A stretch of DNA of 64,000 bases, taken from contig NC_087436.1 in the NCBI RefSeq assembly GCF_036321535.1, positions 61,816,001 through 61,880,000 on the forward strand, read 5' to 3'. The DNA comes from Camelus dromedarius (taxonomy: Eukaryota). The notes beneath the pieces were generated by a model, which was given only the letters and a program-made list of their open reading frames with translations, made no database searches and had not been told where the DNA came from. Position numbers and translations under genes: made by a program. Positions 1 through 64,000 of this stretch are shown here, piece by piece. Each line of letters begins with the position of its first letter. Positions within the stretch are counted from its first letter, which is position 1.

Positions 1-199
1 GCCCCACCATTAGCTCAATTACAGTGGGGAAGTTTTTATCTCATTTTCTTACCTGGTATACTCAAGTGCCCTTAATATTTTAAAAATTTTACTTCAACCC
101 CAAAGCTGCAGTATCAATATAGGATATCTGTCAAGTGACAGAGAACTTAGTGGAAGCAAATCAGGAGAAGAAACACATGCATTGTTCACACACTATGTT

Positions 200-900
200 T
201 CATTCACTTCACATACTCACACAGACTTATTTACTCACTCAATAATTCCTTTGACAAGTATTGAGTAAGCACATCGTGTAGATTTCAGCACCGATGATTA
301 AAACGCAGAAGTTGCCTGCAAAGAGCCCATCGTCTTGTGGGAAAGAAAGTCACATAAGTGGTGACTTTACATCTGTGGCATAAAAGATATCTATGCAGGG
401 AGCTGTGGGAGATAGGGGAGCAGCATCTTCCTCAGCGTGAAGAAGTCAGAAGAAGACTTTTCAGAGGAGGGAACTTGATTCTTGGGGCATGAATATGAGA
501 CAGCTAGTTGGATCAGGGAGCAGAAACGTTTCTGATGAAAAAGATACTTTTCAAGCATTTGTAAAGGCACCGTGAAACACTGAGAGGATGGCAGTCAGTT
601 CTTAATGGCCCACACACAGGGTGCTGTCGTGATGGAGAAAAAGAATGGCAAGTAGGACCTCCTGTGCTACGCAGTGGGATTGAACTTCAACACCACGTTC
701 AGTGAGAAGCTCTGCCGGTTTTCCCGGCTGCGTCAGGAATCCTGATAGAAGACAAGTGAAAGTAATGGAAATGGGAAACACTTGAATCCACCAACAAAAA
801 TAATCTTCTGGTTAGAGAAGAAGTACCTCGTGATCACTGTTTGACAGTTAGAGATAGGCGTATATGAGCAGCGTGATGTTGAAATGAGGACAGACGAAGG
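200..900 (-). mobile_element. L2 LINE fragment (ancient, 3' end)
   Basis: TTCATTCA-like tail, then 'gagcccatcgtcttgtgggaaag' and 'gaagtcagaagaagacttttcagaggagg', resembling the reverse L2 3' end; boundaries approximate. Confidence 0.55.
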
Positions 901-1214
901 GGCTTGTAGTGTAGAATACATTCTCATGGCAGAAATTCCTGATTGATTTTTAGATTAGAAAATACCGCTACTTCAGAGCAACTTTTAATTTTCATCTTGT
1001 TTGTAGTGGGATTGTGTAAATGATGTTTCTTTTTGGATTGGCTGAGAGTAGGACTAAGTCTGAAGCCCTACCATAACAAGAGGGGTCATTTTGTTTTTCT
1101 TATTGAGTCAAATTGCCGCCTTCACCATGTTCCCAGTCTTTATGTATTTGTATTTATTACTTCATGATAGTATGTTTTCTTTTGGGTGTCATTTTATGTG
1201 ATGTATAATAAAAT

Positions 1215-1400
1215 AATAATAATAGCCAGCAACTAGTAAGTATTTATAACTTGCCAGCCGTTGTTATAAGTGCTCTTTTATTTCAAAACCAAAGCTGTGA
1301 AGTATTACCATTATCCCCATTTTACAGATGAGACATAAACTGAGGCAGAGAAATGTTACTTGCTTTGCCCAAGCATGTTTGCACAGCTATAGCAAAAGTG
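1215..1400 (-). mobile_element. MIR SINE
   Basis: MIR core 'attatccccattttacagatgag...aaactgaggcagaga...ttgcccaag'. Confidence 0.8.
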
Positions 1401-2959
1401 TGATTCACAGCCAATACACTTAGTCAATATTCTATCCACATATTTTTGTTTTCCTTCATCTTCAGAATTAAAGTGGGATATAATTGAAAGGTACTAAAAT
1501 TGCCATAAGGACTCAAACTCAAAGATTAGTTGATCTACATGTTTTATTCTACTTTTCTTAGAAATACCTTCTGATTGAGAGATTTAAAAATATCTTTTCT
1601 ATGTTTTATTTTTTTCTGGCTCTTTAATTCATTTGAAACATATATGGTTAAAATGTTATATATATTAACAGTTTTCCCAACTGTGTAACCTTATCTTTTT
1701 GATTGATTTGTGTTGCCAAATTTGTCAGGTAACAACCATATGTGTTTTTTTGGAAAGCTATGGTCTTCAGTTGATTTGCCTGATAATTCTTGTATTCTTT
1801 TAGTTTTTGTTAATTTGTATTAGTTATTATCTCATTCATATTTCATATGTTACTGCATTGATTAGAAATTATAGAAAATGATACATAATCATGATAGTAT
1901 TCCTTTAGTGTTTTATTGTTAGTTATAATAATGGTTCTTATAACATCAATTACAATGTTAACATGATGCAAGATGAAAGCATTCCATTTATGTAATGTAA
2001 TAGAGTTAGCAAATTGCATACCTTGGGACTCGGACCCATGCCTGCCTGGCTACAAAGTCCCTATTTATAAATATTATTCTATATGCAACCCAGGAGTTCT
2101 CAGTAGTCCTGGAGCTTTGAATCTGTTTCATTTGTTTTTATGATCATCTAAGTGGAATGCAGGATAATGAGTTCAAGGCACAACATAACAATTATTTTAA
2201 TATTTTTGCCACTCACATATTTTTAAGGTTTTGAGAGGACGTTGGGCATATTTCTGCTATATCACCTATATGTTTTAACTATCATAAACTGTATGATCAC
2301 TGTTTCATTACAGATTCTATCAAGTTTGTTAAACACTTGGCTAAGTATTAAAAAAAAACTCAGATTAAATCTGCTATTCCTTCCTACTCATTTCTTTCAA
2401 TAACAGTAGATTAGAGGATTCTGTACCTAGAAGTATGTTATATGTTTTGGTTTCTATTAAGTCCATGCCATAGCTTCTTAAACTGATGATACCAACAAAT
2501 TAACATCAAGTTAACATTTTTATTTAAAAATATACAGATATAAAATTATTAGAATATGTATGCAAGTAATTCTCTGTGTACCAATCATGGGACCATTAGC
2601 ACCTTGGACTCCTAAAAGTAGAAATTGAAATTACACCAAGAAAATAGAAAGACTTTAACATACCTAGACTGTACAGTGTTATTGTTTGTTATTCTGTAAG
2701 TGGGACTATAAAAAATAATCAAGAAATTATGACATCAAACTATACTTAGGAATTTTTTTTACCCAATCATGAAGTATTTTTAAACTGTGTATTGCACAGC
2801 TTCTGGTTTTCATAGTAGGAAATTTGCACTGTGCACACCTCTTTGTCAACTTCTTGTAGCCCTGCTGTGATCTGATTTATCTTTCACTAGCTAAAGGTAT
2901 TCACTTTTTGCAATTTTTGTTTCAGTGTTCAGGATTGGTTTATTTTATCTATAGAAAAC

Positions 2960-3195
2960 AGACTGCCTACTATTTATTGAACAAATATTCTGTTTCTGGC
3001 AGGAGCTAGTTGAGCTATTTTCATTGTATCATTTAATCTTCATAACAACCTTGGAGTCTGATATTGTTATTTCAACTAAATGACTTAGAAAATGTATGGT
3101 GAGAGAGTGAAGTGCCTGCTTATGTAAGTAGGTGCCAGAACCAAGATTTGCACCAGATTTAGACTTATTTCAAAGTATTTACACTTAACCTCTTC
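2960..3195 (-). mobile_element. MIR SINE (diverged)
   Basis: 'tcatttaatcttcataacaacc...gtaggtgccagaaccaagatttgcacc' matches the MIR layout. Confidence 0.65.
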
Positions 3196-4497
3196 TAGAC
3201 TATGCAGCTTTCCAGTATCCTACCACTGTCAAGGATAAAGTACTTAGATTGAGTCAATACTCTGTTCACTTTCACCTTTGCATTTAGTCACAAAGGAGAA
3301 CAAGAGAGGGTATCCATCAGGAATCTATACATCTTAGGCAACTGATTATCCTAAGGGGAAAGATTGTTAAAATCCAAAAGTTTGGTTCCAGGGCAATTGG
3401 TAAACATGGAAAAGCTTCATTACTTAAGATGGTTCTACTGCCTGGCCTCTATGAATATAAGGTGGATTAAAGGTAAAAGAGCTACTTCTCCATAAACTTT
3501 AGGAGATATTGAGAGCAGATTTCTCAAGTAGTTCTGCTACTGATAGTAATGGCTGAAGTCACTTTGGCTCCATTACATTATTATATCGGGTATTGTTTAC
3601 AAATAATACCAAAGCCTTGGCTGGGGTGGCGCTATTAGTCATCAGGCTTACAGCAGCGGTAGTGCCCTCATTTGCTCATTCGGTACCATTGTCACTGGAC
3701 ACTGCTATCCTCAGGAGGGACAGTGCAGCATGTGCTGTTTGCAATTTCTTCGGTAGTTTTTGGAATTGCTGCCTTCTTTGGCTGTGTTTGCCAGTAGGTT
3801 TACTTTTATCTTTCTTGAATTTCTTCCTATTCATTTCCTTTACTTTTTCTTCTTTGTTGTTTTAATGCCTAACTTTAACTGCATAGGAAACATAAAGAAA
3901 AATGCCACTCCTGCTTTTAATAACTTAGTGCCAACAATATGCCCAAAGCCAGGATTCTAAGCTTATTAGTTAAACCCAACCCTTCCTAAGATGAAGCACA
4001 ATATTCCTGTTGGGCAAAGGTCTACTCTAATATTCTGTAAACATTAGGCTGAATTTCAAGTAATGCAGAGGAATCTCTTTTGATGCTACTTCCTCCAAAT
4101 TGTCCTTTTGATTGAAGCTTATTTATTAACTCCATCATCAAGAAAGTTTGGGAAATACACTATATGCATAATACCATGCAAAATTATTCATCTCACAGTA
4201 CCACTGTTTTTGTTTGTGTATTCTAATATTTCCTCCCCTCACTGTCATCTCCTTTCTGGACTATCACTATAAATTAAGTAATCACATTATGTCCAATCTC
4301 TCTCTGCAACAATTCATTCTAGATATTTATACATGTTTAATTTCCCCCCAAATCACTGTTTTCTTCTGGCCATATTCCTGTACTCAAAAATCATAATGTT
4401 TTGTTTACAATGTCATATTATTTATTCTGAAGATCAAGATCAGGCTTCTGAAACTGGAAACGAAGTCACTTCACAATAGGACTGATGACTAACTTTT

Positions 4498-5958
4498 TTA
4501 TTGAAGTATAGTTGATTCTCATGTTTTAGTTTCTGGTATACAGCAAAGTGATTCATATAAATATATTCTTTTTCACATTCTTTTCCATTATATTTTATTA
4601 CAAGATATTGAATATAGTTGTCTGTGCTATACAGTAGGACCTTGTTGTTCATCTATTTTATATATAATAGTTTGTATCTGCTAATCCCAAACTCCCAATT
4701 TATCCCTTCCTACCCTCTTTCCCCTTTGGGGAAACAAACATATATTTGTTTTCTATGTCTATGAGTCTGTTTCTGTTTTGCAAATAAGTTCATTTGTATC
4801 ACTTTTTTTATATTCCACATATAAGTGATATGGTATGATATTTGTCTTTGTGTATCTTAACTTCATTTAGTATGATAATCACTAGGTCCATCCAAGTTGC
4901 TGCAAATGACATTATTTTATTCTTTTCTATGACTGAGTAATATCCCATTGCATATATATCACATCTTCTTTATCCATTCATCTGTTGATAGACATTTAGG
5001 TTGCTTCCATGTCTTGGCTACTGTAAATAGTGCTGCTATGAACATTGGAGTGCATGGAAGTTATCTTTTCAAATGAGAGTTTTCTCTGAATATACGTCCA
5101 GGAGTAGGATTGCTGGACATACAGTAACTCTGTTTTTAGTTTTCTAAGGAACCTCTATAATGTTCTCCATAGTGACTGCACCAGTTTACATTCCCACCAA
5201 TGTAGGAGGGCTTCCTTTTCTCCACATCTTCTCTAGCATTTATTGTTTGTGGACTTTTTAATCATGGCCATTCTGACTGGTGTGAGGTGATACCTCATTG
5301 TAGTTTTGATTTGCATTTCTCTAATAATTAGCGATATTGAGCTTTTTTTCTTATTGGCCATTTGTGTGTCTTCATTGGAGAAATGTCCATTTAGGTCTTC
5401 TGCCCACTTTTGGATTGGGTTTTGTTGTTGTTGTTGTTGTTACTGAGTTGTATGAGCTGTTTGTATATTCTGGAAATTAAGCCCTTGTAGGTCATATCAT
5501 TTGCAAATATTTTCTTCCATTCTGTAGGTTGTCTTTTTGTTTCATTTATCATTTCCTTTGCTGTGCCAAAGCTTGTAAGTTTAGTTCGGTCCTGTTTATT
5601 TATGTTTGCTTTTATTTCTGTTGCCTTTGGAAATTGACCTAAGAAATATTGCTACGATTTCTGTCAGAGACTGTTTTGCCTAAATTCTCTTCTAGGAAGT
5701 TTATGGTGTTGTATCTTATATTTGTCTTTAAGCCATTTGGGGTTTATTTTTATGTACAGTGTGAGGGAGTGTTCTACCTTCATTAATTTACATGCAGCTG
5801 TCCAGTTTTCCCAACACCACTTGCTGAAGAGGCTGTCTTTACTCCATTGTATATTCTTGCCTCCTTTGTGAAAGATTAATTGCCTGTAGGTGTGTGGGGT
5901 TATTTCTGGGCTCTCTATTCTGTTCCATTGATTCATATGTCTGTTTTTGTGCCAATAA
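4498..5958 (-). mobile_element. 5'-truncated L1 (cetartiodactyl-type 3'UTR plus ORF2 C-terminus) with TSD
   Basis: ORF2-like peptide [43 protein letters not shown] (5664-5936). 3'UTR 'ctgtgctatacagtaggaccttgttg'. 14-bp TSD GATGACTAACTTTT (4484-4497) / GATGGCTAACTTTT (5959-5972), with a TT/AAAA endonuclease site on the minus strand. Confidence 0.95.
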
Positions 5959-8667
5959 GATGGCTAACTTTTAAAACCTATTCTTTTCTACTTGTTTTTA
6001 TTAACTTTCAAGCAAATGTGTTCTTGGAGCAGACCTTGTAAATTGCCATCTTCATGTCTCTGATATTACTATTTTCTCATTATCTAACCATCTTTAACCC
6101 ATAATTCAGGATTTAGTCCAGGCCTCATCTCCTCTAGAAAGGCTTTTTCTAGACCAGAGTGGCCTTCCTCTTTCACTCTTATAATTGTTTTCACATCTTA
6201 CAATAGTTTTTCTCTTATTCCTCAAGGACCCTGCATGGGCCTAGAGGAGAAACGTCTTATGTATACTTCTCTGGATTTCCTACAGCACTTAATATAGTAC
6301 TTGTGTATAGTAGATTTCCATTTTTTATTTATTGGATGATTGGTTGATTGCACAAAAGCAACATAAGTACTATTGTTGACCTTTGAGAGTTTACAATATA
6401 ATTATAGTATTGCATTATTTTTGGCTGGAGGAGTCTCAAGGGATTTGAAAGTATTCTTAAATTATGACTCATAAGAAGAAGTCAAGGATACAGCTCAGAA
6501 TCTTTCCCCTATAAAATGAGGGCTGTTGTTCTACAATATCCACTGGAGTTCCTCCTACTCTATTCTGTAGGAATGCAGAGAAGGAATATATTAACTTAGA
6601 GAAGATGGAACTTTTTTAAGTTTTGAGGAATTTAAAAGGTCATCAAGCAAAAGGAAGAGATTCTAGGTGGTAGGTGGTGAGATTCTCACAACAAATAGCT
6701 GGAAGAAGACAGCAAGTAGTCTACATTTAGGTGTTACAAGGAAATTAGCCTGGCGTGGTTGCAGGCTTCTTGAATTGGCATGTGTGACATAACCCTGGAG
6801 AAGAAATATAAGATCCATATAATGCTTTCATCAAAAACATGCAAAGGGAAGCTACTTAAGAGGTAAAACTTAAGATATGAAAGAGAGAGGCTACTTATAG
6901 GTCACAGTGCTGTGCCCACTTAGAAAAACAATGTTTCAGACATTACTTCATGGCTTTTTGCTTTGCAAGCCTAGTATGTATGGCTTATATAAGCATCTGA
7001 ATGTATTTGAAACTATCAGCTTTCTTTTCTTTTTCTCTTTTGAAGTTCTCCAACTTTAAAAAAAAATCTCCAAATTTATAAGTTATTTTAGAAAGTACAC
7101 AATGTGTCAAAGGTTCCCAGAGTTGACTTGGAGAAAACTCTGAACATGTCTTCAAATAAAAAAGAAAGATTTCAAATATTTTATCAATGCTTACTATATT
7201 ACCTCAGCAACACAGCTGGAGAAAATCACTGCAGAAACAGGGTAAGACCTGGTGGTACAGAGTGTGATCTGAGACTGATTAGCCAATAGCTCTCGTAAGC
7301 TGAATCTCCTATGCCAGGATGAACTTGTACTGGCAGGAAGAGTATTATTGAAAGGCAGCAGAATCATTATATCCATTTCTATGAAAAATGAAATACTTAG
7401 AAGGAGGGCCCAGAAGAAATGACTAAAAACTGAAGTTTGCCTCATGAACTCTTTACTGACTGGGTAGGAAAAAAATATATGGAACAGGTGATGGGCTTTA
7501 TTGATGCCATATCACAAAAAGTACTCTATCCAATCCACAGAATTAATTAGAGCATACTTACCACTTTATTTCCAAAGACGGAAATAGAAGATTTATATTT
7601 TCACATAAAGTTCTATTTGTTAATAATCAAGTAAATATTTCTATGCTTCTGTAATGCATAGTTAATATTAGTGTTTCTTAGATTGCCCTAAGTAAGGGAA
7701 AAATTCCCTTTGAATGAAAATCAGAATGTGAATTTAGTTTCTTGGCTTAAACATGTCCCTCCTAGATCTACCTGTTTTCTCTGCACAGTTGTTCATATCA
7801 TCCAAGTGCAGTTAATCTCTCTGTGTAGTGGACATGGCTATTTTTGCAGTGCCTTAAGAGTTTTGTTGGTTGCCAGATCATTAATGGGCTATGAATTATG
7901 CAATAAACTTCTCCTGCACCAATAAAGAAGAAGCCAGCAGTGAAGTCTAGCCTGAGAATAGATGAAATGCAACAATAAAAGCCATAAACACGTTTTTTCA
8001 TTTGAAAGTCCTATTAAGAATTAGAAATAATTCATGTTCAGATGGTTTTGTATGGCAGAGATGCTGTAATGAAAGAGTTTGCAGGACTTTTAAAAAAATG
8101 AAGAAGAAAAGGAGAAGATCATTGCACTTGAAACAGAGCTGTGACTGGGAAGCAGGGAGTTCATTTCCTTTGTTTCCTTCTTCCTGTTAAAGTCTCTGGC
8201 TGGTAAAAGTTACATGTAGAATCAAATTATGGGCCCATATATAATTTATCAGGTGGTTATTTTTATGGAAAAAAAAACTCACTTGCTTTTTTTTTTTAAA
8301 GCACTTTTATGTAATACCATTTTAAATTCATGTTAAAGATCTAAAAATATTTTCATGTTTGAAGCTGATTGTACCAATGATATAGCTCTTTCTAGGTCTG
8401 AGAGTAAAAAAAAATGAGAAATGAATAACATTTCTTCTTAAGCAAAATACCCATTAGAAATGCTTTAGCCTGAAATTGCAGTTTATTTTGAGTGAGTCTG
8501 CCATTATGTGAAATTTGGTCATTTTGCCTTTAGATTTCTACAGGATGGAAAAACACTTGAAATAAGTATGGATAGCACTTAAAAAGCATGTGTATGAGAT
8601 ACACATGGTCAGACACTGTAGTTCTTTCACTTACTAATTGAGCTTGGGACAAATAAGTTACTCTCTT

Positions 8668-9446
8668 TGTTATGGATTGAACTGGATCCTCCCTCCCCAT
8701 GTCATATGTTAAAGTTCTACACTCAATACCTCACAACGTGACCTTACTTGGAAATAGGGTTATTGAAGATGTAAATTAAGATGAGGTGATTAGAGTGGCC
8801 CTTAATCCAACATGCCCTTATAAAAAGGGGAAATTTGGGCATAGAGGTACTGTTAGGGAAATTAAGTAAAACAAACTCTTCCTCTAACCCAGAAAACCTC
8901 TCCATAAAGGTAGTAGAGAAAGGAAATAGTTTTATTATTGAACCAGAGTTAAACCAGAATGTGATGCGTATCCCAGACAATCGCTAAAGGGTTGTAAAGA
9001 CAGAAAGATATCCTCACTCTTTTATGTAACCAAGCAGATACAACCCATGGCATGCGTTTTCAAGATAAACAATGACTAGTCAAGTAAAAGAACTTGACAG
9101 CCCCTTCTGTCACATGCAGTTCACCTGATAATTAGAGTAACCTTCTGTGTTGGCTAATTGGCTTTATCCAGGAGGAAACACACTTCTTGTATCCTTATGA
9201 CGGGATAGTTTTGCAACTTGGAATCACGTCCCAGCAAAATTAGGCCCTGCCTTCCCACAGACACTGGGAGGTGGAGGGTGCTGTCTCCCTTGAGGATTCT
9301 CTTTCACAGCCCTCAGAAGGAACCAACCCTGCTGATGTATCTATCTCAAACTTCCAGCCTCCAGAAGTGTCAGACAACACATTTCTGTTGTTTAAACCAG
9401 TCAGTTTTTGGTACTTCGTTTAAGGTAGCCCTAGCAAACTAACACA
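8668..9446 (+). mobile_element. MaLR LTR (MLT1B/C-like), interrupted at 8851-~9293
   Basis: Starts 'tgttatggattgaactg'; contains 'gtgaccttacttggaaatagggt' and 'cagccctcagaaggaaccaaccctgctga'; ends 'gcagccctagcaaactaacaca'-like. Confidence 0.88.
8851..9293 (-). mobile_element. ERV1-class LTR fragment (MER89-like, tentative) nested in MLT1
   Basis: TG start at 8851, reverse polyA signal 'ttttatt' near 8930, motif 'cccagaaaacctctccataaaggtag'; right end truncated. Confidence 0.65.
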
Positions 9447-9749
9447 CTATATTTCAGTTTCCTCCTGGAATGGGTGGGGCTTGGGAAGGCTTGAGAACTG
9501 TAAAGTGGGTGTGGTAACAATATCTACTGCAGAGGATTGTTAAGAAAAATAAGTTAAGCACTTAAAATGCTTAGCCAAGTACCTGGAGCATAATACTCAA
9601 TACATCTTACCTGTTGTTACCATTCTTCTTTCCTGAGCAGATTACATAGCATTATTAGTTGTGATCAGGTTAGACAAAATTCTCTCATGTTCTTTGCATC
9701 TCAGAAATTCAGTTACTCTATTTTTTTCTGTCTTAAATTCTTAAGCCCC

Positions 9750-10850
9750 TTTTGTTCATTTCACTGCAAATCAATTAATAAAAGTAATATATTGAGTATC
9801 TCCTATTTAACAAATATTCATTGAGTACTTCCTGTGGAATATGCATGTTGAAAAATGATTAGGTGAAGTAATGGAAATATAGAGGAATATAGAGGAAACA
9901 TAGAAAAGGGAGGAATCTGGGTACAAGAGGGAAAAGTGAAGACAACAGATTAGATAATGTCTACAGTGGTGTTCATGTTGCCAGTGGATCCAACGGCTGT
10001 TCCAGGTTCTTGTCCTGTCCCAGAAAGAATTCAGAGACAAGACTTAGAGGTTAAGAAAAGTAAAGTGAGGATTTATGAAAGAATGGACAGTACACTCTCA
10101 AGGGGAGAGCGGGCAGGCTCAGGTAAGCAGCTGCCCTCCCTGAGTTTCCTTGGCAAGTTAGTTATCTAGCGTGTAAAAATGAATTGGCAGAATATTCATT
10201 GAGGAGGCAAGGGCTTGGGGTCATATTTCCTGATTATCATCCCAACTCCACCTTCCCAAAGGGAGGAGGCATTTTTGTGCATGATGGGTACTTCTGACTT
10301 GCAAGGCCAATTTTATTGAAATGAGGGCATAATGAGCAAAAGGTTACATTCGGGCCCTGGAAATTCCTGCCTTTTCTGACCTTTCTTTGTTGGTCTCCAG
10401 GCCAAAAGGTGTGGCCCCTTATTAGCCCAAAGATTCCTGCTTTTCTTTCTCTGCCCAGGGGCCCCTGGTGCTTATATGATGTATGTTTTCCTGCATTTGG
10501 CTTGTGCCCCTCCTTTCTGCCCAATTTCTGTCATTTGGTCTGTGTCCCCGTCTCTCTGCTCGTATCTAGTTATCTTCCTGCTCTAACATTTAGAGGTCAA
10601 ATTCATTGCCCAGGAAAGGGCAAAGATAGTCATTCTAAGTAGCAGCAGGACCCCCAAAGCAATGAACAACATAGAATAGTGCTTGTTGCTGCAAGTATTT
10701 CTAGAGCCTAAAATTGTGGGGGGAGCAGGGTGGGATGTGGCTACAAGGGAGACATGGCCAGATTATGCCAGAACAAAGGGAGAATGTCGAGTTAGAGATG
10801 GAAGCTTTAGAAATGAACTGAGAAGGAAATGCAATAGGGTAATAGAATTT
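9750..10850 (-). mobile_element. L2 fragment split by the solo LTR at 9976-10588
   Basis: 'tttaacaaatattcattgagtacttcctgtg' on the left and 'ttgcccaggaaagggcaaagatagtcattctaag' on the right. Confidence 0.5.
9976..10588 (-). mobile_element. Lineage-specific ERV1-type solo LTR (613 bp)
   Basis: TGTT...AACA termini, 4-bp TSD TTCA/TTTA (1 mismatch), U5-like 'gtctctgaattctttctgggacaggacaagaacc' on the minus strand, raised GC and CpG. Confidence 0.88.
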
Positions 10851-10879
10851 TTAGTCCAAATGCCATCTACTGTGTAATG

Positions 10880-11070
10880 AGAGCTAACTATACACGGGGC
10901 CCTATTCTAAGTACTTTAGTGTGTATTAACAACTGCAGTATATAGAGCAACACTGTCAGGTCAGTATTTCTATCTTCAGTTTACAGGAAAAGAAACTCAG
11001 GCACTGTGAGATTAGGCAATATAATTATGATCTAGTAGCAGAGGTAGAATTTTGAAGTATGTGGGTTTGG
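10880..11070 (-). mobile_element. MIR SINE
   Basis: 'ttcagtttacaggaaaagaaactcaggcact' core. Confidence 0.65.
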
Positions 11071-14000
11071 TCTAAAAGGGAAAAATGTGTTCACATCTGT
11101 TATGCTATACCAAAGGGTATCAGATGCCGTATGCAGATTACATGGAGGGAGATAGACCAGAGCAGGAATCCTTATGTATAAATCCTATCTATTTTATACG
11201 GTCCAGTTAAATGCCACATTTTCTGCAAAATTTTCCCTGATGCCCTCCACCAGAAGTCATCTCCCCTGTTGTAAAATCATTTAGTGCCTTTTTTTTTGTA
11301 AACAGTGTATGGTTTATATTACTGCTAAAATTTGTACCAAGGTGATTTATAAGGCTGCTTTAGCTTTTTTACATGCATTAACACTTTAACACCAAGCTGT
11401 ATGTGAAGTGTTTTGAAAATAACAGGTACAAAATAAGTATCTGGTGGATGAGTGATTAAAAGGGAAGAGAAGGAAGTAAGACAACAGCAGTCTATTTTTG
11501 GAAGCTGCTAAGTAGCTGAATGAGTGGTAACTGAGTGCCCTGAGGCAGTTTCTGAATAAGTGGGAAGAGCTAGAAAATAAAGGGCTTTCCACAAATAATT
11601 CTCCAAACACTTAGAAACTGGTAGCACTGGGTTTGGGGATTAAGGAAGAGTGGCTTCAATAAGGAGAGAAGATGGGTAGGTCTTTAGGTCTGAAATCGTG
11701 ATGGGCTGGGTAGGAGTGAGTATTGTGAGACTGCAGGGACAGGAAAGGATATAAGACATAGTTTTGGGGAAAAAAAAAGCAGCAAAGAACTTAGAGACTA
11801 ACTTCATACAGAAGGGGAGAATGCAAAGTGACATTAGATACAATGTATTGAATTTTATGAACAGAGTGATCAAAGAAGTGTTTTGTTTGATATATTTAAG
11901 TTCTTAAGTGAGGATCTGATGCTTAGTTGATATTTTTATTTCCTCTGCTTTGATAGACATTCTCTAATTCTTACTAAAGACTTTGTTGCTTGACTCATCT
12001 AAACAAACATTCTAAGCCATCACAGAGGCTTCCAGCTAAACCGAAGGTGGAAGGTATGATGAGGAAACACTGTCTTTTAGTGAAAATCCAAATGTTTCAC
12101 TTTGCCGGCAATCATGTGTTGACATTTCCTTAGCATGTGTCCTGTGTTCTCCCTCTTTAGCTTCATACCAAGTCAGCATCCCACACAGATGCTGCTTACA
12201 ATCCTTGCTCTCGTTTTTTCTTGGCTCACTGTCCTATGTTCCCTTACTTGGTCTTCCCTAGTATGTTAGTTCCAGTCATCTGGCTGTTTTATACTTCTTG
12301 CCCTGAACTGTTACGAAGGACAACTTCTGTATGTGAGGTGACACTGATGAAATTATTAGCTTTGTGTCAAAAAACAGTTCAAGATTTTTCTGGAGCACAG
12401 TGATCCCCCCTGCTTTTTTAATAAGTCAATCTTAATTATATAAACTAGGAGTCTTTGATGAAATCTATTAAGAGATTTTCATGATTAAATGGAAGAATCG
12501 GTCAAATCTGCATACTCAGTGGACAAATAAAACACATTCCTTAACTCGGAATTTTTATTTTTTATCTGTTGTTAGCTACAATTAAAAAAAATTTCTCCCC
12601 CTGGTGTTCACACAATTCTATATTTTATTCTTGAAGTCTTTTTCCTCCCCACCTCGATTGTTACTTGTTTTACTTGAAAACATAGTAAGTATGAAATTGG
12701 AAAAAAAAGAAACCGTATATGATATGTGAATAAAATCATAATTTTAATTTAGAAATATTTCAATATCAAAACAAACTTACACAAAGGAATGTTGTAGAAT
12801 TCACAATTTTTGAGAATTTGTAATATGCTGGCTGCTTTGTGACTCTTACCTGTTGAAGTCAGCATCTCCATAGGTGGTTCCTCTGTATCTCTATTTATTG
12901 ACAAGAAATCTGAGAGTTGTAAAGATGATTTGTATGAAAATAAGTGGCATGAGTGTGCTTCGAACCTGTTTTGTCTGACCTTAAAGGTGGTTGTTGTTGT
13001 TTTTTTTTAAGCCACCTTGTTTTCTGTCCTCATGAGGAGCAAGGAGCAGTGTCCAAATGGACTTTTGTAAAAGGGAATTAGATGGCAGTTGTATCCAGAA
13101 GCATCATAAGTTAACAGAAATTTCCTAAAGTGAGAAGATCTGGCTTAGTTGTCTTCTCCCTTACCAACTGCTAGTGGCACCTTGAATGTTCCACTTTGCT
13201 ATAAAGGTGGTAGTAATACACACACTCTTGATGTGAGAATTTAATGAGGGAGTGCATGTGATCATTATTTATAAATTCTAAAGTATTTAACTCTTTCCTG
13301 AGATGAAATTATCATAATAAAATGTTAAAATTTATTTTTAAATCTGATTAATGAGTAATTTTATAATATGTTATATTATATACAATTGACTGAGACTTAT
13401 GATCTCAAACCAATCTTTTATCCTTTAGGACTACATTTTTTTTTTTGAAATATCAGTATAGGAATTTTATTGTATATTGGGGTATGTGTTAAATTTTGCA
13501 CACATTTTCTCATCTTGAATTTACATGTTTTTCTCCCTGAATTATAAAAAATTAAAAGTTTAATATTTTCAATGTTTTATAATTTATTTGTTCAGCCACA
13601 ATTTAGGAAAACACATCCACATTGAAGAAAAATATTCTTTTATCTACTACAGATTTTACATTATTTTAATAAAGGGGGAAAATGAATAGATATAGTAAAA
13701 TAATGTAGTAAATAAAAACCATATATCTATAGAAACACACATACCAGGTAACAGAAAATGGGATGGGATCTGGATAATTTTGTAAATAAATTAATTACCC
13801 ATTCTTCAGAAATGTGCATTTACTGTAGTTTTTCATTTTAAGTTGTTTATATTGCATTAGTGCTTTAGTAATAATATTTATTACATTATTAATTTAAGAA
13901 TTGTGTTCCTGAACTATTATATATTTTTTATTTTCTGAATTTAATAATAACGAGAAATCTGAATCAGGGATATTTTGAGAGTACAGGATCCACCAACTGA

Positions 14001-16314
14001 TGGTTGATTTGTAGGTAAAAATTACTTTAATATACACATATTGACGTTATAGCAGTTATATTTAATTATGTTTATGAGATTATATAACTTACACGAATAT
14101 ATTTTGCTTGTTACATTACCTAATCCTACATGAGGGAACATGGTATGTGTGCTAAAAGCTAAAACCTAGCAGATGGTTGTGCATGTGGAACTGCCCAGCT
14201 CACTCTCACTCTCTGACACATAGGTGGTCCTCATTAAGTGTTTATTGAACCTAAAGAGAGGAGATGTTTCCAAAAAGTTTTTATGCGAATAGAAAGAGTT
14301 TCATCTTTTAAGTTGAGAAATTTAGGCAATGAATATATGTAAGATACATTTTAATGAGTGCAATTAAAAATTAGTGAATAATAGAATTATATCTTAGCTG
14401 ATGATTGAGCCATTCTTTCAGGAAAAGATGGTGACCAAGAATTAACTAACAATGGATAGTTTGGTCTTCTACTCATGGTTAAACAGGCTACTATTGCACT
14501 GTCAGGGATGCCTTTGTCGGAAAATCATTTCCAAAGCAAAAGGGGAGAGGAGTCAATGAAGAGAGTTGTGTATTTCTGTCATATTCCATGTAGTGTTTAA
14601 AAATATCAGAGGGCCGTAAGAGTAGTATATTGTTCCAAGTATATTTCTTGGCTTTAACTAATGCTTCATACCAGAGGGAGCCATTCAGGTTTTGGTGATA
14701 TCATTTTCTAAATAAGCTTGCTGTCATTTTATCATTTATCATTCATACCAGCCCCTAGGCCCTCTGAGCTTGGCTTATGCTTTTGGGTTTTCATTCTAGC
14801 ACACAAAATAGTACTTGCTAGTGCAGGCTTTCAATAGTTTCTTTTATTCTGGGGCCAAATACATTCTTAGAACTTTACCTTGAATTACTTTTAGACAGAG
14901 TCAACATTTTTACTTATAATGCAAAACACCTTTAAGAGAAAGAAGGGAAACAAGGAAACATATTGAGAAATAGAATCAGAAAAACCTCTTTATGTTCTTA
15001 ATCCTCATCAGTGTAAAACAAAACAGTGAGTAAGTGTAGGACAAACTGCACTGGCTGAAACCTTACATTTCTGAAACTCTTATTCTTATGTTGATCAGCA
15101 GATTAATGTTAACAATGAGTTATGGAGAATTAGAAGATATTACTAGGGAATATTTTATTCATTGTATAACATTTTTAGAGCACACACCCATATTGGGCTA
15201 GATTCGGAATAACTTTCTGGAAGGATAGGACTGGGAGAGAGGAAAGAATTACCTCCTGGGTCCTCTTTTGATTAGTTTGAGAGACTGATCAAAATAATAG
15301 ATTTTATCATATTTTAAACTCACTCCAGAAACAGTAGAATTCTCTGCCTTATAGAAATTTTGACATTCACTTTTCAACTTGAGATTAATAGGTAAATCAG
15401 CTTATTCTTTGTGATTACTCATTTATAATGAAATTTAAAATTCTGCATGGACTTAGTTTGCTAACTGTCGATTACCCTACTGCTCTTGATTTGGGAAGTC
15501 TTAGGGAAGAGTCAGGTACCTACCAACAGGTCTCATTTCAACCTCATTGCATCTCTTGGGTTTTATCAAAGACTACAGTTGTTACTTTTCTAAAACACCA
15601 TAGTGCTTTTGTTTTCTAGAGCTCTCTTTTACTATGTCATCTACACATATTTCCTCAAAAATATTGTAATGGAAGTTCTCATATGTGGGTGCCATCAAGA
15701 ACAAATACTGAATATTCTAAATTTCAATCTCATATCTTTCCACCTTTAAAGCTTCTTTTTCAGCCCATCAGCATTTCTTAGAAGTTCTTAGGTGACTTCA
15801 TAGTGTGACTTTCAGTTTAATCATTTAAGAAATTTAAGCATTTTAAGAAATTATCACCACTTACTGAGAAGTTGTTACTCAATTTTAATTTAATCATTCA
15901 TTAATAATACTACTACTAACATGTTACTGTTAAACAACACTACTTATTTTCTCTGTGTGAGATGCCATGCACTGGAGCAGATGTTTTATGTGCAGTGCTC
16001 CTATGTGTGTGCTGTGAGATCAGTATTACTATCCTCCCTCCTTCATTTCATTTCACCTATTAGATAATTGAGGCTGAGTGAGGCTCAGAAAATTTCTCAC
16101 TTTATTAATTTTCTTCAAGAACCAAGTACTATACTCAACCTTAAGGATATATTAAGTGCCTAGGGTATATTACTACACTACAAACAGACATGAAAGCATG
16201 CCATTATCCAAAAGTCTGAAACTTTTTAGTCCCACTATTCTGAAAGAGCAGCTAAGATGATTGAACCTTCAACCTTGTCACTTCCAAATGTCTATGTTGG
16301 TGTCTACTTTGAAA

Positions 16315-16500
16315 ATTATCAGCTTTCTTTCAGTTTCAAGTAACAGAAACCCAGCTCAACCCAGCTTAAGGCAGAAAGAAAATAAAGCAAATAAACAAAA
16401 TTGAGTTGCATATGAAGGATACTGGTAATGTTCATTTAATTGAAGGAAGAGCTTCTGAAACCTGGGGAATTGTAGGACCAGAAGGCCATGGATAGGCAAG
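16315..16500 (-). mobile_element. MaLR LTR fragment (MLT1J/K-like)
   Basis: 'ctttcagtttcaagtaacagaaacccagctcaacccagcttaag' is the reverse of a typical MLT1J 3' end. Confidence 0.6.
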
Positions 16501-16599
16501 AAGTAAGGTTTTCCTAACCACAGGAACCAGTATTTAAGAGTCTTTGCTGTGAAATCAGATGTAGCTCTGAATTCACCAGTTTTTTCCATGCATAATTAA

Positions 16600-17190
16600 A
16601 AGCACTCAATGATAAGTAATAATACAAAAGAAGCAACACAAAATCTATGCATAACAAAGCAGCAATCACAAACTAGAATGTGATGGCCACCATATCTACA
16701 AAAATCTTCAGAGAAGGGAAGTGTGGTGACATTAAATAAAAGATTAAAAAATCAGATTAAAAAATCATCCAATATGAACCAATTATCAGGACTAAGGTGA
16801 AATATGTCATATCAATAAGTGTGAATTAACTAAACTTGATGATTAAAAGAAAATTATTTTACTTTCAGATCTCAATCAAAATCTCAACTTGATGTCACCT
16901 GTAAGAGAAATATTATGAAGTGAACTCAGAGTGGTTAAACATAAAAGATTGAGTGATCAACAAAATAGCAAAAATAAGAAAGAGTAACCATCTTGATATC
17001 AGAGAAGTTAATTTCTGATGTAAAACGGATATACATGATTAAGAGAGATAAAAAAGGAAAAACGGATAATCCAAACTGAGTATCTTTTATGTGTGCATAT
17101 GAACAATATTTTGTAACAAAAAATTCACAGGCAAACTCATTAAGAAATTCAAGATAAAGTAGTGCTTAAGAACCTATATATTCTCATGTC
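16600..17190 (+). mobile_element. Ancient L1M, decayed ORF2 endonuclease region
   Basis: A-rich; decayed matches to IKRKR, CLQETH and VAILISDKVDF ('gtaaccatcttgatatcagagaagttaatttc'). Confidence 0.6.
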
Positions 17191-17199
17191 AAGCCGTTT

Positions 17200-18890
17200 T
17201 CACTTTACTTGCACTTAAAGTTGATGACCAGGTGCACTGGATCAGCTTTGCTCTTTGGGGAGAATTATCCTCTCCACTGTCTTTCGGGAATACCCCTAAT
17301 TGTGTCTGCAATCCGTTCACATCTGTTTTTGGCTTGTGAACATGTATTGAGCCAACTCAAGTGTAAAACAAGCTCAGTATTTTTTTTTTTCCTTCTCATT
17401 TAGCTGGTTTATTGTAAACCCTCTCATATACCTCTAAGTTCAAGTCCAAAGAAGGGTACTTCTCAGACATCTTACTGTGTCTTCTTGTCTAGCTCAGGCT
17501 TATTGCCAGATGTACTGTTTCTATTTGATGATGAACTACTACTGAGCAAACCCAACTTTATGATCTGGGAAGTCCAGTGGAATCCAGTTTATAAAGGCAA
17601 TTGTAGTTGTATGGTCACTTTGTGTCTTGGACGAAGAATGAAGAATTCCATTTCTATTAGGACTCATTAACGTGTCAGGAACAGTTTCTCAAAGGCAGTA
17701 TAATTCTCTGTTGGAGATGCTACGGTCTTGTTCCAGAATCCCATGGACCTGCATTGTGGTACTCCCTCTGGGGCTTGCCCAGCTCTTTGTGGCATCTTTT
17801 CCCACCACTTAACACCACCAACATCATAGTGTCTGCTGGATAGTATGATGTAAGCAGTAATGCCTCTTGTACCTCAGCCTGAATTTGTTGCAGAATCTTT
17901 CCTTCTGGGACTTAAAGCTTGAGTCTTCCAGGTATCCCAGTATATGGGCTGGTTTATCTGTAGGTATGAAGTATGTTATTTCCCAGAAGCCAGAGTAGTA
18001 TGCGGTAAGAAATTAATGATGCAGCAATTTGTCTTTTACTTTGTTACTACACATGATGATTGAACCTCTAAAAGCTTCACAGAAGTCACAGGTCTTAAGC
18101 ATTTGTATGGTTTATTTCCCACCTTCTGAAGTGTGTGTATCTCACCATGGGCTTTAGCATACTAGCCACCCCTTGCTCACTTTATCAATAAGTATAATGT
18201 CATTGATATAATGAGTCAGTGTGTCATTTTCTTAAATAGTCAGGTGGTTTTGATCTCTTCAGACTATAGTATAATACAGGACAGGAGACCTAAGAAGCCC
18301 TGTAAATGAACTCTTTTTTAATTGCAGTGAGAAACAATGCTTTCACCAAATCAATAATCTTATTAACCTCTTCTAACAGCATTTAGCATGGCAGCTGTGA
18401 TCGGGGCTGAGGTAGTCTGCAGTCATTCTCCAGGATCCATTCAGTTTCTTCAGGGGCCAGATTTGTGAATTAAATGAAGATATGGTAGGGACTGTTACTC
18501 TTTCTTTCTGTAGATCCTTAATCGCTTCACTAGTCTCTGTTACTTCTTTAGCCTGTGATACTGTGTTTGAATTGTATTCTTAGGCAAGGTAGGGGATTCA
18601 GTTTCAAAGATTCTCACTTGACCTTTCCTACTATGATAGTTCTTACCTTACAGGCAAAGAACCAATGTGGGTATTACCTCAACTGCCAAACTTATTAATT
18701 TCAATTAATTCTTGGAGTCTGGGGAAATGACCACTGGTGTGGGTCTGAAGACACAGTGGGCCACTGAGAGCTGGACTCTATCCAGGACTCTTGTTTGTTA
18801 TTACCTGACCCCATAAGTCCTCATTCTAACAGAAGGACCATGATGTTATTTATGCCATCTCAGCCCATTTTAGAGTCTGTTGTTCACTGT
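17200..18890 (-). mobile_element. Decayed ERVL internal sequence (protease/RT/RNase H; ERV3-16A3/HERV16-like)
   Basis: Minus strand reads SFNSQIWPLKKLNGSWRMTADY (~18477-18412), HYINDI (decayed YIDD, 18213-18196), HHGPSVRM..YG and THPVVISP-like segments (~18845-18720); multiple stops and frameshifts. Confidence 0.85.
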
Positions 18891-18941
18891 GAGCCAGTCT
18901 CACATCCCCATCTAATAGCCTGTTTTCTTTGACCCCACTTA

Positions 18942-19358
18942 TGTTAGTCTGAGTCCTCTGAGAAGTGGACACCAAGATGGGATTAGACATAAAAGAGATC
19001 TACTAGGAGACATGCCTGTGAAAGAGAATGAAAGTGAGTCAAGGGGATCTGATAGAGACATAAGTCTATCTTCCACATCTGATCCTTACAAAGGAGAAAG
19101 GAAGACAAAATGGATTGGGAGGATGAGTCTTAGATTTCAACCCAGTTCTAAAGAAGTTCACAAGGCCCATAGAAAGTCATTGGCCAAAGTCACTTCAGTA
19201 TCCCTATTATGCTCACGTATTTTGGGGGGAGCAGCCCATGGGATGATTGGCTCTGGAGCAAATGCTGTGATGGATTTGAGACTTTGGCAGCTGGGGCCAT
19301 CAGTTACTTATACTCCTGAAGTCAGAAATTTGATAGATGCATATTCATGGCTGGCACA
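18942..19358 (-). mobile_element. ERVL LTR (LTR16C-like), 5' LTR of the adjacent internal remnant
   Basis: Minus strand begins 'tgtgccagccatgaatatgcatc' and ends 'cagaggactcagactaacat'. Confidence 0.75.
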
Positions 19359-19569
19359 CTACCAGCCTGTGTATACATCCACACAGATACGTACTTTCTC
19401 CCATACAAACAACTACAAAACAATTACATTTGTGAAAGTTAAAATATAAACTACTCATTCATGTGTTATTATGATATAATATTGTAATGTATATATGTAT
19501 AATATTATGATGTAGCATTAGTATATCCAGCTATAGCAGGCATGCAATCATGTTTCTATGATAAGGAAA

Positions 19570-20370
19570 TCTGTTAGTAATTCACCATGGTAATTCAAAA
19601 TAAAAATCATGTGATTGCTAGAAATGCCAAACATACATAGGCTAAAAATATTTTTAGATAAAAAATTTCTTAGTAAAATATGGATATATGGATAACTTTA
19701 ATGTGTATATATATTTTTTATTTGTTTATTTAGTGTTATATCTTATAATGAAATACCAGAATTCCACAGTCAAGACAGTTTAATTTACTTTTAGTTAATT
19801 AATTTGAAATTGTTTTAGTTACTAGTGTTATAATTAGTTGTGAAAAAATAATACATTAAAAGAAAAAATATTTGTTATTGCAGATGACACAATTGTATAA
19901 CTCAAGAGGGTGAAATAGAATATGATTATGATTAATAAGAACATTCAGTAATGTAGCTGCACCCAATACTTACATATTAAAGTACTTATCTTTCTATATA
20001 TAAACAAATCCAATGAGAAAATACAATCAAGTAAAACATCTCATTTGCAATAGGCAAATAATATATAAAGTACTTAGAAATAAGCTTAACAAAAACTATG
20101 CAAGGCTTATATGAAAAACAAGTTATAAAATTTCTTAGGATCATAAAATAGGGCTTTAATAAATAGGAAAATAATTGGATTGGGCAGCTAAGTATATGTG
20201 TCACTTTTCTCAAAATAACATACTAATTTAATGAGATGTAGTCCAAATACTGATTTTTTAAAAAATCAGATTATCTTCTAAATTCTTACAGAAAAAAATA
20301 GATGTGTCTAAATTACAAAAAAAATAAAAAAATAAAAAAAAATAAATCTGAAACTGGAGAACAATCCAGA
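19570..20370 (+). mobile_element. Ancient L1M, decayed ORF2 RT region
   Basis: 'ttgcagatgacacaattgtata' (ADD motif) and 'tacttagaaataagcttaacaaaaactatgcaaggc' (YLGINLTK-like). Confidence 0.7.
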
Positions 20371-21889
20371 CAATACACAATAGGCCTTATAGCTAGTCCA
20401 AGATCTGATTAGCATAACTCCCAGTGACATGACTGACCCATGTTCCATTTCTACAGTTACAAGCTCAGCCAAACTGTGTTAACTCAAGATGTTGAGAGTG
20501 ATGGATAAAGAGTTGTTTCCAGCCGAAGTGTATTGTGTACTTTATTCCAGAAATCTTCCCATTTATTTATTCAGCATTCAGCAACTGTTATTGAATCCTT
20601 ATTGTATGCCCAGACTCAGTTCTTGATGCCGAGGGTAGAGCAATGAACAAAACAGACCATTCCTCCCCTCATGCCACATACATGCTAGTGGGAATCACAG
20701 AGTGCACTGTGTAAGTTTAAGGTTAAGAAGTGCCCCAGCGGGTAACAGTGGTCTCCAGCACCTACAGAGGCAGGACTGCTAATACCTCCTGCGTGTAAAT
20801 CTGTATCTGAAAGGGGATACTTGAGCTTCCTCAAGTTGTGGCCTGGTTCTCTCTGACTCACACTTTGGGTCTACAACTGTGTATCTGTTCTGGGTGCCCT
20901 AAAGATCCATCCTGCATCCAACACTGGAGAACAGCTCTGCCTTCTCTACTATGAAATCTGCTGATCTGACTTCTTTACCTATCTTTAGTCAAATTTAATA
21001 ACTTTGGCTAAGGTGAAAGTGGAATAAGTTCACTCTGACTTTAGCTTTTACAATTTTTCATAAGTTTAAAAGGTTAAGTTAAAAAAAAAACACTGTTTTA
21101 TTTAAATTAAAGGTGTAGGTGATACATTTATATGTGAATATACACGATCTTTAATCATCTTCAGGAGGAGATACATCTTTGATGAGAAATGATATGCAAA
21201 GTTATGATGTATTTAAATGTCAATTTTGTGGACAAAAAGGAAAATGTGTAGTCTACTTAGAAAACTAAGATGTGATATACTATTTATTTTGCTCATCTTT
21301 CCATCCAGTCAGAACTGAATCAAAAAATTTTTTTTAATCATTACCTGAATATTCTGTAAATTTCAGTTTTGTATCAAAATATCCAAGGCAGAAGAGAAGA
21401 GAAACTGGGAAGTTATGCCACAGTAAAGAAATATTTGATATATCTGTCTCTCCAACCTGAAAACACAGTTGTTAGTAGAGTCAGCATGCCAGAACCAGTG
21501 GGTTCCAGCCAAACACAATGGATTTTGATTAGGTAAAATAACAGTGGCTTTCTTCTTAGACAACCATATTGTTACTGCTTCTTAGTAAATAATCTTTTGC
21601 TATATCTGAATGTTTGCCTATCACTTTAATTTTCACAAATTTTATTTCATTGTTAATAATCATGGAGTTCCTAAACAGTCCCCAAGTAGTTAAAGGTATT
21701 ACTATGAAGAAAGATGCATATTTTAATTTGCAAAACAGGGATTATGACTTTTTTCTTTATTGTTCAGAAGAAAAGTTTAACCCACTTTAGTTATCTTGTT
21801 TACACAGAAGGCATTTTGACATAATTTCAGTGGTGACACTTTCATGCTGAAAGACTGTGTATACTGTATATAATTGGTTTGGTTAATAA

Positions 21890-22700
21890 TTTCCTTACCT
21901 ATGTCAACTCAGACATCAGATTGATCTTTCAAAAATATTGGTCATATCATGTTTTATTGTGCTTACAGCTTCCTACTGTTGTTCACAAAGTTTCAAATAT
22001 TTAACTTGAGTTAAAAACCTTACTATGTGGTTTCTGGTTACTTCTCCAGTCTTAGTGGTTAACACTTTCTCTCGTACTCTCTCACTACCTAACTTGCTAA
22101 ATTCCAATCATATTGGTGTTCTTCGTCTTCTCCTGTTTTGTTCTTGGTTTTGTTTTTTAATGTCTTGAGTTGGCCACAGATTCTCTCACCTCAGAACACA
22201 CACACATTCCCTTCATCCAGAATTCTCACTAAAATGAGTCCTACTCTTGATTTGTGTTAAGCAAACATATTTTCATGTGTCTGGTCACCCAGACTTTAGA
22301 ACTTTGAGTTGAAGTCTTTGAATTCTCTGCCTTCTTTACAACTTCTCAATCCTGTCACCTCCCAAGTGCTGTCACTTACTCTTCCTCCTTCCTTTGACAC
22401 TATGCTTCACACCCAGTTGAGGGCCATGTCTTCAGTCTTTTTAGCAGCCTTCTACCTAGAATCCTGCCTTCTGGACTCTCCCATTCCTCTCAATCTGACA
22501 TACCCAGGCAGATTTTTCCTCCCACTTAACTACTTTTGTTATTTTAAGTATTTGTTCAAAAGTCTTTAAGTTTCCACAAAACCCTTTGAACTAAAACCAA
22601 TCTTTAAAAAAAAATTTTTTTAAACTCTGTACTGTACCTCCCATTGTCCTCACTGTTTCCTCATGTCATGCACACTTCTAAGAATACCTGCCTTTATCCA
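21890..22700 (+). mobile_element. L2 fragments
   Basis: Pyrimidine-rich L2-like motifs 'tgatctttcaaaaatattggtcatatc' and 'ttttcctcccacttaactact'. Confidence 0.45.
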
Positions 22701-22960
22701 TTCCCGACATTCCCAGTTGCAGTCTTTTCCAATTTTTAAAGGAATTCATATATGCAAACAGACAATAAGCTGCTATACTGAAAACTTTGAGTAATGTCCA
22801 ATCACAATTTGCCATGGGTATTTGTTTCAAAGCATATCTAACATCTTGACAACAATTTTTATTTCATATAACCTTTATTAATTCTGGTTTCCACTGATAC
22901 AACTTTTCTTCTATGAGCCAACTGCTAATCCTCAAGTCAGAATATACATTTACTTTTCAC

Positions 22961-23325
22961 TGTGGTAGTTTGCCTCCTTGGTGCCAGTTTTCTTCCTCCT
23001 GTATCCATGCTTTTTGCCATGTGACTTCACAGTTCTTCAAACTTGGGCTCATGTGATTTGTTTTGGCCAATGTAATGAGGTAGATGTGACAGAGTACCAT
23101 TTCTGAGCTGAGACCCTAGAAGCCTCCTGTGTGTCTGCTTACTCTCTTGCACATGTGCATTGCTGTGAAAATAACGTGCCATGGCTGGCAGTCAGTCCAT
23201 GCACCCGCAGTGGGCAACAGCCATTTGGTCACTGAAGCCCAAGGCAGAACTGCCCAGCTGAGCTCAGCTTAGATTGCCATTGAGTTTTAGAGGGGTTTGT
23301 TATGTAGCAATAGCAATCAGATTCA
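22961..23325 (+). mobile_element. MaLR LTR (MLT1H-like)
   Basis: 'tgtggtagtt' start; 'catgtgatttgttttggccaatg'; end 'gccattgagttttagaggggtttgttatgtagcaatagc'. Confidence 0.8.
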
Positions 23326-25749
23326 TTTATACTAACATATTTTAGTTTATGTCATAAATATTGCAATATCATCTATTAACTATTATTACTGAAAAATCTT
23401 GGGGATTAAAATCTAAATTCTGTTATTTTTCAGGAGAACCTGGCAGTAGGATGTTTTAGTTAAATACGACCTTATTCTTTTAAGATGATGTTGATTCTGA
23501 GGGAACAACTGCTGTTTTGAAGGAACTTGCTAGAATCTCCCTCCTTTTGCTATGTGTAAGAAGCTGTACTTCTAAGGGTTTATCTAGTTAAGCCTATGCA
23601 AAGTAAAGGAACAAGAATTTACAGCTCAAGGCCTCTTGGTTTCTGTCTTAAATGTGCACAAATCTGGAATAAAGGGGGAATGGATCTATTACTGTGATAA
23701 AGGTGTTTTGGCCTCTTTTTCTCCTTTTAAGTGCACTTCCCAATAGGCATCTCTCCTTCATCATTTAAATAATTGGCATGCAGTGCAGCCCTTGGCAGAA
23801 GGTGGGAGCTTATTTATGTCTCCTCTTTGTCTGTAAAGACAAAAGAGAAGAACAGATGAGATCAGATCAAGGAGTACTTTGTTTTGTAATCTCTCTGGAG
23901 AAATCTGGGAGTTCCCTCCCTTCATGCTCATATTTCTTGTTGTAAAGCGCTAATGAAGACACTAATTAGCTGTTCAGTGGCATGGGCTTCCCTTGGATGT
24001 TTTCAAGACCTACTTCTTTCCATTAGGCATATGCTTCTCTTGTATGTTTCTTGCTGCTCTTCCTAAATTTTTTCTGTGAGATGGAAGAGAAGACCAAATC
24101 AACAGCAATTCTTCCTCTTTTTTTTTCAGATTCAATATATATCTAAAAGCTCATATTAAGTGCATGTCAAAGAAGATTTATTGCAATCAGGCAAACACTA
24201 AATTGGCAACACATCAGGTAAAAACAAAGTGCCACTGTCTACAATAAAGCTCCAAGATAAGTCCGTACCTTCTCCTGATAGATGTCCTAGCTAGAATATT
24301 TATGTTCTCATTAGCATGTTGCAATACTGAGTGCAAAAAGTGATATGGCCAGGTTTTCTTTAATGATTAGAAACCTGTGATTGCCAATAGTTCTGATCCT
24401 TGCTCATCCTAAATTAGAACTGGACTGAATACATCATTGATTTTATTGTGTTCACTGATTTTCTTTATTCAAAAATATGTAGTGAGTGCTTCTTCTTCTA
24501 TTCAATATATTTTTGTATAAAAACATCATAATAGGTAAAAATGTACCAAATTCATCAAACTAAAAGACAGATCTATTTGATAACATAGTTAATATCAAAA
24601 ATTGGATTTTGATTGATTCAATCTAGCAACAGGAATTTTGATATGAAAAAAATCTAAAAATTCACACAAGTGCAGTATTTGAGACATCCTAGGATTTTAG
24701 CTTACTCCATATTTATTTTGAGTCAACAGTATTTTGCACTGATTAACAAACAAACAAACAAAAACAAACAAAATATGAAAGGAAAAATTATTAGGCTCTT
24801 AGGATGCAATCATAGAATCATAGAAGAACGTGCTTCTAAAGAGACATTAAAGGACTGGAATTAATCTTACAATAACAATCAGGATAGTGAAGAGTTTGAC
24901 TACCAGTTTGAAATAAGAAGCTGTTAAACTTGAAAACTGAATGCTTAGTACCACAGAGTTATTTTTCAATATTGGAATTATTCTACACGGTCACAGAGAT
25001 TATCTGTCCATCAGTTTATTTACTCATGAATTAATTTATGATTTTATTTATTCAGAAATATTCATTCACATATATAACAAATAGTACACATATTAACTGT
25101 GTGATCATACTGCAGTGATGAACAGAAGAGAAGTGGTCTGATCTATTTCAGATTGCAGAATGAAAGGACAAACACCATCGGCCAAAACAAAGTCAAAGCA
25201 AGGAGATTTCAGATCACTATTAAAAAAAAAACAACTTTTTCTCAAACAAAACTTCTCCCAAATGGAATGTATTCCTCAGGGCTGATGATTCTGTTTCTGT
25301 TTTTGTTACTAGAGGGATCATGTGTACCAAATGGCCACTTGTTTGAAAATGTAAGCACTGAGTGAAGTCCTGTATCAAGACTCTCTCTATAACATTTTAT
25401 GAATATATCTCTACTATAGTTTTTATTTTTGAGGACAATTAAGTCAGGTAAACTCAAATAGGATGTTATGACAATAAAATAATGAAATGACTTTTTTTCA
25501 TGAGTAAACTTATGCTTAACACAATCAACGTGAAATCCTGTTTTCAGACTTCCTACTTATTCACAACTGTTATAGTCTATCACTTCAGAGTTCTCAGAAA
25601 AATAATACTCATAAAGCTTCCAAATTGTGAAAGTTGTTATTGTGTTCATTGAGGCTGTTATTGAGTTTACTGATATGGGACAGGGAAAATGAAGATGAGA
25701 CAGAAGATTCCTATTCTGCATCAAGGAGAGTTCATAAGAAGGGTTATGA

Positions 25750-26170
25750 AAGTGCAGGTTTTAAAACCCAACTCCAATTTGGTTAAGGTAAAAGCAATGT
25801 AGTTATACATGACTACTTGCAAGTCTAATGATGGATAATGGTTACAGGAAAAAATGTTTTTCCTCTTCCAACTGTTTCCTCAAATATTTGCCTTTTTCTC
25901 TCTCAATCTCTTGGTTCTTCTTTCTGCAGTGGTGACTTTATTCTTAGGCAGCCTCTCTACATCTGGCAACAGTGAGACCCTCTAGTTGATCCTGATTAAT
26001 AATGTCTAAGGGACTTGCAGTATTTGATTGAAGGAATCCTTCTTCCATGTAACATGCTTATTGATTTCACCAACATGCTTCTAATTGACCTTCCTTGGGT
26101 CATATGTACACTTGTATGCTCAACCTTATCATGGAGATTGTGGTAATGGAAGGAGTATGATTGAACAGTC
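25750..26170 (-). mobile_element. Old MaLR LTR fragment (MLT1K-like)
   Basis: 'aaaacccaactccaatttggttaaggtaaaag' and 'attgaccttccttgggtcatatg'. Confidence 0.45.
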
Positions 26171-28514
26171 TCATACTGTTGGGGAATGATAATTCTCTTA
26201 ATAGATTAGTTGCTTGGTAGACAAAAGTATGCCAGAAGACCATTAGAAATACTGTCCTGCTAGCTTCATTATTTTTGGAGTTTGCATGATACAACTGGGT
26301 AAATATAATATCAACCACAAACTTTTATCAGCAATAGAGAAGTTTTACATGTTATTAGTGCAAGCCTCATACTCTTCTCCAAGATCTAAAAACAGATAAG
26401 ACTCCAAAGGCACCCCAGAATTAGTAAGTCAAAGAGATGTGTCGTCAAATCACAAAAAATTTATTTTACAACTTTCTCTAAGTATCTTTCTCTACTCTAA
26501 CAGATTTCTACCTATGTGAATTAAACCTTAATTATATTACTTGCAGCTTTGTGCTTAACTTGCTCAGGTATTGAATGACAATACTTCATATTATTAAGCT
26601 TTTTTCACGTAAAGGTGGTATATAATATTCATGGCATCCTCCTGAAGATGACAGGCATTATTCTCATTCTGTAGATGGAAAATTGGAAAGCTTTCAAATG
26701 GCTTCAAATCACTGGCTAGTTGAGAGCTAAGTACAGTCATTCTAACTGGCACTTCAGTGTTCTATCTGCCAAACTCAGAAGGCAGAATGTTATGAAGTTT
26801 CTTCTTTGACTCATTTCAATTCAATTCAACTCAATTTGATTCACTAAGCAGTATTAAGAACCTACAGTGTGCTCAGTGTCATTCTAAATACCTTGAGCTG
26901 TGCAGAGGATGCAAAAGGCAAAATCCCTTAACCTTTAATGTTTCCTAATTCCTAATCACAAATACTACACATAAACTCAAGGAATAGCTGCATAACGATT
27001 AAAAACATGTTAATATATACTCAGATTCTTAACTGCAGAAAGTGGTAGAGATAATAAATGTAATTATACTTAAGATATTCTGTTTAGCATTGATTCTCTC
27101 ATATACTGAAATACAATTTAAAATTTTGTTTTTGTAATTTATCTACTCTAAATTAGTTTTTGTATACCTACAGTAAACTAGCCAAGAACTTACGTGCTGC
27201 ATGCAAAAAAATGGTGACTAAAAAGTACTATTCTGGTCCTCATAAAATTACATGTTACAGGAGGAGAGATATTACTGAATATATATACCAACCAACAATA
27301 AAACTTATTACACCTACCCTGAAGGGAAAGTCCAACTTCTAGAGATAGTGTAACAGGGAAACTGGCTTGGGTTTGAAGAAGGGAATTGAAATTGTTAAGG
27401 CTGAGTCTTTTAAACTGAAACTTGAGGAATGAGTAGAAGTCAAATAAGGATTGAGGTAAAGAGCATTCCTAGAAGAAGGAAGAACTTGATGATACACCAT
27501 CTCAGAGAATAGCTTAGAACAAGGTAAATAAAACAAAGGCACATATTTAAATATACAGCAATGTAGTTTTTCTTAACTTGTTCTTTAGATGTATGAAACA
27601 AATGGAAATTTGTCATTATGTTTGTTCAGAAAATCAGCAGGTGTTGAGGGACTAAGGAATATAAGGGAAAGCTCAAAGGGAAAAGACAGATGACTTTAGC
27701 AAGAATTTGTGGGTAGATTTGGTGACAGCTCTAGAAATCAGAACAAAAGAAATTAGGATTATCCATAGTTGTGCTCTAGCAAAGGGGTTTGAAGTTACTT
27801 GTGAATATTTTAGACTCAAGTCACTGAATGGTAGAAATTCATTACAGGATGTTTAAATGTCTTTCTGTTTAATAGTGTGTTATCTCATTAACAATCTTAA
27901 TGAATTCAAAAGCAAATCTCATAATTTTGTATTTTCTAATCAGTACTTAGAACATTGTCCTGCGCATGATAGGTGTTCAGATAAATTTTATGGATTGATT
28001 GAGGCAATAACATCAGTGGATAACTTTAGTAAAACTATATCAAAATAAATATAAAGTTTGGAGTAGGTATATGCTTTTAAGAGACTTGTTGCAATGGTTT
28101 CCTATCAGTTGCTCCTTTTGCCCACTGTGGGGCATCTTGTGCATCACAGCACTCATCCGTCTATACCAGAGTATGTCTAGTGTCTGATTGCTCCTGTTTT
28201 GTGAGCCCAGGCAGTGACTGTGCTGGATTCATTTGTATCCATGGTATCTATAAAGTATGTGGTGTAAAATAAGTATCTTATATTAATTGAGTGGCAGAAT
28301 GAATAAACAAATGAATGATGCAGTCATCTTGGATTAGCAGTTGGTTAAAACGGATGTAGTTGAAGGGAAATAAAAGAAGCACTCTGTAAAACACATATTG
28401 GGCACTTAAGAATTGTGTCCTGAATAGATAAATCTGCACTGGAAAAAATCTATATGATTTGACCAGATACTAGATATGTGAAAGGCAGTGATGTGTGGAA
28501 CTATACAGAATATT

Positions 28515-28690
28515 CATACTTTCAATGTTTTTCAAAATTTGTTCATAAGAATCACTTAAGGCCTTTTTTTTTAAAAAAGTGCACATTTACTGATGTCAAC
28601 CCATCAAGGTTCAATTCAGTAGATTTAACAAGAATACCAGTACTTCTATTGCAGATGGCCAAGACCATACAGACAAATTCTGCGTTAGAT
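28515..28690. mobile_element. MER5-like hAT MITE remnant
   Basis: 'tttttcaaaattt...cataagaatcactt...aaaaagtgcacatt...ttcaattcagtagat'. Confidence 0.45.
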
Positions 28691-29199
28691 ATAAATAGTG
28701 GCATCATTCACTCTATTTGAAAAATTGAAAGGAAGATAATTTTGTCCCCTTTGAGTTGGTAAAGGAACATTTTGAACAACTTAGATCTGCTCTTTTGTAA
28801 CAAAAATTTGTTGAAAGGAAGAAGTAACATATGATGCTATTTTTTCCCTTTGATGCTTGACCTGGAGAAAAGCAGCATGAATTGTAAGCTGACTCTCAGT
28901 ATTATGCATTATTTAAACACCTTAACCAAGCCTTTAGGGTATATTTCAGCAGTTTAAAAACAATGCTCTACACAGAAATCCTGCTGGAGCTTTCCTCATA
29001 CCTATGGATTCATAAGCAATTATGATGTTCTTAACACCAGGCAGGGAGGTGACCAAAAAGAGTAGGTCATGGAACCACTATAAACTGCAAGGCCAAATGT
29101 TTATCTAGCATGGCCAATTTGTAGCAGAGTTTCCCAGAGTGCTGCTAATCTCCTTTGAAATGAAATATGAGATAGAGCCGTATGAAGAAGGATTGCAGG

Positions 29200-30000
29200 T
29201 CTGCTTGGCATTCATCCCCGCATCTTCTAGGAAGACCTATTTCTCCCACTCCAACCATGTGGTTTCAGTGGGATTTCTATGTCCTCATATTCTTTTGGAA
29301 TCCTGGCGATGGTTAGTTTCAATGAAAATGGGCATCCAAACCAGCTGGGATCTTCAGCGGCATGTATTGGAAGTCTTGAACTAGAAATAGAGCAATGCGT
29401 TCGTACCCCATGTCTCGTAGTGAGATGGATGTGCTATAGCAGTTGTTTTCTGCGTTAAAGACTGGCTCTGCCAAAGAAACCAAGAGGCTATGCACGGGTG
29501 CAGGGGAGTGAGGTTAGAAGGAAAGAGATAGAGGAGAGAGACTGAAGGAGAGTTCAGCAGCAGTCTAGTCCCTTGTTCCCTGTTTCTTGGAGACCATTTG
29601 CCTTTATTGTGGCCACATACACTTTATGAGAACTCTCTCAATTTGCCTAAATACATTTGAGTTTAAAAAACGGACTTCATTTTCTGGAGCAGTTTTAGGT
29701 TGACAGCAGAGTTGAGCGAAAGGTAGAGATTTCCCATTTAACCCTGCCCCACATATGCACACCCTCCCCTTTATCAACATCCCCCACCAGAGCGGTACAT
29801 CTGTTACAATTGATGAACCTGAATTGACACATCAGTACCTCCCCAAGTCCATTGTTTACATTAGTGTTCACTCTTGGTGTTGTACATTCTATGAGTTTGG
29901 ACGAATGTATAATACCATGTATCCACCATTGCAGTATCACAGAGTAATTTCAGCGCCCTTTAAATTTTCTGTTATTACAGCAAAGGCTTTCTAACAAATT
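29200..30000 (+). mobile_element. MaLR LTR (MLT1J-like) interrupted near its 3' end by L1MC
   Basis: 'ccactccaaccatgtggttt'; the 3' end 'tttgagttt' resumes after the L1 piece as 'tttctgttattacagcaaaggctttctaac'. Confidence 0.55.
29665..29965 (-). mobile_element. L1MC1/2-like 3' end
   Basis: 'agcagttttaggttgacagcagagttgagc', 'atcaacatcccccaccagagcggtacat', 'ttcactcttggtgttgtacattctatg'. Confidence 0.88.
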
Positions 30001-32037
30001 TGGATGTGGTATTATTCTTCAGTGACTTCCATTACCTTGTGAGGTGTTAACTTTGGAGGAATAACTTCTGATATTATGAAACTAGCTCAAAGTTTGGCAT
30101 AACTATGTATTACATTGTAAGAGAAACTCCTTAAGGAAAAAAAACGCACAAAAAAAAAAAAAAAAAACCAAAACTTCTGCTTTCTGCCCACACTCCCATC
30201 TCAAAGATAAACATTCAAGAAAACACAGCATCTACAGAGGCCTTGAATGTGGGGAATAACATCATTTTTAAATCTCATTTTCTTAAGTATGTTTCTCTTA
30301 CACTTCACCCATCAAAAATTATGCTTTTAATTCTAATGACTCTTGACTAAGGTCTGTTTGAGTGTATCCTTATGTTGCAGAGATATTTTGCTCAAATCCT
30401 GTTTAGATTATGTATTTTTTATTAAGTTATTCATGTTTTCCTGTCTCAGTAACAAATGGTCCAAAATGTTTTTTTTAACAATCATAAAATCTGTTTGCTA
30501 ACTGCCCAAACTTTTACAAAATTCAGTCCCTCAAATTTCATTGTCTTAAACTTAAAACTCACCCATGCAATTATCTGAAGTTCATCCATCATCTTTGATG
30601 ATGTTCTGATTTCCCTGCCACTTGGTGAATGATGATTACCAACTTTGCATTGTCTTTCTGCTTTTACTGTTAAGATTTTTCCTTTAGATTTGAGGTTGCT
30701 GTTTTCTTATAAATTCCTATAAATTGTTTCTTAATATTTTCTTAACTTTGAATCTTGTACCTATGTTACAATTTGATTTTTTGGTTCTGTGACCTCAGGC
30801 TACCTGCACACAATTTTCAGAGTGTAGGGAGGAAGAACATGTTAGAAAACATATGTGAACTCACAAGAAGATACATTAGATTACCCCAATATTTTAGCAG
30901 AAAGTACTCCATTTCTCTGTAGACTTCATAAAACACACACTACGAAATAGCTGAGGCGAATGGGAAGGACAGTTCTAACAGCAAAGTTTCTTAAAGAATG
31001 GAGAACTTGGTCTTGCATCTGTCCTCTCAGAATTCAGCAACTGGAGGAGATGATGTGGCCAAGAAAGGTGAACGGTGACTTCAAACGACATGGAAGCCTC
31101 ACAGGTGAGGCTCGAAGGTCCATCTATACTTTTTACTGTCCTGATTTGGAACATATTCCTGTTTTGCATAAAATGGACATGTGTTCTTCAAACCCTAATA
31201 AAATGAATATGTGAGCCATGTCTAAGACAATTTCCTGTTACTCACAATATTAGGAGAGAGTCAAGAGGGAGATTTTTTCAAGTTAAGCTTATTACATGTG
31301 AACATGTTTAATCTTTAGAATGAGAAAATAGATATGAAATAAAGGTTTTTGTCATTACTTTCTAGATGCTATGCCTGTCAGTTTTTCTTACTTATATTGC
31401 TCTCCAGATATTCTTCTGTTTAAATCGAGAACTTTAGAATTCTGACAAGCTTTCCTACACATTTTCTAAGCTTCCGAGAATATTTCAATAGTTGAATTTT
31501 AGCTGCCAATCATTATGCATTCTCTAAGTGAAGACTTGTTACATAATATTTTTTATAACTTTTATAATAGAAATCTATAATTATCCTCATTTTTGTTGTG
31601 AAGATTTCAACACATTGAGAGTTTGTTTAAATCATCTTAATTTTTGAAAATAGGGAAAGCCTATCAGAATACCAGTCTTCCTACTAGTTTGTGTGCTCTG
31701 TGAAGGCAGATTCTACAGTGTACATCCTCAGGGGCTCTCATTTATTAAATGAATGAAAAAAATGAAGCAAATTTAAAGTTGAGAGTTACGTTCCCATTGT
31801 CTTGACTCGCCGTCTTTCTGTTTTCCTTAGATTAGGTCAACTACTAGAAGGGTTTTTCCAAAAGGATATACTAGATGACATTTGGAGTGACATTTCTTTA
31901 TAAGCATGTTTATTTTGAATGAATTTATGTATGTAAAGCATTTAGGACAGTCCTTGCTCAATGTAAAGATACATTTTTTCTTTTAACTTTATTATTATTA
32001 TAAAGTGTCTATTTATGATTTAAATTCATATAAATGC

Positions 32038-32106
32038 TACTAATACCCACTCATTAAGGAAGAAAAAGCATTTTGCTTTTTCTTCCTTAATGAGTGGGTA
32101 TTAGTA
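32038..32106. repeat. Perfect inverted repeat, 33-bp arms, 3-nt loop
   Basis: TACTAATACCCACTCATTAAGGAAGAAAAAGCA (32038-32070), TTT, then the exact reverse complement (32074-32106). Confidence 0.98.
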
Positions 32107-33469
32107 ACCACTCTCTTGATTCTTAAAGCTACTTTTCTCTTGTGAGAGCACCTACTCTAAGCCGTACCATAGATCAGGGATTTCTTCATACCTATTTGAT
32201 TAAAGAAACGCCCTTTTCTGTTTCTGACATGATGAATCGCTCTTGCTCTTTGAAAGGTGGCAGTGCAACATTAGTTTGATTTTTGTTTTGGGCTGTAATG
32301 ATCTTTGCTAATGGCCTATAGCAATAGATTCAGATGAAAAATTAAAATGTTTACTGTCCTTCCTCTGTATTATGTAAAAAGAGTTCCTCAGAGAACACCG
32401 TTTTCATCATCGAGGATGATTTATCCTGCAGGATTTATTTTGCTGTGAAATTCAGAGAACAGACACATTTCTGACTTTATATACCGTCTCATCCCTTCAT
32501 GAGGCAACAAGAAGTGAAATAGGCTCTCCGGAAACATTGAAAGCAGATACTCCTTGAAACAGTTTGAACTATTCAACATCCACAGCTAATTCTCTTATGC
32601 TTTGCTAAAATAGTGCAGTATTTAAATACTGAAAAAGCAATATACTGATAATAAAACCATTTCCAGGCAAAGAACTTAGAACAGGTATTTAGTCTGGGTA
32701 GTTTCATTATAAATGTCTGTGTGTCCTAAAAATATTTAAAGCTAATGCAAAGCAATGAACTGCATCTGGAGGAGAAGGCACATACCTGGTTTAATCAAAA
32801 CCTGATATGGGAAGGGATTTTTTTAAATGAAGATTCCCTTAAATAGAAAAACACTCTTTGTTGGGCTATAAATGCACAGATGTAATTAATTTAACTTTAT
32901 ATATGATTCACTTAACCTAAAGTTATGAAATGACTTCTGTATGCCAGGCATTTCTCCATTACCAGAAAATTCTGTGGTAATAAATAAGGCAGGTTAAATG
33001 TGTTAGCATATTAGAGCCCACAAACAAAAATTTCCAATAAAAAATAAAGTGTTAATTCTGACCATAGTTGAATATTTCACTGACTGCAACAAAAATGAAT
33101 TTATTTACAGTGCTTTCTCATTTCTGTCGTTTTGTTCCGTGTGGTTTTCAACTGTTGTGTATAAGTGTCCAAAATAAGCATGATATGCTCTGAGTGCACA
33201 AGAAAGAAACAGTAAGAAGAAACATCTCAGATTTAAAATGAATCAATTCTTGCTAATTAGGTGATAGAAGGCTGTTAACTATATTATAACCAAATCATGA
33301 AAAACATTAGTTTAAAAGTTTCTTAATATGTTTACATTTTCCAATAAGTTCTTTATTTCTTTTTCCCTGCTGCTCTGTCTCTCTCTTTTTCTTTTTGGTA
33401 ACTAAATTTTTCAAACGACTATTATAGTGTTGTTTACCAATTTTGTTTCTTTGCCTCTAATCTTTAGGG

Positions 33470-33660
33470 TAGTGGTTGAATGAGGTCACACAGATCACAC
33501 CCTAGTCCTGCTCCAGTGGGGAGTGGAGACAAACACTTAAATTTTCTAAACTTTAGCTTCCTTACCTGTGCACACAGATAATTATAGTACTCATCTCATA
33601 TTATGGGAATTAAATGAGATTATGCACATCAACTCTTAATATAAGTGTTCAATACGTATT
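33470..33660 (+). mobile_element. MIR SINE
   Basis: 'ctttagcttccttacctgtg...ataattatagtactcatctcata...aattaaatgagat'. Confidence 0.65.
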
Positions 33661-35330
33661 ATTTATCTGAAATCTTTGACTTTAAAAATTGTAATGTCTG
33701 AAAGTGAATTTTAGGAAAAGGTAGTTTTCACTGGGGTCAAACTGACAGCATAAGATCTGTTAGTGATCAAACTGGTCTGAAGTCTGTACTAAAAAGAATG
33801 ACATTTTATTCTGTGAATTAGATACCAGTGGGCAATTGTAAGTAAAGCCAGGAAGAAAGTCTGCTTTTACTCAGAGCTTTAGGTTCTCAAGAAGTGTTTA
33901 CACAGGCGTCCACTGTAATTTCTTCCCAGGAGAGAAATGCAGGTTTATGCATTCCCCTGCTCTTCCCAGGTGGGGCTTCACCTCTCGTTTGCATGTCCTT
34001 TTGAGATTGGTTGTTTATGGAAGGTGAGGGCAGAGGAGGGAGAAAGGCAACAGAGCTTTGATTGTGTTTCACTTCCCCTGAGCATTCTTAAAGTGGAGGA
34101 AATTTGAAATCAATGTCTGAGTGCTACATTTTGAGTCATCTACCCTCCAGTAAATGTTCATTATAGAGACATGCTAAAAGTGAAAGTTTTTGTTTCTATG
34201 TAGTAAAAGTATCACATAATTTTCTATTTTTGTGTCAAATTGACTTCAAAATTCTCCTTACAGAATATCAGCAAAACTTAAAAAAAAAAAAAAAAAAGAA
34301 TTTGTCTGCAATGCAATGATTTTGTAAAAACTAGGATGTCTACCAAGTGACCTGTGATAAAATCTCACTATGACTGGATGGAGAGGTGTTTGATTTTTCT
34401 TAAATGTTAATCCTTGAATCCTACCTATGACTCAAAATCTGGTTTGGGGTGATTTCTTCAGACAAGCCTTTGAGTCCTTTAATACTTGAACTCTGAATCT
34501 ACAGAAATGGTCAGATTAAAGACTTACTTTTCTTTACAAATTCTGCATGTAGAAATAATGCACTTCTGTAAGTAACTGTTTATCATTAGCATTATCAGGT
34601 AAGGTGTATTTTGGCACAGAAATGAGCAGGCTACTAACAGAGCCTGTGTCCTCAGAGTTCAAGAATTATGAAAAATAATACATTCCATTATAGACAATAA
34701 ACCCCCAAGTATGTCATAACCTTCACCCAGTTTTGTGCTAGATTGCAAACATCACATAACCAAGACTGTGAGGAATGTCTGATAGTTGTAGAATTCTTTC
34801 AGGGTGATCGTGAGGATATGAAATCAGTTCACATTTATCTCCATTAATCACTTTAAGAAAATAACCAGTATTGTTTATTTGTGGTCAGATGCTAGAATTT
34901 CAAGATTGCCTTTATATTCCTAAAAGAAATGGGTGTTTGAATATGAGTGCTCCATTAGTAGATTAATGTCTAAACTGGTGCATGCATTGAGAGGGTAAGA
35001 TAGTATCCAAGGTATAATGGACCAGTGACACTTGTGTCTGCCTGTATTTGTGTCCTCAGAATGCTGCAATGTGCTGTTTCTGGTTGTGACAGGATTGTGC
35101 TACCCATCGTCAGTAGATCTGAAGTCCAGACTTGCATCCATTTGCCAATAGCAAAGTTTTGCTTGCTTCAGTTAAGCTCTGTTGCTCTGAGCACATGTGA
35201 CATGCCAGAGGTAAATTCTCTGTGGTGAACTGAATAGGCAACTGTCAGTTTACTAGGCCTTAAAACTAGTAGGGAGAGAAATCTAGAACAGTTTAATTCT
35301 CATAAAATGTTTACTAGTCCTTACTTTTAT

Positions 35331-35366
35331 ATCTATCTATCTATCTATCTATCTATCATCTATCTA
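35331..35366. repeat. (ATCT)n microsatellite, interrupted
   Basis: atatctatctatctatctatctatctatcatctatctat. Confidence 0.95.
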
Positions 35367-36894
35367 TTTTTTCTTCTCTGAGTGATTTGTATATATGTAT
35401 GTATGAAATATGGGTATATGTATCTACAGCACCTGGAGATGCAAAATTAAGCATTCATTTGTTTAGTGGGTCGCAAAATTGAACCCAAGCTGCAATACTG
35501 TAGTGCAGAGAAAATATAACTTCTTTGTTTAGGTTGTAAACAATCTGTTCTTCCCCTTCTAAGCCCCTTTCACTCATTGACAGTAAAAGCAAAATCTAAA
35601 TTTCTTATTCTTTTTAAGCCTTAGCCCAATCCAATCATTTAAATAGTATCTTCAGGTAATACCACCCTCTTAAAGAGTTCCATCAGTATTCTGCAACATT
35701 ATCTATCTTTTAGAAGGTCATATTTGGGGTTTGGGTGATCTAAGTATGGAAGAGACGAGGTACTGGGTAGAGTGACTCCTCACTCCTCTGATCTCCCGGA
35801 AATGTTTCTTGTCCACTTTACGTCTGGGCAATGTTCTTGCCACTGTAGCTGAAACCTCCTCCTCATCAGATCTTTTGGCTTGATGGTAATCCTGAGGCAC
35901 TGTCTGACTCAACTAGTTTCCTTCTCCAGCCCCAGCTGGAGACTCCTTGAATGGTTTAGCAGTGAATTTCTTTCAGTCCTGCTGTGGGTAATCTGCTATG
36001 TAGCTCTCAGTACACAACCATCTTCTCTTTTAGTATGTTCTCTACTCAGTTTCCCCATTGTTGGCTCTCCTGGTTCTCATCTAGTCATATAGCCCAAATG
36101 GTGACCCAGGAAGGTAGACATTCGAGTGTCAATCTGGATACAATTACCAGACTGCAGTAACTAAATTGGTAGGTCTGTACCCAACCAGGTCAGGAGTCAG
36201 TCTGAAATATAATCTTTTTGAAGATATATAGGGGTGAAAGTAGATAGTGGTGAAGTGAGGATGGCAAAAGAACTTATCATCTTTGTTCTTAATTTTACCC
36301 ACACTTATCTAATACAGCCTACTATCACTTAGCCAAAGTCTTGAAATGGGAACATCAAGATACATATGAATAACCACTTATCTCTTGTTTCTTTTTCTCC
36401 TTTCTCTCCCTCTAAAACCCATAGCTTGAGATAGACAGGTCAAAGGGGCATTTTTACCTTGGTAGATTTCTTTAGATAGAATTCCATGAACATAGATCTC
36501 CCAGGCTTGATTGTTTAAATGCTAATTAGGAAATAAAATAATTTAGAAAATTTTCTTCTAAGGCAGTAACCTGCCATACATAGGACTATCACTGGCATTG
36601 GTGAAACAATACTGTACAATCACTTTGCTGATTACTTTGGTCTTTCTTCACTTTTCAGATTGGCTCTATTGAAATATTTAATAAGGACCTGGGGTTTCTC
36701 CTCTCACATTTAATATTAATTACCAGGAGTACCTTAAAATGAATGAATGAAGTCACAGTCATAATCAGAAGACTGATTTTCTCACCTTAAATCTTGGTAA
36801 TTCTTAGGAAAATTGACAATGACATATTGTTCTGTCCAGTTCTTATTTGCCTTTTATCTTGTTCATGATCCATAAAGAAAAAAAATTACACATG

Positions 36895-37596
36895 CAGTGA
36901 CTTCTGAAACCAACTACCCAGGTTTTGGCCATACCTCACATGTTAAGGGCAGAATTCTCCACAAAGCTGGCTTTACTACAGACATTGGCCATAGTTCATA
37001 GGTCCAAAGGCCACCCTCACTTCTGACCAGCTGGCTATAAATTTGTGTGTTTCCACTACCCTATCAGTTTTGATAATTTGCTGGAATAATATGCAAAACT
37101 CAGGAAATTGCTATGCTTACAATTAAAGTTTTTTATAGTATACAAATCAAAAGCAACCAAAGGAAGAAATTCATAGGATGAGGTCTAGAAAGCGCCCAAA
37201 TACAAAGCTGCTGTCTGTCTTCTCCCTGTGGATTCCGGGGTAGCATTGCCTCCTCCTGGCTTCAGTGTATGACAGTACGCAGAGTACTAGGAACTAGGGA
37301 AGCTCACTAAGCCTTTGGTGTCCTGAATTTTTACTGAGGTTCCATCACATGCTCTCATGATTTTCTAGCCCCTCCTGGAGGTTTGGTCTCCAGTTCCTCT
37401 GGAGATCAAAACTAATGAGGCATGTTCTAAAACCCCTATCCTAAGTCACACTGTAAGATTGTCTATTGGCCAAAGTACCCAGGCAAACAAGACATTCTTA
37501 TCAGGCAGGGCAGGCCAGGGGCCTAGAGTTCACTTTTCAGTGGCCTAAGGCAAATGTCAGAGAGCTCTTTGGACAAAGTTAATTCTTCACTACACA
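36895..37596 (-). mobile_element. MER21-like LTR
   Basis: 'ggccaccctcacttctgaccagctggctataaattt', 'tttgataatttgctggaa'; minus strand starts 'tgtgtagtgaagaattaac'. Confidence 0.85.
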
Positions 37597-37640
37597 GCAG
37601 GATGCTTTTATAAATAAATCCAGGGAACTGTATGCATGTC

Positions 37641-37712
37641 TGCACTTGAAGCCAAACTTGCACTTGAAAACACACCTGAACTTGTACACAAGTCTGCACT
37701 TGTCTTCAGGAG
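37641..37712. repeat. Degenerate 18-bp tandem repeat, 4 copies
   Basis: tgcacttgaagccaaact / tgcacttgaaaacacacc / tgaacttgtacacaagtc / tgcacttgtcttcaggag. Confidence 0.8.
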
Positions 37713-39322
37713 TCTCAAGTTTAAGTTTGTGGGTAACCTTTAGTGCTTCTTTTCCATGTATTTCTCTTTGAAAAGAGTATTCCTCCACATCAATTGTTTA
37801 AGAAAGCCCATTTTATTAATCTAACAACGTATTTTTAAAATCTTTTTTGTATTTCAATTTTTATTTGTCAGTGTAACTAAACACAAACATCTTTCAAGTA
37901 GTTTAACTTTAGTATGTTTTACGAATATAGTTTCTTATAAAATTATAACCTTCTTGAGGGCAGGGATTATAGTTCTTTAAATTTTTGATTTCTAAAGGCC
38001 TCAAGAGTATGCCTTTCATATGATTGTTACTAGCAAATATTTATTTGAATGAGTGTAACTGAATGCAGTCAATTTAACAGGAAGATTACATTAAAGACTA
38101 TAAAAAGCATTGGACTGTAACAACAGTGCTCAAAGAACCTTCATGGTTCAAACTAACCAAATATTATAGTGACAAGTCCCAACAAAAAGAGAATCCAGTT
38201 GGTGATAAACAGCACCAACTCTTACCATCCCAAAAAGCATCACTACCACCCCAAATATGACACTACTTCCAGTATGTTATTTTTTTATCCAGTATATTCC
38301 TTTTGTAGTTGGAGTTTTAGCTTTAATCCAGGCTGTTCCCAGTACATTCAGATGTGTCTTACCAGGAATCAAATTCATGTGAGGATGTTTGAAAGAAAGA
38401 CTTACACACATCCAAGGAAGGGGCATTTGAGAGCTCAGTAGAGAATTTTGTCCCCAGATTCTAACCCTCTGGAGAAAACAGTTGCAAGTGGAACCTGGAA
38501 GGCCTTATCCCCAGGGGTCCTTTAGTTGCTTGTGGCATAGGAAACCCTGCACTGGGTAATGATTTGCGAGTCAATTTTGGGCAGAAACTTTTTTTTTCAT
38601 TTTATGCAGATTCAGCATGGCTTGTCTGCACCAGTGAGTGAATGCAGAGCTACTGCAGGACATTGAGGGTCTACTGTTAGCAACAGCAGCAGCAGGAGGT
38701 TGGGAGTCCTCTAAGGGAAGGCATCAGGGTCAGCCAAGGGATGGTGCAGGGTGAAGGTGGACTCTATTCAGATGTTCCGACTTTAAATACTCCATTGATT
38801 TTTTTTTTTTTTAGATATTTCATTTGTAAAAATGATAGAGGTACAGTCTGTTATTTCAAAAATCAAACTAAATTTATGATTATTTTTTATGCAAGATGGG
38901 TCACCAAGAAATCATCAGTAATGTTAGGTAGCCTGTTCCCACCACTGGTCTGCATCCTACTGGGCCCTCTCTATTCTCCTCCACAGCCACTGCATAAGAA
39001 ACCTCACCCACCCAAGGTTCCTGGTTCTTCAATTTCCCTTAAGACAGGGCTGTGTCTCCTGAAATCACAGGTAATGGAAGGAGGTAAAAGCAAAATGAGA
39101 AGAGCGCAAAAGAGGAGGCATACTGGGAAGCATTTTGAATCTTGAGTTTTCTTTGCTCTTCACAGTGACAACTCACAGTGGATTTTCAAGCTGCAGGAAT
39201 GAGCTGTGAGTCCATTTCCTACACTTAAGCTAGAGGGATGGTGGGGAAGCTTCTGGCAGAAAGCAGAGGTGGCATAGGAAACGGAACCATGTTGTTCCGC
39301 CATCTAATGAGACAGAGGAAGA

Positions 39323-39854
39323 TGTAGGGGAAGGAAAATTTTCTCCTCTACCCTTTCTAGGTTCTTCTGGCTGCTCTAAGAATTAAACTGACATGAGACA
39401 GATTAACAGGAGAAAATGAAGTTTAATTATGTATGTGTAACTGGTCTATTAGAGAAATAAAGCCCAAGGACAAATCAGGCGATTGAGGCTTATATGCCGT
39501 CTGAGAGGAGAAGCGGGTGGGTGTTTGGGACTTCGTAGGGGAAGAAGGCTATTCATATGGAGATGGAAAAACAAATGTGTGGTAAACAAATGTTTGCTAT
39601 GCCACACAGAGACAGTGGGAGCCAGAAAGGACTTCGGTCTCCAAGGCCTGCTGAATTCCCCCCACCACACCTGTAGATATCTTTGGTGATAGGCCTCTTC
39701 CTGGACCAGGCCCTTTACCTGAATTCTTTTAAGGAGTTAAGGGGAAGGTAAAAAGAAATACTTCCCAAGTCTTCTGTTTCTTAAAAATAACTGGCCTAAA
39801 ATAATCCTTATGCCAGAGACAACATTCTGGGATGTCAAATTTTGTTCTTCTATG
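39323..39854 (-). mobile_element. ERV1 solo LTR (MER34/MER39-like) with 4-bp TSD
   Basis: TSD AAGA at 39319-39322 and 39855-39858; 'gagacagattaacaggagaaaa' and 'aaaataatccttatgccagag'. Confidence 0.85.
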
Positions 39855-39906
39855 AAGACTTGCAGTGGGATAATAATGAGGTCACTGTAGAAAAGAATAC
39901 AGTTTC

Positions 39907-40400
39907 TATATTAGAGATCTTCAGAGAAACAAACAATAGGAGATTAAGAGAGAGAGAGAGATAAAATTATGGGAACTGTCTCACATGATTATGGAGACTG
40001 GAAGTCCTACAGTCTGCCATCTGCAACCTGTAGAACTGAGAAAGCTGGTGGTGAATTCAGTCTGAGTTCAAGGCCTGAAAACCATGGTGGGGGGTGGGCG
40101 CTGGTGTACATTCCAGAGTCCAAAGGCCCTGGAACCAGGAACACTGATTCTAGATTCAAGGGCAGGAAAAAGTGGATGCCCCAGATCAAGAAGAGAGAGA
40201 GAAAGTTCACCATTCTTCTGCCTTTTTGTTCTGTTCAGACCCTCCAGGAATTAGATGATGAGGATCTTCTTTACTCAGTCTGTTAATTCAGATGCTAATC
40301 TCTTCTGAAACACCCTCACAGACACACGCAGGAGTAATGTTTCACCAGCCATCTGGGCATCCCTTAGCCTAATCAAGTTGACACACAATTAATCCTCACA
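39907..40400 (-). mobile_element. ERVL LTR (MLT2B-like)
   Basis: 'cagagaaacaaacaatagga', 'cacatgattatggagactggaagtcc', 'aatcaagttgacacacaattaatcctcaca'. Confidence 0.9.
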
Positions 40401-40694
40401 GCTCCTTCTGCCTTAGTTTCTAAATCCCATCTGTACTCCATCCTTTTCACCCCAATTCTGATCTTTCAGCTCAAGGATTTTGAGTTGTTGAATTTTGTAC
40501 CAGTTCTCTAAGGTAAATTCAGCAAATAAGTTTTGATACTATATTTTGCCTATTTGTTCAGTTAGTGCATTTTTATAGTTGGGGTACATTATTATGTGAA
40601 CGTTTTGTGAATAATCTGTGGGCATAGCTAGAATGTATAATGCTGTTTCTGTGGAGACATACATTCTGAATTCCAATCAGATATAACATATGAC

Positions 40695-41215
40695 TACATG
40701 GGCAGAATAATGACCTCCCAATGACGTCCACAGCCTAATCTCCAGAATCTTTAAGCATCTTATCTCACATGGCAAAAAAGGACTTTGCAGATGTGACTAA
40801 GGTTAAGGAGACAGCAATGGGAAGATTATCCTGCATAATTTGAGTGGATCTAATCTAGAAAAAAAAAATCTCTAAAAGTAAAAACTTTTTCCCGCTAAGT
40901 CAGAGGCTATGGTCGGAAGGAGATATGACATTGGAAGAGTGTCCTAAGATGGAATGTTCCTGCTTGGAAGGTGGAGGGAAGGGACCCACAAGCCAAAGAA
41001 CATGAGTGGCATCCAGAAGCTGGTCTCCCCTTAGAACAGATTCTCCCCTTAGAACCTCCAGAAAGGAACACAGCCCTTCCAACACCTTGATTTTAGCCCA
41101 CTGATACCCATTTCAGACTTTTTACCTCCAGAACTATAAGGCAATGCATTTATATTGTTTTAAGCTACTAAATTTGTTATAATTTGTCGTTTCGGATATA
41201 ACAACCAATTTATAG
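40695..41215 (+). mobile_element. MaLR LTR (MLT1D-like)
   Basis: 'ggactttgcagatgtgactaagg', 'aacctccagaaaggaacacagccct', 'caacaccttgattttagccc'. Confidence 0.9.
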
Positions 41216-41369
41216 AACATATCCAAATAGTAAGTTGGTGACTGCTTGCATTAATTGCTTCTTTGAGGTTAAAAAATACAGTATTTTTTAAATGAAGGTG
41301 CTGCTCCCCACCTATGCACAGGTACACACCTGCAAACCTACAAGTGAGCACAGGGAGTCTCTTACTTTG

Positions 41370-41550
41370 TGACTCTGTTTAGGCACAGTGCTAAGGGCTT
41401 AATGTATGTTCTCTCATTTAGTTGTCAACACCATTTCAGGGAGAGACCAGTATAGCCCCTCAAAAAGGTGGTGCTTTCCTTAAGATTCTGTAGCCACTAA
41501 GTGAAGAAGCTAGAACGAGTCAGTCCTGTCTGACTCCAAAGTAAGCTTGC
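41370..41550 (-). mobile_element. MIR SINE (diverged)
   Basis: 'aggcacagtgctaagggctt...tctcattta...ctgtctgactccaaag'. Confidence 0.6.
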
Positions 41551-41635
41551 TGAACTGTACCAGCACACAATGAATTCAAAACTAAAACTGCCATGTGCAG
41601 TGTTATTTGTGCTTTATTTAAATCTATTATGTAAA

Positions 41636-41667
41636 ACTAAAAGTGTCACTAAAAGTGTCACTAAAAG
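41636..41667. repeat. 12-bp tandem duplication (ACTAAAAGTGTC x2.7)
   Basis: actaaaagtgtc actaaaagtgtc actaaaag. Confidence 0.9.
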
Positions 41668-43821
41668 GCATACCTCATGATAAAGTTAAATGATGACAGT
41701 AAGAAAGACTCTCACTTTACAGTGATTTCCTTGTCCCAAAAGATTTTTATTGTGACCTTCAAATGACGTTTTTAATAAAAAACCCAGAATGTGCTCTTTT
41801 CCAGAATGGCCCTGCCAAAGCATTACGTTATTAAAAATCATTTTGATATATGTAGTCTTTGATAAAGGAAACATTATAAGACTGTGGGTATGCGTATGAA
41901 AAGCAGTATCTCAGATGTTGAAAAACACAGACTCCTAATACTCGTCATCTCTTCCTGTCTCAGGACAGTCTATGTCTGACCTCAACCCACCCCCTCTGCA
42001 GTCCACTCTGACATACCTACTGGGCTTGGCATTTGGGTCCCACTTTGGACTTTTGTGCTCACTCCTGAGACAAAGTCCTACAAGATGGGAAGCTTCATTA
42101 ATGATTCGTGTACATTGTGTAACCTAGAAAGAGGAAGCATTAAAAGTAAAATAATCATAAAATAAAGGAGTAATTATGGTGGAAATGAGGTGGTATATTT
42201 TTTTTTCCTTGTTTCTCATCCCAGTCAGCAGGATCGTAAAGAACTGAGATGTATAACTCTGAAAGACTGAAAGATGAGGCCCCTGTTACTACCCTTAAAA
42301 GCCACTCTGCTTCTGAACTCACAGGAGGAAGACAAATTGAGTCATTATCATTCTATAAATTAGTCGTTTTGAGAACCACCTCTCTCTTTGATTGCCCTTC
42401 TTATAATAGAATCTTTTGGTACTACCTAATAAATCTTTATTTTCAGGCGAAACAATGTCCAACTTGAGATTTCTGTTGAAAAGAGAACATCCCATCAGTC
42501 AACAGGTGCCAGCATTGTTGCAACTGAATCTGAAAAGAATATAGTTTAACTCAGTGAAGTTCAAATGATGTCTCTTTTTTTTTTTTTTAAGGCTTATTAA
42601 GGTAAACCAGTTGGTGCCTGTGGATTGCCAAGTGTGAGCTAGATGCCAAACAACACTGGACTGAAATAGTGTGTCTTATCCCATGAGCCAATCTTTCAGT
42701 GCACATTGATAAGATTGGGGGCTGATGAATGAATAAAGTATAAAAAATAGAGCCCTTGTCATAAATGTAAAAGATTTTTTCCTTTAGGATTTAATTATAT
42801 TTTGCTTAATACATTTCTTCAAAATATTACACTTGGAGCTTATACTCTAATGACTTTTATTAGGGTAGTTGTCAAAAAATAAATATGAGAAACAGTGTCT
42901 GGAGGAAGGCAATGACATCGTGATTAAGACAACAAACTCAAGTACAGATACACCTCAAAGCTCTGGATTTACTGTCCTTTTAATTTTGAGAACCAATACT
43001 CATTGCTGATAGCAATATTTCAAGAGCTTTTCAGAGTATTTTAAGAAAATAGGAAGGGAAGTAAAAAATTAGAGCACTTGAAGAAAATCGAATAGTTACC
43101 ACAAAATGAAGGCTTGGCCAGGGCATTCCCGCTGTAGTTGTGTACACAACTTGAACTTTTTCCACAGTTTCCTGTGACTGAAGACAACGGGTGTTCTCCC
43201 ATCTCTGTGGGTTCATTTGTAGTGATTTAAGTCAAGCTCCAGGGGGTCAGTATCCTTATCGGTGTACGTCTTACATGTGCCAGCAGAATGGTAGACACAT
43301 AGTAGGTAAGGAATGCAGTCACCGCTTGTAATAATAAAGGAATAAGAGTGATAAAAGCCGAGGACAGAGTGCTCCTTAGCTCTGAAGTCCACAAACTCTA
43401 AGCCTGCATGTGGGATTAACAAGTTTCTTATTATAAAGTCATTCTTATTATGAAATACTTTAAACCGTTTGGATGCCATTTAAATAAAATGGAACCAAGC
43501 TGTTACTGCTTTTAAGTCTCTGTGTATTGAGTTTGCAGTGTGACCTACCCCATCGCAGTATTTTCACTTACACTTCCCATTCATTTCTAATGTCTGCTGA
43601 TATTGTTCTCTGTGTTGTGTCTGCCAGAATGGATTGAGGCCATCCAGAGAGAGAGAGAGACAGATATTAGAACCAGCAGAAAGTGATTATAGGTGGCATC
43701 TGGCAGGAGTCATTTTCTCTTACGGCTTTGACACGTCATTCCTGGTAAATCGGTTCTATTAGCTATCTAAAGGCGCCAGATGTACCGTAGGAGATTATGC
43801 CAATAAATCTTTTGTGGAGTT

Positions 43822-43825
<4 letters not shown>

Positions 43826-43861
<36 letters not shown>
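43826..43861. repeat. (TG)18 microsatellite
   Basis: Read directly. Confidence 0.98.
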
Positions 43862-43871
<10 letters not shown>

Positions 43872-46800
43872 CTATTGCAATATAAACTATTGCTGATTCA
43901 TTGCAGGTCACATAAGCTCAACTATGTTTGTCTAGAAATGGATTCCAATTTAAGCTTCTTAGGTGCTTCCTTATTGAATAAATGTTTCTGAAAGTTGTTC
44001 TTTGCATGATATGACCCAGTATTTGAGATAAATTCTTTCAGCAGATATTGGTATATTGATAAACTATTTTATCTGTTTGACTTTGAATTTTTCAGTAGCT
44101 TATGTCTTGCTGAACTCAATAAATACTGCAGACACACTTTTAGTAAAATATTTTCATTGATTCCATCTATGTGAAATGAGGATTGCCAGATCAGAAAGTG
44201 TAACAATTAAGTGGATATATCAAGGGTATAGTATCTGGGGACTCACGATTGTTTGATGAGAGCTGTGACTTGGAGTCAGGATATTAGATAGTGCTGTGCA
44301 TGCTCTTCTGAGTTGCCTTTCTTTACTTTATGAACAGTAGCCACAATTAACCTCATCATTTATAATCAAGCTTCTTATACTAGAGCCGTGTCTACTTTCT
44401 ACCTCTACACTTAATTTCTACATTTCCTTCTCAGTTCAGTTAACGTCTGATTCTTAAAAATTATCATTAATTTCTAGTAATCATTAATGCCTTCTCTATC
44501 TTAATATCTATTGTAATATGTAGAGTCAGAAAGAGTTATCACACTTCGATTCTTTCTTAATGGTTGAATTGCTACCGATGCCCCAAGACCCAGATCAAGT
44601 ATTTCCTCTCTGATTCATCTAAGAAAATTGATCATTGCATCTTTTGTCTCACTCTTGTGCCTGGTGTACACCATTACCTTTGTATTTGTCACACCCTAAT
44701 ACTGTTGTCTAATTTTGTTTGATCTCACCTACTCTTCTTTTTTGAACTCTTTTGGCTTTTCTTCTCAATATAATGAAGTAAACAGAAAGGAAAAATAAAA
44801 GAGAATGTGGCAGAAATAAGAACTTTTCTACATCCTGATTTTTTATTTTAACTAGCAAGGCTAAAATATATTAATATGTTGTGTTTTGAACATTTGCTTA
44901 AGCACTACTCAAGTAATTCAATCACTCAGTTTTCATTGGTTTTACTGGTATGCTTTGAATAGCTACTACTGTGCTTATTTCTCTCCTTGGTGCTATAGAG
45001 GAGATCACATAGTATTAAATAGAGTATTTACCTTAAAGGAATTTATTACTCTTTAGAGAGAGAAATGATACACTCCTGAAAAACTCCAGGACTACACTAA
45101 ACAGAACCTGAGTTAAGTGCCTAATTGAGTGATGCAGCAAATTAATAACATGGGATTTTTGAAAATGAAGAAGTATATATATGCAGTGGCATCTACAATA
45201 AACTGGGGATGAGAGGTGATATACAGAGTGATTTCTTATATGCAGGTGTCTTCAAATGCAAAATAGTGGAAGACCTTCAGAGGACTGAAGTTAGCTTTTA
45301 TATCCTTTCTATACCAGTATCAATTGCTTTGCACAACGTTCTTAGTAACTTAATCTTTGTCTGAAAATTCCTCTGGCCTTTTAATTTTCACAGTGAAGTT
45401 GAAAACACATCCTTCCATGAAAAATTAGGAGCAGAGAACTTGACCTAATAAAGCATCTCTATAGTCTAGTATGGCCATTGTCACTATTCATCTCTAGCTT
45501 TCAGTCGGTCTGTGAGATTTAATACTCAGGAACCAGTGACTCTACTCACTGAAAGTTGCCTCATCTGCAGTGAAGTCATCATTTTCAAGCCTGACTTGCT
45601 CTTTCAAGAAAGAAGTCCAGAAAAAACACTACCCTGGTTACCTTCTCAAATGCTTTCTTACTTAATAGGATTGAGGGTCTCACTCTCATATTTTTTTGCT
45701 TGTGAGATGCTGATGCTTGGACAAAGTGGTTGATGATGGTTTTATGATGTCAGAGAAACTTCCATATTACTGAATATGACACTATTCATTTCTTTCCTGT
45801 AATTGTGTCAATAGAATTTTGTAACTTAATATTAAATCATTTTTTATAAATAGCAGATCGGACAACCTTCTGCCTTACTCTGATGTCTGTGGGAGGCTTG
45901 CCAAAGATACGGCTGATGAAACACAACCTTAGACAGGCTCCATCTGTCCCATTTAGACGATATACAGTGTCAGATCTCAGTGGTGGAAGTAATAACTGCA
46001 AGCTGCTCTCCAGGCAGACAGCAAGAGAAGGCTACTGATCACAATGATTAAAATAAACAAACCCTTAGGGTGGGTTATAGTCAGTATAAATTTAAACTAG
46101 ATAATCACTTTCAAACAGACTTCTGCATTTAGGGCCAGGGTCATGCGGAAAAATGAGACAAATATAGGTTAGCTCATTTCAAATGTATGTAATTTTGATT
46201 TAGCCATTAAGAAAATATTTTGGAGGTCACATTGCTTTCCCCCCCATTTAGAACATAATATAACACTTAACAGGACATAGAGCTGTATAAAAGGTTTCCT
46301 CCAAGTATCTGGACTCAAGGGCATCTTTAAGTTGGGTCAGGAGCTTATGATTCAGTCAAGCTTTACTGAAAAGTTTCCCCAAACAAGGTCAGAATGGAAA
46401 AATGTGTTTTATCGAGGATCAAATGGAACTTTCTTGAGTTTTAATAGGAGTTTCAATTACTACATAAAAGTCATTAATGGGGATGGACTTTCCAGAAGCA
46501 GAAAACTTCTAAAAACCTGAGATCCATTGAATGATGGGGAACTTCTTCCCCTAAAGGTTTCCATTTGAGGTTATTGGGAATTACGTAGAAATGTTTCAAG
46601 GATAGATATTTTTGATATTGCTTTTCTTTATATTTCTAATAAACATTAAACTAGTTTATATACTAGTTATCTAGTCAGTCCTTAGAAATACAATTTGAAG
46701 CCCTTTTGAGAATATTGAAAATGAGCAAAGGTGATTAAATTTAAACTGAGAGTTAATGTTTTTTGGTAGTCGTAAAATGAAGCTTGATTATCCATATGTG

Positions 46801-47364
46801 TGTAATTGACTTCTGAGGTCAAAGTTTATTTTAGCCTGCTTTTTACACTTCACTGCAAATTTGGTGAATAAGAATATAAAGGGATTTGTTTTACTCAATG
46901 GTGATGGTTCACTTTCATAACTATCAGGCAACATTTACTGAAGACCAACTAAGTATTTATTTTGTCTTGAATTCCAATGAGATTTTTATTATGTAGAAAG
47001 GAAGCAATCTTTTTTTTTTCCCCCTGAAACAGAAAGCCATCTAGTAAATTGAACTGCGGTGACACAAGATGCTAACATAGCTCTAGAAATGGAAGGCATT
47101 ATCATAAGGAAGGAAGCAGATATCTAAGTGGGCAAATAACTTAATCATTTTAAGCTTCATGTTTCCTCAACCATCAAATAAGGATGGTTTAGATGATTTC
47201 TAAAATTCCTGCCAGTTCTGATGTTTCACTTTCTTTGGTCAATGAATTTTCTTTCTAAACTGAAATAGCACAAACTCAATGTCATCCATGTGTACAGCTT
47301 CTAAGGGCTTAGAAATTTTAGGGTCAAATTCTCATAGTTCTGAAATTTCAGGGTGTCCTCTAGG

Positions 47365-47500
47365 TCATATTTTTTTCAACTTCAGTGCTATTGACATCTG
47401 GGACCAGATAGTTGTTGTGGGGTGATCCTGTGCATTACAGGATGTGTAGCAGCATCTCTGTCCTCTACCACTCAGGCACCATTACCGATCCTCCCTCTCT
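47365..47500 (+). mobile_element. MER20 hAT MITE fragment
   Basis: 'ttcaacttcagtgctattgacatctgggaccagata...tgtgcattacaggatgtgtagcagcatc'. Confidence 0.85.
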
Positions 47501-47529
47501 TCCCTGACCCCACACACCGACTTCAGAAG

Positions 47530-48290
47530 TAATGAGGGAAATACAAGCTGTAAAATGAGATACTCTTATATACACAACAGATTTGGTTAAAATGAAAAAG
47601 TTAGATATTATCAAATGTTGACAAGAATATCGCGTGTTGGACAAAAGGAATTCTGAGAAAAATCCTGGTGGAAATGTAAGTCAATTAGTTTGAAATCAGT
47701 CTCATGAGATCTACTAAAGTTAAAGATATTTATACCCTTTGAGCTAGCAGTTTCACTAAGTTTACACACTACCAAAATGACTGCTTAATTTCATCAGAAT
47801 GTGTGTATAAGAATGTTTATAGCATCTTTTTTCTGTAATAGCTCCAACTGGAAATGCCTTGTATTCTGGTAGAAAGGTTAAGTAAAATAAAATGTATTTA
47901 TAAATTAGAATACCACACAGCTATGGAATTAAGTTAATGATAGATACACAAAACCAGCATGGAAGAGTATTAAAAACATAGTTTTGAGCAAAATAATCTA
48001 GATATAAAAGAATCATAAATCATTCCATTCATATAAAGTTCAAAACAGGCAAAACAAAACCACACAGCTTAGGAATATACCATTAAGGAATAAAACTGTG
48101 AAGTCAGATTAACTCTGGGAGGGAGGAAGGGTGTTGTCTCCAGGAAGAGGCATCTGGGGGCTTGGCAGTATTTTTTTTCTCTTGCCCAAATGTTGGCTAT
48201 ACAGGTGTCCATAGTACAATAATTCATCAAGTTATACAGTTACATGTTAGCATTTTCCTGACTATGTATTACATTTTACAGAAATTTAAA
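47530..48290 (+). mobile_element. L1ME-like ORF2 end and 3'UTR
   Basis: 'tgtataagaatgtttatagcatc', 'ttccattcatataaagttcaaaacaggcaaaac'. Confidence 0.8.
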
Positions 48291-48719
48291 AACAAATGTT
48301 ATCTTATTTGCATAAGTACAGTGGAACTGACATACTGGTCAAATAATTATTTTTTTAATTTCTTGTAAGTCTTCAAGCAGAAAGGAATACTTGCAATAAA
48401 TGGTTTAGTTGGTAGACTAAATTTTAAATTTTTAAAAGGGGATTTTATGGAGATTTTGAAGAAAAGTGCTTTCTCAGTTAAAACAAAAAGAAAATTGAGT
48501 TAGTGCATCATAACAAATTAAAACTTTAGACCTTTCAAAAGAAGCCTGAAAGTCTTCATTTGCTACTCTGTGTCCTTGAAATATTTCTAGTTCTTTTTTT
48601 CACATTATCTTTAGAGTTGCCCCTCTTGACAAATACCAGGAATGACGTAATAAAGCCAGTTATAAGCATTTAACACTTAGCTGGGCCACTAACTTTTCTT
48701 GTCATTTTGTCACCACTAC

Positions 48720-50535
48720 AGTCTCATTCTCTAACAAACACCAACTTATTCCTCCTGAAAAACATCTTCACTTATTAACGATTTCCTCATTCTAAATCTG
48801 ATGACTTCCAGCCATCAGAGAGGACCTTCCTCATCTCCATTAGTCAAATCTGAAGCCAAAACCTCTGCCTCCACTCATTTTCTGTGTTCTTTTCTGTCAA
48901 ATGGAAGAAATTACCCTGTTCAGGTTAAATCTAAATCTCTGTTTCTTATGCGTCCATGGTCTTCTTTTCAAAGACTGTGCTCCTTTATAATTTCCAATAT
49001 TTTTCTCCAGAATCAATAGTCTCTCTATATTTACTCTTTCATTTCTATCAACATATAATATATATCAGTATTTCCCATCCTAAAAGTCATTAATTTACTC
49101 TATATTTCCCTTCAGTCACAAAAGTATTTCTCTTCATCCCTTCTCAGCAAAATTGTTCAAGTATGTTATTTGCATAGATTTGTCTCTATTCTTCAGTTCC
49201 CTTCTGTTCTTAATCCATCCCTTTTTGGTTTTCATCCCTGTATTTCTCTGAGTCTGCTCCTTTCAGAGAACACTGGACCTCTCTATTTTCCAAATTTAAT
49301 GAACATCTCCCCATCCTTCTCTAACTGGAGTTAGTTAATCTAAGAGCATTCAAGCCACTTCTCCTTGAACCACTCTCTACACTTGGCTTCTTTTGTGTTT
49401 ATTTATACTCCTTTTCTTATATGATCTTGTCTTATGTCAAAACTTGAAAATCCATCTACGTGCTGATGTATCCTAATTCTGTATCTTCAGTCAGGAATTA
49501 TCTCCTGATAGTCACATTTTTATTTCCAAATGCCTACCTGATATCTCCAGTTGAAGGTCAGGTGGAACCATCTCAAACTTAGTATGATCAGAATGGGACT
49601 CACTATTCCTTCCTCTCCATCCCTCCACCTCCCCTAGATTTCCCCATTTCAAAAGTGGCTTCATTACTATCAATTCTTAAGTTGAAAATCTGGTTAATTC
49701 TTCTGTTTAGCTCATTTTCCCACCCACATTCCAAAGATAACAAAAGTTTCAGTTTAGCTGCCAAAATATCCCACATCTGTCCACTTCTCTCTATGGCTTC
49801 CACGCTTATTCCAAGCTGCCATCTTTTGCCTGGATTTCTTTGCCAGCCTCGTACTTATCTTCCTGATTTTATTCTTACTATTTTCGAATCCATTTGAGAC
49901 ATAACAGAGTTAATTTTTAAATATAATTTTTAAGTTAAGTCATGTCACTCCCTACTTAAAACCTCAGTGGCTGCCAACTGCTCTTTTAGTAAAATTAAAA
50001 TCCCTTCCCAGACTACATGAACCTGCATGACCTAAATTCTCTATTCCTTTCCAGCTTCACGTATTGCCGCTTACTCACTGTGCTGCATGAGCAACGATGA
50101 TCTTCTGTCACCTCCTTGAACACGCCACATCTTTCCTGATTCACAGGCTTTGCACTTGCTCTTCCTTCTGCCTGGAAAACCCTTCTCTCAACTCTTTCTC
50201 ACTGGCTTGTTTTTAATCTTCAAACTGCAGTTCTTCAAAGCAGACTTCAAGAACTGCCCAAACCTTCTAGTTACTTCTAAACCAAAACACAGTTCATTTT
50301 CTTCATAAAAGTAATCACAAACTGTAATTATCCTGTTTGATCATTTATTAGTCTAATATAAATTTCCCACACTAGGGACATAAGCTCCAAGAGACAAGAG
50401 CTTTGTCTGCCGCTGTAACAATACCTAGGGAGGTTGCCGTACATGGAGCTGATTCTCTGTCAATACTTGCTGCCTTTGTGACAGCGTGGCTGAATGAAGT
50501 AATTAACGAAGTACTTAATTAAGTAATGAATGAAA
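48720..50535 (+). mobile_element. Long L2 fragment
   Basis: 'ctcaaacttagtatg', 'catgtcactccctacttaaaacc', 'ggctttgcacttgctcttccttctgcctggaa', TGAA-repeat tail. Confidence 0.8.
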
Positions 50536-51374
50536 GAAACAAATCTAATTTCTAGAAGCATGACAGCCATCAGTTTTTAAAAATTGCTGTTGGATACAAT
50601 TAATATGCAATACTTCCCAGGAAGATAGTAATCCAGGAACTTCCTCACTTGAGCTTTATGTTTTTGCTGGAACTTAACATCCCTTTGTATTCAGATAGTT
50701 TTGAGTGAAAAGTAGGGGAAGATAAAACTTTTTCTTCTCAAGATGTTATTAAAAGCAATTAAGGAGAGGATATAATGTAGGGATTTTTTCCTGAAGGAAA
50801 ACTAAATTATTTTATATTTATTGAAATATTTTGATCAACAGTGGTTTAAACTAAATGTTGATGATCTCTCTTTGGTGCAGTCACCTTTTGTTTCTTTCTC
50901 ATTTAATAGGATCAGATTTCACAAGTAACTAAGGCTCCTAGGGCATTGGTTTTCTGTGAACCAAATTGCTGTTTTCAATTTCTTATTATTTTTGGTCTCA
51001 GATCTTTTCCCAGATATTCAGGAAGTAAAAAAGGAAAAACAATGCTTGTTTTAAATAACTGTGAATTGATAGTGTAAAACATCCATATTATTGAGAACAT
51101 AAAAATGGTTTTAGATATGCAGAAAGGAAATTTTAGAGCTTTCTGTCTTTATTTAGCAAAATAATTGAAATAAATACAATATAGCTTTTAGGGTAGAGAA
51201 TTCGCTATCAAAGACATCATCAGTTACCAAATATATAATTCTTCTGATGTTTGAAAAAAAAATTCTACCTTTTTTCCCTCCAGCTATAGCAGATTTGTGA
51301 CATTTTTCCAAAAAGTCATCAGTCTCATAGACTCATTTATAGATTCATGAATTCTGAAAATAAAACTAAAGAAA

Positions 51375-51525
51375 ACACAATAATTATCCCTGTTTTACAA
51401 ATGTGAAAACTAAAGCACCAAAAAGTTAATTCACTTTTGCAGTAACAAAGGTAGTAACTGATAGGGCCACGGTTGAAAGCTTGGCGGTCTGACTGCAGAA
51501 CATGTCTCTTAACCTCTGTGCTGCA
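51375..51525 (-). mobile_element. MIR SINE
   Basis: 'attatccctgttttacaaatgtgaaaactaaagc...ggtctgactgcaga'. Confidence 0.7.
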
Positions 51526-51796
51526 ACACTGTTTATTTGTTCCCTGTTTGCTTTGCTGAGTGAATTGGGTATCACGCATCATAAACAAAGATTTAAATGT
51601 GTATTTTGTATCATGGACTTTTACGAATTTGGTGTTTTGAAGATTTTCTTATAAATCATATGAATCAGTGGATATTCTGATGGTTTTCTTCAACATAAAA
51701 TGAGAATAACAGTATGACTTATACAGAGTAGGACATTGTAGGTGCTCAAAAAAATAAGATCTCTTCCATCACCATCCATTGTATGGGATATGAATT

Positions 51797-52245
51797 GTAT
51801 CAGGTCTGATTCCCTAGAAGGAAGCCTGAGATGGGATTCAGATGTAAGTAATTGAGGATGTCCTTTAGGAGAAAGCAACTGAAGTTAAACAGAATAAGAT
51901 GAGGGGAAGACTCCAAGCAAGAATGTGAGTTTAATGTTAACCTGATTGCTTAGGAGCTCTGGAGCACCAGTTGCACCTGAGAGTCACTTCTGGAGGCATA
52001 AGGAGCAGCCATTTTATCTCTGTGTCCATCATGGCCAGTCTACTGGAACCCCAGCTACAAGTGGAGGATGGGGATGAGGAGCAATGTGCTTCCTGCATAG
52101 GGCAACGTGGCTTCTGTTCAGCCAACTGGGATTCTCTGTAAAAGGAGCAGCTATGCACCGTAAGCACCCAGCACCCAGCAGATGGGGAATGCCTATTCCA
52201 GCCCCAGTAAGGGGATCTGGATGGGATCCCACTAGTATCTACTAT
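51797..52245 (-). mobile_element. ERVL LTR (LTR33-like)
   Basis: 'gaagcctgagatgggattcagatgtaagt'; right end 'ggggatctggatgggatcccactagtatctacta'. Confidence 0.75.
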
Positions 52246-52908
52246 ATTAATGATGCCTAGAATTTGATATCTCAATTTACATATGTCTTAGGACTTTTTA
52301 AGTCATAAATAATGTTTGAGAGGCTAAATTAACCACTGCCTATATGCATTTGTCCTTTAGCATGATGACACCACTAAAGCTTTCATAGGTTAATTCAAAA
52401 GTGGATAAGATTTTCTAAAAGATTCCAAGACTTGGAGCTTTTGAGTCCTAACCTTTACATTTTGTATTCAGTGAATAATTAAATAATTAGCAAAATTCTT
52501 CTCCCATGTAACAATGACATAAGTTGCCAGTACTGTTTTCAGCATAATATGCTTTAGAATTAACATTAATTATACTGTAATTACTAATATAAAACACGAA
52601 CATCTACAATAGCTTGCTAGCTGTAGAATTGTGGGGGTTGTTCTATTAACAAGACCGGTAGCTTAAATTTATTCATTTTTGCTATTGTATTTCAGTTTTT
52701 TTGCAGTCAGAAAATTACAAGAAAGTCAGAGTAGGTGTAATTTAGGGAGTGAGTCAAATTTTAATAAAATTGTATATTTCTAATACATTTCTCCAATTAC
52801 TTATCTTTAAATATCAATGAAATTGTTCCCTGATGGAATAATCAAACTCTGAGGACCCTCCTTTGCTCATTCTGAGTTCCTTACACTTTACATGTATCCT
52901 CTCCAATT

Positions 52909-53938
52909 AGAGTTTTCTCTGGACAATTGCTGGATCATTTAGCGATTCTATTTTTAGTTTTTTAAGCAATCTCCATATTATTTTCCATAGTGGCTGCACC
53001 AAATTACATTCCCTCCAACAATGGGAGGATTACCTTTTCTCCACACTCTCTCCAGCATTTACTGTTTGTGGACTTTTAATAATGGCCATTCTGACTGGTG
53101 TGAAGTGATACCTCATTGTAGTTTTGATTTTCATTTCTCTGATAATTAGCAATACTGAGCATTTTTTATGTACCTATTGGCTATCTGTATGTCTTCATTG
53201 AAAAAATGTCTGTTCAGGTCTTCTTCCTACTTTTTGATTGGGTGGGTTTTGTTTTTTTGTTTTTTTTTTAATTATTGAATTGAATGAGCTGTTTGTATAT
53301 TCTGGAAGTTAAGCCCTTGTCAGTCATATCATTTTCAAATATTTTCTCCCATTCTGTATGTTCTCTTTTCTTTTTGTTTATGGTTTTGTTTGCTGTGCAA
53401 ATGTTTATAAGTTTAATTAAGTCCCATTTGTTTATTTTTGGTTTTATTTGCATTGCCTTGGGAGACTGACATAAGAAAACATTGCAGCAATTTATGTCAG
53501 AGAATGTTTTGTTTGTGTTCTCTTCTAGGAGATTTATGGTGTCTTGTCTTATGTTTAAGTCTTTCAGCCATTTTGAGTTTACTTTTGTGTATGGTGTGAG
53601 GGAGTGTTCTAACTTCATTGATTTACATGCAGCTGTCCAGTTTTCCCAACACCACTTGCTGAAGAGGCTGTCTTTACTCCATTGTCTGTTCTTGCCTCCT
53701 TTGTCAAAGATTAATTGACCAAAAGTTTGTAGGTTTGTTTCTGGGCTCTTTATTCTGTTCCATGGATCCATATGTCTGTTTGTGTGCCAATACCATGCTG
53801 TTTTGATTACTGTGGCTTTGTAGTATTGTCTGAAGTCTGGGAGAGTTATGCCTCCAGCTTCTTTCATTTTCTTCAATATTGCTTTAGCAGTACTGGGTCT
53901 TTCGTGATTCCATGTAAATTTTAGGATTATTTATTCTA
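52909..53938 (-). mobile_element. L1 fragment (same family as 4498-5958), ORF2 C-terminal part, no 3'UTR tail
   Basis: 202-aa ORF (53268-53876) [25 protein letters not shown]...[11 protein letters not shown]...[10 protein letters not shown]. Confidence 0.95.
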
Positions 53939-54084
53939 TTTACTGTTATTTTAAAGCTCAGTTCTCATTATTATTGGGTTTTTTATTTTATATCATATGT
54001 AAAGTCACAATTTCATTCAAAACCAAGTTGGATAAGCACTTCTGAAATGACAGCATAAAGACTTCCAAAATTCTTCTCTTCCAT

Positions 54085-56210
54085 AAAGTATGGGAAAAAG
54101 TAAAGCTATATCTATTTGCAGATGACATCATCTTTTATCTAGACATCCTAAGGAATCCACTAGTAAAACTATTAGAACTTATAAATAATTTCAGCAAGAT
54201 TGCAGGATACAAAATTAATATACAGAAATAAATTGTATTTCTATACATTTGTAATTAGCAAAAATGCAAGAATGAAGGTCAGAAACCAATTTCATTTATA
54301 GTAACATCAAAAGAAATAAAATACTTTGGAATAAATTTATCAAAAGAAGTGCAAAACTTGTACTCTGACAGTATGAAATGTTATTGATTGAAGTTAAAGT
54401 AGACCTAACTAAGTGGAAAGACATATTGTTCATAAATTAGAAGACTTCTTGTTAAGATAACAGTATTCCCCAAACTATGATCTATAGATTTAATATCCCT
54501 GTTACAATCATAGCTATCTTCTTTGTAGAAATTGACAAGTTGATTCTAAAATTCGTAAGGACTTTATGATAAAAAATATCCAAAACAATTTTGTAAAAGA
54601 ACAGTTAGAAGATTTACTTCATGATTTAAAAACTTAATACAAAGCTACTGTAATCAAGGATAGTATGGTACTGACATAAGGATAGAGGTATAAATTCAAG
54701 GAATAGAATTGAGGGTCTAGAAATAAGCTTTATGTGTATGGTTAACTGATTTTTGACAAGGATTCAAAGACCATTCAATGGAGAAAAATACTATTTTCAA
54801 CAAATGATGCTAGGACAACAGAAAGACATGCAAAAGAATAAAAGTGTACCCTTCCTTACATCATATATAAAAATTAACTTAAAGTGGGTAAAATCTGTTG
54901 TGTGCCAGTCTCAGCCTATTAGTAGCCAGTATTGTGGCTGTACTGACACTTGTGGTTCTTATTATGATTCCAAGATGCCCTTAGCAATAACTATCAGGAA
55001 ACTTTGAAAGAGACAATGGTTATTACTGACGGGTTCTGGAAATTACATGGCACACCTGGGGCCACACAGTGAGGTTAGGTGTCAGGGTGGGGTGAAGAAG
55101 GGAGAGAGAGAGAAAGAGAACCCCCTGGAGTTGTGCTTTTATTGGGGTCTAGGGTGAGGGCCTAGGGTTTCAAGGGCTCACTCTTTATCGGTGAATGTAA
55201 AACATAAGAATGGAGATTTAAAGCAAAGGAAGAGAAAAAACAAGGGCCCAAATAGTAATAGAAGTCAACCGATGTCTCGAAAGCAAAGGTTCTGGGGAGG
55301 CCGGGAGGTTGGAGGCTTGGTGGTGGCCTGGCTTTTTATCTATCTTTATCTAGTTATGTGGCTGGCAGTGTGTTTACTTAATGTGAGATACCCATCTTTG
55401 AAGTGGATTCCTCAACCATCAAAGCTCAGGCCAGGCACTCGCAGTACAAAAAGTAAAGCCAGCTATTGGGCTTACACTATACACATCTATATTCAAGACC
55501 TAAAGCTATAAACCTTTCAGAAGATAATGTAGGAATAAATCTTCATGACCTCTGATTTGGTAAAGGATCTCAGATATGACACAAACAGCACAAGCAACAA
55601 AAGAAAAATAATGGATAAATTGGATTTTATCAAAAATTAAAAATCTTTTGCATCACTAATACCATCAAGAAAAAGGCAACCCACAGAATAGGGAAAAAAA
55701 TTATAAATTATGTGTCTGATAAGGGTCTCAAACCGTAATATATCAGTAATTCTTAAAACTCAACAATAGAAAGGTAAATAACCTAATAAAAATGGACAAA
55801 TGATTTGAATAGGTGTCCCTCCTAAAAAGGTATACAGATATGCCAACAGCACATGAGAAGATGCTCAATATCACTAATCACAAGGAAATGCTGGTCAAAA
55901 TCATGAAGACATAGTACTCACCCTCACTAAGATGGCTAAAAAGAAAAAAGAAAAAAAAAAAGAAAAAAGAAAAAAGAAAGAAAGGGAAAAAGTCAGACAA
56001 TAGCAAGTGTTGATGAGGATTTGAAGAAATTGCATTGCCCATGGGAATATAAAATGATTCAGCCACTTTGGAACATTCTTGGCAGTTCTTCAAAATGTTA
56101 ATCCCATACCAGGATATTCACTTCTAAGTATGTACTCCAGAGAAAGGAAAATGTATTTTTATGCAAAAACTTGAACACAGATTTCATAGCAGCATTATTC
56201 ATAATAAAGT
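54085..56210 (+). mobile_element. Older L1M (L1MB/MC-like) ORF2 3' half, interrupted by an LTR at 54896-55483
   Basis: 'ctatttgcagatgacatcatc' (LFADD), 'tacaaagctactgtaatcaag' (YKATVIK), 'ttcatagcagcattattcataata'. Confidence 0.9.
54896..55483 (-). mobile_element. Solo LTR (ERVL MER74/MER76-group, tentative) nested in L1
   Basis: TGT...ACA termini; the L1 sequence is contiguous across the insertion; flanks AATC/CATC. Confidence 0.75.
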
Positions 56211-56234
56211 GTGAATATCCCTTGAACTAAGCTA

Positions 56235-56443
56235 GTTAAAACAAGGCCAAATCAAGCTCTCCACCTGTTTTTGAAAATAATGCTGTATTAAAACACAGCA
56301 CACACACCCCCATTCATTTACATGTTGTTTCTGGCTGCTTTCACGTTAGAATGGGAAGAATGAGTTGTTGAGATAATGTTTGACTCACAAAGCTGAAAAT
56401 ATTTCCAATTTTACTCTTTACGGAAAAAGTTTGCTGATCTCTG
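56235..56443 (+). mobile_element. MER58A-like hAT MITE
   Basis: 'ggccaaatc...ccacctgtttttg...cattcatttacatgttgtttctggctgctttcac...gaaaaagtttgctgatctctg'. Confidence 0.85.
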
Positions 56444-56730
56444 TTCTAAAACAACAGATGCTTATTTTTTGTTAACACAGAGTAGTTGTATGTCTGAGTG
56501 ACTCTCTGGGGCAACTGTGCTCCGTAGGATGGCTCAGGGTTACACCTCCAATTCAATATGCACTTACATATTTGTCAAGTCAGGAGGAGAGCAAGAATGG
56601 ATGATTGTACCCTGCTGTTAAATGTTTCTGCCCAACTGCAATACATGTCAGATCTGCACACATTTCATTGGCTAAAGCAGGTCACGTGCCAATTTCTAAC
56701 CTCAAGGTCACAGGGAAGGACAGGTCTAAT
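56444..56730 (-). mobile_element. Old MaLR LTR fragment
   Basis: 'taaaacaacagatgcttattt' and 'cacatttcattggctaaagcaggtcacgtgcc'. Confidence 0.6.
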
Positions 56731-58409
56731 AGTTATTCCTATAGTCACTGATATTTTGTTCATTTCTTCACCTGAAGCAATTCATCTGAGGATTTTCACA
56801 TATGTGGTTTCAAAATGATTCAACCTTGAACAGGTCCCTTTGGTTTTTATTATCTTCGTGACTGTTAGGCTTTTATAGTAACTTTTCTGAGATCGTGACT
56901 TCTCTGTTTTCTATTCTAAACTGATATAGAATTCTAACATAAAAGCTGATGATATACAAATGCTACATAAGATTAAAAAAATCTTGTATGTGCATATACA
57001 TCTATGTATATTAAGAAAACATGTATCTGGGAAACTTACATTAGAGAATGACTAGCATTTCAAGGCAGTTATTTACTTTGCAAAAAATCCACTGTCGAGT
57101 TGTCTTTTTAATTGTGAGATTCCGTTGCATTTTAAATTATTGCATTATGAATAATTTGATTTAGAGTTGATTTTCAGGAGCTAAGTTATTACAGAAACCA
57201 AACTGCATTTTTCATAAGTAACATGGAAACTTAGCTTTCATTTGGGTGTTTTTGAAGTATGAACAAATCCCTTTGAAAAGTATTCAAGGGAAAATGTACA
57301 ATGGAAAAGAAATGGGAAAGATTGTTTCACTGCTGTTCTAAAAGTTAGTATCCTGTAACTGCAAAATCAGACACTGGGACCAAATAATTTATAGACCCTG
57401 CACTTACTTATTATAGAGTGAATGTTAGCAGAGACATGTCATGGATGTACTAAATTATTTAAGCTCCTCTTTGACTATTATTTCCTGTTGTCAGTCACTG
57501 CCTCTACCTAATTTAAAGTTCATTTAAAATGAACTTTAGAATAATATTACTCTTTTGAGTCTGTTAGCTCTATTAAAAGGTTTAGCAATTTTGAAAAATA
57601 TGCCTGGTTTTATGTTTGTGTTTTCTCTAGGCTTTATGAAACTGCAAAAAGTGATTTCTCTCTCTAATATTTAATCTGTAAGCCATTCAAACATAAGCAA
57701 ACCAAAATTAATACACTGGAAAATATTCAAATGTCTTCAAAATTTGTCTGTGAAACATCCCTGGCGGTATTTCATGCCAATACCCAGAAATATCTATTAC
57801 AAATGTTACGTATGTTTTGTCTGATCCCTGGCAGCAAATTATGGTCAGAGACTGAGATTGTCTTTGCCAATAATTTACTTAACACAGGTTCACTGCAGGA
57901 ATTATAATAATTTCACAAGCCAATATTTTACAGAATACTATTTCTTAATGAGCCAATAAAGACATAACATACTCTAAACCAATAATAGATTAACTATATT
58001 ATTGTTTTGGGCAAGAGGGAGATGAAAGGAGTAAGGTCCAAATTTAGTTGAGGTGAACGTTTCTCTGAGTTGGTCCTTGGGAGAATCGGTTTAGCCAGCC
58101 ACTGAGCTGGTGTCCAGCTGCCTGTGCAAAACTGGAAGCCGCTTGTTGCTGAGCACCATGCTAGGGAGTTAAGACACCAGATGACTATAAAGAAGAAACC
58201 AACCATGCTTATAGATCCAACATTAAAGCTTCCCTAGTCGTCTTCACTTTCCTGTATTCTCACTGCAACAGTCCACTTCTTTAACCCAAGCTCATGGTTC
58301 TCCTTTTCCTCCCAGACCTCTTTATTGGGCCTGGGCTTTCTAGAACTATTTCACACTCTCTCTCTCTCCTCACATCACTCCTCACATCACTCATATATTG
58401 TATATATAC

Positions 58410-58437
58410 GTGTGTGTGTGTGTGTGTGTGTGTGTGT
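58410..58437. repeat. (GT)14 microsatellite, preceded by a 12-bp duplication CTCACATCACTC (58369-58392)
   Basis: Read directly. Confidence 0.95.
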
Positions 58438-59019
58438 CTTTTTAATCAAACTCTCCTCAATCACCCCTCTCTTTGCTGAATATTCCTTTTGCTTGCAGAA
58501 CATAATGCTACCTGGAGTCCTTCATGAAAATCCCCTTTCCAGGTAGCTCTCTGAGGACGTAGTTGCTGCCTTATTTCTCCTCAGCTCATATCTCAGGATC
58601 AGGAAGTAGGACAGAGTCTGAGTCTTTCTGTTTTCATTCTGCTTCTAGACATTGTGTGTGTGTACGATGGGGGGAGCAGTTTCCTGCTGTGGGCAGCGAC
58701 CTTCACTAGCATGACACTGACTTCTTCTACCATCTGACTTAAATTCTCCCGGGTAGGGGTGGGGGGAAACATGCATGACTTATCTTTGAATCAGTAGTGG
58801 AAATGGGCCCTTTTTACTTCTTTTCCTGAGCAACAGGGTGCATGTAAAAATCATATAGTCTTGTCTGTACCTCCATTCCATTCACGTTACTGGAGAAAGT
58901 CCACCACTGGAGAAATCTGAGGCAGTCCTGTGCTGTCTATAGCTGAGTAAGTAAATCTAGCTTCACAGTTTAATTTTTGGAAGCCTACTATTACACAGTT
59001 TGGCAACATTCTCTAGTAA

Positions 59020-59210
59020 AAATTGGACTCAGATAACCTTTACTCTTAGTTGTGTCATTAATTAGACATGTGAACCTCAATCGCTTCATGTGTTACATGG
59101 ACGGATCATAATACTTTACACCATTGTGTTGTTGTGAAGATTAAATGATTTAGTACAAATTTAAAACACTGTACAATGTGCTTAGCACATAGTGATTGCT
59201 AGCTGTTACT
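59020..59210 (+). mobile_element. MIR SINE
   Basis: 'gttgttgtgaagattaaatga...gtgcttagcacatagtga'. Confidence 0.65.
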
Positions 59211-60057
59211 TAAAACCAGTGAAATCCTTTGATCCTCATATGCCATAATCTCCCCAATAATCTCCTTATTTTCGTCAAAGTTGGTTAACTTGGAGAAGAG
59301 GGTGGTATTTATTTGGTCCTCTCTTGAACTCCTAGATCATCATTCTTTCACCCTATTACTAAAACAAACAAACAAACAAACAAAAGCCCTGCTCTTTTGA
59401 GGGTCATGCTATTTTGCTGTCCCATCCTCAATTCCTTCTTGTCACTCTTAGTTAGCCCCTGGCACCCCCATTGCTTCCAGTCAACAGTTCTTTGTTTGTA
59501 TCATCATTGGCACTTTCATACTCTCATTTTCCAGGTTTTCACATCTGGAGAAATGTGTATTTCTGATTATTTTATAAAAAGCTATTACTAGTTATTCTTC
59601 CTTTATGATTTTTTTTTTTTTTTTTGCTTCTGTCTATTCCAGCTGCCTAAGGATCATACCAACACTTGGTAGAGTTCTGCAGCTAAGAAAATATAATTTG
59701 CCTTACTGATTTACCTATTAATGTTCATGGCTGTATCTACTAAGATAACAGGGTACACACCATTATCTCTTTGTGGACTGATCCATTCACTCCTATACCA
59801 ATTCTCAAAACTTCTAAAAGGAGGCTTCTGCCAATTAAACCCACCCACCTTTAATTCCTACCTAACATTGTCATGGATAGAAAATGTTTCCCTTTTTTCT
59901 TCTCCACTCATTCAGAGAATCTACCTCCTCTTTCAGTATATTGAATGCTCAATAAATACAATTATCTAGCATACATATATGCCTGATAACATCTTATTTC
60001 TTTTAGTGTTGAACTACAGACAATGAATCTTTTAAGAATATTTTACAAAAATAACAA

Positions 60058-60120
60058 ATATAAATATATATATATATTATATATGGCATATATATGTGTG
60101 TGTGTATATATATATATATG
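60058..60120. repeat. Compound (TA)n/(TG)n microsatellite
   Basis: Read directly. Confidence 0.9.
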
Positions 60121-63100
60121 CCACTGGATAAAGATTTAGGTATGCCATCATGAATTCTACTGAGACCTCAGAACAGAACTACCTGTAACAATATTTATCT
60201 TAAGGGTGATTGTTTTACAGGAAGAAGAGCTTTTCAGATTCAAAGCAACATTTCTACTCATTAACCCAATCCTTTACACAGGGTTATATGGAGAATTACA
60301 TGGAACAGAATTTTAGTGTCTTAAAAGTTTACATTTTTATTGTTTTTAAAACAATGAGGCTGAATTTTACTTTGATCATTCTAACTGAGATATTGAATTG
60401 GGGGTGGATGAACATGGAATGGTTTTATTAGCTTTTTTTCCCCTCCAAGAGCTTTAGTCTACAATTAAGAGCTTTCTCTTCCATTGATTAGAGTACCAGT
60501 CAGTGCTAGCAGGTGAGAAAATCAAAGTAATGGTAAATTTGAACTTTTTTTTAATCTCTGGTAGCATAGCTGAAATGGTTCTGTTTGAATGAATCTGTTC
60601 ATCATCTGTTAGACAGGTTGTTTCAGTTGTATCCTTCCAGGATTCATGTTCTAAACTCCATGGTCTACTGTGTCTTACTGTCAGATTGCAAGAGTCATGA
60701 TCTTATGGTAACTACATAGACCTTATGTAATTTTATCTGAACATTGCTGTTTGGTTTATAGTTATTTCCTTGCTATGTTATTTTTATAGTTCATTAATTA
60801 AGAGGAGACATGCTAGTTTCTGCAGACCCCAAATCAATAAATCTATCTATATATCTATATACATACATATACACACATGTATTCCATCATTGATCAAATA
60901 AGGGATATTCCATTATTTTTTAAAGAATCATTAGATGCTTTACATTCACCTCTTTAACCTCTTTAATAATTGCATAACTCCCTTTAGTGAATCAGGATAA
61001 ATATCAGACCCAGTCTCCTGGCCTTCCAGGCAGCTTCCAGAATTTCAGCCACACTCAAATGATTTTAGATTTCTTTTTTTGCACTAAGAACTCAAGTTGG
61101 TTGATAGTCTCAGACTTTGTTTCATCCTTTCTCTGGATTGGGTGTCTTCTCTGCAGGCGTTCTTCTGCACTACTTTTACATAGCAAGGGGCTAGTTGACT
61201 CATACTGAAGAGGGTGATGCCACCTACCATGCATTTGAGCTGCTAAGTGCCTCAGCAACCTACCCCTAGGAATCAGCTTTCTAACAAGCTTCTTCAAGGT
61301 GTGCATTCTGGAAGGGAAAAGTGAATGGGTTTCCACTCTATTTCACCCTCCTGGTTGGTGCTCTATTTCTCCACACTGAAGTTAAAGTGAACCCTGAAAA
61401 CTCAAAACTGACCAACTCTTCGCTCTTATCAAATCACCTGCAAATGCTTACCATTGTCCTTTCAATAAAATCGGAAGTATTATCCAATTCTTACTGATTT
61501 TTTAAATGTATAGAATTCTAACATGGTTCAAAAAAAAAAATTATACAAAGGTGATCCTCAGAGAAGTGTCACCACTCACCTCTCGCTTTCATGCCATTTC
61601 CCACCCACTTCTCTCCCTAAAGGTTACCGATTTCATTGCATGTTGGTTTATATTTCCTGTCTTTCTTTCATAAAACTAAACAGCTATATTCTTCCTTACA
61701 TAAATTGTAGCATACTATATGTAAACTTTAAACTTCACTTAATGGTTCCTGGAAGTGTCTCCTTATCATTTAAATATAATTTGTCTTTTTTTTTTTTTTT
61801 TTTTTTGTCTGTTCTTAAGTATTTCATAGACAAGGATCCTGACTGAAGAGCACCCTCTGTTATTGTATGATGGAATGCAGTTTCTTCAAAGGCTGATATT
61901 GGTGGTGGTAGTTTTTGTCTTTCATGTCGGCGTGTTAATTTTTTCCTCTTCCTTCTTTCTTTCCCTTCACCTCCAAACTCCAAGAGTCACTATCACTCTT
62001 GTACATAATTCATTCTCCCCTAGAGGCTGATTCTCTAAGTCTGCAATTTTTATTGTCATTTTCTCTAAAACCCTTTTCCTGCAGGTGCTGCTGTGAATGA
62101 TTGGGGCTGAGATCTGTGTCCAGTAGTCTAGCATTTATTTAGCCTTGGAACTTTTTCTCTCTGGGGGTGGTTTTTCCTGTGTTACATCTAAGGTCTCCAC
62201 TCTGCTCTCCTCCTTTTTTCAGTCTCTTAAATCCTTCTTTGTCTGCTTTCCATGCACACAAGCTTGTAGTCATGATGCATGTTCTGCATTAGCTCTGTCA
62301 GGATTTGGAGTTTATTTATCTGTGTTTACATGGCTTGATGTTTATAGAATTTTTCATCTTCTAATGATGCTGAAGACAATGGTCATGTGTGGTTTTCTTT
62401 GAGGTTTCTGCTGATCATATTATTTTGAGGCGATTGTGTGAAAAGGTTCAGCCTCAAGAGATTGTCATTCTTCTTCAAACAGAGAATGCTTAAAACACAA
62501 GCTTTCAACATGCTTAATACAGTGCTTCATGATCTGACCTCATCTCAACTTCATCTTGAGTTCTTTTGCCAGTTTGTTCTTTCTGCTCTGGCTGTGTTTA
62601 AGGTGCTTGCTTTTGGACTGTCTCATATAGGTACCCATACAAATAATTTTACTTAAATATTTATTTTGATATTACTTCTATGAATTAACATTAATGTTAA
62701 GTAGAATTAATTAATTCTCTCTTGCACAATGATTATTACTTCTCTCTCCAACAGAATATATGCACAATTTCCCCTCCCTAAATATCTATTCATGACTTTC
62801 CACCACTTACTAATATAATTTAAATATATTAAAATGTGCTAATGATTGATTTTCTAATTTGTAAGACACAAATATCAAGCTAGTAACTTTGAGAGCATAG
62901 AACTAAATACAGTTTTTAATTTGAGAGAACACATTTCCTTTTTCTCCCCCTGAATTTTACATTCTACTGACTGGAAAAATGGCAGAGTTGAAAAAGTCAA
63001 TGCTTATTTTATGCTGGTAATGTATCTGTGGCTTAGTAGAACTAACATATATACAGCACAGTATTAAGGACAATTTTTCAGTCTCTTTTAAAAATGTTAA

Positions 63101-63399
63101 AAACATAGAAATTGTGTTGACTGTGATAGCACCATAATTCATTGGACCGAATACAGTAGCTACACTGTCATTATTTATATCAATAGACTCATTAAAGAGC
63201 TAAAAATTCTTCTCCTTGACTTATTGTGCTCCTCTGAATAGTCAGTGTAAACTTTGGCCATTCCTTTGATCCAGAAATCTGCCTTTGTTTCTCTGGAGAA
63301 GCATTAGAGGAATTATCTTACACTGTAGTTGTTTAAAAAGAAGGCTACATATTCCTTTCGATATAACCACTCTGGATTATTTACCATGGATTATTATAT

Positions 63400-63620
63400 A
63401 ACATGATTGGCAAGCTGAGTTTTAAAATTAAAAAGATCCAGGTTCAAATTCAACTCCACTTCATGCTTCATAATTAAAAAGTTATTTAATTTGTCTGATT
63501 TTCATCTTGTGCCCCTGTATGATAAGAAAAATAATATCTATCTCATGAGGGCACTATGAAAATTGATACAGTAACATATATCAAGCTACCCTTGCAGTAA
63601 TTGGCACCTCATTGCCTCAA
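63400..63620 (+). mobile_element. MIR SINE
   Basis: 'ccaggttcaaattc...aagttatttaat...aataatatctatctcatgaggg'. Confidence 0.65.
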
Positions 63621-64000
63621 CAAAAAAGTTATTAATATTCTTCAGATTTCTTTGAAATCAGGGTGCACATTAAGGTGGTTTATTAGAGGCAATAATTTCA
63701 TTTGAAGTTGGTTAATTATACCATAATGCTTCTTGGGAACTGCTCTGTATCAGTAGCAGAATTTAAAAGGAATCTTAGTAAGTAGCCTCTAATTGTGGCA
63801 ATCTTTAAATAGTTCAATCAAGTATACAATAGAAGGAACTTTTACTAGTTGGGTAAATTCAGATATTAATCTGCAGTTATGTCGTCTCAGGCCACCTTTT
63901 GAGACACAGTGGCCCAGAGGAAGCAACCACTCAGACCTGAGAGATATAAATCAGAGAGACCTCTCATTGAGCATTTTAGTGGCATGTGTCTGCTGCTGTT

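Follow-up and report, generated by a model that had tools for sequence, protein, structure and literature searches.

A perfect 33-bp hairpin in dromedary DNA, probably the product of one-step fold-back copying

The DNA analyzed here is a 64-kb stretch of the Camelus dromedarius genome (64,000 nucleotides of contig NC_087436.1; hereafter the window, by whose positions all coordinates are given). The GC content of the window ranges from 32% to 41% per 2-kb bin. It contains 98 stop-to-stop open reading frames (ORFs) of at least 70 amino acids, and a Pfam scan of 5 of these 98 listed ORFs gave no matches. No exons were recognized by eye across the 36 kb from 14000 to 49999, which is not a rigorous test, no tRNAs were found in the window, and no Rfam family reached its gathering score there. 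By appearance, the window belongs to a gene desert or to an intron of very large size. Positions 53268–53927 on the minus strand match human LINE-1 ORF2 (E 6e-77), and by this match the DNA of the window is mammalian. Two minus-strand L1 ORF2 fragments, at 53268–53930 and 5256–5963, are 75–93% alike over several blocks, and the former has an open stretch of 219 aa that matches human ORF2p. No young multi-copy SINE family was seen among the 20 largest direct-repeat families of the window. An imperfect 18-nt tandem repeat of 3.5 copies was seen at 37640–37702.

The feature under study is a pair of 33-nt arms, complementary at 33 of 33 positions and lying 3 nt apart. Its parts, and those of its junctions, are as follows:

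32032..32037, plus strand: 6-nt left flank, the reverse complement of 32068–32073 (p 0.033; p 0.007 and 0.09 in other versions of the statistic, all post hoc).
32036..32037, plus strand: G-C at the left junction, read from the junction analysis either as a 2-nt re-copy of 32068–32069 or as the last two bases of a 32-nt templated copy in which one base later changed.
32038..32070, no strand assigned: 33-nt left arm, which is probably the new copy (from the sequence, the inverted-repeat scan, and the junction statistics).
32068..32076, no strand assigned: apical GCA/TTT/TGC mini-stem, a candidate 3-bp primer for fold-back synthesis (seen in the sequence; the primer role is suggested by the fold-back literature).
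32071..32073, no strand assigned: spacer TTT, 3 nt (from the sequence and the fold).
32074..32106, no strand assigned: right arm, 33 nt, probably the template (from the sequence and the inverted-repeat scan).
32107..32108, plus strand: right basal junction (from the junction analysis).

Outward of the arms come a mismatch between C32037 and A32107, a pair between G32036 and C32108, and then further mismatches. The two strands differ at this point, as 32036–32037 opposite 32107–32108 give a G-C pair with a C/A mismatch on the plus strand and a G-C pair with a G-U pair on the minus strand. On the plus strand, the outer G-C pair has a predicted probability of 0.11, which leaves an effective stem of 33 bp. 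On the minus strand, the C/A mismatch becomes a G-U wobble, the outer pairs have probabilities of 0.87 and 0.97, and the stem therefore continues unbroken for 35 bp. An earlier note on this DNA, made from the letters alone, had extended the stem to 35 bp through the mismatch and the G-C pair; it had the bases right, and the pairing it proposed is poorly predicted on the plus strand but continuous on the minus strand. At the apex, the closing A-U pair of the spacer has a probability of 0.66, so the working loop is 3–5 nt.

Perfect inverted repeats with a spacer of at most 30 nt were then counted across the window. There are 71 with arms of 8–14 nt, followed by the single one of 33 nt, which is thus the sole perfect arm pair longer than 14 bp in the 64 kb; the chance expectation for a 33-nt perfect arm pair in a window of this length is about 3e-13. 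Folding gave z = −13.3 as RNA and z = −14.8 as DNA (−35.8 kcal/mol), and in each case none of 200 shuffles folded equally well. A tandem-repeat search ruled out a tandem repeat. In the 64-kb window, 22 nt of the arm were not matched a third time with up to three mismatches allowed. The earlier description of 33/33 arms around a 3-nt loop was thus borne out by the sequence and the scan of inverted repeats, as was, by the tandem-repeat search, the statement that this is not a simple repeat. Several smaller features were also recorded. A small AT-rich stem (5 bp with a 7-nt loop) lies directly to the left of the hairpin at 32014–32030 and is probably due to chance. Perfect 12-bp arms occur at 57514–57538 with a 1-nt spacer, which could be a smaller fold-back scar, and at 13657–13707 with a 27-nt spacer. 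Stretches at ~31925–31970 and ~33500–33660 resemble decayed MIR fragments; ~70 nt separate the first from the hairpin to its right, without overlap.

Fold-back chimeras typically take the form of a perfect hairpin with a tiny loop, and the hairpin here has this form. The possibility raised in the earlier note that it is a fold-back artifact of assembly or library was weighed against read sets. In this test, 100 31-mers were sampled from 31600–32600, and 24 runs were listed, ranked by the share of words they contain. All 100 sampled words were present in 16 of the 24 listed runs (six studies, nine samples). Thirteen of these 16 carry a flag as runs from which the assembly may have been built, and the support consists of sampled words per run rather than reads across the locus, both of which leave some room for an artifact. 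The remaining 3 full holders, from two studies, are unflagged and nonetheless contain every sampled word. Of the 968 distinct words in 31600–32600, 51 either span the left junction or contain both arms, and under random sampling the chance that none of these 51 was drawn is only 0.0033 (0.099 for the 21 both-arm words). Unique sequence also resumes on either side of the hairpin. The full word sets in 16 runs, unflagged ones included, together with these sampling odds, make an assembly fold-back unlikely, and the hairpin is very probably not an assembly artifact. Four further sets, which are recorded or probable RNA contigs (two recorded, two guessed), contained 0.43–0.73 of the words. The last four runs, three with a share of 0.00 and one raw-read run outside the index, were left out of the evidence. 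The ranking by share speaks to the presence of the hairpin, not to its fixation.

The junctions bear on which arm is new. The two bases before the left arm repeat 32068–32069, a 2-nt overlap, whereas an overlap was seen in none of the six registers in which the right arm would be new. If 30–32 nt were taken out of the left arm, a palindrome of 10–12 bp would remain, or else a quasi-palindrome (6 of 7) with the loop unchanged; the reading with a 2-nt overlap and that with a 32-nt copy plus one later change imply an identical earlier state. Three versions of the junction statistic, with random flanks from the window as the null, gave post hoc p values of 0.033, 0.007, and 0.09. The last of these, a microhomology statistic (5 of 6), is not significant and was rejected as support on its own. 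As the p values are post hoc and not mutually independent, the direction of copying is a hint only. What they hint at is that the left arm would be an insertion of ~30–32 nt primed on the GCA/TGC mini-stem, and the left junction, with its 2-nt overlap and a 6-nt flank mirroring the apex, fits what a near-pure insertion would leave.

We consider it likely, and hold with good though incomplete confidence, that the hairpin is genuine and single-copy, probably has no function, and arose by fold-back as a one-step local inverted duplication. The 3′ end of a nascent or broken strand would have folded back at an inverted seed of 3 bp, or up to 6 of 7 bp, on either side of TTT; in the register suggested by the junctions, this would be the minus strand, ended at the position of 32068 and folding on the GCA/TGC seed. 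The folded end would then have copied ~30–32 nt of the strand just behind it, and the extended end would have returned to the original sequence, losing few bases or none. In four-point template-switch notation, the event would be written 3-2-1-4 / 1-4-3-2. The same product could come from a stalled replication fork or from a double-strand break with Pol theta-type stem-loop extension; these are not separable from one sequence, and we lean slightly toward the fork.

Fold-back inverted duplication is a well-documented class of mutation, and the hairpin is statistically extreme yet ordinary. Single inverted repeats (types 1-4-3-2 and 3-2-1-4) are reported as the majority outcome of template switching in great apes, where length is gained in 65% of events and copied fragments reach 128 nt, with a median of 12 (PMC7954356), and 872–1121 non-repeat template-switch events are reported per human, with the longest at 97–180 bp (PMC9435742). 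At yeast breaks, fold-back insertions are described as mostly ~5–34 bp with junction microhomology of 0–5 bp (PMC11724301), and at mammalian and fly breaks inverted templated insertions of 3–30 bp are primed on 1–3 bp, with Pol theta extending stem-loops from two terminal pairs (PMC11292364). What argues for fold-back here is a reverse-complement copy of the immediately adjacent sequence, 33/33 and 3 nt apart, and the perfection of these arms around so small a spacer, in unique AT-rich DNA, which greatly exceeds what chance would give. Against it, a copy of 30–32 nt falls in the upper tail of the reported lengths (median 12), and the one-step origin is drawn from a single sequence; the search for an outgroup among the runs found none, the top-ranked full holders all being one organism. 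The earlier proposal of local template switching thus agrees with the anatomy and with the literature and shares this dependence on one sequence. We infer the one-step origin, the left arm as the new arm, and neutrality, the last being an assumption. Against a functionless hairpin, the RNA contig sets carry 43–73% of the words of the 1-kb region, so transcription is possible.

Substitution rates lie in the range of 1–2.5e-9 per site per year. At rates of 2.5–1e-9, zero changes in 66 sites bound the age at 18–45 My at most (95%), and a single change in 70 sites puts the point estimate at 6–14 My, within very wide limits. Identity of the arms could also be maintained by re-copying. The earlier argument that zero mismatches imply a recent origin is therefore weak, and what survives of it is the upper bound.

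The same stem had been noted earlier as resembling a pri-miRNA. On this rival reading, a young miRNA gene specific to the lineage, or an endogenous gene of shRNA-like kind, would be transcribed here, and Drosha and Dicer would cut the hairpin to a ~22-nt RNA. Microprocessor rules give an optimal stem of 33–39 bp and a pairing cut-off of 82% (PMC5340965), and the stem of 33–35 bp lies inside this optimum with pairing above the cut-off. A basal UG is found at −14/−13 in one of three registers per strand (the 13-bp register on the plus strand, the 12-bp register on the minus strand), although on the plus strand it rests on the pair with a probability of 0.11. At least 18 human miRNAs in MirGeneDB are reported to have been made by template switches (bioRxiv 2023.04.19.537475), and the RNA contig sets contain part of the region. 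The loop, however, is 3 nt, or 5 if the closing A-U pair frays, below the ≥10 nt proposed for efficient cutting (8–16 nt are enriched, and 3–23 nt are reported as compatible; PMC5340965). Among the enhancing but not obligatory motifs, there is no apical UGU/GUG and no mismatched GHG in three registers on either strand, and CNNC lacks the +16–18 placement, occurring only at +9 to +11 on the plus strand and not at all on the minus strand. The reservations that the earlier note itself had entered on the loop, the apical UGU, and the position of CNNC hence hold on both strands, and of its pri-miRNA-like geometry the stem length and pairing stand and the basal UG is marginal. Suboptimal pri-miRNA hairpins can gain from a good neighboring hairpin, but no comparably stable neighbor was found, the next-best folds in the 2.3 kb scanned (almost all to the left) reaching ~−30 kcal/mol. 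No Rfam miRNA reached its gathering score in the window; the 19 sub-threshold matches are structure-driven, generic hairpin fits, the best scoring 42.9 bits where the gathering score is 130. Neither a host exon nor a promoter was identified. The RNA contig sets total ~790–980 million letters against ~2,000 million for the DNA sets (roughly 40–50%), so their word shares of 0.43–0.73 would be near the genome-wide background and add little. The reported base rate is also low, with 57 of 6,054 human genic template-switch hairpins (0.9%) in miRBase (bioRxiv 2023.04.19.537475). Because the arms match perfectly, the 22-mers from the two strands would be indistinguishable. A 12-nt arm motif, sought in both orientations and with T or U, was absent from the supplements of PMC12467276 and PMC7275387, whose entries are mostly names without sequences; from that of PMC9933125, where a control motif was absent too; and from four of five supplement files of PMC3508611, where novel miRNAs were called on the bovine genome. 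These camelid catalog negatives carry almost no weight. The seven papers listed for the motif in the full-text literature were all unrelated by title. Beyond stem length, pairing, and the marginal basal UG, there is no positive support for the hairpin as a microRNA, and we regard this reading as very improbable. Slightly less credible still is its more specific form, a camelid-specific small-RNA gene that a single fold-back insertion created on the axis of a short palindrome, whose arms still pair perfectly, which is processed in shRNA-like fashion despite a loop of 3–5 nt, and which possibly segregates.

The TA dinucleotide is the target duplication of Tc1/mariner elements, and short all-hairpin miniature elements (MITEs) such as MADE1 occur in mammals. 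With TA at both outer ends (32038–32039 and 32105–32106) and this mammalian precedent, the hairpin might be a Tc1/mariner-type MITE of 65 nt, with terminal inverted repeats of 31 nt, inserted at a TA site. The terminal TA is, however, expected about 1 time in 9 at the local base composition (66% AT; an estimate), there is no second copy within 64 kb, and the junction is accounted for by local copying. The 22-nt arm piece also lacked an exact match in metagenome and viral collections, a weak point given how little mammalian DNA these hold. Perfect arms would further require recent DNA-transposon activity, and we know of none in the host group, which counts against a MITE; we give this origin very little credence. 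A vector or plasmid origin was rejected, with no match among 72,556 plasmids. A selected DNA or RNA structure, such as a cruciform, a site for a dimeric factor, or an ADAR substrate, with arms kept perfect by selection or repeated re-copying, would draw on the stability of the DNA hairpin (−35.8 kcal/mol) in AT-rich flanks and on the adjacent small AT-rich stem at 32014–32030. Human inverted duplicates are, however, barely enriched for expression in the reported comparison, at 7.8% versus 7.4% for mirror controls (PMC5398296). A selected structure is also most unlikely, and a cruciform or an ADAR substrate is a candidate only.

Read as a fold-back duplication, the hairpin matters little, being one more scar of a known mutation process. 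Human genic DNA amounts to ~1.3 Gb. A template-switch study reports 6,054 miRNA-sized template-switch hairpins in human genic regions (bioRxiv 2023.04.19.537475). Over that amount of DNA, this corresponds to ~0.3 hairpins in every 64 kb, most of which would have shorter or imperfect arms. The dromedary hairpin is nevertheless a clean example for asking whether fork switching or break repair is the source of such hairpins. If a small RNA did come from the hairpin, it would exemplify one-step miRNA birth outside primates and rodents; the template-switch miRNA study is described as covering primates and mice only (bioRxiv 2023.04.19.537475). If the small-RNA gene were both true and segregating, animals with and without the hairpin would give a snapshot of de novo miRNA birth.

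Among systems that are already described, the hairpin resembles short-range template switches (3-2-1-4 / 1-4-3-2; PMC7954356, PMC9435742, bioRxiv 2023.04.19.537475) as a single perfect inverted repeat with a tiny spacer in AT-rich unique DNA and an apparent gain in length. It differs from those reports in a copy of 30–32 nt against a median of 12 and in being known as a single sequence rather than an ancestor–descendant pair. The likeness to fold-back insertions at double-strand breaks, by Pol theta-mediated end joining (TMEJ; PMC11292364) or by yeast Pol delta with NHEJ (PMC11724301), is in the size of ~30 nt, the 2–3-bp primer, the far-junction microhomology of 0–2 bp, and little or no deletion. 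In those reports, the favored loop in flies is 6 nt (PMC11292364) and the yeast spacer is 41 nt (PMC11724301), against 3 nt here, and their events arose at induced breaks, whereas ours is known as sequence. Tc1/mariner MITEs such as MADE1 are likewise short, nearly all inverted repeat, and bounded by TA at both ends, though the dromedary hairpin has no copies in the window, belongs to no recognizable family, and has a junction explained by local copying. The miRNAs born by template switching (e.g., hsa-mir-4713, hsa-mir-576, and mmu-mir-3086; bioRxiv 2023.04.19.537475) share with it a Microprocessor-compatible stem gained in one step. In that study, 110 of 111 are expressed, 99 of 111 are intragenic, and 105 of 111 carry later mutations, whereas the dromedary hairpin has a 3-nt loop and no identified host gene and is known from its sequence.
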